Positions 1 through 64,000 of a stretch of DNA of 64,000 bases are shown here, in pieces. Under the pieces are notes generated by a model. That model worked only from the letters and a program-made list of their open reading frames with translations, did not search any database and was not told where the DNA came from. The position numbers and the translations under genes were made by a program. Source of the DNA: Eledone cirrhosa (taxonomy: Eukaryota); assembly GCA_964016885.1 (NCBI GenBank), contig OZ024740.1, positions 62,248,001 through 62,312,000 of the forward strand, given 5' to 3'. The stretch's first letter is position 1. Every line of letters begins with the position of its first letter.

Positions 1-499
1 AAGAATTCTGGCCAGATATAGCCAGTTTAAATGCTGAAGGGTTAATAGAGCAGTTTCGTATCAAAATGGTTAAAGTATAAAATATTATGTGCTTTACATA
101 ACATAGATCTTCGTCCATATTTCATATGGGCTCTAAACACTATGCTAGCACACATTCTTCTGTTCCGTGTTTCATAATATCTAGCTAATCTTAATCCAAT
201 TAACTTAAATTACAAACAATGTGATTAGTCTGGGCTGAGTGTCATTATCTTTCCATTTGTTAGAATGACCACTATTCAATGATAAATAGTACTATATTTC
301 TTCAGCCTAGTTTCTTTCTTGCAACCTTTATCAACCAATAAAGCAAAGTGTAAGAGAGAGGCCATTTGTCATATTTTTTAAAGTCCATTTATTTCCTGCT
401 ACCATAGAGGTAGTACTCTACTGCCAGTTGCCCTCCTTGATGTGAACCCTCACTTTTTATTTTTTACCGCTAATCTGCAGGATTTTTGTTTATGCAGAA

Positions 500-2472
500 T
501 CATAATCATCATCATCGTTTAACGTCCGTGTTCCACGCTTGCATGGGTTTGGACGGGGGTTTTCCCACTTGAGGCAAGAGTGATTGTCTTGCTCGCATAG
601 GACTATCTGGCAGGTTTTCTACAGTTGGATGCCCTTCCTAACACCAACCACATTTACAGTGTGGGTCTGGGAGGTTTTTACCGTGTTGCCTACACGGCCA
701 CATTACAGCGTGGACTGTGTGTTTTTTTGTCGTGACACCTACACGATCTCATTTGTTTCAGCCTGGATGGTGTGGCACCAACATAACTTTACATAGAAGG
801 GGCGGTGTGGATGGGGTGGGGGTGGTGGGACGGGGGTGTATTTTGTTAGAGATGCCTACTGACTGTAGTAGGTTTTACTTTGTATTTAGGTAAGGCGGGT
901 CTTCTCTATTACTGAGTACCGCCAAAGGTCTCGGTCCAGTGACATTGTCTTGGTGAGGTGTAAGTGTGTGAGGTCGGAGTTTATCAGCTCGTCCCAGGTT
1001 TTTCTGGGTCTGCCTATTCCGTGGCTACCGTCTATCTTTATTGCCCTGCACTTTGTTATACAGCTATCGTCCTTCATGCGCATCACGTGACCATACCAAC
1101 GTAGCCTTCTCTCTAGTAAACAACATCTGATCCCTCTTATTTCTAATTTTTTCCTTAGTTCGTTTATGCTTTGTCATTCACGTATATTACTATTACACAT
1201 CCAGCAGAGCATGCAAGCTTCGTTCCTCTCTAGTCTGCGTATATCCTCTGCACACAATGCCCAGGTCTCACTGCCATGCAACATTGCTGTTCGTATGCAG
1301 GCATCGTACAACCTGCCTTTCATTTTTAGGGAGAACCCTTTAGCGGCTAATAGTGGTATAAGCTCTCTGAACTTTTTCCACCCAGTTCTGACTCTAGCTA
1401 CTGTACTTTCAGAGCACCCTCCCCCACTGCTGATTTTGTCACCCAGGTAACGGAAGCTGTCCACTATTTCTATAGAACCCTCTGCGCAGTTGAAAGAGCT
1501 AGTATTTTGTGGGCACTTGCTGCTACTTATTGCCCCAGAACACCGGCCACATGTAAAATCTATGTTCTTAGTTAGCTTACCTGTGATCCCACTACATCTT
1601 TTATGAACCCAAACTTTGCATTTGGGACACAAAATGGAATTTCTACCTACGCCTTTCCTACACTCTGCGCATGGCCACTTCCCGGAGGGGACCGCCGCCT
1701 TATTTTCTTTCTTACAAACTAGAACTTTAGTCTTAGCCAGGTTAATTTTAAGGCCTTTTGATTCTAGCCCGTGCTTCCATGTTTGGAATTTCTTCTCTAG
1801 CTCGGCCATTGATTCAGCTATGAGCGTTAGATCATCTGCGTATAGGAGTTCCCATGGGCAGCCGGTCTTGAACTCCACTGTTATAGCCTGGAGGGCAATA
1901 ATAAATAGTAGGGGGCTAAGAACAGAGCCCTGATGAACACCAACTTTTACACTAAACTCTTCACTATATTCGTTGTTAATTCTAACCTTGCTGACTGTTT
2001 CTTTATACATGGCTTGTATAGCTCTCACAAGCCATTCATCGACACCTAGTTTTCTAAGAGCCCACCAGATAATGGAACGGGGGACTCTGTCGAAGGCCTT
2101 CTCCAAGTCGACGAAAGCTAAGTATAGGGGTTTACTTTTAGCTAGGTACTTCTCCTGTAGTTGTCGTACAATGAAAAGAGCGTCTGTGGTACTTTTTCCT
2201 GACACAAACCCGAACTGCATTTCATCTAGATCAATTCGCTCTCTGATTAGTTGCGCTATTACTTTTTCCGTGACCTTCATGACCTGGTCGATTAATTTAA
2301 TGCCTCTATAGTTACTCCTATCTAGGGCATCTCCTTTACCCTTATAACAGTTAACGATAATGCTGCTACGCCAGTCCTTCGGAACAACCCCATTCTGTAT
2401 GACTTGGTTGACTATCCGGGTGACCATGGTGTGTCCCACCGTACCAGATGCCTTCAGCATCTTGGCAACTAT
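500..2472 (-). mobile_element. RTE-clade LINE, young family 1, 5'-truncated copy (RT, PHD-like insert, C-terminus, 3' UTR, (GAT)n tail)
   Basis: ORF 2460-1174 with [19 protein letters not shown] and YADD; an internal CGA>TGA stop at 1174-1176, same frame continues to 886; (ATC)n tail near 500-516; nearly identical to the copy at 38453-41143. Confidence 0.95.
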
Positions 2473-2689
2473 ATATCAACAAAAATTACCGCATGCACTA
2501 GAAATGTCAAGGACAGACACACTTGAGCACATGTGCTCACATACTCACAATCAAATTCACTCATATTAGTCGGCTCATGGTTATATAGTAGAAGACACTT
2601 GTCCAAGGTACCATGCAGTGGGACAGAACTGGAAACCACATGACCTCCTCTCTACACAACCATTCATGTCTCTATTCATTGGTTCCAAT

Positions 2690-3268
2690 TTGTAATACTC
2701 ACTTGTAAATGAGTTACTCTCACTGCAGTATGAAAATCAACAGCTACTCATTGTGAGTTACTTGCACCACAGTGTGAGAATCCATATTAATAGCCAGTCA
2801 TAGATGAGCCACTCTCACTGTCATGTGAGGAATCCATGAGTAGTCACTCATGGATGAATAACTCATTGGTGTGAATAACTGTAATCACTTGTAGATGAGT
2901 AACTCTCATTACTGTTTAAGAATCCATGTTAACAGCTACTCATAAATGAGTTGCTCTCACTACAGTGTAAGGAATCCATGTGAGTAGGCACTCATAGATG
3001 AGTTGCTCTCACTACAGTGTAAGGAATCCATATGAGTTGCTCTCACTACAGTGTAAGGAATCCATGTGAGTAGGCACTCATTAGATGAGTTGCTCTCACT
3101 ACAGTGTAAGGAATCCATATGAGTGGTCACTCGTAGATGAGTTGCTCTCACTACAGTGTAAGGAATCCATATGAGTGGTCATTCGTAGATGAGTTGCTCT
3201 CACTACAGTGTAAGGAATCCATATGAGTGGTCACTCATAGATGAGTTGCTCTCACTACAGTGTAAGGA
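2690..3268. repeat. Minisatellite, about 52-bp unit (gatgagttgctctcactacagtgtaaggaatccatatgagtggtcactcgta), more degenerate toward the left
   Basis: Direct tandem copies visible. Confidence 0.9.
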
Positions 3269-3966
3269 GCCTGTCTCTTTATTAAAGGGACAGAAAGAAA
3301 AAATGGAGAAAGAGACAGCAGAGTATGTTCTAAATTAATAAATAGAAAGACCAGTAAAATAGGCTAGTGGAGGGCAGCATAAGTACAATCATTGAAAGAA
3401 AGAAAAAAATAATGCATTATATAGATATGTGACATGTGTACAAAAATAATGAGGAAATAGTGCTGTAAGTTATATACTATGAAGCACATACATATACTGC
3501 CTATATAATTTGTGACCAAAGCTGAAAAATAGTATACAATTTAATGAGAAACTGCACACTAGGGAATAATCGAAATTCACTATAGTAGCATCAATAAAAT
3601 ATGATTGACAGTTTTCATACCATATTTCTTATGCAATGCACTGCCCATGATTTTCAAACAATCTTGAAAAAAAAAGAGACTTTTGTGAGATTTAGTAGTA
3701 TAATTAACTTTCTCCTTATCAAGCTGATGTTGGGAACATAACTTAACAAAGGTTATTAGTTAAATTATGATGGAAAGTATTTTGATAAATGTGGCATTCA
3801 AGATGTTTTGGGGAGCTGGGTTACTGACAAGGTTTTTGTCATTGTTGGCGGCTCACCTTACTAACATGTGTATGTGTGTATTCATGAAACAAATTATCAT
3901 ATGTAATTTTAGTTTTGTATTAATAATGTCATTACTTTAATTTTTCTCTTTACAATTATATTTTAG

Positions 3967-4068
3967 GGTGTCGTCACCTCTGCTGCAAGTCTCATTGAAG
4001 CTCTTGTGAGAAAGAATCCTGAGGAATACAAAGGCTGTGTGTCATTGGCTGTATCTCGGTTGAGCAGA
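3967..4068 (+). CDS. AP2A2: AP2A exon ([34 protein letters not shown])
   Basis: ttttag acceptor, gtgagt donor, 102 nt, phase 0/0. Confidence 0.95.
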
Positions 4069-4825
4069 GTGAGTTATGAGTTAAACTTTTGTGTGTTATA
4101 ACAATAGCTAATTAGTGGTTGAAAGATGTAATTATTTGCATGACTAACAGAGAAGCAAAAGGAAAGATGCTGCTTCATAATAAATCCTTGGCTGGTGGTT
4201 TCCTATAATAGGCTCTTTAATTAGGAAAAAAAAAAGAAAAAGTTAAGCTTTCTGAAGATGTGTGAAAAATAATTAAGTATTGCATATGATTGAACAATGT
4301 ATATTGTAGTCAGCATATGTAGACTATTATAATAGGCACAGAAAAGTATGTTAAAGCCAATAAATTCTTTCTATATCTTCTCGCAGAAGTCTATATTTTT
4401 CTTGGTGTTATACTTGCTTATATATATTTTTCTTTTTACGTCTGCTTTTCCCTGCTTGCAAGGGTGGGACGGGAACTGATTCTGGCTTGATTTCTACAGC
4501 TGGATGCCCTTCCTAACACCAACCTCATTTACAGTGAGTGCTGGGTGCATTTTTGCTGTGGCAGCTCCACGACCACTTTGCAGTGGAATGATAGGGACCC
4601 CAATCCCTATCATCTCATTTCTACAGCTGAGTAAACTGGAGCAATGTGAAATAAAGTGTCTTGCTCAAGGAAACAACACATCACCTGGTCTGAGAATTGA
4701 ACTCACAACCTTTCGATTGCAAGGCCAATGCTCTAACCACTAAGCCATGTGCCTCCATATATATATATATAAATACATAAATATATATATAAATACATAT
4801 ATATATATATATATAAATACATATA

Positions 4826-4861
<36 letters not shown>

Positions 4862-6589
4862 CAGTGAGTACATTGCTTCATAATTATTGGAAGGTCAGTT
4901 ATGTAATATTGCGTCTATGCATATAGTTATTTCTTGTTATATAATTTATACAAGCAGAAAAACCACCCTTCGGGTGGTTTTCTGCTAGCCTGTGTAGTGT
5001 GCATATTGATATTATACGTAAGTATATATACATGTAGATATGATGCATCAAATAAAATCGTAATTGACAATATACACAGAAATTGAACGAAGACTGCGTT
5101 ACACTGTCTTATGTAATCAGTAGCGTAATCCATTGACGGAAATATATGACTGTTGAAGCGATCGCAAACCGGAAGTGTTGACATTTGAAACTTTTAAAGA
5201 AGTGAATCTTAAAATAAGTGACAAAATTATTTATATTTAATCAAGAATAACGAAATTTAGTAGATAAATTATGTAATATTCATTCATTATTTATTCAAAG
5301 GAATCCAACTTATTTTACAAACAGGATAAAAAAAATATATTCTGGACACTGTCCCGCACTCCTTGCTTTATTATAGTTTAGATTTCATCTTGTTCCCTTT
5401 CTAATTTTCTTTTCCAGTGATAATTCTATATGATATAAATGTGTGTGTGTATACGTATATATATATGCACATATATATATATACGTGTGTGTATGTGTAT
5501 ATATATATACACACACACACACACTATATATACGTGTGTGTGTATGTGTATACCGTGTATATATATATATATATACCTGTCCCACCCTTGCAAGCAGGGA
5601 AAAGCGGATGTAAAATGATGATGATGATGATATATATATATATATGTATAATGTGTGTGTGTGCACACACACGCACACACACACACATTATACATATATA
5701 TATATATAACCTGAAAGATTAACACTAAGTCACTATTACTACGTACTGCTAGGTGACTGTTATGTAGCATTAATGCTTTACCAAAAGGTTTCTCAAACAG
5801 ATAATATTCCGTGTTTATTTTTGCGTGAGCAAGATGGGGTTATCAGAACGGTTTTATTATTTTCTTAATTTCTTATGGTTTCTCATTTTCTATCAGGTGA
5901 ACTATACCTTAACAATGCTCCATCATATATATTTTATTCATATTTGTCTGTTGTTTCTAATCTTTGTTTCTACGTAACATTATCATGTTTGTTGCAAGCT
6001 ACATTAACTTGTTCACTAGTTACATAGTTACCAGCATATTAAGTTGCTATGCTATTGTTGGAAAAGAAATTACAAAAACTTGTAGCGAAGCGACACCTGT
6101 CGTGTGTTTGGGGACAGCTATGCAGAGTTACCTGCACATAACTCTGACGTCACAAACTGATGTCACCAAAATAATACTCACTCCGGCGGCGACTTGCGAG
6201 GAGACAACATGCATAATTTTGGAGCTGACTTCTGCCTATGAAGAGATGACTTCTGCCTTCTCTCCCTAGAGATGACTCCTGCCTATGAAGAGATGACTCC
6301 TGCCTTCTCTCTCTCTTCTTCATACGCTCCAGTCTTGGAGTCGAGACCAACTCATCAACTACACCATCACGACACGTGGTAAAATATTTCTATTGTGTTA
6401 TTATTGACTCCCGTGATATAAAACTTTGTACAAACATGCACCAACCATTCTTATTCTTTTTAATATTATTATAAGTAATATATACACCAATACCAGTCAT
6501 CTAAAAACTATCCCAGTTTTATTATTGTGCAATTGAAATTAAGAAAAAAAAGCTATGTTACCATGGGGGAAATTATTTGCTAATCATTC

Positions 6590-6650
<61 letters not shown>

Positions 6651-9600
6651 TCAGTGTTGGTATTATGTTACTGTTATATTGGTAGCCTTTTAGCTTCTAA
6701 TACACATTAAATGATATAATACCTCATCTTCAGTATTAAACCATTACTTTTCTGTTTTTCTTCAAATAACCTATTTACAATATCCTCAAGAGAATGTATA
6801 TTGAGAAAGCACAATGTTTACATTTTTTTTTTTCTGTTAGTGTGTTTTCTTTTTCTTCATCTGGTTATTTTTGTGTTTTTGTTGTTGCCTTCACCTGGTC
6901 AATTTCATTTGGTTGTGTGTTTTTTGTCTTTTTTTAATGTAAATCTTTCTTTTTTTTCTTTTTTCAACATTTAATCTTACTTAGTTTCGCATCTAATGAA
7001 GTAATACACTTTTTTTAATATTTGTTTTTGTTCCCAATCCTACATTTCTCTCTGTTTGACTCTCTCTCTCTCTCTCTCTCATGCTCACAAAACTTTGGAT
7101 GTTGATGTAGTATTGACCAAATACATAGTAGACTTAATCTACTTATGGTTTAGACAAGATTTCAAACTTTCAAATGCTTAAAAGAATCTCATTCTGGTCT
7201 TATATCTGCCAATATACTGATAGATTTAAATTTTACTGCCCAGCTTGATCAGTCATCTGCTTTTTATTTCTGTTGACAAGACAAAATGGCCAATGCCTGT
7301 AATTAATAAACTCACAGTTTTTCACTGGCATTTAGCTTTATAGAGATGGGAAGCAAAATCAGAAATGAAACTTAGAGCAGTAAGATAGTTAACTACATTT
7401 CATGGAGTCTTTAGTCTGGCTTGCTACTTACTGTCATGTTCAGTGTAGCCAACATTAAAGCAAGATGTAAACTCCTGACAAGTGAAGACCACAATCCAAT
7501 TTCCATTCTCACTTGATGGAAGTTCACTTCAATGAAGCCACTAAGCTCTTGAGAAACATTGTAACACCAGTGTTACAATGTCTAAATTTGAATATTGACC
7601 ATAACCCTTTAGCATTAACATTACTCTATATGTACTATTGTATTTTCACAGAAAAGGCTTTATCTTACATAATATTGAATCTAAGATATTTTGATATTAT
7701 TTATTTTGAAAACAATACTTCAACATCAGTATGAGCAGCCAGTTTGAACAGAAAGAGGTGAGAGAATTCTGGTCGGATATGGCTGGTTTAAATGTTAAAG
7801 GGGTAATACATAGGGGTTTTGTGTGCAGTCAAAAAGTGGTCTATATTTTGACTAATTTATGATTTATTATCATCATCAAATTTCATATGGATATTATGTT
7901 GTTGAACCTCTGTTGTTTCTGATAAGTATGACTTGCTCATGAAGTAACATGTAAGTATCTGAGCATTCCACAGACACATGCACCCTTAACATAGTTTTCA
8001 GAGAGCTACATGAAATAAAGTCTTGTTCAAAGTCACAACGCGCTGCCTAATCTAGGAATCAAACTGATGACCATACAATCATAAGCCAAACACTCTCATC
8101 ACTAAGCCATACACTTTGACTTGATTATATGATGATCAGTTCTATTATGATGTCATCATCATCATCTTTATTTAACGTCCACTTTCCCCGCTAGCATGGG
8201 TTAGACGGGAGTTGTCCCACTTGAGGCAAGGTTTGGTCGAGTGACTGTGTCTCGCTCATATAGGACTATCTGGTAGGTTTTCTACGGCTGGATGCCCTTC
8301 CTAACACCAACCACATTTACAGTGTGGAACTGGGAACTTTTTACCATGTTACCTACACGGCCACATTACAGCGTGGACTGTGTGTTTTTTTCTTGTGACA
8401 CCTACACAATGTGTAGATTCAATTTTAATAAGGATGGTAGGAAAGCCTTAACATTTTTATATCAGTTCTATAGTTTGTTTTAGCCCTTATGGTTAATACT
8501 ATGCTACAATATTACCATTAGTACTGTTTTATTATCCCATTGTCAAAATTAAATCCATCTTATGACTTGAAAGAAATATTTCTTAAAATCTTCTGCTTCC
8601 AAATTCCTCATCTCATGACATCAGGGATATCTGCACCTGGAAAATTATTCTCCTAGGCATAGGCCTGGGCAAGGTTTGTTTTGTGGAAAACTTCCAGTTG
8701 TTATGCATGCAAGTCTCACCATACTTATGTTGTCGGGAGAAAAGATAAGAGATAATGCAGCTTAGTAGCAATGATACCACACACAGACTCAGAACAAAAG
8801 AGCTGAAAAATATACCACAGGGCATCAAATCCAATGCTTTAACAATTCTTGCAATCCACCACCCTTTACTGGTACTTTATTTAGGAATCCTGAAATGATG
8901 AAAAGCAAAGATGACCTCAACAAGATTTGAACAGAGCTCAGGAAGGCAGAATAAATACTATGAGGAGTTTAATTGAAATTCTAACATCCATCAATTCACT
9001 ACCCTTAATTTAAAGGTGTATGTGTGAGACAGAGAGGGTGGGGAGAATCTAAATGAACATTAATTGGTAGCATTAGTTTCAATTTTTATTTAAATGTGAA
9101 TCCATTTGGCATCTTAAATAAAGACAGCCAGGCCTCCTCTCTTTCAATACTGTCAGAACATTGATTAGATTTTCTACTTGTTTTGTATAAGCTTTTCATT
9201 TGGTAACTTCTTTCTCCTGTTAGCTTGTCTGAGACATCTTTTTAATCTTTGGCTCTGTTTTTCCTGTTAACATCAAGCAATCTTGCAATGGTATCTCAGA
9301 GCTAATTCTTTGCAGTAATTTAGGCTTTATATATATTTGTTGTTTTTAATCCCTTCCCCTCTCCATTTTCCTTTGCCTGTTCGTTCCCTAACTAACAAAT
9401 TTCCTATTGTTTATTCATTTAGTAATTCTTCTGTTGCTATTTGCTTTCTGAAAGATTGGTTAACTAACAAATAGACTCCCATTATTGAGTTTAATTAACT
9501 GTTTCTATTTAGAGATGCTTTTAAACAGAAACCTTCATTATTGGGGTTCATTAAGATTATACTGTCATCCATTTCTGCTATTTATAGCCTAAAATGATGT

Positions 9601-12600
9601 AGGATTTAAAAACTAAAATGAAATCTTTCATTACTTCATTATTATTTTTTTAAATTGTAATTCAATACATTTAATTTTATTTTAAGTTAGCTAAAGTTAT
9701 TGATTTTTTTTTTTTCCTGAATAAAATCAGTGATGCATATTTTGTCTTGGGTATAATTTAAGAAAACAATAAAATTGAAATTTATAAATTTCACATCTGT
9801 TAGTCTTTTTATAACTAGCTTTAAAGGGTTAATTTGTATAGACATATATTTAGTGAAAATTTACTCACTGGAAAATGAGGATTTTCTTTTACTAATTGTT
9901 GTCCTCATTTCTTGATTTATTGTTCTAATTCTCATAGGATATTTTAAAGTATTTTGTTTCCATTGCTAAAATATTAGCTTTTCAGAAAATGTTTCTAAAT
10001 AAAGACAAAATAGGAAATATCATTATTGCTATTATTGTTAATGGTGGATATAAGATGATGAATTGGCAGAATTGTTAGAGTATTGGTCTAAATGATTTGT
10101 GACATTTTTTCTGGCTTTTTACAATTTCAGTTCAATCTTGCCATGGTCAACTTTGTCTTTCATCCTTCCAGGGTAGATAAAATAAAAGTACCAGTTAAGT
10201 ACTGGGGTTAATTTAAATGACTTACCCCTCTCAAAAATTTCTGGTCATGTACCCATGTTAGAAATCATTATTAACGGTGAATTGGCAGAACTGTTAGAGT
10301 TGTTGGGCAAAATGCTTTGCATCATTTGGCAATATCGGTAGAGCACCGGACACTCTGCTTTGCAGCCTTCAGTTACGGTCCTTTATGTTCTGAGTTCAAA
10401 TCCCGCCGAGGTTAGTTTTGCTTTTCATCCTTATTGGGTTGATAAAATAAAGTACCAGAAACACACTGGGGTCAATTTAATTAACTTTCTCCATCCCTCA
10501 AAATTGTTGGTTTTGTGCTTAAATCAGAAACCATTATTTGGTTACTGCATTTTACATTATGAATTCAAACACTACCATGGTTGACTTTGCATTTCAACCT
10601 TCCAGGATCAAGAAAATAAAATATCAGTCAAGTACTAGAGTCAATATAATAAATCTTCCCCTCACTCAAATTGCTGGCTTTGTGCCTGAATTTAAAAACC
10701 ATTATTATTATAATCAAGGTGGGGAATGGTAAAAATAGTTTACTACCTATATATATTTAGTTCAAATCCTGATGACACTAGTACCACTTAAGTACTAAAT
10801 TTGGTCAAATTGACTAAACCTCTCTCTTCAAATGTATGGCTTAGTCTAAGTAAACCCCACTTTGTCTTGTAATTCATCCTTGTAGTGTCCCCAAGATCTT
10901 GGACCCTTGTGGCTAATAAAAAATCTTCATCATCATTATTATTATTAGGGCTGTGGATTGGCAGTATTGGTAGCATATCAGACATGCTTAGCAGCATATA
11001 GTTACGGCTCTTTACATTCTGAGTTCAAATCCCACCAAGGTTAGCTTTGCCTTTCATCCTTATGACATTGATAAAATAAAGTACCAGTAACACACTGGGG
11101 TCAATTTAATCAGCTTTCTCCTGCCCTTCAAATTGCTGGCATTGTGTCAAAAAGTAGAAATAATTATGTTTCTTAATTAAAATTAATTTTGCTCTTCATC
11201 TCTATCATCTGTTTGAGCTTGCTTGGATTTGTTCGACTCAATCATACCCCTACCTTGATAGCATTCAGAAGATTAACAGTGCAGCATCTTGTGTCCATAC
11301 ACAGCTGGTCAATGTAAGATAGGTTGACCTCTGTATATCCATGTCCTGATGTCCATAGGAGTGTATCACTTATGAGGTTTTGCTTAGTTCTCTAGAAATA
11401 TCTCGAAAAACACATCTCTCTTTCTCTCTAAAGACAACAGTGATTGCAGAAAGCTTGCCTTACACTCTTTGTTCAGTTGGATAGTGAAGTTATATCAACT
11501 ATTAACTTCTTTCCATACCAAGTTAGTTTTGGGTTTCAGAAAGCATCATCCACATCATTACCATTGATGTTTCTTTATTACTTTCTGCTCTTATTTTTTA
11601 GTTTGGTGTGGATATGGGATTGACTTATGTCTTAGTTTACAGGGCCAAATAACAATCTTCAACTATCATATTATTTCTTAATTTGGGATTAGTTATATAT
11701 ATTAAAAGTTGAGAGAGTCCTTCAGTTGTGTTGTGGTGTGACAATCTCTCTAATGTTGGTGATCTACATGATAAACACACCCAGTACATGCTGTAAGTGG
11801 TTGGTGATAGGAAGGGCATTCTGTTGTAGAAAGCTTGCCAAACAAAGGGTTGGGAGTACCTTTCAGTTGTGTCAAAAACATGACAATCTCTCTTGGGCAC
11901 TCGTTAGAATGAGAGGATACATAAGTGAAATGCAGAGCCCCCCCCCCCCAGCCTGTCTGGGTGGTCAGTAGCACCACTTCAGTACTGACTTGGTCTATGT
12001 AGATCCATCCAACCTTTGCTAGCAGGGAAAGCAAATGATAAATGAGGATATTTTAATTGTTTATACAATGGATTCAGTTATTTATGGAAAATTGTCTCTT
12101 TTTAAGTCATCATCGTCTTGGTTACAACTATATTGCCAGTGTGAGTATATCTAATGGCAGGTGTAAAATACTTCTTTCCCCTTGCTTTCATCTAGTTGAT
12201 ATCTCTTCCAACTGAAAACTTGTCAACCCTCATTAACCTAGAAGGAATTTCTGTGTTATTTTGAAGTTATGATTCAAGAATCATAACTTCAAAAATCTTT
12301 ATTTTTATTGGTCCATTTGAATCGTCTTTGTGAAGAGAAATAAGAAAATAGTTATAAACTTTCTTTAGTTAAGTCATAATAAACTCAACATTTTAACTCT
12401 AGAATTATATACTATGTTATATTATTTTTTTTAGTAATGAAGATAAAAAAAAACTCAATATTTTAATCACAATCAAATGGCAGTGATCTTGGCTTAACTA
12501 AGACAGAACATACAGCTGTTCATGTCTGTTTCTTTTCTTTCATCCTCGTCACAGGGAGAATTCAAATGGACCAATCAAAATTGACCATTTAATTGTTGTT

Positions 12601-15600
12601 TCTCATTTAAGAAACTAGCATTTTAATTATATACAAAAAATATTGTTACTGTTTCTATCATTGATTTTTGTAGAAGTAAAGTCATGAGCAAGTTGATTTG
12701 AAAGAGAAAGCTGAACTTGCATAAATGTGGTATCATTGCCCGTTAAATTTTGAGTCACTTTATGTACAAAATATACCAAATGTTTTGTTGTTTATTTTTT
12801 CAGATTGTTACTTCATCATACACTGACCTTCAGGATTACACTTACTATTTTGTTCCTGCACCTTGGTTATCAGTGAAGTTGCTAAGGCTGCTACAGAATT
12901 ATCCTCCTCCAGGTAAACAATTTCTAACTACTAGATCTTACTTGCAAAGCATTGCAGAGGGTGAATAGAGCCAGTGATGAATGTTTTGAAGAGAAATTAA
13001 ATAAGATGGTTGGATTATATGTTGTTGAAGGATGAAAGTGACTGGATGAGAGAAGTGCTGGAAATGAATGTGGAAGGAAGTAGAGGAAGAGATAAACCAG
13101 GAAGAACATGGCTAAAGATGACAGAAGGACTAAAAGCAAGGTGAATGATGAGGGATCAATGCAGATGATGGGGCAAAATGAAGATCATCATCATAGGGCT
13201 CATAAGGCTACCCCCACTTTAACAGAGAAAATGACCATAAAATGTTATTGCTTGCTTTTACTGTTTTTTTTTTTAATTCCAAGTTTAGTGTTATACTACA
13301 GTCAACGCAAGTTGATTTTGTGTTTTAACTGGTTTATTTTGTTTCTAGTGAAACAATGTGGTACAGTGTTACTGACCCATTGTATTGAGCTTTCTTTGTT
13401 TTAATTTTACTGTTTAGTCAGGGAGAGAAGGGAAGTCTCATAACCTTTTTGAGGGAATCCGAGACTGTTGGGAAGAAAAGAAGGATGGAGATATCTTCAA
13501 ACTGGGGACTTCGTCAAAATGTTTGCGACAGGGTGGATTCTGCCTGACACCCATGAGTTAGGTGGTGGTGTTAAACTGGGGGTAGATGAAGTTTACCAGT
13601 CAAATGAGCTACATCAAGATTTGAACTCAGAATGCAAACTGTTGGAATAAATACTATGAACCATCTTGTTCAACATTAATAATATTGCCAATCAACTGGC
13701 CTTTCAGTATTTGTTCCAGCTCTCTGCTCTTCAAGTTCAAATCTTGCTGAAGTCAACTATCCCTTTCATTTTTTTCGGGTTTGATAAAATAAAGTACCAG
13801 TCCAAGGCAACCTATTAGTGAAATTTTTAAAGCATGGGACGAAATTCCTTGCAGTATTTGATCCAACTCTTTGCATTCTGAGTTGAAATTCCACTGTTGT
13901 CAGGTAGACGATCCATTTCTTGGTTTAACACCATCTTCTGACCATTCAGTTTGTTTAGCAAAGTCCACTCTGTTGCAAGCATTATGGCCAAGTCTCAGAT
14001 GGAGGATACCTTCAGCTTTCCTTTTCAACAGTCTTGGAGGCTTTGAAAAGGGCCATGGGTAGAAGAAATCTGTTGTCAACAAAGTATTTCTGTTTCCATG
14101 CAAATAGAAAACAATATCAAACATCTATGAGGATGTTAAATGTAGATTTGCTGAGGCTGGTAAGGAATGGGGAGATTATGATCTGTCAGATGGGTAATAT
14201 TAGCTTACTTGTGAGACATAATTGAGCTGAATGGTTTGGTTTTAAAATCATCAGAAGCTGTGTAGAGGATATTACTTTGCTGGCATGGATATGTCATTTG
14301 AATGGATAAGTGCTGGTTGAAATAGCACTATGTACTCTTGGTATATGTGGAAAAGGAAGACATTGGAAACTAGTAGGGTCAGTTCTCAAAATGCTGAAGT
14401 TCACCATAAATGATAAAAAGCCAAACCACCTGGCAAATGTACTATAGAGCAGACATATCCAGTGATGCCACCATGGAAAATTAAATGATGATGATATTTG
14501 CTATTTTTCACTGCTGGAAAGTTTTAAATCTAAAATGGGGGAGTTTGTTTTGTAGAACCACAGGTAGTTTTGAGGGGGTTGGCATCAAAAGGGTTAAAGA
14601 AAAAATTGTTTGTGTAATTACATGTAAGCATTTAATGTATCTCAACTTTGTATGTAAGACCCAGATGATATTTTGTGAGCTCCTTTTTGATTTAAAAAAA
14701 AAGTGAGTCTGAAATTCCATCAAATATGGTAATTATTATTGTTTTCATTTACTTATACTTATTCATTCATTTGCCCATACAGCACAATGACTTTGTTTTG
14801 CATATGATTTTTTTCTTTTTTTCCCACTAAAATCTGATGTAAGAATTTATTTTCTCTCTACCAGAGGATCCAGCCGTTCGCACACGTCTCACGGAATGCT
14901 TAGAAACTATACTCAACAAAGCACAAGAAGCACCTAAATCTAAAAAGGCGCAGCATTCCAATGCCAAAAACGCAGTATTGTTTGAAGCAATTAATCTAAT
15001 CATTCACATGGACAGTGATCCTAATCTTCTAGTTAGAGCTTGTAACCAGCTTGGACAGTTTCTTCAGCACAGAGAGACCAATCTCAGGTATATCATTGCC
15101 CTTTCATTTTTTATGTTTTTATTTTTATTGTTTAGTCAGGTAGTACTCGTGACATTTTTCAGGGGATCTAAGATTGACGAGAGAGAAGAAGTTAGAAAGG
15201 TGTCCTCAAACTGGAGGCAAGGCCTAAATATTTGCCTCTAATTAGGCTCTGCTAAAGGCACCCCAAAATAAGGTGGTGGTCTTTAAACTGGGGTCACAGT
15301 GTTTAAATGAGGCCACAGCAGGATTTGAACTCAAAAGAACAAAGAGCTGGAACAAATACTGCAAGTCACCTTCTCCAATGCTCTAACAATCTTGCCAATT
15401 TACTGTCCTGGACTTTATTCTAACAACCCCATAAAGAGGAAAGACAAAGTTGACTTCAGTGAGGTATGAATTCAGATTGTACAGAGCAAATGTCACAAAG
15501 CATTTTTTCTATACTCTGAAGACTATCACATTACTGTCTAGTATCAATTTAAAAATTGTTTATATCTGTAGTATCTCTTTGTAGTTAACCTTCTTTATTC

Positions 15601-18600
15601 TTCTAAATGGTGGTTTGTTTTGACTTTAGTGTATGCTATTATGTAGAGGTAACATCTCTAAATGGATAAAATTATGTCAGGTGCAAGCATTTATGAGGAA
15701 ACACTGCATTTTACAATACATAAGATACCCTCATATATAAGACCAGTTTCTTTGAAGAAAAAAATATGGAGAAAAAAATTGTAGCAGTATTAAAGAATTC
15801 TGTTTAGTGTATGACGTAAACAGATTTTAACATCAACCTTTTAGGTAAAAATAAAATGTCTTATACAATGACTGTAAATCTATATATCAGATTGACGTTA
15901 CATTTTTTTTTTCTGTATTTTTTTATTTCTTTATATTTCATATGTTCTTTTTGTAGATATCTAGCATTGGAGAGTATGTGTTTGTTAGCAACATCTGAGT
16001 TTTCCCATGAGGCCGTAAAGAAGCACCAAGAAACTGTTATCACCTCTTTGAAGGTATTTTCGCCCCTCTTTATTCATTCTCTGTGATCTGGTTTAAAATA
16101 GGTCCTTTGTGTCTCTGAGTGTTGTAAGAATTGACTAAAAGAGTTGGCACCAAGAAGGGCACCCAGCTATAAAACTTTGCTTAAAAAATGATTACTATGA
16201 AGTTTCTCATGGGGCCTGCAAGGTCTACTTCAGCAAGTAAAATAGCTTTTACCAATGTTCTTTTCTTTTCTCTGTATAGCACTTCTTGTTACTGAATATT
16301 CCACTTGTCACTGTAGCAACTTTCATGAATGTCTCTACTTAGCATTGTGGCAATAATTATGAATGTGGGCAATAGGTCGGCAGAATTAGTAGAGCTGCAG
16401 ACAAAATACTATGTGAAGTTTACACCATTTTATATTCCAATTTCGAATCTTGTAAAAGTGAACTTTGCTTTTCATCCTTCAGGGGCTGATAACATAAGTA
16501 ACAGTGTAGTAGTGCAGCCAATATAATCAACTGTGATCTTACTTGCAAATGAGAGGCCTCTTGTCTATGTTAGGAATCATGTATCAATGTTTGTGACTAT
16601 CCATTTCTGATATAGACAACATTTATGCTATTTGTGATCAGGGTAATATTTATGACTACCTATATGTGATTCTGTGATACAGGCAATATATGTGACTGTA
16701 TTCCTGATAGAAACAATTGTGAATGTGTACATTGTGATATAGGCAACATCTAGATAGTATCAGCAATGGAAACTTTATTTCCATGGTCCTATTTGACAAG
16801 TTCCACCCACTCGGTAAGCAAATGCGGTCTGGTATTTTGTCGATCATTTGTTCATTCACCTATTTATAATAGAAATAACATTTGTAGTTGTGTGTATTTG
16901 TGATATAGGCAATATTTGTGACTGTCTGTTTCTGACAGAGGAACATTTGGTGACTGTCCATTTGCCATACAGGCAAATATAGGTGATGTATATTTGCAGG
17001 ATGGGTCTATTTGCAATCAAGACATCAATTATGACTTGTCTCCATTTGCTGTAGCTAGTGCCACAATTAAAATGAATGCAGTACATCTTGATTGTAAAGT
17101 GGTTGGTGTTAGGAAGGGCATCCAGCTGTGGAAACCTGCCAAACTTTGGAACATATGAGCAAATTGGGGTTTTTCTAACATGTCTAGACTAAAAAGCAGA
17201 TGTGAAATGATGATGATGATGAAAACATTTGTGACTGTGTATTTGTAATAGAAACATCATTTATTTTAAAAGCAATATTTTTTTTAAATGTCAACTATTG
17301 ATTGTAAAAATCTTTGCGAAAGCAACAACTTGTGAATGTCCACTAGTGATGAATCATAAAATATTTCTAGTATTGATCTAGTATGTAGTTGGGGAGAGAT
17401 TGGAGCCCTGAAAAGTTAAACTGTTACTAGCAGTGAGCCAAGCTCATAACATAGGCATTTCATAACTATATGTTTTTAACCCTTTCATTACCATATTTAG
17501 CATAAAATTATGATGGAAGGTTTTTATATAAATAAAAACACTTTAAAACAAGTAACTTTGTATCAGAGAACCAGTAGTTTCTGGTGGTTTGGTATCAAAA
17601 GTGTTAAAGAAATACAGTTTTAAGTTTCAATTAATCTTGAAGTTAATCAAGAATTTGAAATAATTTAGTAAAATATCTAACTTGTTGATTAATTAGTATA
17701 TTAACCATTTAGCATTTACATTACTCTATATTTACTATTGTATTTTTGTGGTAAAAGCGTTATCTTATATAATTATCTCACTTAATATCAAATCTACGAG
17801 ATTTTGATGTTATTTATTTTGAGAACAATACCTCAACATAAGTATGAGCGATCAGTTACAGCTGGTTTCAACAAAGAGAGGTGAGAAAATTCTGGCTGGA
17901 TACGGCCAGTTTAAATGCTATAGGGTAAAGCTAGAGTTTATAATAATAATAATAATGAAATTATTGTGTAAAGTGCTCAGGTGCACTACAACTCGTCAAT
18001 ATAGTACATAGAATAATACACAAATGCCAGGGAAGTACATGTTTGTATGTGTTAGCTGTAGTGTTGGCGGATCTCGGGAAGCATGGAGGCCTTAAAGGAT
18101 GCAGCGTCTCGACAGCTAACAACTGATGCAGGTAGTTTGTTCCATGCTTCAGCAACTCTGAGCGTGAAAAAATGTTTCCGAAAGTCATGGGAACTGTGCT
18201 GTTTTCTTACTTTGTGGGCATGTCCACGTGTGTTAGACACATGGAAATCGAAAAGGCACTCAGGGTTGTTGTTGGCAACATGGTTAACAATTTTGTGGGT
18301 GTTTACCAAGTCAGTTGCCAGGCGTCGGAGCTTCAATGAATCCATGCCCAGGGAAGCAAGGCGATCAGTAAATTCTAGCTTAAAGGGGATGTTTTTAATC
18401 TAAATATAAACATTTTTAATTGATGATCGAGCTGTGTCAATTTCAGAAATGTTACATCTCTTTAAACTTATCATGACCATATTTCTAATGAAAGATACTT
18501 TATTTCAATTAATTAACACTTTTCATTCTAATCACCTGAAACTGCACCTAGTTCTATGATACAAAACTGTTTATTTTTAAGTGTTTTAACAAAAAACCTT

Positions 18601-21600
18601 CCACCATGATTTTATGTAAGAACCTTTGTTAATTTACCAACTTTATGAAAAAGTTAAATATATATTATCAAATCCTTCAAAATTCTTGATTATTTTCAAC
18701 ATTATTTAAAAATCATAAACAGTGTACTTCATTAGAAATTATCATCATTGTTTTTACATTCACTTTTCTACATATGCACGGGTCCACAGCTCAATATCTC
18801 TTTACATGTTGCGATCCTTTGTCATCACCTCTGTGAGTCTCGGTGATTTGTGGTCAGCTCTCACAACCTCTACGCAGGTCTTTCTTGGTCTACCTCTACC
18901 GCGGCTTCTTTCCACTGGTATTTCTTGGCACTTCTTCACCCAACGATCATTGTCCATGTATATCACATGTCTAAACCAACGCAATCTTCTCTCTTGCACA
19001 CCACTTCAGATTCCTCTTAAACCTAGATGAAAAAGTTAATGAAGTATTTTGAGGGATTTACTAAAATCATATTGAGAGATTTTAATTTAAATAGGAACTT
19101 ATAAAATGGGTGGGTTTGTTTTATAGAACCAGAGCTGGTTTTGGCTGGTTTGGTATCAAAAGAGTTAAACATAGAGAGCCTTGTGCTTATGTCAGTAATA
19201 AATACTGCAAGATGACTTGTAAAATATAAGAGACTACTTATGCTTTTGTGTGTGTGTGTTTTTTTTAAACACTTTTTTTGTTTGTTTGTTTTTCTCCCAG
19301 ACGGAACGAGATGTGAGTGTGCGTCAGCGAGCTGTCGACTTATTATATGCCATGTGTGACAGGACCAATGCGGAAGAGATTGTGGCAGAAATGTTGGAAT
19401 ATCTGGAATCTGCTGATTACTCTATTCGAGAGGAAATGGTATGTTTTTCAACAGTTTTTTTTTTTTTTAAATGCTGAGCTGCACATTTCTCTTTAATAGC
19501 TTTGTAGTAGTAAACTTATTTAACTATGTTTTCCTCTGAGATGATAATTTATTATTTTATTCAAGCCATTAATTATTTTCAAAATCAAATTTGCGATTAC
19601 ATGTTCTTCTTATTTATACAAATCAATACTTTAAACTATTGATTTCTGTTATTTCTAAATTATCATCTTCATCATTGCCATTTTACATTCGTTTTTCCAT
19701 GCTTGTATATATTATTTTTTTTTATTTGCTTTCTAGAAAGGTCAAAATAGTGAATTTTACATTCTAGAATAGTAAGAATTGTAGCAGTAGTGGTGGTGGT
19801 GGTAAATACAAATTCTAATATAAAGATCTGGAAAACAGGATTCCTTAGATTTGAAGAGGCTGAAAACAAAAACAATTCCCATAATGCCTTAGGAATAATA
19901 ATAATAATTATTATTAATTATTATTTCTACTTTTGGCACAAGGCCAGCAGTTACCCAGTGTATTACTGGTACTTTATTTTATCGACCCCGTAAGGATGAA
20001 AGGCAAAGTTAACCTCGGCGGGATTTGAACTGAGAATGGCAAGGGCCGTAACTTTATGCGTCAAAGCATGGCGCCCGACCCTCTACCAATACTGCCAATC
20101 CACCGCCCTAATAATAATAATAATAATAATAACAAAAACATGCAGGAAAAATATATAACCAACATACAGAAAATAACACTACTAGGTATTGCATGCATAT
20201 TACATAGACTACTTTTAATACAATAGAAACATCATAAGCAAAATAAAACAATAACCTAGGCACAAAAAGCTGTGCTTGGACTAGCAGCCAGTGCACAATA
20301 AATATAAGAATACTGCAGACCCAACTGAGGGACCAGCTATAGAAGTATGACAGCACTGTGATAGATAAAGCAATTAAAGATAAGAAGGTAGGGAAGGCAG
20401 CTGAACCATCTAGTATAGTTGCTGAGATGCTAAAGGCATCTGACATAGTAGGATATGAGCTAGTTAGAAGTATAGTTAATTAAATAGTACAAGTAGGAGT
20501 CATATCAGCGACTCTTTCTTTAGACATTCTGAACGCACCTGTAGTTTGTGATCTCTTAAGCTACAAACTCGCTGATCTCTGAGTTGCAGTCTATCGAGTT
20601 ACGTTATTCCAAAGACCCTTCAGAGGAACCCCATTTTGGCTGCTTGTATTCACCATTGTATTCTTTCAGTCATTACCCAAGATTCACTAACATAGGTAAG
20701 GGTTGGCAAAGTATCAGTCCAATATTAGCATTGATTATTCCTTTATCTCTCTTTCTTACTTTCTCTCACTCTCTCTGAATTCTATAGAAGAAATCTGCTG
20801 TGTTCAGACCTGGAGAGGGATGGTCTCTGCCAGTTCAAAATACCCTTGAAACACTGTATGTCATGACAACACCTCTATGACTCAATCAGGAGTTAAGGGT
20901 CCATCAGTGGAAAGATTCACTTTACAGTTTTTTAAATAATGCTTGACTGACTACTTCTTTATGTGCCAGTTGCCATTAAGACCTCAGGTGTCCTCAGTCT
21001 CTGAACTGCTGAGTTCCTCTGTAAAATCAGAAAGACAACAGTCCACCTGAGGGTGGCCATTCTCCACATCAATGCCTTTACCATTTTTGAAACATACCTC
21101 TCAGACAGGGGTGAAGAGTCTGTTGCTCCCTCCCCTCTTTCCCTTTCTTTCATTGCTTAATTTCTTTTTCTTATTGCTATTTATATTGTATATTTCTTTT
21201 CACATTTTCTCTTTAGTTTAATAAACTTATTAATACTTCATTTGTTTCTTAGTAATTTTAAAAATTTGTTTCCTAGGTCCTAAAAGTGGCCATTTTAGCT
21301 GAGAAATATGCTGTAGATTACACCTGGTATGTGGATGTAATTCTAAACCTAATCCGAATTGCTGGAGATTATGTGAGTGAAGAGGTAGGTGCACACAATG
21401 TTTTCATATCTCATTAAAAATGGATTTTCTAATCTTGACATTTTTTTGCAGACTTTTTTGTTTTTGTCTTGGCATATTTTACATTGATGTTTGTTTTATA
21501 TCTTTTTTCTTCTTAAATTCCTAAATATTCCTCATTGTTATAATTAATCTGTTTACAATCTGTAATAAAATACACTGCATTTTTAATTAATTAATGAAGA

Positions 21601-24600
21601 ATTCAGGGATTTACTAAAATTATTGTTTCATTATTAAGATGGTATTTGTAATATAACTTAATACAAGGTTCCTATTTAAAATTATGTTGGAAGGTTTTAA
21701 TCTAAGTAACAACCCATTAACCCTTTAGCATTTGCATTACTCTATATTTACTATTGTATTTTCACCTTTCATAATTATCTCACATAATATTGAATCAATG
21801 AGATTTTGATGTTATTTATTTGAGAACAATACTTTAACATCAGTTTGAGTGGCCGGTTATGGCCAGTTTCAATAGAAAGAGCTGAGAGAATTCTGGCTAG
21901 ATACAGCAAGTTTAAATGCTAAAAGGTTAAAATGGGTGGTTTTGTTTCATATAAATTGCAGTTTGGGACATGTTTTGTCTCAAAAGGTCTAATGCTTCAA
22001 TCTGTACCATAAACAGGCAAAGTCCACTGTTGAAAGTAGTATGGTAACTGGTGAGCACATCCACAGTTTGCAGGTTCTCCCAAGGACTATTAGATAGATG
22101 TATACTACTCAGGATACTATTACTTTTTTTAAATTAGAAACCATCAGCAGTCGTTAGTATTAGACAAATGCTTAGCAGCATTTGTTCTGGTTTTTACTTT
22201 CTGAATTTAAATCCTTCTGAAGTCAATTTTGCCTTTCACCCTTCCGAGGTCGATAAACTAAGGTACGAGTACAGTACTGAGGTCGATATAATTGGACTTT
22301 TCCTCCTGTCCCAAAATTGCTTGCCTTGTGCCAATGTGAGAAAGAAATATTATTATTATCTGTTGATTATCATTATTATTGGTAGATTACCAGTATCAGT
22401 AGATCGACGGACAACATGCTTTGTGGCATAGAATTATGTCCCTTTACATTCTGATCTGAAACCCACCAAGGTTAGCTTTGCCTCTCATCCTTACTTGGGT
22501 CGGTTTAATCAACTTTCCCCTCTCCCCCAAATTGTTGGCTTTCTGCCTAAAACAAAAACCATTATCTGTTGGTTGAATTGTTAGCATGTTGGATAAAAAA
22601 ATCTTGTGATATTCCATACACATGCACACATGTATATCATGACTCATACACTGTTCACTTTCCTGACATTTGTACATTATTCTATGTACTATACATGCAC
22701 CTTTGATGAGTTGTAGTGCACCTGAGCACTATACATAATAATTTCATTATCTTTTTACATTCTGAGCTCAAATCGCTCAAAGGTCAACTTTTCCTTTCGT
22801 TCTCCAAGTATCAGTGAAGTACTGGGTTTTTTTATTTATTAATTAATCATATACAATCTTTAGTTCTCCTTAGTAACTAGATGGATGACTGTTTTGGAAA
22901 AATATCTACATAATTGCTAGATACAATATGTACCAATTACATTCAGTAACTTTAAATTACAAAAACCTAAAAAACAAAAGTCCTGCGATGTAAGTCTTAG
23001 AATCTTATGATGAAAGAAAAAAGGAAATGAGTAATTAGGATGTAAATAGGATTGTTGGAATGTTCTAATTATATTCTAGTGTTGTCAAGAAGTTAAATCA
23101 ATATGTTGTGCAAATGTAATATGTTGTGCAAATGTAAATAGTCAATTGCTAAGCTTAAGTGATCAGCTATTTTAACTTCAGGAGAGGGAGATGAAATGAA
23201 TATGCCTTTCTTCATCATTATCATCATCATATGTCTGTTTTCCATGTTGGCATCAATTGAATCATTAATATCAAAAGCATTAAGCATTAGGTCTTAATTG
23301 TTATTTAGCTAAAAACATAGACCACAAAGATCTTATCTTAAGCCTTTCCTAACCATATTTCTAATGAAAGATACTATCTGTGATTTTCAAATAATTTTGA
23401 ATATAAAGAATTCGGCAGGGTTTAGTAAAATAATTTTCTCGTTAAGATAGTGTTTCGAACATATTTTAAAAGTTTTTACATAAGATTATGATGGAAGGTT
23501 TTTTTTTAGATAAATATAAACTCTTTAAAATAAACAGTTTTGTATCATAGAGCTAGAGGCAGTTTCAGGTAGGTTGGTATCAAAAGGGTTAATTCTAGGG
23601 TGTTTGTTGTAAATAAGATACCACTTCAGGCTGTACGTTCTATATTTTAGAAATGAAAAACTGTTTGCCATCTTCTTACAGGTCTGGTATCGAGTTATCC
23701 AGATTGTCATTAACAGAGATGATGTACAAGGATATGCTGCCAAGACAGTCTTTGAAGTAAGTAATTTTTCATTCTGTATATCTGTTGCTTCTGTTCACTA
23801 TAATATTTCATGGGGCCTGCAAGTTTAACTTCTGCTTTAGCAGGGAAAATGGCCTTTAAACGCTTGTTTATTGATATATTTCTGAAGTTACATTATAATC
23901 ATTTTAACTCTTTTGTGACCACATTTCTAATGAGATACATTGTATTTCAATTAATGAAGAATTTGGAGGATTGACTGAAAATGTTATTTCATTATTAAGA
24001 TGGTATTAGTAACAATTTAACCCTTTAAAATGAGTGGTTTTATTTCATAGAACCTGAGTAGGTTATGAGCACATTATCTTTTTTGCAGTTCTGATAGTGT
24101 TTGCTATATATATAACTACTCTAATCTTGAGGGAGCCACTATTCAATCATGGAATCTGCCCTCATAGACGGTTAACTTGTGATGCCAATTGCAGAATCCA
24201 TACCTTCATTGTATTTATCTCGTTTTTAATTGGCTTATATACTGTTTTTACTATTCTATTTAAATAGTTTGTGTTGTATATTTTTTTTCTTTGTGAGGCA
24301 TAATAGTTTGGTTAAGGGGTTTGCTTCTTAATCATATGATCTGGGTTCAGTTCCACAGCCCAATGCCTCAGGAAAGTGTCTTCTACTCCAGTCTCAGGTT
24401 GACCAATGCCTTGTGAGTGGAAGGCAGAAACTGCAGAAGCTTGTAGTAGAGATGTGTGTGTGTGTGTTTACACTTGTGTTTGTGTTCCATAACTTGACAG
24501 TTTGACAAAAAAACAAAAACAATAAAGTAAGTACCAGGCTTGAAAAAATTAGTACTGTGGTCAATATGATCAAATAAATCAAAGGCAGTGCCCCAGCATG

Positions 24601-27600
24601 ATGTTGATAATTATGGTGAAGGAGAGTGGGTGGAGATTGTGATTAAGACAATTATTTTGTTTTATTTCAATTCTAGATTGCCTGAAATTAAATGTTTGCT
24701 CATTCTCTTTACTTCGTTCCAGGCACTACAAGCTCCTGCCTGTCATGAAAACATGGTGAAAGTTGGAGGTTATATTCTGGGCGAGTTTGGCAACCTTATT
24801 GCTGGTGACCCAAGATCAAGGTGAAGTACCTGTTATTGTTAGTCTGTTTCACTATCAACATCTTGAAATTAGAAATTACTATATTACAAAATTTTTACAG
24901 TAAATAATATGTGGCCGGTGCTCAGGTGCAATAAGTAGCAGCAAGTGCCCACAGAATACTAGCTTATTCCATTGCACAAATGGTTCTATAGAAATAGTGG
25001 ACAGCTTCCGTTACCTGGGTGACAAAATCAGCAGTGGGGGAGGGTGCTCTGAAAGTACAGTAGCTAGAGTCAGAACGGGATGGAAAAAGTTCAGAGAGCT
25101 TATACCACTATTGGCCGCTAAAGGGTTCTCTCTAAAAATGAAAGGCAGGCTGTATGATGCCTGCATACGAACAGCAATGTTACATGGCAGTGAGACGTGG
25201 GCATTGTGTGCAGAGGATATATGCAGACTGGAGAGAAACGAAGCTTGCATGCTCCGCTGGATGTGTAATAGTAATATACGTGAACGGCAAAGCATAAACG
25301 AACTAAGGGAGAAATTAGGAATAAGAGGGATCAGATGTTGTTTACTCGAGAGAAGACTACGTTGGTACAGTCACGTGATGCGCATGAAAGACGACAGCTG
25401 TATAAAAAAGTGCAGGACGATAAAAATAGACGGTAGCCACGGAGTAGGCAGACCCAGAAAAACCTGGGACAACTTGATAAATTCCGACCTCACACACTTA
25501 CACCTCTCCAAGACAATGTCACTAGACCGAGATCTTTGGCGCTACACAGTAATAGAGAAGACCCGCCTTACCTAAGTACAAAGTGAAACCTACTACAGTC
25601 AGTAGGCACCTCTAACAAAATACAACCCCGTCCCACTACCCCCACCCCATCCACACCACCCCTTTCAATGTAAAGTTATGTTGGTACCACAACATTCAGC
25701 CCAAAACAAATGAGGTCGTGTAGGTGTCACGACAAAAAAAAAACACACAGTCCACGCTGTAATGTGGCCGTGTAGGTAACATGGTAAAAACCTCCCAGTC
25801 CACACTGTAAACGTGGTTGGTGTTAGGAAGGGCATCCAGCCGTAGAAAACCCGCCAGACAGTCCTATACGAGCAGGACAACCAATCTTGCCTCAAGTGGG
25901 AAAACTCCCATCCAAACCCATGCAAGCGTGGAAGATGGACGTTAAACGATGATGATGATGATGATGAATATATATTATTACTACTTACTACTTTATATAT
26001 ATATATATATAAATGTCGTCCTTGTCACACATTGTGTCATGCTGAATCTCCATAAAAATTATATTAAAGGTACATGTGCCTTTGAAATAGTCAGCCACTT
26101 ACACATTCATTTCACAAGTAGGCTGTTCTGTTAGCACTTTAGCATTTAAACTGGCTGTATACAGCCAGAATTCTCTCACCTCTTTCTCTTCAAACCTGCC
26201 ATAACTGGCTACTCATACTGATGTTAAGGGATTGTTCTCAAAATAAATAATATCAAAATCTTGTAGATTCGATATTAAGTGAGATAATTATGTAAGATAA
26301 AGTCTTTACCACAAAAATATAATAGTATATATAGAGTAATGCAAATGCTAAAGGGTTAAACAACTGGGACTCTCATCAGCTGAGTTCCATTTTCTTTTGC
26401 TTTTTAAAAAATTAATATTTCAGCTAGACTGCTATCTAAATGTTCCTTAACCTGTGATATTTTCTCTCTTTATAACGACAATATTTCATATTTTTGTTTT
26501 TTAGTCCTATTGTTCAGTTTGAGTTGCTCCATTCAAAATACCACTTATGTGGTGCAGCTACCAGAGGGTTGTTATTGTCAACATATATTAAATTTGTCAA
26601 TTTGTTTCCTGAGATTAAATCATCTATTCAAGAGGTATGTACATTCATTTTTATAAGCTGTATTTTTATAAATAAAGGTATATGAAAAATTTCACTTTAT
26701 TTAAAAATATTCTGATGGCTTGATCAAATCTTTGCTATATAGAAGTATCACATCACCATCTGATGTCTATTTGTTCCATCCTGGCATGGGTTGTACATGT
26801 CATCATGATCCAGATCAGTACTTACTAGGAATTACTGTCCTAGATGAGTTGGGGATCACATTTCACTCATACATATCATTTCAACATGGTTTCTATGGTT
26901 GGTTTCCCTTCCTGATTTATAGAGTATACTGGGTGCTTTTTATCATGGCTCCAACACTAGGAAGGTTGTCATGTCTTTGATGTGACTGAAGTGTCCTGTC
27001 TACCCTATGTTGCTACTATTCAATTATCAACCAATTTACAGAATGTACTGAGTGCATTTTATCATAGCACTGGCACTAGAGAGGTTGCAATGTCTTGTGC
27101 AAGGCTAAAAGGTCCCCTCTATGCCACATAATCTCTATCCATTCAAGGCAAACAAAACTGGAATCGAGATAGAAGGGGATTGATGTAACTGAAATTTAAA
27201 ATAGAATAAATAAAGTTGCTTGAAATTCATTTCTTAAGATAATTAGTGATGTAAGGATGGGGAAATTACTACTCTGTATTATGAATTAAAATCCTCTCAT
27301 GGTCACCTTGCTTTTCATCCTTCTGAGGACAACTTTGCTTTTCATCTTTCTGAGATTGATAAAATAAAATAGTCTAGGGTGGTGGCTTAGTGGAATTATT
27401 AGTGTATCGAATGAGATGCTTTGTGACATTCGTTCATGTTCTTTGTATTTTTAGTTCAAATACTATTGTAGCTCACTTGGGTGGTTGATATAATCTCACT
27501 CAATTTAACAACATGACCTTAGCAGAGTTCACTTTGATCAAATTTCCAGTTAAAGGGAGGGTATCATACTCCCTCCCACCACTCTTGGAGGTCTTGAAAA

Positions 27601-30600
27601 GAGTCATGGGCACTGCCTTTCTCTCCCTGGCTAAACAGTTAAAAAAAAAACATACTTCAAACCATCAAAAGGTTATTCTATATTATTAGTCAGCCTTTGA
27701 AATATAGAAGCCAAATCTCTTTCAACAAAAATCCTACCATCAAATGGAAATCAAATGTTTTATATTTTAAATATTATCTAAGATATCCATAACTGTTGTG
27801 ACAACCAATTAAGTTATTTGATTGATTATGTTTGAATAAGTTTATTTAAGCAGAATTAACAGAAGCTATTCAACAATAATCTATTATAAATTGGCATCAA
27901 TGGACCTGACAGATATAGGCCTGGCCTGGGAGTAGCCATCTAGCAGGATTTGTAACTATACTGGGTGAAAATCTTTCACTGAAAGCTAAGATTTTCTCAT
28001 TATAACACCTGCAATAAGGAATGAAAGAAACATTTTTTTTTTTTAAATGTTAATTTGATTATCTTAATTTAACAAAAACATTTATAAGATTATATTTTTT
28101 CATATTATTAACTTCATCTTTGGACATGGAAACATATTCTAACATGTGTATTTAACACTATGCACTGTTTTAACTGTTTTCTAAATTGATATTTGTAAGG
28201 ACAATATTTTCAATTTAGTGTTTATTGTTTAGCAGTATTAGTTATAGATGTTATCGCCACTTTAGCAGGGTGGTAGAATCAGTGGTCGTTAGTTGCCAGT
28301 GTGGTAAGTGATAGTATCCTCGTTGGATTATCTTGTTGACATAGACGTGAGGGAAGGTCCCTCGATCTATTTACCATCTATTTACAATATTCCTTTCGTC
28401 AGGTCGCCAATTCCAGCAGCATGGATAAAAGATGTTATTGAGACACGAGTAACATAATAACGACTTCAACCGCAGTAATTAGAGATGAAATGTCTGTTTA
28501 TTTATATAGTTGAAGTTACAGGTAAAAAGAGGTTACAAAAGGGAATGTGCCATTGCGCCGTTAAGCCGGCGAGGCTAGGGGTGCAATATCTCACTGTTAC
28601 ATTATGCGTGTTGCTGGCTTGAAGTTTCCGGTACCAGAGCGAGATTCTTCAAATCTTCGCGGGGAATTTCTTCCTCAGGGCGCGTAGGGATACATCCTCT
28701 TCTACTGGCGCTGATTGGCTGAACTGAGCCAAATCACGCACAGAGAATGTATGTGAGCCCGCGGAATGTAGGTCACTACAATTGTTTTGTCATTTTATTT
28801 TTTTACTTTAAAGGTCCTTAAAAGTGGTAACAACCTAAAGAATCCAGATGTAGAAATCCAACAACGTTCTATGGAGTATTTACAGCTCAGTACTGTGGCC
28901 ACTGCTGATGTCTTGGTAAGAACAATCTCAGTTTTTTTTAATTCATATTTTATTTGTTTTCTAAATGTAGAAAACATTAAAACCATAATTTTTGCATCCA
29001 TTTTTCCATGCTTGTATATGTTAGACAATTTCTCTTCAAAACAATGTTTTTCACTTGTGTCCCTTCCCCATCTTATTTGTGACATTCAACATCTTCAAAT
29101 CAGCTTTCACCACTTCTGCCAAAGTCTTCCTTGGTATTCTATTCCACAGCTTTCTTCCTCTTGGAACTCCTGACACTTCTTAACCAAGCTCTCATCATCC
29201 ATATGTACATCATGTCCATACTGGTATTATCTTTGTTGCACACATCTCATTCCCCATACATCTAGTTTCTCTCTCATCTCACCTGTGCTTTGTTGTTCAT
29301 GCTCACTAACGTTACATATCCAACTTTCACACACTCTTTGCATTCAATATATATGTACCATGCGACGTTGCAGAATATATACAAACATCTTACAATTTAC
29401 CTTTTGTTCAGGGAGAGAATCCTATTGCTGCTAATTTAAACAATTACACAGATCACAGTTAATTACTAAATATGAGTTTAATCAATTTGTAATGCTAATG
29501 TGGTGAAAATCGTCATCAGTTTTATGTCTGCTTTTCTAAGTTGACATGGGTTGGATGATGAGACTTTTTGTCACAGCTTTTATTATAGTTGTATGCCCTT
29601 CCTTTATTTCACCCTTTCAAAGTTGATAAAGTACTAGTCCACTGCTGGTTCATCTCTCTCTTGCTCTCTCTCTCTCATGGCTTGGATGTTCCACTAGATC
29701 AAGGAAAAGAGGGTTGAAAGGAGGTTATCTGAGTCTGCTCATAACTAAATTAGCACCTAAAACCCTCAGTGAAAGCATGGTACATTCTACAAGTCATACT
29801 CAATTTAAAGAGTTTAATAAATTTACTATTCTCATTTTAACTTGGTATATTGTTGTTTTGTTAATCAGGCTACTGTTTTGGAAGAAATGCCTCCATTCCC
29901 TGAACGTGAGTCTTCAATTTTGGCTAAACTGAAGAAAAAGAAACCATCAAGTGTACCAGAAACAGCAGAAATAAAGGAACATAAGCACATACCTCAGGCC
30001 CAGATCAGTAACAATTTGGAACATGCTAGCTCACCTCCATCATCACAGGTCTGCTTTAAAAAACTCTACTTCCTTTTTTTTCTTTTTTGACTCTTAATAT
30101 CCTGTAATGTTTTAGCAGAAAATATCTAAAAATGGTGTCATAGGATTGTTAATTAATTTGTTTATACTCTTTTTCAATAAATGAAAGGCTTTAATTTTTA
30201 ACCCTTTAGCATTTAAAGTGGCCGTATCCGGCCAAAATTTTCTCACCTCTTTTTGTTCAAACCAGCTGTAACTGGCTGCTCATACTTATTGTTCTCAAAA
30301 TAAATAATATCAAAATCCCATGATTCAATATTATGTGAGGTAAAGCCTTTACCATGAAAATATAATAATATAGATAGAATAATGTAAAGGCTAAAGTGTT
30401 AATGTCATGCAGTCATAGTGTTGTTTTTTGTACTTTCCAAGAATTTCTTGCTAATGATGTTTCATATGGTACACAATGTTAAGAGTTAAATGTTATATCT
30501 TTGTAGAGATAGTTGTATAAACATGGAGCAGACTAAAGTGTTAGCTGTTAGCACAGACAAACTGCTTCATTCTCTCTCTCTCTAATCACTTTACTTTCTG

Positions 30601-33600
30601 TTAATCGATTTAAAACCAAATTTACTCTGTAAAGTTATAAAATATTAATAGATGCAACCCATGCACGCCGTATAACATGGGATTCTTTTTGAGGCAAGCT
30701 TTTACAGCCAAAAGCCCTTCCTGGCAACAACACTTTTAGCCACTTTGTATGACATGCAGAAAAATCGTGTACCTATTCTAAATTGAATATACACAGTAAT
30801 AATTAAAGCAAAATCTAATGAGAAGTAATTTTTCAAAACTAAGAAATACCACTCACAACATATCATTTTAGTTATCTCACTAACTTTTACAATACATATT
30901 AGTAAACATTTCTGAATATTTTCACTGATTTTCTTTCTATTCTAAATAATTATAGATGTATTAGAAAGATGGAAAATATTGGTGCTTTTTATTTCAGATT
31001 CTTTTAGTGGAGAAAATTGTTTTAAAACACTTGTTACATGTGTTGTATAAGAATCTGAAATAAAAATGCACCAATATTTTCCATCTTTCTAATACCTCTT
31101 TTTGAGGCCATGTTTTTCTGCCGGTGCCTTTGCTGGGACCTATTGTTCTAGTTGCCTCTTACAACATGCAGAAATATGGTATACCTAAACTGCATATTTT
31201 ATAGCATCTAATGAGAAGTCATTTTTCAAAACTAGGAAATTTTCTCAACAGATTCTTTTAGTTATCTAACTTTTACAATGCTTTATTGTAAAGCATTTCT
31301 GAATATTTTTGCTAATTTTCTTTTTATTTTAAGTTAGTTTTGTATTGGAATTAATGGTTTAACAGTTCTTCATAAAATATCCTTTGTGAGATAGATTGTT
31401 ATAGTCTCTTTTATTGTTTCACAGGGCAAATTTAAAAAAAGGGTAAGTCTGAGCACTACAGCCCCTCACTACCTGCATAGTGTTGGATTAGATCCCAGTT
31501 TAGCTAAACTACTTTTAATGTAGATATTATTTAGAAATATTTTCTTGATCTGCATCAATATTTTCTCTAATTGTATTTGTGTGTTTCAATTCATTTAATC
31601 ACTATTTTGAATACTCTAAGATTGTTAGATGTTTTTTGAGAATTATGAAATATATATTTTCTTTTGAAACATTTGATTCTTAAGGTGGTGTAAAGTCCAT
31701 ATAGGTAATATTGAAGTTGTAGTGTTAGGAGAGAACATTATTGAAAACTTTCTTTGTTGTACTCTAGTCCCCTTTTTTACTTTAAAATGTGTCATCAATT
31801 ATTTTTATCTTTACATCAAACCCAGTCATGGATATGAATGCCCGATTGTTGAAATGTGATAGTACTGGTTCCACAATAAAATGTGTTCAGTGCTCTTCCC
31901 ACACTGGAATGTGGAAATGCTGGTGTCACAATAAAATGCACTCGGTTCACTCTATAAAGTGGTAGTGCTGGTGCCATGAAATAAATGCATCCAGTCCACT
32001 CTGTCATGTAGTAGTTATGGTGCCATGAGAAAATGAACCTGGTACACTCTGGGAAGTGGTGGACATTAAGAAAGGCATCTAGCCATAGACCTGCATGTCT
32101 AGCCTTAGAGCCTGACAACCCATCTAACCCATACAAGCATGGAAAATAGATGTAAAAAGGTGATGATGAAGTGAACATGCTCTAGAAAGAGTTCTATACA
32201 ATTATCCATGAAAAAATACTGGTTCACTTCCATCTATCTTTCCATTGCAATTATACTATTAAAATCAATGAAAATGTATTGAAAGAATAATGCATACAAC
32301 AAACACTTTAATCACAGATATAATCTATCTATAATATCATTTTGCTATATGTTGGTAACATTTTAACAAATTTTAGTATATTTTCCTAACTTGGAAAAGT
32401 GTATATAGCTGTACTTGACTCCATAGTGTTAATGAACCAAGTAGAGCAGGTGTCCCACTATTGACCTTCAGATACTAAGTAAATATATCACTAATATATA
32501 TAACTACTGAACCACCTATTATATATATCCGCCGAGGTTAACTTTACCTTTCATCCTTACGGGGTCGATAAAATAAAGTACCAGTAATACACTTGGTAAT
32601 TGCTGGCCTTGTGCCAAAAGTAGAAACAATTATTAAGGCCAGTTACTACAACAGCACCATACCAGCTACATATGTTTCATTAACCCTAAGGACCAACTTG
32701 TTCAACCTGTGCCAATGAAAATGAACTGCCACAGCTTAAACATGTTGCTCCTCAGAGCTAACAAAATGTACGTACCTGGTATGGCGCCTTTGTAGTAACT
32801 GGCTTTAATGATTATATTCAAACCTGCCCTCTTGACTTGAGTCAATATCTTGGATATTTTTACCTACCTATTATTACTATATATATATATATATATCACA
32901 CATTTAATTTTAAATATTTATTTCTCAATAGATTGTCTTAAGAATAATGTAAATGATGTGTGTCTAAAATAGATTGCGTCTTCTATTTCATTCCATAGTT
33001 TATCAATCATCTTATGAATAAATGTTGTGTCTTATACTAATATATTATGTCTTCTATTTCATTCCATAGTAAGTGTTACATACATTGACTGTAGAAAAAT
33101 AATATTATATATGCTTTTTATTTCAGCATTCCACTCCTAGCAATACAGGTGTCTCTATAGATCTTCTTGGGCTGGGATCTTCTACACCTTCCACTATAAA
33201 TAAGCTAGGATCAGCAAGTGGTCTGCTGGTTGATGTTTTTGCTGATAATTATCCTACTGCATCAAATGGCTTAGAATCATCCGGACTAACGTTGGGGGCA
33301 GATGAAAGTTTTAAAAAGTATGTATTTTTGTTTGTTTGTAAAGCATTTACTATTACTTTCTTTTAATAGTAATAAATAATAATATCATACTATCATTTTC
33401 ATAACAATTTCAAAACAATTAAAGACATTGCTGATCCTTGGTCTTGGCTTTGGATTAGGCCAGGTTGGATTGAAAAAAGCACAGAGGCTATTATTACTGC
33501 TGCACACAACCAGGTACTCAGAACCAATTAGGTAAAATCTAACATCGATGGATAGAATTGCTCCATACTTTGCATAGTATGTCATAAAGCAGACGAATCT

Positions 33601-36600
33601 GTGGCACATATTGCTAGTGGCTGTGAGCAATTAGCAAAAAGATGTTATAAAATCTAGCATCATCTTATAGCAAAAAAAGTCCATTGGGAGTTGCGCAAAA
33701 AGTACATCATCAAAATGCGATGTCAGCGGTATGAACATACACCTCTTGAATCCTACCTGTCGGGAGTTTTGAGACATCAAGATCACAAACAAAGTCCAAC
33801 ACAACTACCCTTATATTATTGTAAAAACAAACAACTCCAAAAATTGACTTTAATTGATATTGCGGTCAGTCCCTCAAGACCACAATGTGACTGAAAAGGA
33901 AATGGAAAAGCTCAATAAGTATGCAGATCTTGCAGGCGCTATTAAAACTGAACATCATGTAGAGACAGATGTGCCAACCGCCATTGGGGTGTTAGGCACG
34001 GTCTCTAAACTCTTTACATCTTTCTTCCAAAGCCTTGAGATTCCTGACTTCGTAGGCAGTGCCCATATTTCTACCATCACTAGCACTGTTAGAATCCTGT
34101 GTGATATATTGAGCCTCTAAGATCAAGGTGCATTTTATTGTGGTGGCCATTATGACAAAAAAAATAAATCCAAACCTTTGATATTAAGGAGATAAATAGT
34201 TGCTCCAAATGAAGTTATTTGATAAACTGAGCTCAGATGGAGCAACAAGTTAATTGGATTACTTATTTTCATTGAAAAGCAGTTTTGAGTCTTTTACCCT
34301 TTTGATATTAAACTATCTGAAAATGCCTCAGATTCTACAATATGAAACTGAAACCTTCCTTCATCGTTTTATATATAAACCTTTGTTATGTTCCAAACAC
34401 CAGCTTAATAATGAGAAAACTAGTTAAATATTAGTTATATTACTATCCAAATTCTTGATTGTTTTCAAAATTATTTTAAAATCACATGCAGTGTCTTTCA
34501 TTAGAACTATAGCAATGAAAGCATTAGACATCTATCGCAACAAACATTTTGAGGTCATTTGTTTCTGCTAAAGCCTCTATCATCAACATTTCCCACACTT
34601 GTCCCCTAGCTTTAATTTCTTTCTCCATCATCTTTTTAACCGTGTCTTTCTTGGTCTTTTACTTCCTTCTACATTAATTTTCTCCTCTGCTTGTTACTTT
34701 TATCATTTCTCAATTCATGACCCAACCATCTCATTCTATTTCTCTTCACAACATTCATTACATATCTATATCACAAGTTGTATGAAAATATTTCATGTCT
34801 TTAAAAAACAAAATCTGTATTGGATATGATATATATATATTCTTTTCTTTCTTCACAGATTTATCTGTAAAAACAATGGTGTGCTTTTTGAAAACGACCT
34901 TTTGCAGATTGGAGTTAAATCTGAATATAGACAGAACTTATGCCGATTAGGAATGTTTTACGGAAACAAGACATCATTCCATTTCACAGCTTTCTCCGTT
35001 GATATAGAATGTTCAGATAAAATTAGCAATCATATCCTTTTATTTACATAATATATATTATGAAAGGTATAGATGGGCCCATATACAATATGTTTATATA
35101 TATATAAACATACATATAGTCTTGCTGTATTTTAAGCCATGGTTATATCATAGCTACCTCATGACTACTGATGTAGCTGTGACATCACAAGAAGACTATG
35201 TGTATATTTATTATACATACCCATATTGTTAGTACCATCACTAAATATGAATTATTTATCCCCAAGATATTTTTTTCAATTGTTCTTTTAAATTGTTGAT
35301 TGATTTCCTTAACTACTAGTACAGTTGGTTATACAACCCAAACCTGTTGGAACTGTAATAGAAGGAGGAGCTCAAGTCCAACAGATATTCAACATAGAAT
35401 GCATCGAAGAGTTTACTGAATCACCAATTGTTCACATAAAATTCATGTAAGTACTTATTTAGGTGGTAAATTGGCAGCCATTAGAATGTTGGATGGAATG
35501 TTTTGTGGTATTCATTCTGATTCTTTGTGTTTTCTGTGCTCAAATCCCACCAAGGTCAACTTTGCCTTGCATATTTTCAAGACTGGTAAAAGAAAAAATA
35601 CCAGCATGGTACTAGGATTGATTCTTTCACAATATTTCCTCACTCCCCCTCACTCTCTCTCTTTCTCAAATCAACTATGTTCAGAAAAATTATGTGGGTT
35701 ATAATTCCTGATTCTAAAGGGGATTTAGTTTTAGTGAGGGGAAAAGGTAACTTCTATGTGATCACTCAACCTGCTAGAAATAGCAGCCAATCCATCCCTA
35801 TTAGTCTTTAAAAAGGACATATTGCATAAAGTAGTTCTGGAATGCCAATTAATATATATTGTATAATTACATGCAATTATAAGAATTTCTATATCTACAG
35901 TTATATAAGTCTACTTCATGTAAAATGCAACCTGAGCTATGAGCAATACTGATAGGTTTGTCACAGTGGAACATTTCAGTACTGGGTAAAATTTTAAATA
36001 CTTTTTTTTAGTAAATAAGTATTAGTAATAAATAGATTATTTGGCTAAATTCTTTCGGCTGTCTCTATAAACTGTCCCTAGTTTCCTTGTTCTTTTGTAC
36101 ATAGCCACCTAAAAATAGCAAGAAAAATCACTTAAAATGCATAATATAAAGATTGGAAGATACATTTGCTTTCGTTCATACCTGACTATGTTACTCATTG
36201 CTATAGTTCTAATGAAAGACACTGCATGTGATTTTAAAATAATTTTGAAAACAATCAAGAATTTGGATAGTAATATAACTAATATTTAACTAGTTTTCTC
36301 ATTATTAAGCTGGTGTTTGGAACATGACAAAGGTTTATATATAAAACGATGAAGGAAGGTTTCAGTTTCATATTGCACTATGTTACTCATACCAGTATGT
36401 TCTTTTGTCCTGAGCTTGCCTCCTATGTAGCCTGGTTTCTTTCCTTTTGTGCTATATGAAAAGAAATACATCTACTATGTTTGCCACATAAAATCTATAT
36501 AAATGTATAATTAACAAGAATTTCTTTCCTTTCTCAAACTTGTATGCATCTTTGTTTATATGTGTTTACATCACTGAGGTATTGCTTGTTGAGTCCCTTT

Positions 36601-39600
36601 ATTTAGTTCAACAGCATATCTCAGCTGTGTCCCTTTGGACAAGATAGCAAAAGTGTTGCTATGAAGAACAATCAGCGATATCTGCTGTATCAGCCATTTC
36701 ACTTCATGGAGCTATAATTTCAGCCCAATTTAGGAAAGGAAGGCAACAGTCCAGCGACTGAGAACACAACATGAAAATAGATCTGTCATTCAAGCATTGG
36801 AAAATGAATATTCAACTTAATTGTAATAGTGATATCCTCTACACTGTGTTCTATAATCTTGGTATGATCATCATCACCATTTTACGGCCATTCTTCCACA
36901 CTAGCATGGGTTAGATGAGTTGTCCTGTTGTGGGCAATGCTAGGTCAGGTGACCATGTCTTGCTCATACAGAACTGATTCTGGCTTGGTTTCTACAGTTG
37001 GATGCCCTTCTTAATGCCAACCTCATTTACAGTGAGTACTGGGTGCCTTTTGTCGTGATGCCTACGCGGCCACTTTACAGCATGGACTAGGCACTTTTTG
37101 CAGTCTCACCATCATGACCACTTTACAGTGTGAGCTGGGGGCTTCACTGGATGCATTTACTTCGGCCTGTCCTCATGGAGAGGGTGGGGTAGAGCATATT
37201 GTATATATGCTTCAGCTTCGGCCCGTGCCTCTAGGAAGTCGGGTCTTCTGTATTTATTCCCTTTTCATGGTTGATATAAAAAAAAATTATGCCCTGGGTT
37301 ACTTTTGATTAACTGTACTTTTCCACTGCAAACTTCTGATCTTATGACATCATCACCATCATTTTTACACCTGTTTTTCCATACTTGCACGAGTTGGACA
37401 GATCTTCTCTAGCGTCACTGTCCTCCACTTGTGTTCCTTCCTCGGCATCTCTCTCAGGTTCAGTATTCTGAGATCATCTCTCATCACTTCTTCACTCAAC
37501 AGTCATCTTTCATATGCATTATGTGTCCATACCAATACAATCTTCACTTTTGCACACTGCATTAGATATGACATTGTGAAAAATTATTTTTATTGTCATC
37601 AGCACTATCACAATGTTCCAAAAATAATATTCTGAAATAAGTAAAATGTTATTATTTTATATTTCAGGTATAGCGGTGCTCAACAGAAAATCAGCTTAAA
37701 GTTACCTGTAACTCTAAACAAATTTATTGAATCAGTTGAAATGAACACCGAAATATTCTTTGCTCGATGGAAAGCACTCAATAAGTAAGTAAACTATAAA
37801 CTTGTGGCATGGGAGCAGTCTGTTGTTCTGTTAAACTTTCTTCACCTGTTCTCTCTCTTAACCCTTTAGTGTTTAAACCGGAATATCCAACCAGAATTCT
37901 CTCACCTCTTTCTGTTCAAACCGGCTGTAACCGGCCATTCATACTGATGTTAAGGTATTGTTCTCAAAATAAATAATATCAAAATCTCATAGATTCAATA
38001 TTATGTGAGATAATTATGTAAGGTAAAGCCTTTACCTTGAAAATATAATAGTAAATGTAGAGTAATGTAGATGCTAAAAGGATAAAGTTGCTATTCTAGT
38101 GACTTGTCTTGCTGTTAATTTTCATCCTTTCACTGTGATAAGAAGGGTTTCTACTCTGGTAATTTCTTTTCTTGAATGACTGTCTTGTGGAACTCTCTTC
38201 CTTCTTTTTGTTTCTCTGGTGGGTATAACCTTAACCCTTTCTTTACCATATTTTTAAATGAAACATACTGCCTATGATTTTCAAATAATTTTGAAAAAGA
38301 ATGGACAATTTCATAAAGGAATAATTATTATTGAACAAAGAAATAATTATTTATCTGTTGTTTTGAGCATAATTTAAAGGCGCTTACATGAAATTATGAG
38401 GGAAGATTTGTTAGGTAAATATAGACACTTTAATACAAACGGTTTGTATCATTAGTCAGGACGAGACGTACTAGACAACAGAAGAGGACTATCCTCAGGA
38501 GAAAAATATGGAAGCTAAAGGACACCACAGCCAAAAATAAATTCCAAAGCATATTACTTGATGCTTTCGACAGTGAGGAAGAGCAATTAGAGACGTACAA
38601 GGTAGAGGAACAGTGGGAATTCCTGAAAGCAAACCTGCTGACGGCGGCAGACGAAGTCTGTGGCTGGAGCAGGCCTGTAGGCAGGAGGAGAGTAACATGG
38701 TGGTGGAACAGTAAGGTGGAGGGGTCAATTAAGGCCAAAAAGCAGGCTTGGAAAGTATGGCGGGATGGGGGAAGCAGAGAAGACTATCAAGTGGCCAGGA
38801 GGGAAGCTAGGAGACAAGTGTACTTCGCAAGAAGGGAAGCAGAGGAAAGAAAGTTCAAGCATGTTCTACAACGTGAGGACCAAAAACGTGAGGTGTTCAG
38901 GATTGCTAGGCAATGTGTCAAGGAAAACAGTGATATTGTCGGGGAGAAGTGTGTACTTAACGATGACGGCGTACTTGCCATCACCGACGCCGATAAGAAG
39001 GTAGCTTGGAAGTGTCACTATGAAAGGCTACTAAATGAGGAGAATAAATGGGAGAAAGACAGTCTCCCCCACATCGACCCAATAGAGGGACCAGCAGTGT
39101 TAGTCGAGGGTAGTATAATAAGTAAGGCAATCAAAGATATGAAGACAGGCAAGGCGGCTGGGCCTTCGGAAATAGTTGCCGAGATGCTGAAGGCATCTGG
39201 TACGGTGGGACACACCATGGTCACCCGGATAGTCAAACAAGTCGTACAGAATGGGGTTGTTCCGAAGGACTGGCGTAGCAGCATTATCGTTAACTGTTAT
39301 AAGGGTAAAGGAGATGCCCTAGATAGGAGTAACTATAGAGGCATTAAATTAATCGACCAGGTCATGAAGGTCACGGAAAAAGTAATAGCGCAACTAATCA
39401 GAGAGCGAATTGATCTAGATGAAATGCAGTTCGGGTTTGTGTCAGGAAAAAGTACCACAGACGCTCTTTTCATTGTACGACAACTACAGGAGAAGTACCT
39501 AGCTAAAAGTAAACCCCTATACTTAGCTTTCGTCGACTTGGAGAAGGCCTTCGACAGAGTCCCCCGTTCCATTATCTGGTGGGCTCTTAGAAAACTAGGT

Positions 39601-41629
39601 GTCGATGAATGGCTTGTGAGAGCTATACAAGCCATGTATAAAGAAACAGTCAGCAAGGTTAGAATTAACAACGAATATAGTGAAGAGTTTAGTGTAAAAG
39701 TTGGTGTTCATCAGGGCTCTGTTCTTAGCCCCCTACTATTTATTATTGCCCTCCAGGCTATAACAGTGGAGTTCAAGACCGGCTGCCCATGGGAACTCCT
39801 ATACGCAGATGATCTAACGCTCATAGCTGAATCAATGGCCGAACTAGAGAAGAAATTCCAAACATGGAAGCACGGCCTAGAATCAAAAGGCCTTAAAATT
39901 AACCTGGCTAAGACTAAAGTTCTAGTTTGTAAGAAAGAAAATAAGGCGGCGGTCCCCTCCGGGAAGTGGCCATGCGCAGAGTGTAGGAAAGGCGTAGGTA
40001 GAAATTCCATTTTGTGTCCCAAATGCAAAGTTTGGGTGCATAAAAGATGTAGTGAGATCACAGGTAAGCTAACTAAGAACATAGATTTTACATGTGGCTG
40101 GTGTTCTGGGGCAATAAGTAGCAGCAAGTGCCCACAAAATACTAGCTCTTTCAACTGCGCAGAGGGTTCTATAGAAATAGTGGACAGCTTCCGTTACCTG
40201 GGTGACAAAATCAGCAGTGGGGGAGGGTGCTCTGAAAGTACAGTAGCTAGAGTCAGAACTGGGTGGAAAAAGTTCAGAGAGCTTATACCACTATTAGCCG
40301 CTAAAGGGTTCTCCCTAAAAATGTGAAAGGCAGGCTGTATGATGCCTGCATACGAACAGCAATGTTGCATGGCAGTGAGACCTGGGCATTGTGTGCAGAG
40401 GATATACGCAGACTAGAGAGAAACGAAGCTTGCATGCTCCGCTGGATGTGTAATAGTAATATACGTGAACGACAAAGCATAAACGAACTAAGGAAAAAAT
40501 TAGAAATAAGAGGGATCAGATGTTGTTTACTAGAGAGAAGGCTACGTTGCTATGGTCACGTGATGCGCATGAAGGACGATAGCTGTATAACAAAGTGCAG
40601 GGCAATAAAGATAGACGGTAGCCACGGAATAGGCAGACCCAGAAAAACCTGGGACGAGCTGATAAACTCCGACCTCACACACTTACACCTCACCAAGACA
40701 ATGTCACTGGGCCGAGACCTTTGGCGGTACTCAGTAATAGAGAAGACCCGCCTTACCTAAATACAAAGTAAAACCTACTACAGTCAGTAGGCATCTCTAA
40801 CAAAATACTCCCCCGTCCCACCACCCCCACCCCATCCACACCGCCCCCTTCTATGTAAAGTTATGTTGGTGCCACACCATCCAGGCCGAAACAAATGAGA
40901 TCGTGTAGGTGTCACGACAAAAAAACACACAGTCCACGCTGTAATGTGGCCGTGTAGGCAACACAGTAAAAACCTCCCAGACCCACACTGTAAATGTGGT
41001 TGGTGTTAGGAAGGGCATCCAACTGTAGAAAACCTGCCAGACAGTCCTATGCGAGCAAGACGATCACTCTTGCCTCAAGTGGGAAAACCCCCGTCCAAAC
41101 CCATGCAAGCGTGGAACACGGACGTTAAACGTTGATGATGATGAATCGGGTCAGTTTCAGGCAGGTTTGTATGAAAAGGGTTAATTCTTTTAAACCTTCT
41201 GATCATTTTCTGAATTCAAGGGTTACATCTCATTAGATTATCAAGTGATTGCTTTGAGCCTACTGTATTGTTGGTTATTTACTTTACTGTCTTGTTGAGA
41301 ATGACTTCCAATATAGGGGCAGGGTGGGGGCTTTCTCTTTCTACAGCATTAGATTTTAAAGAAAGCTTGCTAGCTCAATTCTAAGCCCAGTAATAATAAT
41401 AATCCTTTATCATTGGAGTTTGATCACCTTAAAAATCCCCTCTTTGCCTAAACATGCATTTTTTACTAATATACCTTGTTTGTATAATTGTTTTTCTTCT
41501 CTCTTGTATTAATATCATACATAAAGCAAACAATTATTATTATTATTATTATATAAAAACTGAACTGGACTGGGAAAAGTCAACAGTTGACATGATTTTG
41601 ACTTTGTATTTGTATCAGTACTGCCGGTA

Positions 41630-41665
<36 letters not shown>

Positions 41666-44600
41666 TTGTGAGTGGTGTGTGTTTATATGCATGAATGAAT
41701 GTTGGTATGTGAGTGGCGTGTGTGTGTGTTTGTGGTTTGTATGCATGAGTGTTGGTGTGTGAGTGTGTGTGTGTGTGTCGTGTCAATCATTTTTTTAAAT
41801 TTATTTTTTTATTTTTATTTTTTTAATGACCATGCTGTAAAATGGAGGGGTAGAGAGGGCCCTTGAGTCTAGTAAGACATCCTCTCTAGTGCTGGTGGCA
41901 CAAATAAAAGCACCCAGTCCATGCTGTAAAGTGGCGCTGGTGTTAGGAAGGGCATCCAACCAGTGTATCAATGCCAAAACGCTTATCAGCACAGCAACAA
42001 ATAGGAACAACAAAATATGAAGACGTCGCATCTCAGAGTTGCAACACTTAATGTTGGCACTCTCAGAGGTAGATCTGCTGAAATAGCGGAGATGCTGGAG
42101 AGAAGGCAGGTGGATGTTTGCTGCGTGCAAGAGGTGAGATGGAGAGGTGCCTCTGCGAGACTAGTCGTAGGCAAACGTCTTAGCTATAAGCTATTCTGGG
42201 TAGGTCAGGATGATGGGTTAGAGGGAGTAGGCATTTTCCTGGCTGAGAAATGGATCAATAAGACAATAGAGGTAGTTCGAGTTAGTAATCGAATAATTAA
42301 GCTTAGATTAGTTGTAGGTAGGAGACTACTGACAATCATCTCGGTCTATGCTCCCCAAGCAGGCCTAGGCAAAGATGAGAAAGACTGCTTTTACGAGCAA
42401 CTTTTACAAACAACCGCAATGACAGATGACGGAGACATCGTTATGCTAGCAGGAGACTTCAATGGTCATGTTGGACAGCTCCAGGATGGTTACACTGGGG
42501 TACATGGTGGGCACGGTTACGGTTCAAGAAATGAAGAAGGAGTGAGACTTCTTGAATTTTGTGATGCAGGTACATTGACTATTTGCAACACAAACTTCCA
42601 GAAACCTGCCAATCACCTAATAACCTACAAATCTGGTGAGCACATAAGCCAGATTGACTTCTTACTAGTTAGGCAGCGGGACAGCAGATAGTGTCTAATG
42701 CCAAGGCATACCCTGGGGAAGAATGTACCCCACAGCATAAGTTAATCGTTAGTGATATCTCAGTAAGCAAGAGATGGAATGAGACATATAGGAAGGTGTG
42801 GAGAAGAAAGGTCTGGAAGCTAAAAGACCTTTCACTAAAATACAAATTTAGGAAAGGTCCTTCAAGATGTATATGACGAAAAAGAAGTCGATTTAGAGAC
42901 GTATGACATAGATAATAACTGGAATTTCTTACGTGACAACTTGCTGCAGGCTACTGATGAAACTTGTGGCTGGAGCAGAGCTCCAACCAGACAGAGAGTG
43001 ACCTGGTGGTGGAACAGCACAGTAGATAAGGCCATTAGAGACAAAAGACTAGCATGGAAGGCTTGGAAAAAGGGTAGGAGTAGGGAAGAATATACAGCCA
43101 CTAAGAGAGAAGCTAGAAGTCAGGTGTACTTAGCATGCAAGGAGGCAGAGAGTAGGAGGTTTGCCAATGTTCTGCGACGGGAAGATCAGAGGCGTGCGGT
43201 GTTCCACATTGCAAGGCAGTGTGTCAATGCAAATCAGGATGTTGTTGGAGATAAATGTGTCCGGGATGATGCCGGTGTACTTAGTGTCACGAATGATCAG
43301 AAAAAGGAGGCCTGGAAATGTCATTATGAGAGACTGATGAATGTGGAGCACGAATGGGAGAGAGAGAAATTACCCTTAGTAGATTCGACAGAGGGACCAG
43401 CTATTGAGATTGACGAATATAGGGTCCAAGAGGCGATGAAAAATGGTAAGGCTGCTGGACCATCGGGAATAGTTGCTGAGATGCTGAAGGCATCAGGGGA
43501 CGTAGGCACTAAACTGGTTGCACGCATCATCAATCAGGCTATATATGGTGGTGTCATACCCAAAGACTGGTGCAGCAGTATTCTCATAAATTGCTACAAA
43601 GGTAAAGGGGATGCTCTGGAGAGGAGCAATTATAGAGGTATAAAACTGATGGATCAGGTTATGAAAGTGGCAGAAAGGATATTAGCACAACTAATTAGAG
43701 AAAGGGTCAAACTAGATCAGATGCAGTTTGGTTTTGTGCTTGGGAAGAGTACAACAGATGCCCTCTTCTTGGTGAGACAATTGCAAGAGAGGTTCTTAGA
43801 GAAAAATAAGCCACTATACTTAGCCTTTGTTGACCTAGAGAAGGCCTTTGATAGGGTACCCCGATCTGTCATCTGGTGGTCCCTAAGGAAGCTAGGTGTT
43901 GAGTAATGGCTTGTGAGGACAGTGCAAAATTTGTACAGAGGTACTCTCAGTAAAGTCAGAGTAGGAATGGAGTTTAGTGAGGAATTCCAGATACAAGTAG
44001 GAGTACACCAAGGTTCGGTCCTCAGCCCGCTCTTGTTCATTATAGTCCTCCAAGCCATAACAGAGGAGTTTAAGACTGGTGTCCATGGGAACTTCTCTAT
44101 GCTGACGATCTGGTTCTTATAGCAGAATCAGAAGAGGAGCTAGAGAATAAATTCTGGCTATGGGAACAGCAGTTGGAAGCAAGAGGACTGAGAGTGAACC
44201 TAGCTAAGACAAAAGTGTTGATGAGTAGAAAAGAGGACAAAACCCTGATTCCGTCAGGGAAATGGCCATGTTCGATATGCAGAAAAGGAACTGGCATAAA
44301 TTCTATAAAATGCACACAATGCAGATCCTGGGTACACAAGAGATGTAGCGGGATAGCAGGCAAACTAACAGGTAGGGAGAAATATGTATGCAGTAGATGT
44401 ACAGGGAAATTAGACAGTAGAAGTCGCATTGATAGACATATTTTTTAGATGCAGGAGGGCGCTATATAAGTGGTGGATAGCTTCCGGTACCTAGATCAGA
44501 TTAGCATGGGAGGAGCGTGTTCCGAGGCCATAGTATCTAGAATAAGGACGGGTTGGAAGAAGTTTAGGGAACAGCTTCCTCTGTTGACAAAGAAGGGTTT

Positions 44601-47576
44601 CTCCCTGCGTACGAAAGGCCGGTTGTATGATGCCTGTGTGAGGAGCGCGATGCTGCATGGTAGTGAGACATGGGCAGCAACTGCAGAGGATATGCGACGG
44701 CTGGATAGAAATGAGGCAAGCATGCTCCGTTGGATGTGCAGTGCAAATGTGCGTGAACGACCCAGCATAATGTGTTGAAAGAGAAACTGTGTCTGAGAGG
44801 GATAGAATGTAATGTACGGGAGAGGAGACTGAGGTGGTATGGACATGTGAGGCGCATGGAGGATGACCGATGGGTGAAGAAGTGCCAGGAAATGCCAGTT
44901 GAAGGAAGACGTGGTAGAGGTAGACCACGAAAAACATGGGCGGAGGTGGTGAGAACAGACTTCAGATCATTGAAGCTCACGGTGGAGATGACGAAGGACC
45001 GTGACGAGTGGAGAGATGCTGTGCTGAATAAGACCCGTCCCACCCTTGCAAGCAGAGAAAAGCGGACGTAAAATGATGATGATGATATAGAAGAAGCAGC
45101 AGAAACATTAAAAGCATAGGACAAAATGCTCTATCTCTCTGCACTCTGATTACAAATCCTGCTTTGGTTAACCACTATTGTCCTTTCAGGTTGATACAAT
45201 AATGTACCAGTCTAGGACAGTGGATTGGCAGAATTGTTAGAGTATCAGACAAGATGCAATGTTGTATTTGTTCTGGCTCTTTACATTCTGAGTTCAACCC
45301 CTACAGTGATCTACTTGCATGGTAAACTTAATCTGTCCCTTGGGTACCTTTAAAAAAGCTCACACTGTGATAAGCATTCAGGCTAGGTTTCTGGTTTTAG
45401 GACACTTTCCTCTCTCCAACTTGTCTTCAAGGATCTGAAAAGGCTGATGAACAGTGCCCTTCCCTTTCTAACTGAACAATAAAAAAAAAAAAACGTATGC
45501 AAAACACATATCCTCTGCCTATCTTCATTTGCATTTGAGTTTTTCTCTCTTACGAAAATACTTTCTCCTACAATTCTTACACATTGCTCCAACCTTTGCT
45601 AGTAGAAGTAAACAGATCTAAAGAGGAACAAAATGCATCATCATCGTTTTATGTCTGCTTTGCATGCTGGCAGAGGCTGGACAAGTCATAACAGTCTCAG
45701 ACTAGACTTGCCTGAAAACCAAAACATGCTCATACATTCTATATTTGGTCTGGGTTTTACCAGCTGGATGCTCTTCCTGATGCTAATCTAAAGAAAAAAT
45801 ATTTAATTTAATTAATTATTAATATCAATTTGAAGGATTTAACAGTTTTTGTTATTTGTTTTTAATATAGCCCACAGCAAGAATCGCAGAAGATATTCCA
45901 GGCTCAGAATTCTATGGATGCAGAACAATCAAAGGCCAAGGTAAGAGTTATTGTATTACTGAGTTTTTGTAAGCATTTATATAAGGTTGAAACAAGATAA
46001 CTAATTAAATGATCTGCTCCGGTATGAGACACAGACATGACTGAAGGGTTAAGAAATTTGCTTTCTACAATAGCCTCAATCAACCAATGACCTGTGAGTG
46101 AATTTTGTAGATGGAAACTGTGAGAAAGCCCATTGCATAGCTAATTTCATACACACACACATCCACATGTGCTATTATGTATATAAAAAAAAGAGCCTGC
46201 CAGGTTTAACATTTGTTTAAAAAGAAAAAACAGTTTAGGAGGCTCTTCAGGCTGGTGCTTGTCTTGGTTTCCGTGGTGTCCAACACCCTTACCACTAGGT
46301 TTTCACTAGCATTTGTTTATGTCCCACTTAAACAATATGTCTCTCAGCTTAGCAATTCATTGACAGTCAGCTTTATATACCACATAGAAAAAGTATGAGT
46401 TGGTGTCAAGTAGGACATCAGGCTGTAGAAAAACTGTTACATAAAAACTAGTTCAACCTATGCCAGCATGGAGAAAGCAAACATTAAAATGTTTTGTAAA
46501 ACTGTTCCAGACGGTTTGGTACCAAAAGGGTTAAAGATTTTATTATTTTCAACTTCTTTGTGATTTATGTTAATGTTATATTCTAATGAGTACATAATTC
46601 AATTTATTATATTTTTTTCTGAACATTTCAGATCCTTGGTTTCAACTTGAGTGTTTTAGAAGGCATTGATCCTAATAAAGATAATTTTGTGTCAGCTGGT
46701 ATCTTACAAACCAGGAGTCAGCAAATTGGCTGTTTAGTACGATTAGAACCCAATTTACAAGCTCAGGTATGAAATCTTTATTCTTTTGGCTCCCTATGGA
46801 GCATTGGAGCACTGTTTGTTGTTTATGTAGCAATTTTCATTACCGAAGCAAAGGCAAGGTTGCTATCCTCATGCTGAAATCCTTGATTCAATTCCTAAAC
46901 CAGGTGGCATGTTGTATTTTTGAGCAAGTTGCTTCATTTCACATTGCTTTTCATGATAGGATTGGGGCCCCTATTATTAAAGTACCCCAAAACCCTCCTA
47001 TAAGGTGCAACCTTGTAGGAGGTCAGCTAAACCTGCATAAATTTGAGCTGTAAATTTCATTTTTCATTTCATGTGGTGCCCAAGTTACTATATGAAAAGA
47101 TAACCCTGTTAGATATCATATTTATATTCTATGAGTGTAGCCATTCTCAATTTTACTGCTTTCTTTGCATCAGTTGTATGATTTTATAATGTTTTTTTTT
47201 TTTCATAGTGGAGGTGAGGTATATCAGTAACCTTTCATGTTATTAATCATAAGGTTCATGGACTGACAGAATGATTAGTATCAGACAAAAAATGATTTGG
47301 AAGTATTTATTCTGGCTCTTTACATTCTGAGTTCAACTTCCCTTTCGTCCTTCTGAGTTCGTTAAATAAATACCAGTCAAATACTGGGGATTAATTTAAT
47401 CAACTTACCCTATCCTACAAATTATTAGTCTTGTATCTAAATTAGAAACCATTAATAATTATTATTAAACATTAATTTTTATGAATTTTGTTTTGCAGAT
47501 GTATCGTTTGACTGTCAGAGCAAGTAAAGATACAGTGCCAAAGGCTATTGGGGACCTGTTGGCACTTCAATTCTGA
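3967..47576 (+). CDS. AP2A2: AP-2 complex subunit alpha (alpha-adaptin), 5'-partial multi-exon gene; 18 coding exons in window, 749 aa plus stop
   Basis: Manually spliced exons keep consistent phases and translate to the alpha-adaptin trunk, hinge and ear, from GVVTSAASL... to ...[25 protein letters not shown]. Very similar to vertebrate AP2A1/AP2A2; probably the single invertebrate ortholog. About 200 N-terminal aa lie upstream of the window. Confidence 0.97.
6081..6363. mobile_element. Possible solo-LTR-like CpG-rich insertion
   Basis: TGTAG...CTACA termini, internal gatgactcctgcctatgaaga repeats; no target-site duplication found. Confidence 0.3.
7601..7806. mobile_element. piggyBac-like MITE family A
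   Basis: Degenerate TTAA|CCCTTTAGCATT...AATGCTAAAGGG|TTAA termini; internal sequence shared with other copies, including a partial one at 1-45. Confidence 0.75.
8153..8410 (-). mobile_element. RTE family 1 3'-end fragment or RTE-derived SINE
   Basis: Matches the family 1 3' UTR and (GAT)n tail; related copies at about 4433-4590, 36866-37135 and 62866-63085. Confidence 0.75.
10040..11165 (+). mobile_element. Tandem cluster of tRNA-derived SINEs
   Basis: Repeated TGGCAGAA A-box-like and GAGTTCAAATCC B-box heads, then ctttgcctttcatcct...gataaaataaagtaccag central domain; many other copies across the window (for example 19915-20108 minus, 22140-22560, 47255-47455, 57590-58520). Confidence 0.75.
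12804..12912 (+). CDS. AP2A2: AP2A exon ([36 protein letters not shown])
   Basis: tttcag acceptor, gtaaac donor, 109 nt, phase 0/1. Confidence 0.95.
14865..15087 (+). CDS. AP2A2: AP2A exon ([13 protein letters not shown]...[10 protein letters not shown])
   Basis: taccag acceptor, gtatat donor, 223 nt, phase 1/2. Confidence 0.95.
15957..16053 (+). CDS. AP2A2: AP2A exon ([32 protein letters not shown])
   Basis: ttgtag acceptor, gtattt donor, 97 nt, phase 2/0. Confidence 0.95.
16589..17050. repeat. Degenerate minisatellite of about 32 bp (tttgtgactgtccatttgtgatataggcaaca)
   Basis: Recurring gtgactgt / gtgatataggcaa motifs; continues at about 17225-17350 after a SINE. Confidence 0.65.
17701..17928. 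mobile_element. piggyBac-like MITE family A
   Basis: Same TIRs and internal sequence as the other family A copies. Confidence 0.75.
17939..18373 (-). mobile_element. CR1/L2-like LINE 3' fragment
   Basis: C-terminal motif TRGHAHK...[14 protein letters not shown] in the ORF at 18345-18052, (TTA)n tail; the same tail recurs at about 22612-22750 (+). Confidence 0.8.
18745..19028 (-). mobile_element. Old RTE 3' fragment
   Basis: [11 protein letters not shown]...RGRGRPRKT; (GAT)n-like tail. Confidence 0.8.
19301..19438 (+). CDS. AP2A2: AP2A exon ([20 protein letters not shown]...SIREEM)
   Basis: tcccag acceptor, gtatgt donor, 138 nt. Confidence 0.95.
21277..21384 (+). CDS. AP2A2: AP2A exon ([36 protein letters not shown])
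   Basis: tcctag acceptor, gtaggt donor, 108 nt. Confidence 0.95.
21717..21930. mobile_element. piggyBac-like MITE family A, nested in a family B MITE
   Basis: ttaaccctttagcattt...aatgctaaaaggttaa. Confidence 0.75.
23338..23591. mobile_element. piggyBac-like MITE family B (others at about 17477-17606, 34295-34525, and 38231-41183 interrupted)
   Basis: Ends ggttggtatcaaaagggttaa; shared internal catatttctaatgaaagatac...aaataattttga. Confidence 0.65.
23682..23756 (+). CDS. AP2A2: AP2A exon ([25 protein letters not shown])
   Basis: ttacag acceptor, gtaagt donor, 75 nt. Confidence 0.95.
24723..24820 (+). CDS. AP2A2: AP2A exon ([32 protein letters not shown])
   Basis: ttccag acceptor, gtgaag donor, 98 nt, phase 0/2. 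Confidence 0.95.
24908..25967 (+). mobile_element. RTE-clade LINE family 1, heavily 5'-truncated copy
   Basis: ORF 24997-25575 (DSFRYLG...GRPRKTW...KTRLT), same 3' UTR, (GAT)n tail; somewhat more diverged than the other two copies. Confidence 0.95.
26131..26359. mobile_element. piggyBac-like MITE family A, opposite orientation
   Basis: Shared internal sequence reverse-complemented; ends aatgctaaagggttaa. Confidence 0.75.
26505..26634 (+). CDS. AP2A2: AP2A exon ([16 protein letters not shown]...EIKSSIQE)
   Basis: ttttag acceptor, gtatgt donor, 130 nt, phase 2/0. Confidence 0.95.
28231..28780 (-). mobile_element. CpG-rich insertion, LTR-like
   Basis: GC/CpG-rich island in an AT-rich intron; minus strand starts TGTAGTG and contains CCAAT and TATATAAATAAA; flanked by ATTGTTT direct repeats (28224-28230 and 28781-28787). 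Confidence 0.45.
28814..28915 (+). CDS. AP2A2: AP2A exon ([34 protein letters not shown])
   Basis: AAG-type acceptor (ttaaag), gtaaga donor, 102 nt. Confidence 0.92.
28985..29432 (-). mobile_element. Old degenerate RTE 3' fragment
   Basis: Reverse complement resembles the RTE C-terminus and 3' tail seen in the other copies. Confidence 0.55.
29869..30048 (+). CDS. AP2A2: AP2A exon ([25 protein letters not shown]...SSPPSSQ), end of trunk and start of hinge
   Basis: aatcag acceptor, gtctgc donor, 180 nt. Confidence 0.93.
30198..30402. mobile_element. piggyBac-like MITE family A, opposite orientation
   Basis: ttaaccctttagcatttaaa...ctaaagtgttaa. Confidence 0.75.
31425..31442 (+). CDS. AP2A2: Candidate alternative 18-nt microexon in the AP2A hinge (GKFKKR)
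   Basis: tctcttttattgtttcacag|GGCAAATTTAAAAAAAGG|gtaagt: strong acceptor, perfect donor, 18 nt, phase 0 matching the flanking exons. No transcript evidence. Confidence 0.55.
32637..32804. mobile_element. MITE with TTAA target-site duplication and GG termini (Kolobok-like)
   Basis: TTAA|GGCCAGTTACTACAA..ACCATACCAG ... CTGGTATGGCGCCTTTGTAGTAACTGGCT|TTAA, imperfect TIRs of about 28 bp. Confidence 0.65.
33127..33317 (+). CDS. AP2A2: AP2A hinge exon ([17 protein letters not shown]...GLLVDVFAD...DESFK)
   Basis: tttcag acceptor, gtatgt donor, 191 nt, phase 0/2; DLLGL and GLLVDVF motifs are conserved with vertebrate alpha-adaptins. Confidence 0.9.
33385..34170 (+). mobile_element. R4/Dong-like (restriction-like endonuclease) non-LTR retrotransposon, degenerate 3' fragment
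   Basis: [18 protein letters not shown] (CCHC knuckle) followed by LIDIAV...[13 protein letters not shown]...GVLGTV, typical of the RLE region; stops and frameshifts; adjacent TAA-rich tract. Confidence 0.75.
34859..35031 (+). CDS. AP2A2: AP2A ear exon ([27 protein letters not shown]...DKISN)
   Basis: tcacag acceptor; followed by the U12-type donor ATATCCTTT; 173 nt. Confidence 0.95.
35032..35322 (+). other. U12-type (minor spliceosome) AT-AC intron, 291 nt
   Basis: 5' splice site ATATCCTTT at 35032, branch site TTCCTTAAC at 35305-35313, terminal AC at 35321-35322; splicing gives C|AG (Gln) and keeps the frame. Confidence 0.95.
35323..35446 (+). CDS. AP2A2: AP2A ear exon ([27 protein letters not shown]...HIKF)
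   Basis: AC acceptor of the U12 intron, gtaagt donor, 124 nt, phase 1/2. Confidence 0.93.
37668..37784 (+). CDS. AP2A2: AP2A exon ([19 protein letters not shown]...FARWKALN)
   Basis: tttcag acceptor, gtaagt donor, 117 nt, phase 2/2. Confidence 0.95.
37858..38085. mobile_element. piggyBac-like MITE family A, opposite orientation
   Basis: ttaaccctttagtgtttaaac...atgctaaaaggataa. Confidence 0.75.
38453..41143 (+). mobile_element. RTE-clade LINE family 1, 5'-truncated copy nested in a TTAA-MITE
   Basis: ORFs 38716-40326 and 40323-40760 split by a 2-nt TG duplication (aaaatgTGaaagg versus aaaatgaaagg in the other copies); RT motifs; (GAT)n tail. Confidence 0.95.
41826..45086 (+). mobile_element. 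RTE-clade LINE family 2, near-full-length but degenerate (APE endonuclease plus RT)
   Basis: APE motifs (TLNVGTL, VQEVRW, YAPQ, GDFNGH, QIDF) at 42017-42691; RT and C-terminus broken by stops (42689, 43904) and several frameshifts; ends in cccacccttgcaagcag...(GAT)n. 5' boundary approximate. Confidence 0.93.
45871..45940 (+). CDS. AP2A2: AP2A exon ([23 protein letters not shown])
   Basis: atatag acceptor, gtaaga donor, 70 nt, phase 2/0. Confidence 0.93.
46632..46766 (+). CDS. AP2A2: AP2A exon ([15 protein letters not shown]...[13 protein letters not shown])
   Basis: tttcag acceptor, gtatga donor, 135 nt. Confidence 0.95.
47499..47576 (+). CDS. AP2A2: AP2A last coding exon ([25 protein letters not shown])
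   Basis: ttgcag acceptor, TGA at 47574-47576. Confidence 0.95.
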   Translation: MYRLTVRASKDTVPKAIGDLLALQF

Positions 47577-49420
47577 GTGGAGAAAGAATAAAAGATAATA
47601 CTTTTGACATTTAACATCATCTGTGAACTTTCTTCCTGGCAGATAAAGAGCAATTAATTAATATATAAAATATATAAAGATAAAGTGAAGCAGGATTGCA
47701 ATACAACAGCATTAACAAAAACATTTTGTGATGAAAAAGTGAAATGCAAGTAAAAAAAATTAAAGAAAGAACAAAAATAATTGCAGGAAAAAAAAGAACA
47801 TGAGGATGATCAATTCTTTCTTTAGAATTAATAAATATGTGTCCAAAATTGTTAAATTTTTATCTACCTTGCCATGTCCAGTTTGGTGTTTGACTGGTGT
47901 TCAGTTATAATAATAAGGAAGAGGAGACTACTTGGCTTAAGTTTAGGTGGAAGGAAAAGGGAAAAAAATTAATAGGATGTTGTAACTGAATACATAAAAA
48001 CAAATTATAGCTAGGCATCAAAATGGCAGGAGTGTATGGGGAGGAGAATTTAGATTAGGGTATTACCAGCCAACAATTTAATGTGTTTGTGATGATTTAA
48101 AAAAATATAAACAACACCATAAAATATAAAACAAAACAATTGTTTAATATTTTGAGCAGAAGGACTTATTGCTGACTGGTAGTGTGTTTCTTAGTTGACT
48201 TTCAGATGTTTTTAAAGACCAAAATAATAATAATGATACAGAATGGAAATTTAAAATATTTCACTATTCCATCAAAAATACCAAAGCTCCAACATGATGT
48301 CCTCTCTAAGTTAATGCTTTGTTATTATAAAAACGACAACAACAAAAAAAAAAAATGATGACTTCTCACTCTCTTCTCTTGCATTGTCTTGCTGCTGCCT
48401 TTACTCTCCTCTCTTTCCCATCTCCCTTACCCATCTTAGCGTTTCCTGTTTCTCACACACACACATATACACACACATATTGAAAGAAAGAATGTGTGTG
48501 TATGTGATGTGATTGCAAAGGTGCATGTGTAAGAGTGTGTGAGTGTGTGTGTGGGTATTGACTATTTTTTATCATTTAGCTGTCAGTCAGTCAACTTAAG
48601 TGTCCTGCCTCTTTGCTTTCTGTTCCCCCTCTACTTCGTTTTCTGAATGGTAAAGAAGATACAACATTGTTACAGTTGTGCACTTGGTGTATATAATATA
48701 ATATAATAGCTTGGTTAGTGTATTTACTGTATATTATACTGTTTACTGGTGATTAATTGTTTTTTTTTTCTTCTTCTTCTCATTAGTGACATACAAACAA
48801 AATTACAAATTAATTAACTAGATTAGTTAACTATCTATTAAGTTTGGTTGATAATTTGTTCAGATGTAAATTTACTTTCAAGTATTATGTAAATGTTGGT
48901 GAAGATGGAAACCTATTTGCAGGGAATGGACTAGTAGCTGGTTTTTTTAAAAATCTGTACAAACCAACCTTCATAACAAACAACCTTTCTAGTTTGTTGC
49001 CATTGTCCTGCTTATTTGTTAGTGTTGGGGAGTTAGAAAAAGGAGACCTTCTCTATCTATCTAAGTTACATCATATAAAGTTCTTTTGCTCATCACCAAC
49101 ATCCAACTATGTTTGCTGTCTCTAGTTACAAAAGTAAAGAACATATAAAATGAAAAGAAAAAAAAACAACAGCATTCAGCATTATATACTACTCTCAATT
49201 CCAGTCAAATATATCCAATGGTGGTGACCCAACATGGCCACAGTTCATGGGCTGGGACCAGTAAAAGAAAATATATCACATAGTAATTGTGTGAGATTTT
49301 GTTACATTGATAATTCTCTTGTTAACTTATGTTACTCAACTGTTTCTTAATCTGATATTGGTCATATCATGCGTATCTTCATTCAGTTGTCATTCTCTAT
49401 GGCAAAAATAAATAAATAAA
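47577..49420 (+). other. Probable AP2A 3' UTR (extent uncertain)
   Basis: TE-poor AT-rich sequence after the stop; AATAAA at about 47588 and 47830, and overlapping AATAAA cluster at about 49407-49420. Confidence 0.4.
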
Positions 49421-50649
49421 TGAATATGGGCCAAACTCAACTCCTAGGAGTTAGTAATGTTGTTAGAACTTGAGTTTTATTTTCAAATGTTTCAATCAAC
49501 AAAGTCATTCTAGAAGGTAGATATAACAGTATCATTCCTGTTTAGTGCATGTATGTATGTGAGTGAGTATTTGCATGGATGCGCATGTGTTTATGCACAC
49601 ATATGCATTGGTTTGATGTCAGTTTGGCAGTGGTGATACAAAAGATACATATTTCTTTGTCAAATGCCTGTCCTTATATTTTTTATTTTTTATTTTTCCA
49701 ATTAACCAAGTCTATATTTGCTTTGCTCGCAAAAACAAATTGTGTTGCTAGTTGCCAAATTGTCTCTTAAAACTCAGTGTTACAACGTTGAGTCAGTGAT
49801 AACTTGATAATTTTGTCTCCTCCTTTTATGTATGTACATATGTCTGTGTGTGTGTGTGTATATATATATGCATGTATATGTATGTATATACATGCAACAC
49901 ATATATATTTATTAATATATCCAAAATTAAATTAAGGGTTGTCATGTCTGAGAGACATGTGCCATATCCACTGTAGAATAAGCTCAAAGATTCCAATGAA
50001 TAGATCCGAGCATTTCATATTAACTAGAAATAGATTGACATATATATATATAAAATAAACATATGGAACAATCACGGAATAATTTGTAAAGAATGTAAGC
50101 ACACATAGCTAGGTAGGTAACCAATTAAAGTTTAACTACAACTTCAAATATAGATACCTTTTAAAATGATTAATCTCTTTTGTATATATTTCTTTAAGTA
50201 AAAAATATATTTCACCAATTAATCAGTAAATCACAGTAGTCAAATCCTGGATGGTCACCAAAGGAGAAGAAAATAACCGTCTGCGTTTACAAAGCAAATG
50301 CAAATCTGTGAATGACTCGAACCATGTGTTGCATTTTTTTAAATACACACATCGCACAGCGTCATCCCAGTGGCGTGAATAGGATTATCGACAGCTAGAA
50401 ATAGCAGCTGAGTCCATTCAACTGAGTTAGCTCTACAATTAAGGGGCCGTTTATATATCCAAAATTAAATTAAGGGTTGTATGTCTGAGAGACATGTGCC
50501 ATATCCACTTTGAAATTCTAGTTAAACTTTAATTGGTTACCTACCTAGCTATGTGTGCTTACATTCTTTACAAATTATTCCCTGTGATTGTTCCATATGT
50601 TTATTTTATATATGTATATGTCAATCTATTTCTAGTTGATATATTTATT

Positions 50650-50683
<34 letters not shown>

Positions 50684-50925
50684 CATGTATATATATGTAC
50701 GTATATACATGCATAGATACATGCAACACATATATATATTTATTTATATATATATATATATGTGTGTGTATATATGTATGTATATCTATATATATGTGTG
50801 TGTATGTATGTATGCATGTACATGTACGTATATATGTATATACATCGTCTAACTCATGCTAGCGTGGAAAATGGACGTTAAACGAAGATGATGAGATACA
50901 TGCAACACACATATATTTATATATA

Positions 50926-50975
<50 letters not shown>

Positions 50976-51282
50976 TGCATATATATGTATGTATATACAT
51001 GCAATACACACATACGTACATATATTTCTTTATTCTCTTCTTTCATCACTAGCCCAACCCACAATTTTCTGTTCTGAAGCAAAGCTGTTTGTCTAAGTTT
51101 GTTCTGGTGTTTTTCTTCCTGGATTGTACCCAACCACCCACCCCCACCTATATTTCGTTGCATCAATTGTTTATTTCTGGACTAAAGTAACCTCTGAAAA
51201 AATACTGAATGAGATAAAATAAAATAAATAAAAGTTATACATAAGAAACAAACATGAAAAAATATATACACAACTATTGTGA

Positions 51283-51382
<100 letters not shown>

Positions 51383-52282
51383 TTATGCATACATAATACA
51401 TGCACACACACATATATATATACACTTATGCATACATGCACACACACACACATATATATATATATACATACATACTCTTATACATACATACATATATCTT
51501 ATGAATGAATAAAGTTGTTAATTTGTAATGAGTTGCTGTGTATGATGGTTTTATTTAGATAATGTGAAAACAGTTGAATTAATGATGTTTGTTGATATTT
51601 GTGTGTGTGTGTGTGTGTGTGTGCATGCATATGTATGTGTATGTATGGAGATATATATGTATATAAGTGTATATGTATATCTGTGTATATATATGTGCGT
51701 GTGTGTATATGTGTATGTGTATGTATATATATGTGTGTGTGTATATATATGTATATATATATAAATATACACACACACACAATAGTTTTATAGACTGATT
51801 ATTCTGAAGTTTTAGATTTGTACTGGAATTATTCTGTTTGGGGTCTTAATGCATACCATGTACTACATCTATAGATCTATCTTTTATCATGGTCATCATC
51901 ATCATTATCATTATCAATTAATGTATGCTTTCCATGCTGGCATCTGTTGGACAGGTGGGATACTATGTCTGGCTCATACATCCTAAATTTTAGCAAGGAG
52001 TGCATGAGTAAAACATATGTTGCTGGTTATGACAACTTGTTTGTTTCAAATCATATCAGCATGGAAAACAGACAATAGATGAAGATAATATATATATATA
52101 TATATGGTTGATTTATGGGTTTATGTGATAAACACACTAAATATACTTTGAAGTAAGGACACTGTATATTGTCAATGTAAAATTTGTTACTGCTATTTAC
52201 CTATATTACTGGATTATCAGAATAGTAAAATTTGTAAAACTTTAAAGAAATGTCACTATTGATGTACATCTATATCTATATA

Positions 52283-52322
<40 letters not shown>

Positions 52323-52435
52323 TGTGTATATAGATATATTTCTGTGTGTATAAAATATTGCAAAGTATTTGTTTATGATGATGGTTTTTGTCCGTGAGAC
52401 CCGTCCAATTCATACCAGCAACAACAAATTTTAAT

Positions 52436-54445
<2,010 letters not shown>

Positions 54446-57400
54446 GTCCGTTGAAATAATTGGCAGAACCATTTTCTTTTCTTTTTTTTTTTTTTTTGTT
54501 GAGGCATCAAAATATTTCAATCGTATACATATATTCAATTTTTATATTGAAATATATGATTGTTGGCTATTTTGCTATTAGACTGGGTTTAGTACAAAAT
54601 ATATAGTATGGAAAAAAATGTTTACAAACTTCCTTGAATAAAAAATTTAATTATTCATATACTCAATTATGGATGCTTTTAATCAATTTTGTAATGAAAT
54701 TAAGCTAAATATCAGTTGTTATGGATGGCTGGCCATTGGCAAAATTATTTTTTAAGAAATAACCTTTTATGATCTTTAACTAACAGTATTTCTATTCTGT
54801 AATTTATGATATTGCTAAATAGTGCCAATTCAACTGCTATATGGTAAATAAGTACGAGGAAGTACAATGCTGTATATTTTTATATATATATATATATATA
54901 TATAATATAAGCTTTTTCTTTTCATTTTGATTGAAGGGTTATTTTGAAATTTTACCATTTTTCATTTATATCTAATAGCTTCACATTTCATTTCAAACAA
55001 GTTCTGCTTATTATTATTTTTTTCTGTGTTTTGTTCTATTTGTTCTTTTGTTATTTTAATGACCGACACATTAAGGCAGCAAATTGGTAGATTTGTTAGA
55101 ATGTCAAATAGAATGCCTTACATGTGGTATTCGTTCTGGGTCTCTGAGCTCCAAGTTCAAATCCTACTGGGATCAATTTAGTCTTTCTTCCTTATCAGAG
55201 TTAGTAAATAACATTTCAGTCTAGTACTCATGATCAATTTTTCTTTTTACCTCCACTCCCTCTCTGAAGAGGGTTGGATAAACTACTAGTTTTGAAAAAT
55301 GCTCAAGACATGCCATATATCATGATCCTCCCTTCATTAATCCATTAGGTATTGAACACCTGAGGAAGGAAGGTTTTAATGACTTCCTTTCAAAGCTCCC
55401 ATTGTTGGCATTATGAACTTTGATTTTCAAGATCACTAGCTGACCCAGTGGAAATTCTCTGGTTTAATTAAAATCAACCAATAAGTATTAACATACACAA
55501 ATAATATATAAGCAGTACTAATTCATATACACAATACAGAAAAATAAATTGAATAAATGTAACAAATAACTGAAACTAACAAAATGAAATATTTTACTCA
55601 TAATTTCAGTATATCTTTTATAAAAGTATTATTCTTTTAGCTCTCTCTCTCATATACATACACATTTACCATCCCCTTTCCAGTGACAAGCGTTTTACAC
55701 AATATGTACTACAGCTTTAATACAATAGATATTTATGCAAGTAATGAATAAATAGAAACTAGAATTGAAAACTAATTTTCCCTTAATAGATCTTGTTTTA
55801 CTTTTTCTTTCCTTTATATGTTACTACTTATAATGATCTTATATGCTCACCCCCATTAGTTATGACAAACCTTTTGGGGTAAAGTGTAGGACAAAATGCC
55901 TTAGGTTATTCATTCCAGCGCATTGTGCTCTGAGTTCAAATCCTGCTAAAGTTAACTTTGTTTTTCATCCTTTTTAGGTTGATAAGATAAAGTATCAGTT
56001 CAGAGTGGTCAATTGTTGAAGCTCTCTCCATCTTGAACTAAAATCATTCAGGCTAGGTCTTTGGTTTAAAGATAACTTCCTTCCTTTCGCCATTCTCAGA
56101 GACCTTAAAAAAGGCCATGGGCTTTTTCCTCCTTGAGCAAACACATATAAAAGAAGAAGAAAAAAAACTGTTACTATTTTAATATCTGATAGAACAGGCT
56201 GGTATGATGCATATGTCTGCATTTGTGAGTGTGTGTGTGTATATATATATGCATAGGGGTTAAGGTGTTTGACTCATGATCATAAGGTTGTGAGTTTAAT
56301 TCCTCAACTGGGAGGTGTGTTGAGTTCTTGAGCAAAATATATTATTTCACGTTGCTTCTTCTGCCACAGATAATATCAGCACTGGAAACATTGTGTCCTT
56401 GGTCCAATCTGACAATAAGCACTTTTCCTTCCCCTTGTATATATATTATATGTGTGTATGAAAAACAGCATGGAGAAAGACATAAAATGATATAGATAGA
56501 TAAACATGTACATACACATAGAATTACTGAAGTTCTGACTACAAATCTTATCAATAAAAAGTAGAACAAGATGACTAGGGACCCTGTTCAAATTGTCACA
56601 ATCCGTCGATCCTTACAGCACAAACTTAATTTTTGATAAGCTGTTTTTGTTTTTCGTTTTTGTTTTTTTGCTGACTTTTTTAAATTCTTTGCTAAATATT
56701 TTATATGCTGCAGTGTTGAGTTAGTACAAACAGTTATTTTATCATACTTCGAATCCAATTGGGATTCATTTTTCCTTTCATCTATCTCTTCAAAGTGAAG
56801 GTAGGTATGGATGAGTGTTTAAGAAATTCACTTTGCAATCGTGATATCTCGGGTTCGAACCCACTGCATGACATTTTAGACAAGATATCTTACTATCGCT
56901 TCGAGTGTATCCATGCGTTGTGAGTGAAATTTGGTAGATGATTATGAGTGTAGAAACAGGTTAGATGGTTTGTACCTGTAATTCAGAGGTCTAGTCTTAT
57001 CACGTATTGTCACGCTGATTCAGCTTGAGAATTGCGTTAAAGGTACGTGTGTCTATGGAATAATCTGCCACTTACGCATTAATTCACATGTCGGGTGTTT
57101 GGTTCATATACCAGCTGAATGTCCATCACTGATACCAACTGGGGAGCCATCATCTCTTCAAAATGTTCTATTTTACGTTAGTAAAAAGAAACCGCGATGA
57201 GTTACCTCCCCTGATTTCTCCTGAACATGAAAATTAGTTTATATGTATATAAACTGCTTGCTTGTTATTCCTAATGTAAAAAGATGTAATAAAACTCCTT
57301 TTTCTACTTTCAGTTGAATAGTAACCAGGAAAAAACGATGACCGGGGTGGTGGGTGGGGGGGGGGGGGGATGGGCTTACTCATCATTGTTATTGCTTTCT

Positions 57401-59337
57401 TTTTATGAATATAAAATAGGGCATTGCTAATAACTAGTATTACATAATAGCGCCGATTCAATCAATAATACATTGTTCCATTTAAAAGTTGACTGTATGG
57501 CTATTCCCACTCCCAATTAAATATTATGTATGTTGCTATACTGCAAAATATAATAATTTAACAAGAAAGGTAAAAGTAATTGTTATAATTATTATAGGTG
57601 TGTGGGTTGACAAGATTGTTAGAGGCTCGGACAAAATATATTGCGGTATTTGTTCCATCTCTTTGTTTTGAATTCAAATCCCACCAGCTCCAACTTTGCC
57701 TTTCATCGTTCTAGTACATGTCAAGTTCTAGGTTCGATTTAATCGACTTTCAACTCCAGAACAGTCAGCTTTGGGCTTAAATTAAAAACCATTATTAAAA
57801 TTATGGGGTGATAGACTGGCAGAAACATTAGAGATTTAAACCAAAAATGCTTTTCAGTATTTATTTAGGACTCTTTACATTCTGCATTCAACCCTCTCAA
57901 AGGTCAACTTTGCCTTTCATACTTCTGGAGTCAATAAAATAAAAGTACTAGTCAAGTACTCGGGTCAATTTAATTTGTAGCTTTGTGCCTATGCTAGAAA
58001 GAATTATTGTTGTTGTTATTGTTGTTGCTACTGTTGTTGTTGTTGTTATCTGAAACTGGACAGTGGAAAGGCATGCTTTAGCAGTATTTAGTGATATCTT
58101 CTTCATGTTGTGAGTTTATACCCTTGCTGAGGTTGACTTTGCATTTCGGTATCAGGTATGACATGGAGTGGATTCAGTGAACTTATACCTTTCCCTTTCA
58201 AATTTATGGCTTATGCTAATCTGAGGAATCATTATCAAAAAATATATTAAAAGCTTTACTTGTGCTCTAAAAGGTGGACGAGGTGGCAAAGCCATTAGAG
58301 CATATGATAAAATGCCTTACAGTATTTGTTGGGCTTCTCTGTGCTCTGAGTTAAAAAATCACCAAGGTCAACTTTGCAGGATCCATAAAATAAGTACAAG
58401 TTCAGTGCAATGGATCGACCAAATCATTAGAGCACCAGGCAGAATATCTTGCAATACAATATTAGTTCCATCTCTTTTCATTCTACAGAGTTCAAATCCC
58501 ACTGTGACTTGGTAGGGGTAGACTTAATCTATCAAACACCACCAATTGACCTTTAGTGGAGTTTGCTCTGTTGCAAGGATTTGGACCTGGTCTGTCTCCA
58601 TTTTTATGATACTTTTTTCCTTCATTCCCACCAGTCTCAGAGGCCCTGAAAGGTGTCATTAACACTGCCCTTCCTTCCCTGACTAAACAGTAAAGAAAAA
58701 AAAATGTTAAGTTAACCAGATATCAAAGGTAACTTTAGTCATATGTATAACAATCAATTGTTGATGTTTGTTTATATTTTTTCTTGCCTTGTAAGACATC
58801 TTTAAGCACTAAATAACTATCCATGTATAGTGGCCTTGAGTTCAAACCTTAATTCCAATATAGGCAGCTTTGCTTTTTCTTTCTTTCTTTTTTTTTGTAT
58901 TTTTTGTTGTTGTTCCTTAATTGGTGGGAGTCAATAACATAACAGGAAAATACTAGTGGTAATAGTGGTAGTGGTGGTGGTAATGTATTATTTAACTTGT
59001 CCTCTCTTCTGTACACAATAAATGGGCCAGTTTTGTGTGTGGAGATACATGAAATGATTAATATCCTATAAACCATGGGTTTAACACTTTCACCTGGCCC
59101 TTGAGTGCCTTTGGCGGAGTTCTCTCTGTTGCAAGCATTTGAGTTAGGTCTCTGGTTTGAGGATACCTTCCTAAGTCCCTTGCATCCATCAGTCTTGGAG
59201 CCCCTGAAAAGAGTTACAAACACTGCTTTTCTCCTTGACTAAATAGTAAAAAAGATTTTTTTAAATTTAAGCTCCAGCTCAGTCCTAATCAAGTATATCT
59301 ATGATCAAATAAATTCCAACTTTGACCGTTCCCATCA

Positions 59338-59560
59338 TTTTTACCTCCCAATATACTGTATCAAGAACTACTTTATTTAATGTATCTCTCCTTTTTACCT
59401 CCCAATATACTGTATCAAGAACTACTTTATTTAATGTATCTCTCCTTTTTACCTCCCAATATACTGTATCAAGAACTACTTTATTTAATGTATCTCTCTC
59501 TCCTTTTTACCTCCCAATATACTGTATCGAGAACTACTTTATTTAATGTATCTCTCTTTT
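59338..59560. repeat. Tandem repeat, about 54-bp unit x4 (ttttacctcccaatatactgtatcaagaactactttatttaatgtatctctcct)
   Basis: Near-perfect direct copies. Confidence 0.92.
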
Positions 59561-59799
59561 TTCAAGCTACAATTTAACTGATATTTCTAGCAAATTGAAT
59601 GACGATGCAAACTATCTCTTGTTAGTTTGCCTAACAAGGGATTGACATCCTTAATGTTGTGAGCTCCCCAAAATATTTTAATTAAATAAAAATATTCATT
59701 AGCTTTAATGATAATTCTTAGTAAGGGGAAACAACTCTGAAATCTAAATTGATTTAAAATTGAATGAGGCTATGCATTGTCCAGTAAGCCTGGTGTTTA

Positions 59800-59877
59800 G
59801 TAAGCACGGCAACAACTCCGGACATGTTTCAGTCTTATTAGACTTCATCAGTGAAACATAGACTTACATGTGCTTAC
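59800..59877 (-). ncRNA. Type I hammerhead ribozyme motif (minimal stem III)
   Basis: Minus strand reads GTAAGCAC..TTTCA CTGATGA AGTCT-AATA-AGACT GAAAC AT GTC CGGAG..GTGCTTAC; conserved core intact. Confidence 0.75.
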
Positions 59878-60394
59878 CACACCTTTCTCTCTTTATGTTA
59901 TGACTTCAAAATCAATTCCTGGGATTGTTTTCAATTTTCATATTCCCTGGGTCAATAAAATATTCTCCAATAAGATATTGGAGTTGATTTTAATTAACTG
60001 CATTTCAACCCTTACAATTTAAGGTTTTTAGTTGTTATTTAGTCTCATCCCAATCAATTAAAGGTATAATCGCATACACTGACCATCATATGATTCTAAA
60101 GAATATCTACGACTATATAATCTAACATCTTCTTTATTTTTAAAGATGGCAGGAAGGACAATTTGGCTGTTATTTTTATCATTTTTGTTGGCTTAACAAT
60201 GTTTTTTAGTAATGTAAATTTATGTTCACTCCCTAAACCCGAATGGTGGATTTCTTTATTATTGCTGATTTGCAGAGTCATTAGAGTGTTTGGCTTAATG
60301 CTTTGCAGTATTAACATCACCACCTTGCCCTTGGTTGCCTTTAATAGAGCCCGCTCTGTTGTAAGGATTTGTGCCAGGTCTTCGATTTGAGGAG

Positions 60395-60433
<39 letters not shown>

Positions 60434-60676
60434 CAATACCCTTCCCTCCCTGATTAAATAACTTTAAAAAATGTAGCAGAGATCATGAGGTTCTTGGTTA
60501 TATATATATACAATTAAACAGTTTAAACAGGGCGGGAGGGGGGGTCATATATGTTGAAATTTACAAAAACTTCCTCCTACTCCACTCCCCTGATATGTGT
60601 GTGTATGTGTTTAAGTCCAAATATTTTTTGTGTTGTTTTTATTTTTGTATTTTCGAATCTAGTACTGAGCTGGTTT

Positions 60677-60705
<29 letters not shown>

Positions 60706-60708
<3 letters not shown>

Positions 60709-60813
60709 AATGATTTCTACAGGACTAGAACTGTTTCATTTGTATGAAAATCATCAGGACATTCCTGGTGATTCATACGAATGAAACAGTTCTAGTCCTG
60801 CAGAAGTCATTTC
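60706..60813. repeat. Near-perfect palindrome with arms of about 52 bp, flanked by microsatellite
   Basis: agaaatgatttctacaggactagaactgtttcatt...cat...aatgaaacagttctagtcctgcagaagtcatttct. Confidence 0.85.
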
Positions 60814-61228
60814 TATATATATAATAAAGATACCTATACTCTACCAACGTATTGAGTACCTTTTTTTAATGTGGTTACCCACCCACCTGACACAACTCGG
60901 GGAACCTTATATATATATATATATAATCTTATGTTTACCCTGTTGGCTGTCACCATCACTACCACTATCATTAAGATTATTGTCAGGTAGTGTTCACAAG
61001 CTATTTGATGAATTAATAAGCAAGTAATATGTTATCAAATAACAAAAAGCTTGTTAACAGATTGTGTACAGATTTTTCTCTCCTTTATTCTTTTCAATTT
61101 TTTCCTCTTATCTTTTCTTCCTTCTTTTCTCCCTTATATTGAATTATGTTTTCAAAGCTATGAAATGGCTACATATACTTAATATCATTTCAAACTATAT
61201 ATATATATATATATACACATATATATAT

Positions 61229-61427
61229 AAATTAGAAATAGAAGCTTTCACTGTATTTTTGACGAAAGAAATTTTAGCCTGATAGTGGTGTTTAGAACCC
61301 TCAAAGAAATGGAAAAGATGAGTATTGCAATACTCACCTTTTTCCATATCTTTGAGGGTTCTAAACACCACTATCAGGCTAAAATTTCTTTCATAAAAAA
61401 TACAGTGAAATCTTCTATTTCTAATTT
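61229..61427. repeat. Spacerless palindrome with arms of about 99 bp
   Basis: Centre gagtattg|caatactc at 61327/61328; arms are reverse-complementary with few mismatches. Confidence 0.9.
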
Positions 61428-63394
61428 CAAAACTCGCTTGCTGTTTTAAAACATACTTACCTGTCATATATATATATATATATCTGTGCATACAATCATA
61501 TATACATACATATATATTATATTCACACACATATATATAGAAAAGAAGAAAGAAAAGTCACCCTCTCTGCCATTTTTTTTTTTTTTTTTTTTTTTAAGTT
61601 TCTTTATCTTCATATAAATGTTTGTTGATTTTTTTTCAGCTAACTTTTTCAATGAGTGATTAAAATAAATAATAAGGGTGACCAAAAGTCTAAATTTATT
61701 AAATCTCTCTTTCTTTTTTCTTCATTTTCTTCACTCCCTCCCTCCATTCCTGTGCTTCTTAATTTTTTTTTTTTTTTAAATGAAATTTTACAGTCTTTTC
61801 ATTCATGGATTTAAAACATATTGTCTTGAAATTTGAAAAAGAAAATAATAATTAGTTACTTCTAATCTATTCATTACCTTAGAAGTTCATGTGTTTTTTG
61901 ATACTCACTACAGGACAAAGATAACTGGTTGGATTTGGAAATATTATATTTAAAAAATGGGATTTGCCAGTGGAAAGAACTCAAAAATATTTGTTGTTAT
62001 AAAAGTGTTTAATATTGAAATGTTGGTTTATTCATGACAATAGATATTTATTCATTCTACAATTATATCAACTTGTTGTTGTCATTGCTAATGTTGTTTA
62101 GTTGATTGGTTTTTGCCCTCTCTTCTTCCATTTTGTGAGTGACCTATATTCTGAAAATCTGATGTTCAGTAGGTTTTTTTTTGGGGGGGGGGGGTTCTAG
62201 GTGATGAAGCCATAAACAGTAAAATTATATACATACTCTCTTTGTGATTGTGTGTACATTTTACTTTTGAATCTATATTTTAGTAATATTTAAAAATCAT
62301 TGGAGTGACCCAATTGCTAAGTAAGTGTTAGTTAACAGACTAAAAGTCTTTTTGGTATTTTTAGTTCTGTCCCTCTACGGTCATAGTTCAGAACATGCTT
62401 GTGTTAACTTTGCCTGTCATTCCTCTGAAGTTCAACAAAATAAGTATCAATTGTATACTTTTATTCATTCACTCAGGCAGTGCTGTATTATTCATTAGGC
62501 TAATTAGACTGAGGCCTAGGTGCCTGTCCATGGGTTTATATGATCCAGTGTTATGGGCCTATACTTCATTCCAGAACCCAGAGAACAAAGGAGAGGCCTG
62601 TGGATATTTGATCACCTCATCCTCAAAAAACAAAAACAAAGAAATTGTGAACTCCACTTTAATTTTGAGTGGAAAGACAGCCACCCTCCACCCCCATCAT
62701 CACACCAGGTCCCCAAAAGCAGTGGTACAAAATTTCATTCAGAGAACCTGCATCCATTTCTCTAGAAATGTGTGAACTGCTCTAAAAGAACAAATCAAAA
62801 TACATTGAGTTAGAAAAAAGGGACAGTGAGTTCCAAAAAATAAAGCACTGGACGAACAGAGGCAGTCATCATCATCATTACCATTTTACGTTCATTCTTC
62901 CACGCTAGCATGGGTTAGACAGGTTGTCCTGTTGTGAGCAATGTTAGGTCGCGTGACCATGTCTTGCTCATAGGAGAACTGATTGGCTTGATTTCAACAG
63001 TTGGATGCCCTTCCTAACACCAACCTCATTTACAGTGAGTGCTGGGTGCTTTTTTTCCGTGGCACCTACACGACCACTTTACAGGATTCTTCAGATTGGA
63101 CAGATATGTAGCAGCAATTTGATACTCTTTCTAAAGGAGTTCCTTTTGCATTATCTTTCACTGTCAAATTGGCCACCATAGAAGCTGACCTTTGCTGCTT
63201 CCTAGATAAGCTCACATTGTGAATGACTTTCAAGTGCCAATATGTCTGAGATTTTAACATAGAGAGTCATCTGTTTCATCTCAGGTTTCAGAGACGGAAG
63301 CAATATTCATAAATAGCCGGCTCTCAGCAAAGCCAGCAGAGTCTCAGAGTTGAATTCTAAGAGTTAACATGTAGTCAGTCCACTGCCTTATACA

Positions 63395-63873
63395 GACTCT
63401 AGTGCTGGTACCATGATAAAATGTAATCAGTATATACACTATGTTAAATGAAAGGGATGGTGTCATGATAAAATGTACCCAGTACACTCTATAAAGTGGT
63501 TCTTGAGTGAACCTAGAGAGGAGTCTTCAGTTTAGCTGAGCATACAACTTCACTAGTGCTGGTACCATAATAAAATGTACCTAGTACACTCTGTAAAGTG
63601 GTTGGTGATTGAACAGAAACAATATAGAGTAGAGAGGTTGCTTCAGTCTGGCCAGGCATATGACTACCTCTCTAGTGCTGGTGCCAAAATAAAATGTACT
63701 CCATACATTCTGTAAACTGGTTGGCATTAGGAAGGGCATCCAACTGTAGAAACCATACTAAACATGGAATGTATGAGCAAGAAGAAATCTTTCTGATCTG
63801 TCTAATCTCAGACCATGTAAACCCCATCCAATCCATGTCATGTGAATGGCGGGCATAGAATAATGATGATGAT
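63395..63873 (+). mobile_element. RTE-derived non-autonomous element with triplicated 5' module
   Basis: Three ctagtgctggtaccat..taaaatgtac..agtacactct.taaagtggtt modules, then ttaggaagggcatccaactgtagaaa and a (GAT)n tail. Confidence 0.6.
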
Positions 63874-64000
63874 GCAGTACTTAACTTTTATTCTCCATTC
63901 CAGTTTCAAATATCATCAAAATTGACTTTGACTTCCTTCTTTCTCATCTTGTCAAAACAAGCACTACAGTATTTTTAAATCTAAATTAGCACCTATCACT

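What the first reader, a model, noticed from the sequence alone, without database searches (positions are those of the whole stretch)
59800..59877. Hammerhead ribozyme motif downstream of AP2A (minus strand)
Seen: the minus strand reads GUAAGCAC-AUGUAAGUCUAUG-UUUCA-CUGAUGA-AGUCU(AAUA)AGACU-GAAAC-AU-GUC-CGGAG-UUGUUGCC-GUGCUUAC. It has both core boxes (CUGAUGA, GAAA), a 5-bp stem II, a GUC cleavage triplet (cut between 59821 and 59820), and a distal 8-bp stem I separated by an internal loop. Stem III is only the palindrome ACAUGU. Known: such palindromic minimal stems III characterise hammerheads of Penelope-like elements and retrozymes, which can cleave as dimers. No RT or GIY-YIG ORF is visible nearby. 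Inference: this is a relic or member of a non-autonomous retrozyme or Penelope-like family. The first stem I pair is an A-C mismatch, possibly from CpG decay, so this copy may be weak.
Basis: partly seen in the sequence, partly recalled or inferred. Interest (0 to 1): 0.75.

Follow-up and report, generated by a model that had tools for sequence, protein, structure and literature searches.

The report
Fossil hammerhead retrozyme copy
The hammerhead ribozyme motif is real, but it lies in one worn, truncated copy of an old 400-base repeat family that likely spread as a self-cutting RNA parasite (a retrozyme, a kind already known in animals), and this copy is predicted not to cut itself any more.

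Summary
The motif is present as described. It lies in a ~250-nt copy (59885-59638, minus strand) of a dispersed repeat whose unit is a ~400-nt, ORF-free, 33% GC circle with one type I hammerhead. Nine of 83 loci run more than once round the unit, and 5 of 75 form head-to-head arms. The exact core plus ACAUGUC occurs 239 times in the genome against 2 for the control, and the stems covary among subfamilies. No young copy turned up in four DNA searches. In sampled copies the core has decayed like the rest of the unit (82% vs 80%). This copy has no partner ribozyme nearby. Its predicted active-fold share is ~1e-6, against 0.09 for a young array. It lies 12 kb past the AP2A stop, on the opposite strand. 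Verdict: fossil of an extinct non-LTR retrozyme family, likely moved by Penelope-like elements; new member of a known kind. The scan has already reported retrozymes, including fossil copies, elsewhere in this genome. Cleavage and transcription are untested.

The parts
59638..59885 (-). Truncated copy of the ~400-nt repeat unit (unit positions -34 to +238 relative to the first core base); weak extension to about 59599
   Evidence: nhmmer profile trained on 62 segments from other loci, E 2.6e-46; 78% identity to the family consensus over 206 columns
59800..59877 (-). Type I hammerhead motif with extended stem I
   Evidence: sequence; Rfam HH9 17.7 bits, below cut-off; family and covariation
59870..59877 (-). 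Distal stem I, 5' arm (pairs with 59807-59800)
   Evidence: pair probabilities 0.75-1.0
59866..59871 (-). Second ACAUGU that can pair with the stem III palindrome and compete with the active fold
   Evidence: sequence; MFE structures
59852..59857 (-). Proximal stem I, 5' strand; A-C mismatch next to the cut site, three G-U pairs
   Evidence: pair probabilities 0.0 in the monomer ensemble
59845..59851 (-). Core box 1 (CUGAUGA)
59831..59844 (-). Stem II, 5 bp with A-U at its base, and 4-nt loop
   Evidence: pair probabilities 0.37-0.72; G at the 5' base in most less-biased copies
59821..59830 (-). Core box 2, one-pair stem III with palindromic CAUG loop, GUC triplet; predicted cut 59821|59820
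   Evidence: 239 genome matches vs 2 control
59815..59820 (-). Proximal stem I, 3' strand
   Evidence: CpG-like column
59800..59807 (-). Distal stem I, 3' arm

Best explanation
This is a single truncated copy of an old, dispersed ~400-nt non-coding repeat with one type I hammerhead per unit, likely an extinct non-LTR retrozyme family, and this copy is predicted to be catalytically dead or nearly so. Likely life cycle of the family (inferred from published retrozymes, not tested here): a longer-than-unit transcript let two ACAUGU palindromes pair into a 6-bp stem III, the double hammerhead cut after GUC, the unit-length RNA was circularised, and a Penelope-like RT/GIY-YIG enzyme copied the circle into new sites. 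That would give circularly permuted, slightly-longer-than-unit, 5'-truncated and head-to-head copies. After insertion the copies decayed neutrally, with CpG loss eroding stems I and II. Shown by calls: family, unit size, permutation, lack of ORF, covariation, decay. Predicted: misfolding of this copy. Inferred: cleavage, circular RNA, Penelope driver.
For: Circular 398-nt consensus with depth of at least 39 all round; 83 of 83 loci map; 9 of 83 span more than one unit. Reference-free internal repeats of period 331-412 beat all 200 shuffles in 4 of 11 loci tested. No frame over 45 aa, GC 33%. Circular fold z -4.5 against 40 shuffles. Head-to-head arm pairs in 5 of 75 loci and no convergent pair; 45 of 96 segment 3' ends fall in two 40-nt bands. 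Covariation score 0.384 vs 0.239 shuffled (0/500) and at most 0.137 for slid partners, on 32 of 48 core-matched loci. Neutral decay: core 192/234 (82%) vs rest 4425/5533 (80%); intact cores 3 of 25 vs 8.6% expected. No young copy in four DNA searches (long matches at most about 82%). The genome holds an RT + GIY-YIG Penelope-like family with many intact 777-aa frames and a young 311-nt hammerhead array with the same one-pair stem III layout.
Against: 7 of 11 self-repeat tests were not significant, one of them the window copy itself. No long tandem array of this family was found; three loci hold two hammerhead homologues, all damaged. No sequence link between the unit and any Penelope terminal repeat was found, so the driver is inferred. 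The 3'-end clustering is biased by the queries that selected the loci. Covariation counts are inflated by relatedness within subfamilies. In this copy the hammerhead is closer to the consensus than the body (72/80 vs 91/116, Fisher p 0.035; 0 of 22 other copies as skewed). Folding models ignore tertiary contacts and proteins.
Confidence: 0.82

Rival explanations
1. The repeat is the terminal repeat (pLTR) of an extinct autonomous Penelope-like element, and the copies are its 5'-truncated 3' ends and partial tandems.
For: Head-to-head inversions and clustered 3' ends are Penelope features (PMC8557442 passages). One locus of a sister subfamily (L032) lies beside a Penelope RT remnant. Most Penelope hammerheads occur as dispersed single motifs (PMC4209133).
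Against: The sequence upstream of the hammerhead is the same as the sequence downstream of it at a ~400-nt period, which leaves no room for an ORF. Penelope protein matches lie within the fetched flanks (about 1.5-2 kb each side) of only 2 of 83, 0 of 30 and 1 of 20 loci. At L032 another repeat sits between the hammerhead and the RT, which is on the opposite strand. The minimal-hammerhead traits are absent.
Confidence: 0.11
2. This copy was kept by the host as a solo cis-acting ribozyme or hairpin, for example to cut antisense or read-through transcripts running towards the AP2A 3' end.
For: Hammerhead 90% vs body 78% identical to the consensus. Stem II and the distal stem stay fully paired, each with a double change against the consensus. 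It was the only match of the exact 35-position pattern in the genome, but that pattern was derived from this copy.
Against: The copy was picked for looking intact out of a large family, and about 1 in 10 sampled copies keeps the core by chance. The pair next to the cut site is an A-C mismatch, and the active-like fold has ~1e-6 of the ensemble. There is no partner copy in the window or the 20 kb beyond its end. No minus-strand host gene was seen in the frames scanned.
Confidence: 0.04
3. The repeat is a SINE-like or DNA-transposon family that only resembles a hammerhead.
For: Rfam score far below cut-off; no consensus fold from RNAalifold on 28 decayed copies.
Against: 239 vs 2 exact core matches; compensatory changes in both stems across subfamilies; circular permutation.
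Confidence: 0.03

Closest known systems
Metazoan non-LTR retrozymes (Cervera and de la Pena 2020, PMC7229834: Mytilus 350-390 bp, axolotl Rtz331 with HHR_Amex1; read: passages, first third of Results, Discussion)
   Same: Type I hammerhead, unit within 150-450 bp, GC under 50%, no ORF, self-paired circle. The one-pair helix III capped by a palindromic tetraloop is as described for HHR_Amex1, which needs a dimer.
   Different: Old and dispersed (median 73% identity to the consensus), at most about 1-2 units per locus, no array found. This copy is shorter than one unit. RNA and cleavage untested. No sequence comparison with the published units was made.
Solo/monomer retrozyme derivatives, Penelope origin (Li, Clavereau and Pollet, bioRxiv 10.64898/2026.07.22.740005; read: abstract, introduction, part of methods, section 14, passages)
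   Same: Dispersed intergenic monomers in a genome that also holds Penelope-like elements.
   Different: Fails their 'active' rule (two consecutive units with complete hammerheads). No homology to a Penelope terminal repeat was found here.
[quoted passage not shown]
   Same: Palindromic stem III region, predicted dimer action, many heterogeneous single copies.
   Different: No extra base between positions 9 and 10.1, helix II of 5 bp rather than 7-8, extended stem I, no flanked RT + GIY-YIG ORF.
Young 311-nt hammerhead array of the same genome (L158)
   Same: Same layout: one-pair stem III with a palindromic tetraloop, and A-U at the base of stem II.
   Different: No blastn similarity to this unit at E 0.01; 99% identical tandem arms; GUA triplet; predicted active-like share 0.086.

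Membership tests
Type I hammerhead ribozyme | Conserved core CUGANGA / GAAA / NUH around three helices, open end at helix I | tested here: met
   covariation in helices I and II across subfamilies
Type I hammerhead ribozyme | Helix I paired next to the cut site in this copy | tested here: not met
   A-C mismatch; helix I pair probabilities 0.0; active-like share ~1e-6
Type I hammerhead ribozyme | Site-specific self-cleavage | not testable with these tools
   needs an in vitro assay
Rfam hammerhead families | Score at or above the gathering threshold | tested here: not met
   0 matches; HH9 17.7 vs 52 bits
Metazoan non-LTR retrozyme | Unit of 150-450 bp with a type I hammerhead | tested here: met
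   398-406-nt circular consensus
Metazoan non-LTR retrozyme | No coding capacity, GC under 50% | tested here: met
   longest frame 45 aa, GC 33%
Metazoan non-LTR retrozyme | Head-to-tail tandem units (family level) | tested here: inconclusive
   9 of 83 loci longer than one unit; 4 of 11 self-repeat tests significant; three loci with two damaged hammerheads; no long array found
Metazoan non-LTR retrozyme | Two consecutive complete hammerheads at this locus ('active' rule of Li et al.) | tested here: not met
   single sub-unit copy; no other copy in the window or the 20 kb beyond its end
Metazoan non-LTR retrozyme | Stable self-paired circular fold | tested here: met
   consensus -87.2 vs -64.7 +/- 5.1 kcal/mol, 40 shuffles
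Metazoan non-LTR retrozyme | Expression as linear and circular RNA | not testable with these tools
   no run on record as RNA to lay
Metazoan non-LTR retrozyme | Target-site duplication | tested here: inconclusive
   best shared word of 7 bases between the flanks, chance level
Autonomous Penelope-like element | pLTRs flanking an RT + GIY-YIG ORF | tested here: not met
   no Penelope protein match in the window or the next 20 kb; 2 of 83, 0 of 30 and 1 of 20 loci with a match in their flanks
Penelope minimal hammerhead | Extra base before helix II, long helix II, G10.1-C11.1 | tested here: not met
   no extra base, 5-bp helix II, A-U at its base in this copy; G-C likely ancestral
Penelope-driven insertion | Inverted 5'-truncated arms and fixed 3' ends | tested here: inconclusive
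   5 head-to-head and 0 convergent pairs in 75 loci; 45 of 96 3' ends in two bands, but locus choice is biased

The most novel reading that the evidence does not exclude
This one fossil copy was domesticated: selection kept its hammerhead (90% vs 78% identity in the body) as a solo ribozyme that cuts antisense or read-through RNA heading towards the AP2A 3' end, helped by a protein or a trans partner that overcomes the predicted misfold.
Probability: 0.04. Interest if true: 0.6.

Novelty: new member of a known kind. Interest (0 to 1): 0.2.

Why it matters
Little, for this locus. It shows that the genome has carried successive waves of hammerhead retrozymes: an extinct ~400-nt family at 73% median identity beside a 99%-identical 311-nt array with the same ribozyme layout. 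The fossil copies keep the permuted and head-to-head shapes expected if a Penelope enzyme copied a circular RNA. Two full-text searches found no paper on cephalopod retrozymes in the held library, so the family may be undescribed, but the kind is known. It also shows that an intact-looking core in such a genome is expected by chance among decayed copies.

Tried and rejected
Rfam at gathering score: nothing. RNAalifold on 28 copies: no structure, because the copies are too decayed. Search for CpG-intact young members: 4 matches, all decayed. L032's neighbouring Penelope RT as the family's own ORF: rejected (opposite strand, another repeat in between, sister subfamily). Link to the young 777-aa Penelope family or the 311-nt array by DNA similarity: none. 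Public runs: no RNA holder listed; this says nothing on expression. The second core match at 60757-60718 as a dimer partner: rejected, since it is a different family with a non-complementary stem III. A minus-strand C2H2 frame 8-9 kb past the window end as host gene: its translation reads like the C-terminal part of a LINE protein (recalled motifs). Only 14 of 92 frames beyond the window were scanned, and all 35 of 35 between 47.6 and 64 kb. Flank-only profile test for a full-length copy here: no hit for either flank, so the loose alignment out to 59982 and 59558 was not accepted. Look-ups of earlier findings by this sequence or nearby place: nothing relevant. L012's neighbouring frame as a Helitron protein: no supporting Pfam match. 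Supplements of the papers were not read and may list mollusc hammerheads.

Full report
Observation. Alone the motif is weak. Rfam has no match at gathering score and HH9 at 17.7 bits, E 0.27. A loose core pattern hits two sites in the window against 0.26 matches expected. The stretch folds well (z -3.26), but into a different hairpin. Contigs of 4 of 4 public runs (one study, at most two samples) cover the locus with no listed variant in the motif, so it is not an assembly artefact.

Context. The genome is 3.0 Gb in 1796 contigs. It is AT-rich and full of microsatellites and LINE pieces. A cephalopod host is my inference and is also stated in earlier scan notes; no call of mine names it. AP2A is on the + strand and stops at 47574-47576. 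The motif is 12.2 kb further on and antisense. None of the 35 frames of 62 aa or more between 47.6 and 64 kb has a Pfam match. Of 14 of 92 frames scanned in the next 20 kb, the clear matches were LINE-type.

Family. A 301-base query found 40 further matches at 69-95% identity (40 of 89 candidates scored). Sequence found downstream of the hammerhead in some copies lies upstream of it in others, offset by 370-399 bases. Iterating on 83 distinct loci gave a closed 398-nt unit with depth of at least 39 everywhere; all 83 mapped, and 9 span more than one unit. Without any reference, 4 of 11 loci show an internal repeat (periods 331-412) above all 200 shuffles; 7 do not, among them the window copy. 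The unit has no frame over 45 aa and 33% GC, and folds as a circle at z -4.5. Five of 75 loci have head-to-head arms and none has convergent arms. Of 96 segment 3' ends, 45 fall in two 40-nt bands, though my queries bias which loci were seen. The window copy runs 59885 to 59638, perhaps to 59599; either end falls within one of those bands.

Is the fold meaningful? The exact core plus ACAUGUC occurs 239 times against 2 for the reversed pattern. Of 48 such loci examined, the 32 with a 14-nt spacer were aligned. All 11 pairs of helices I and II show double changes, and the covariation score is 0.384 against 0.239 shuffled and at most 0.137 when partners are slid. Relatedness inflates these counts, and they reflect differences between subfamily masters. 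Column counts point to G-C pairs at the base of helices I and II in the ancestor, eroded by CpG loss.

Age and decay. Four DNA searches and two tight patterns found no young copy; median identity to the consensus is 73%. In 25 segments from the less hammerhead-biased set, the core is 82% identical and the rest 80%, and 3 of 25 cores are intact against 8.6% expected. That is neutral decay. One result points the other way: in the window copy the hammerhead is 72/80 and the body 91/116 identical to the consensus (p 0.035), more skewed than any of 22 other copies.

Would this copy cut? Proximal helix I has pair probability 0.0. It is outcompeted by pairing of upstream bases with the 3' strand of stem II and of a second ACAUGU with stem III. 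The active-like fold holds about 3e-7 to 1e-6 of the ensemble, against 0.086 for the hammerhead of a young 311-nt array. Changing the A to G in silico gives only 8e-5, against 0.11 for the consensus with G. Stem III is one pair plus a palindromic loop. Published motifs of this build cut poorly as monomers and well as dimers (PMC7229834 passages; PMC6155905 passages). No second copy lies in the window or the 20 kb beyond its end. These are secondary-structure predictions only.

Driver. The genome holds a young Penelope-like family with RT and GIY-YIG domains (150 of 5887 candidates scored, many with 777-aa frames) and a second RT-like ORF between direct hammerhead repeats (L064). Neither shares DNA with this unit beyond the core of one sister-subfamily hammerhead. 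Penelope protein matches flank only 2 of 83, 0 of 30 and 1 of 20 loci. Mobilisation of retrozymes by Penelope-like elements is proposed in PMC7229834 (Discussion) and supported in bioRxiv 10.64898/2026.07.22.740005 (section 14). Inverted truncated arms are Penelope features (PMC8557442 passages). Here the driver is inferred from insertion shape alone.

Comparison and verdict. The family works like a metazoan non-LTR retrozyme and meets the sequence-level features that could be tested. Tandem structure is only partly shown, and RNA circles and cleavage could not be tested. This locus fails the two-hammerhead rule for an active element. Searches for hammerhead + Penelope-like + octopus and for hammerhead ribozyme + cephalopod returned no paper describing such a family; supplements were not read. 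Earlier notes of this scan describe many retrozyme families and fossil copies in the same genome, one of them an old 394-base family that may be this one; I could not locate it to check. New member of a known kind; interest 0.2.

Noticed in passing
window 60681-60880: A ~110-bp palindrome (60706-60814, 86% arm identity) made of two back-to-back arms of a second hammerhead-like motif. It matches the direct repeats that flank an RT-like ORF in L064 and 9 of 173 fetched loci, and read depth here is thousands of times single-copy.
   Followed up: partly
window 59338-59562: Four tandem copies of a 54-bp unit, 94% matched, just beyond the fossil copy's 3' end.
   Followed up: no
L056 1800-5326, L062 2630-6157: The young Penelope-like family has a 427-aa frame upstream of the 777-aa RT/GIY-YIG frame; in L062 the two read as one 1176-aa frame. 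No hammerhead core was found near its 3' end by my regex.
   Followed up: partly
L127-L177: At least three sister subfamilies share the ACAUGUC stem III with different stem I and II sequences; one appears to carry two U-U mismatches in helix I.
   Followed up: partly
L012/L013 and L149/L150: Two pairs of family copies are duplicated with their flanks (99.5% over 2.6 kb; 99.8% over 3 kb), so they were re-copied as DNA. The frame beside L012 looks Helitron-like from recalled motifs, without Pfam support.
   Followed up: partly
window 58540-58700, 59091-59253, 60321-60393 (minus): Three related ~70-150-bp repeat fragments, 70-80% alike, flank the finding.
   Followed up: no
L057 minus strand near 1775: Another hammerhead-like motif with a long stem II and an alternating TA palindrome as stem III.
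   Followed up: no
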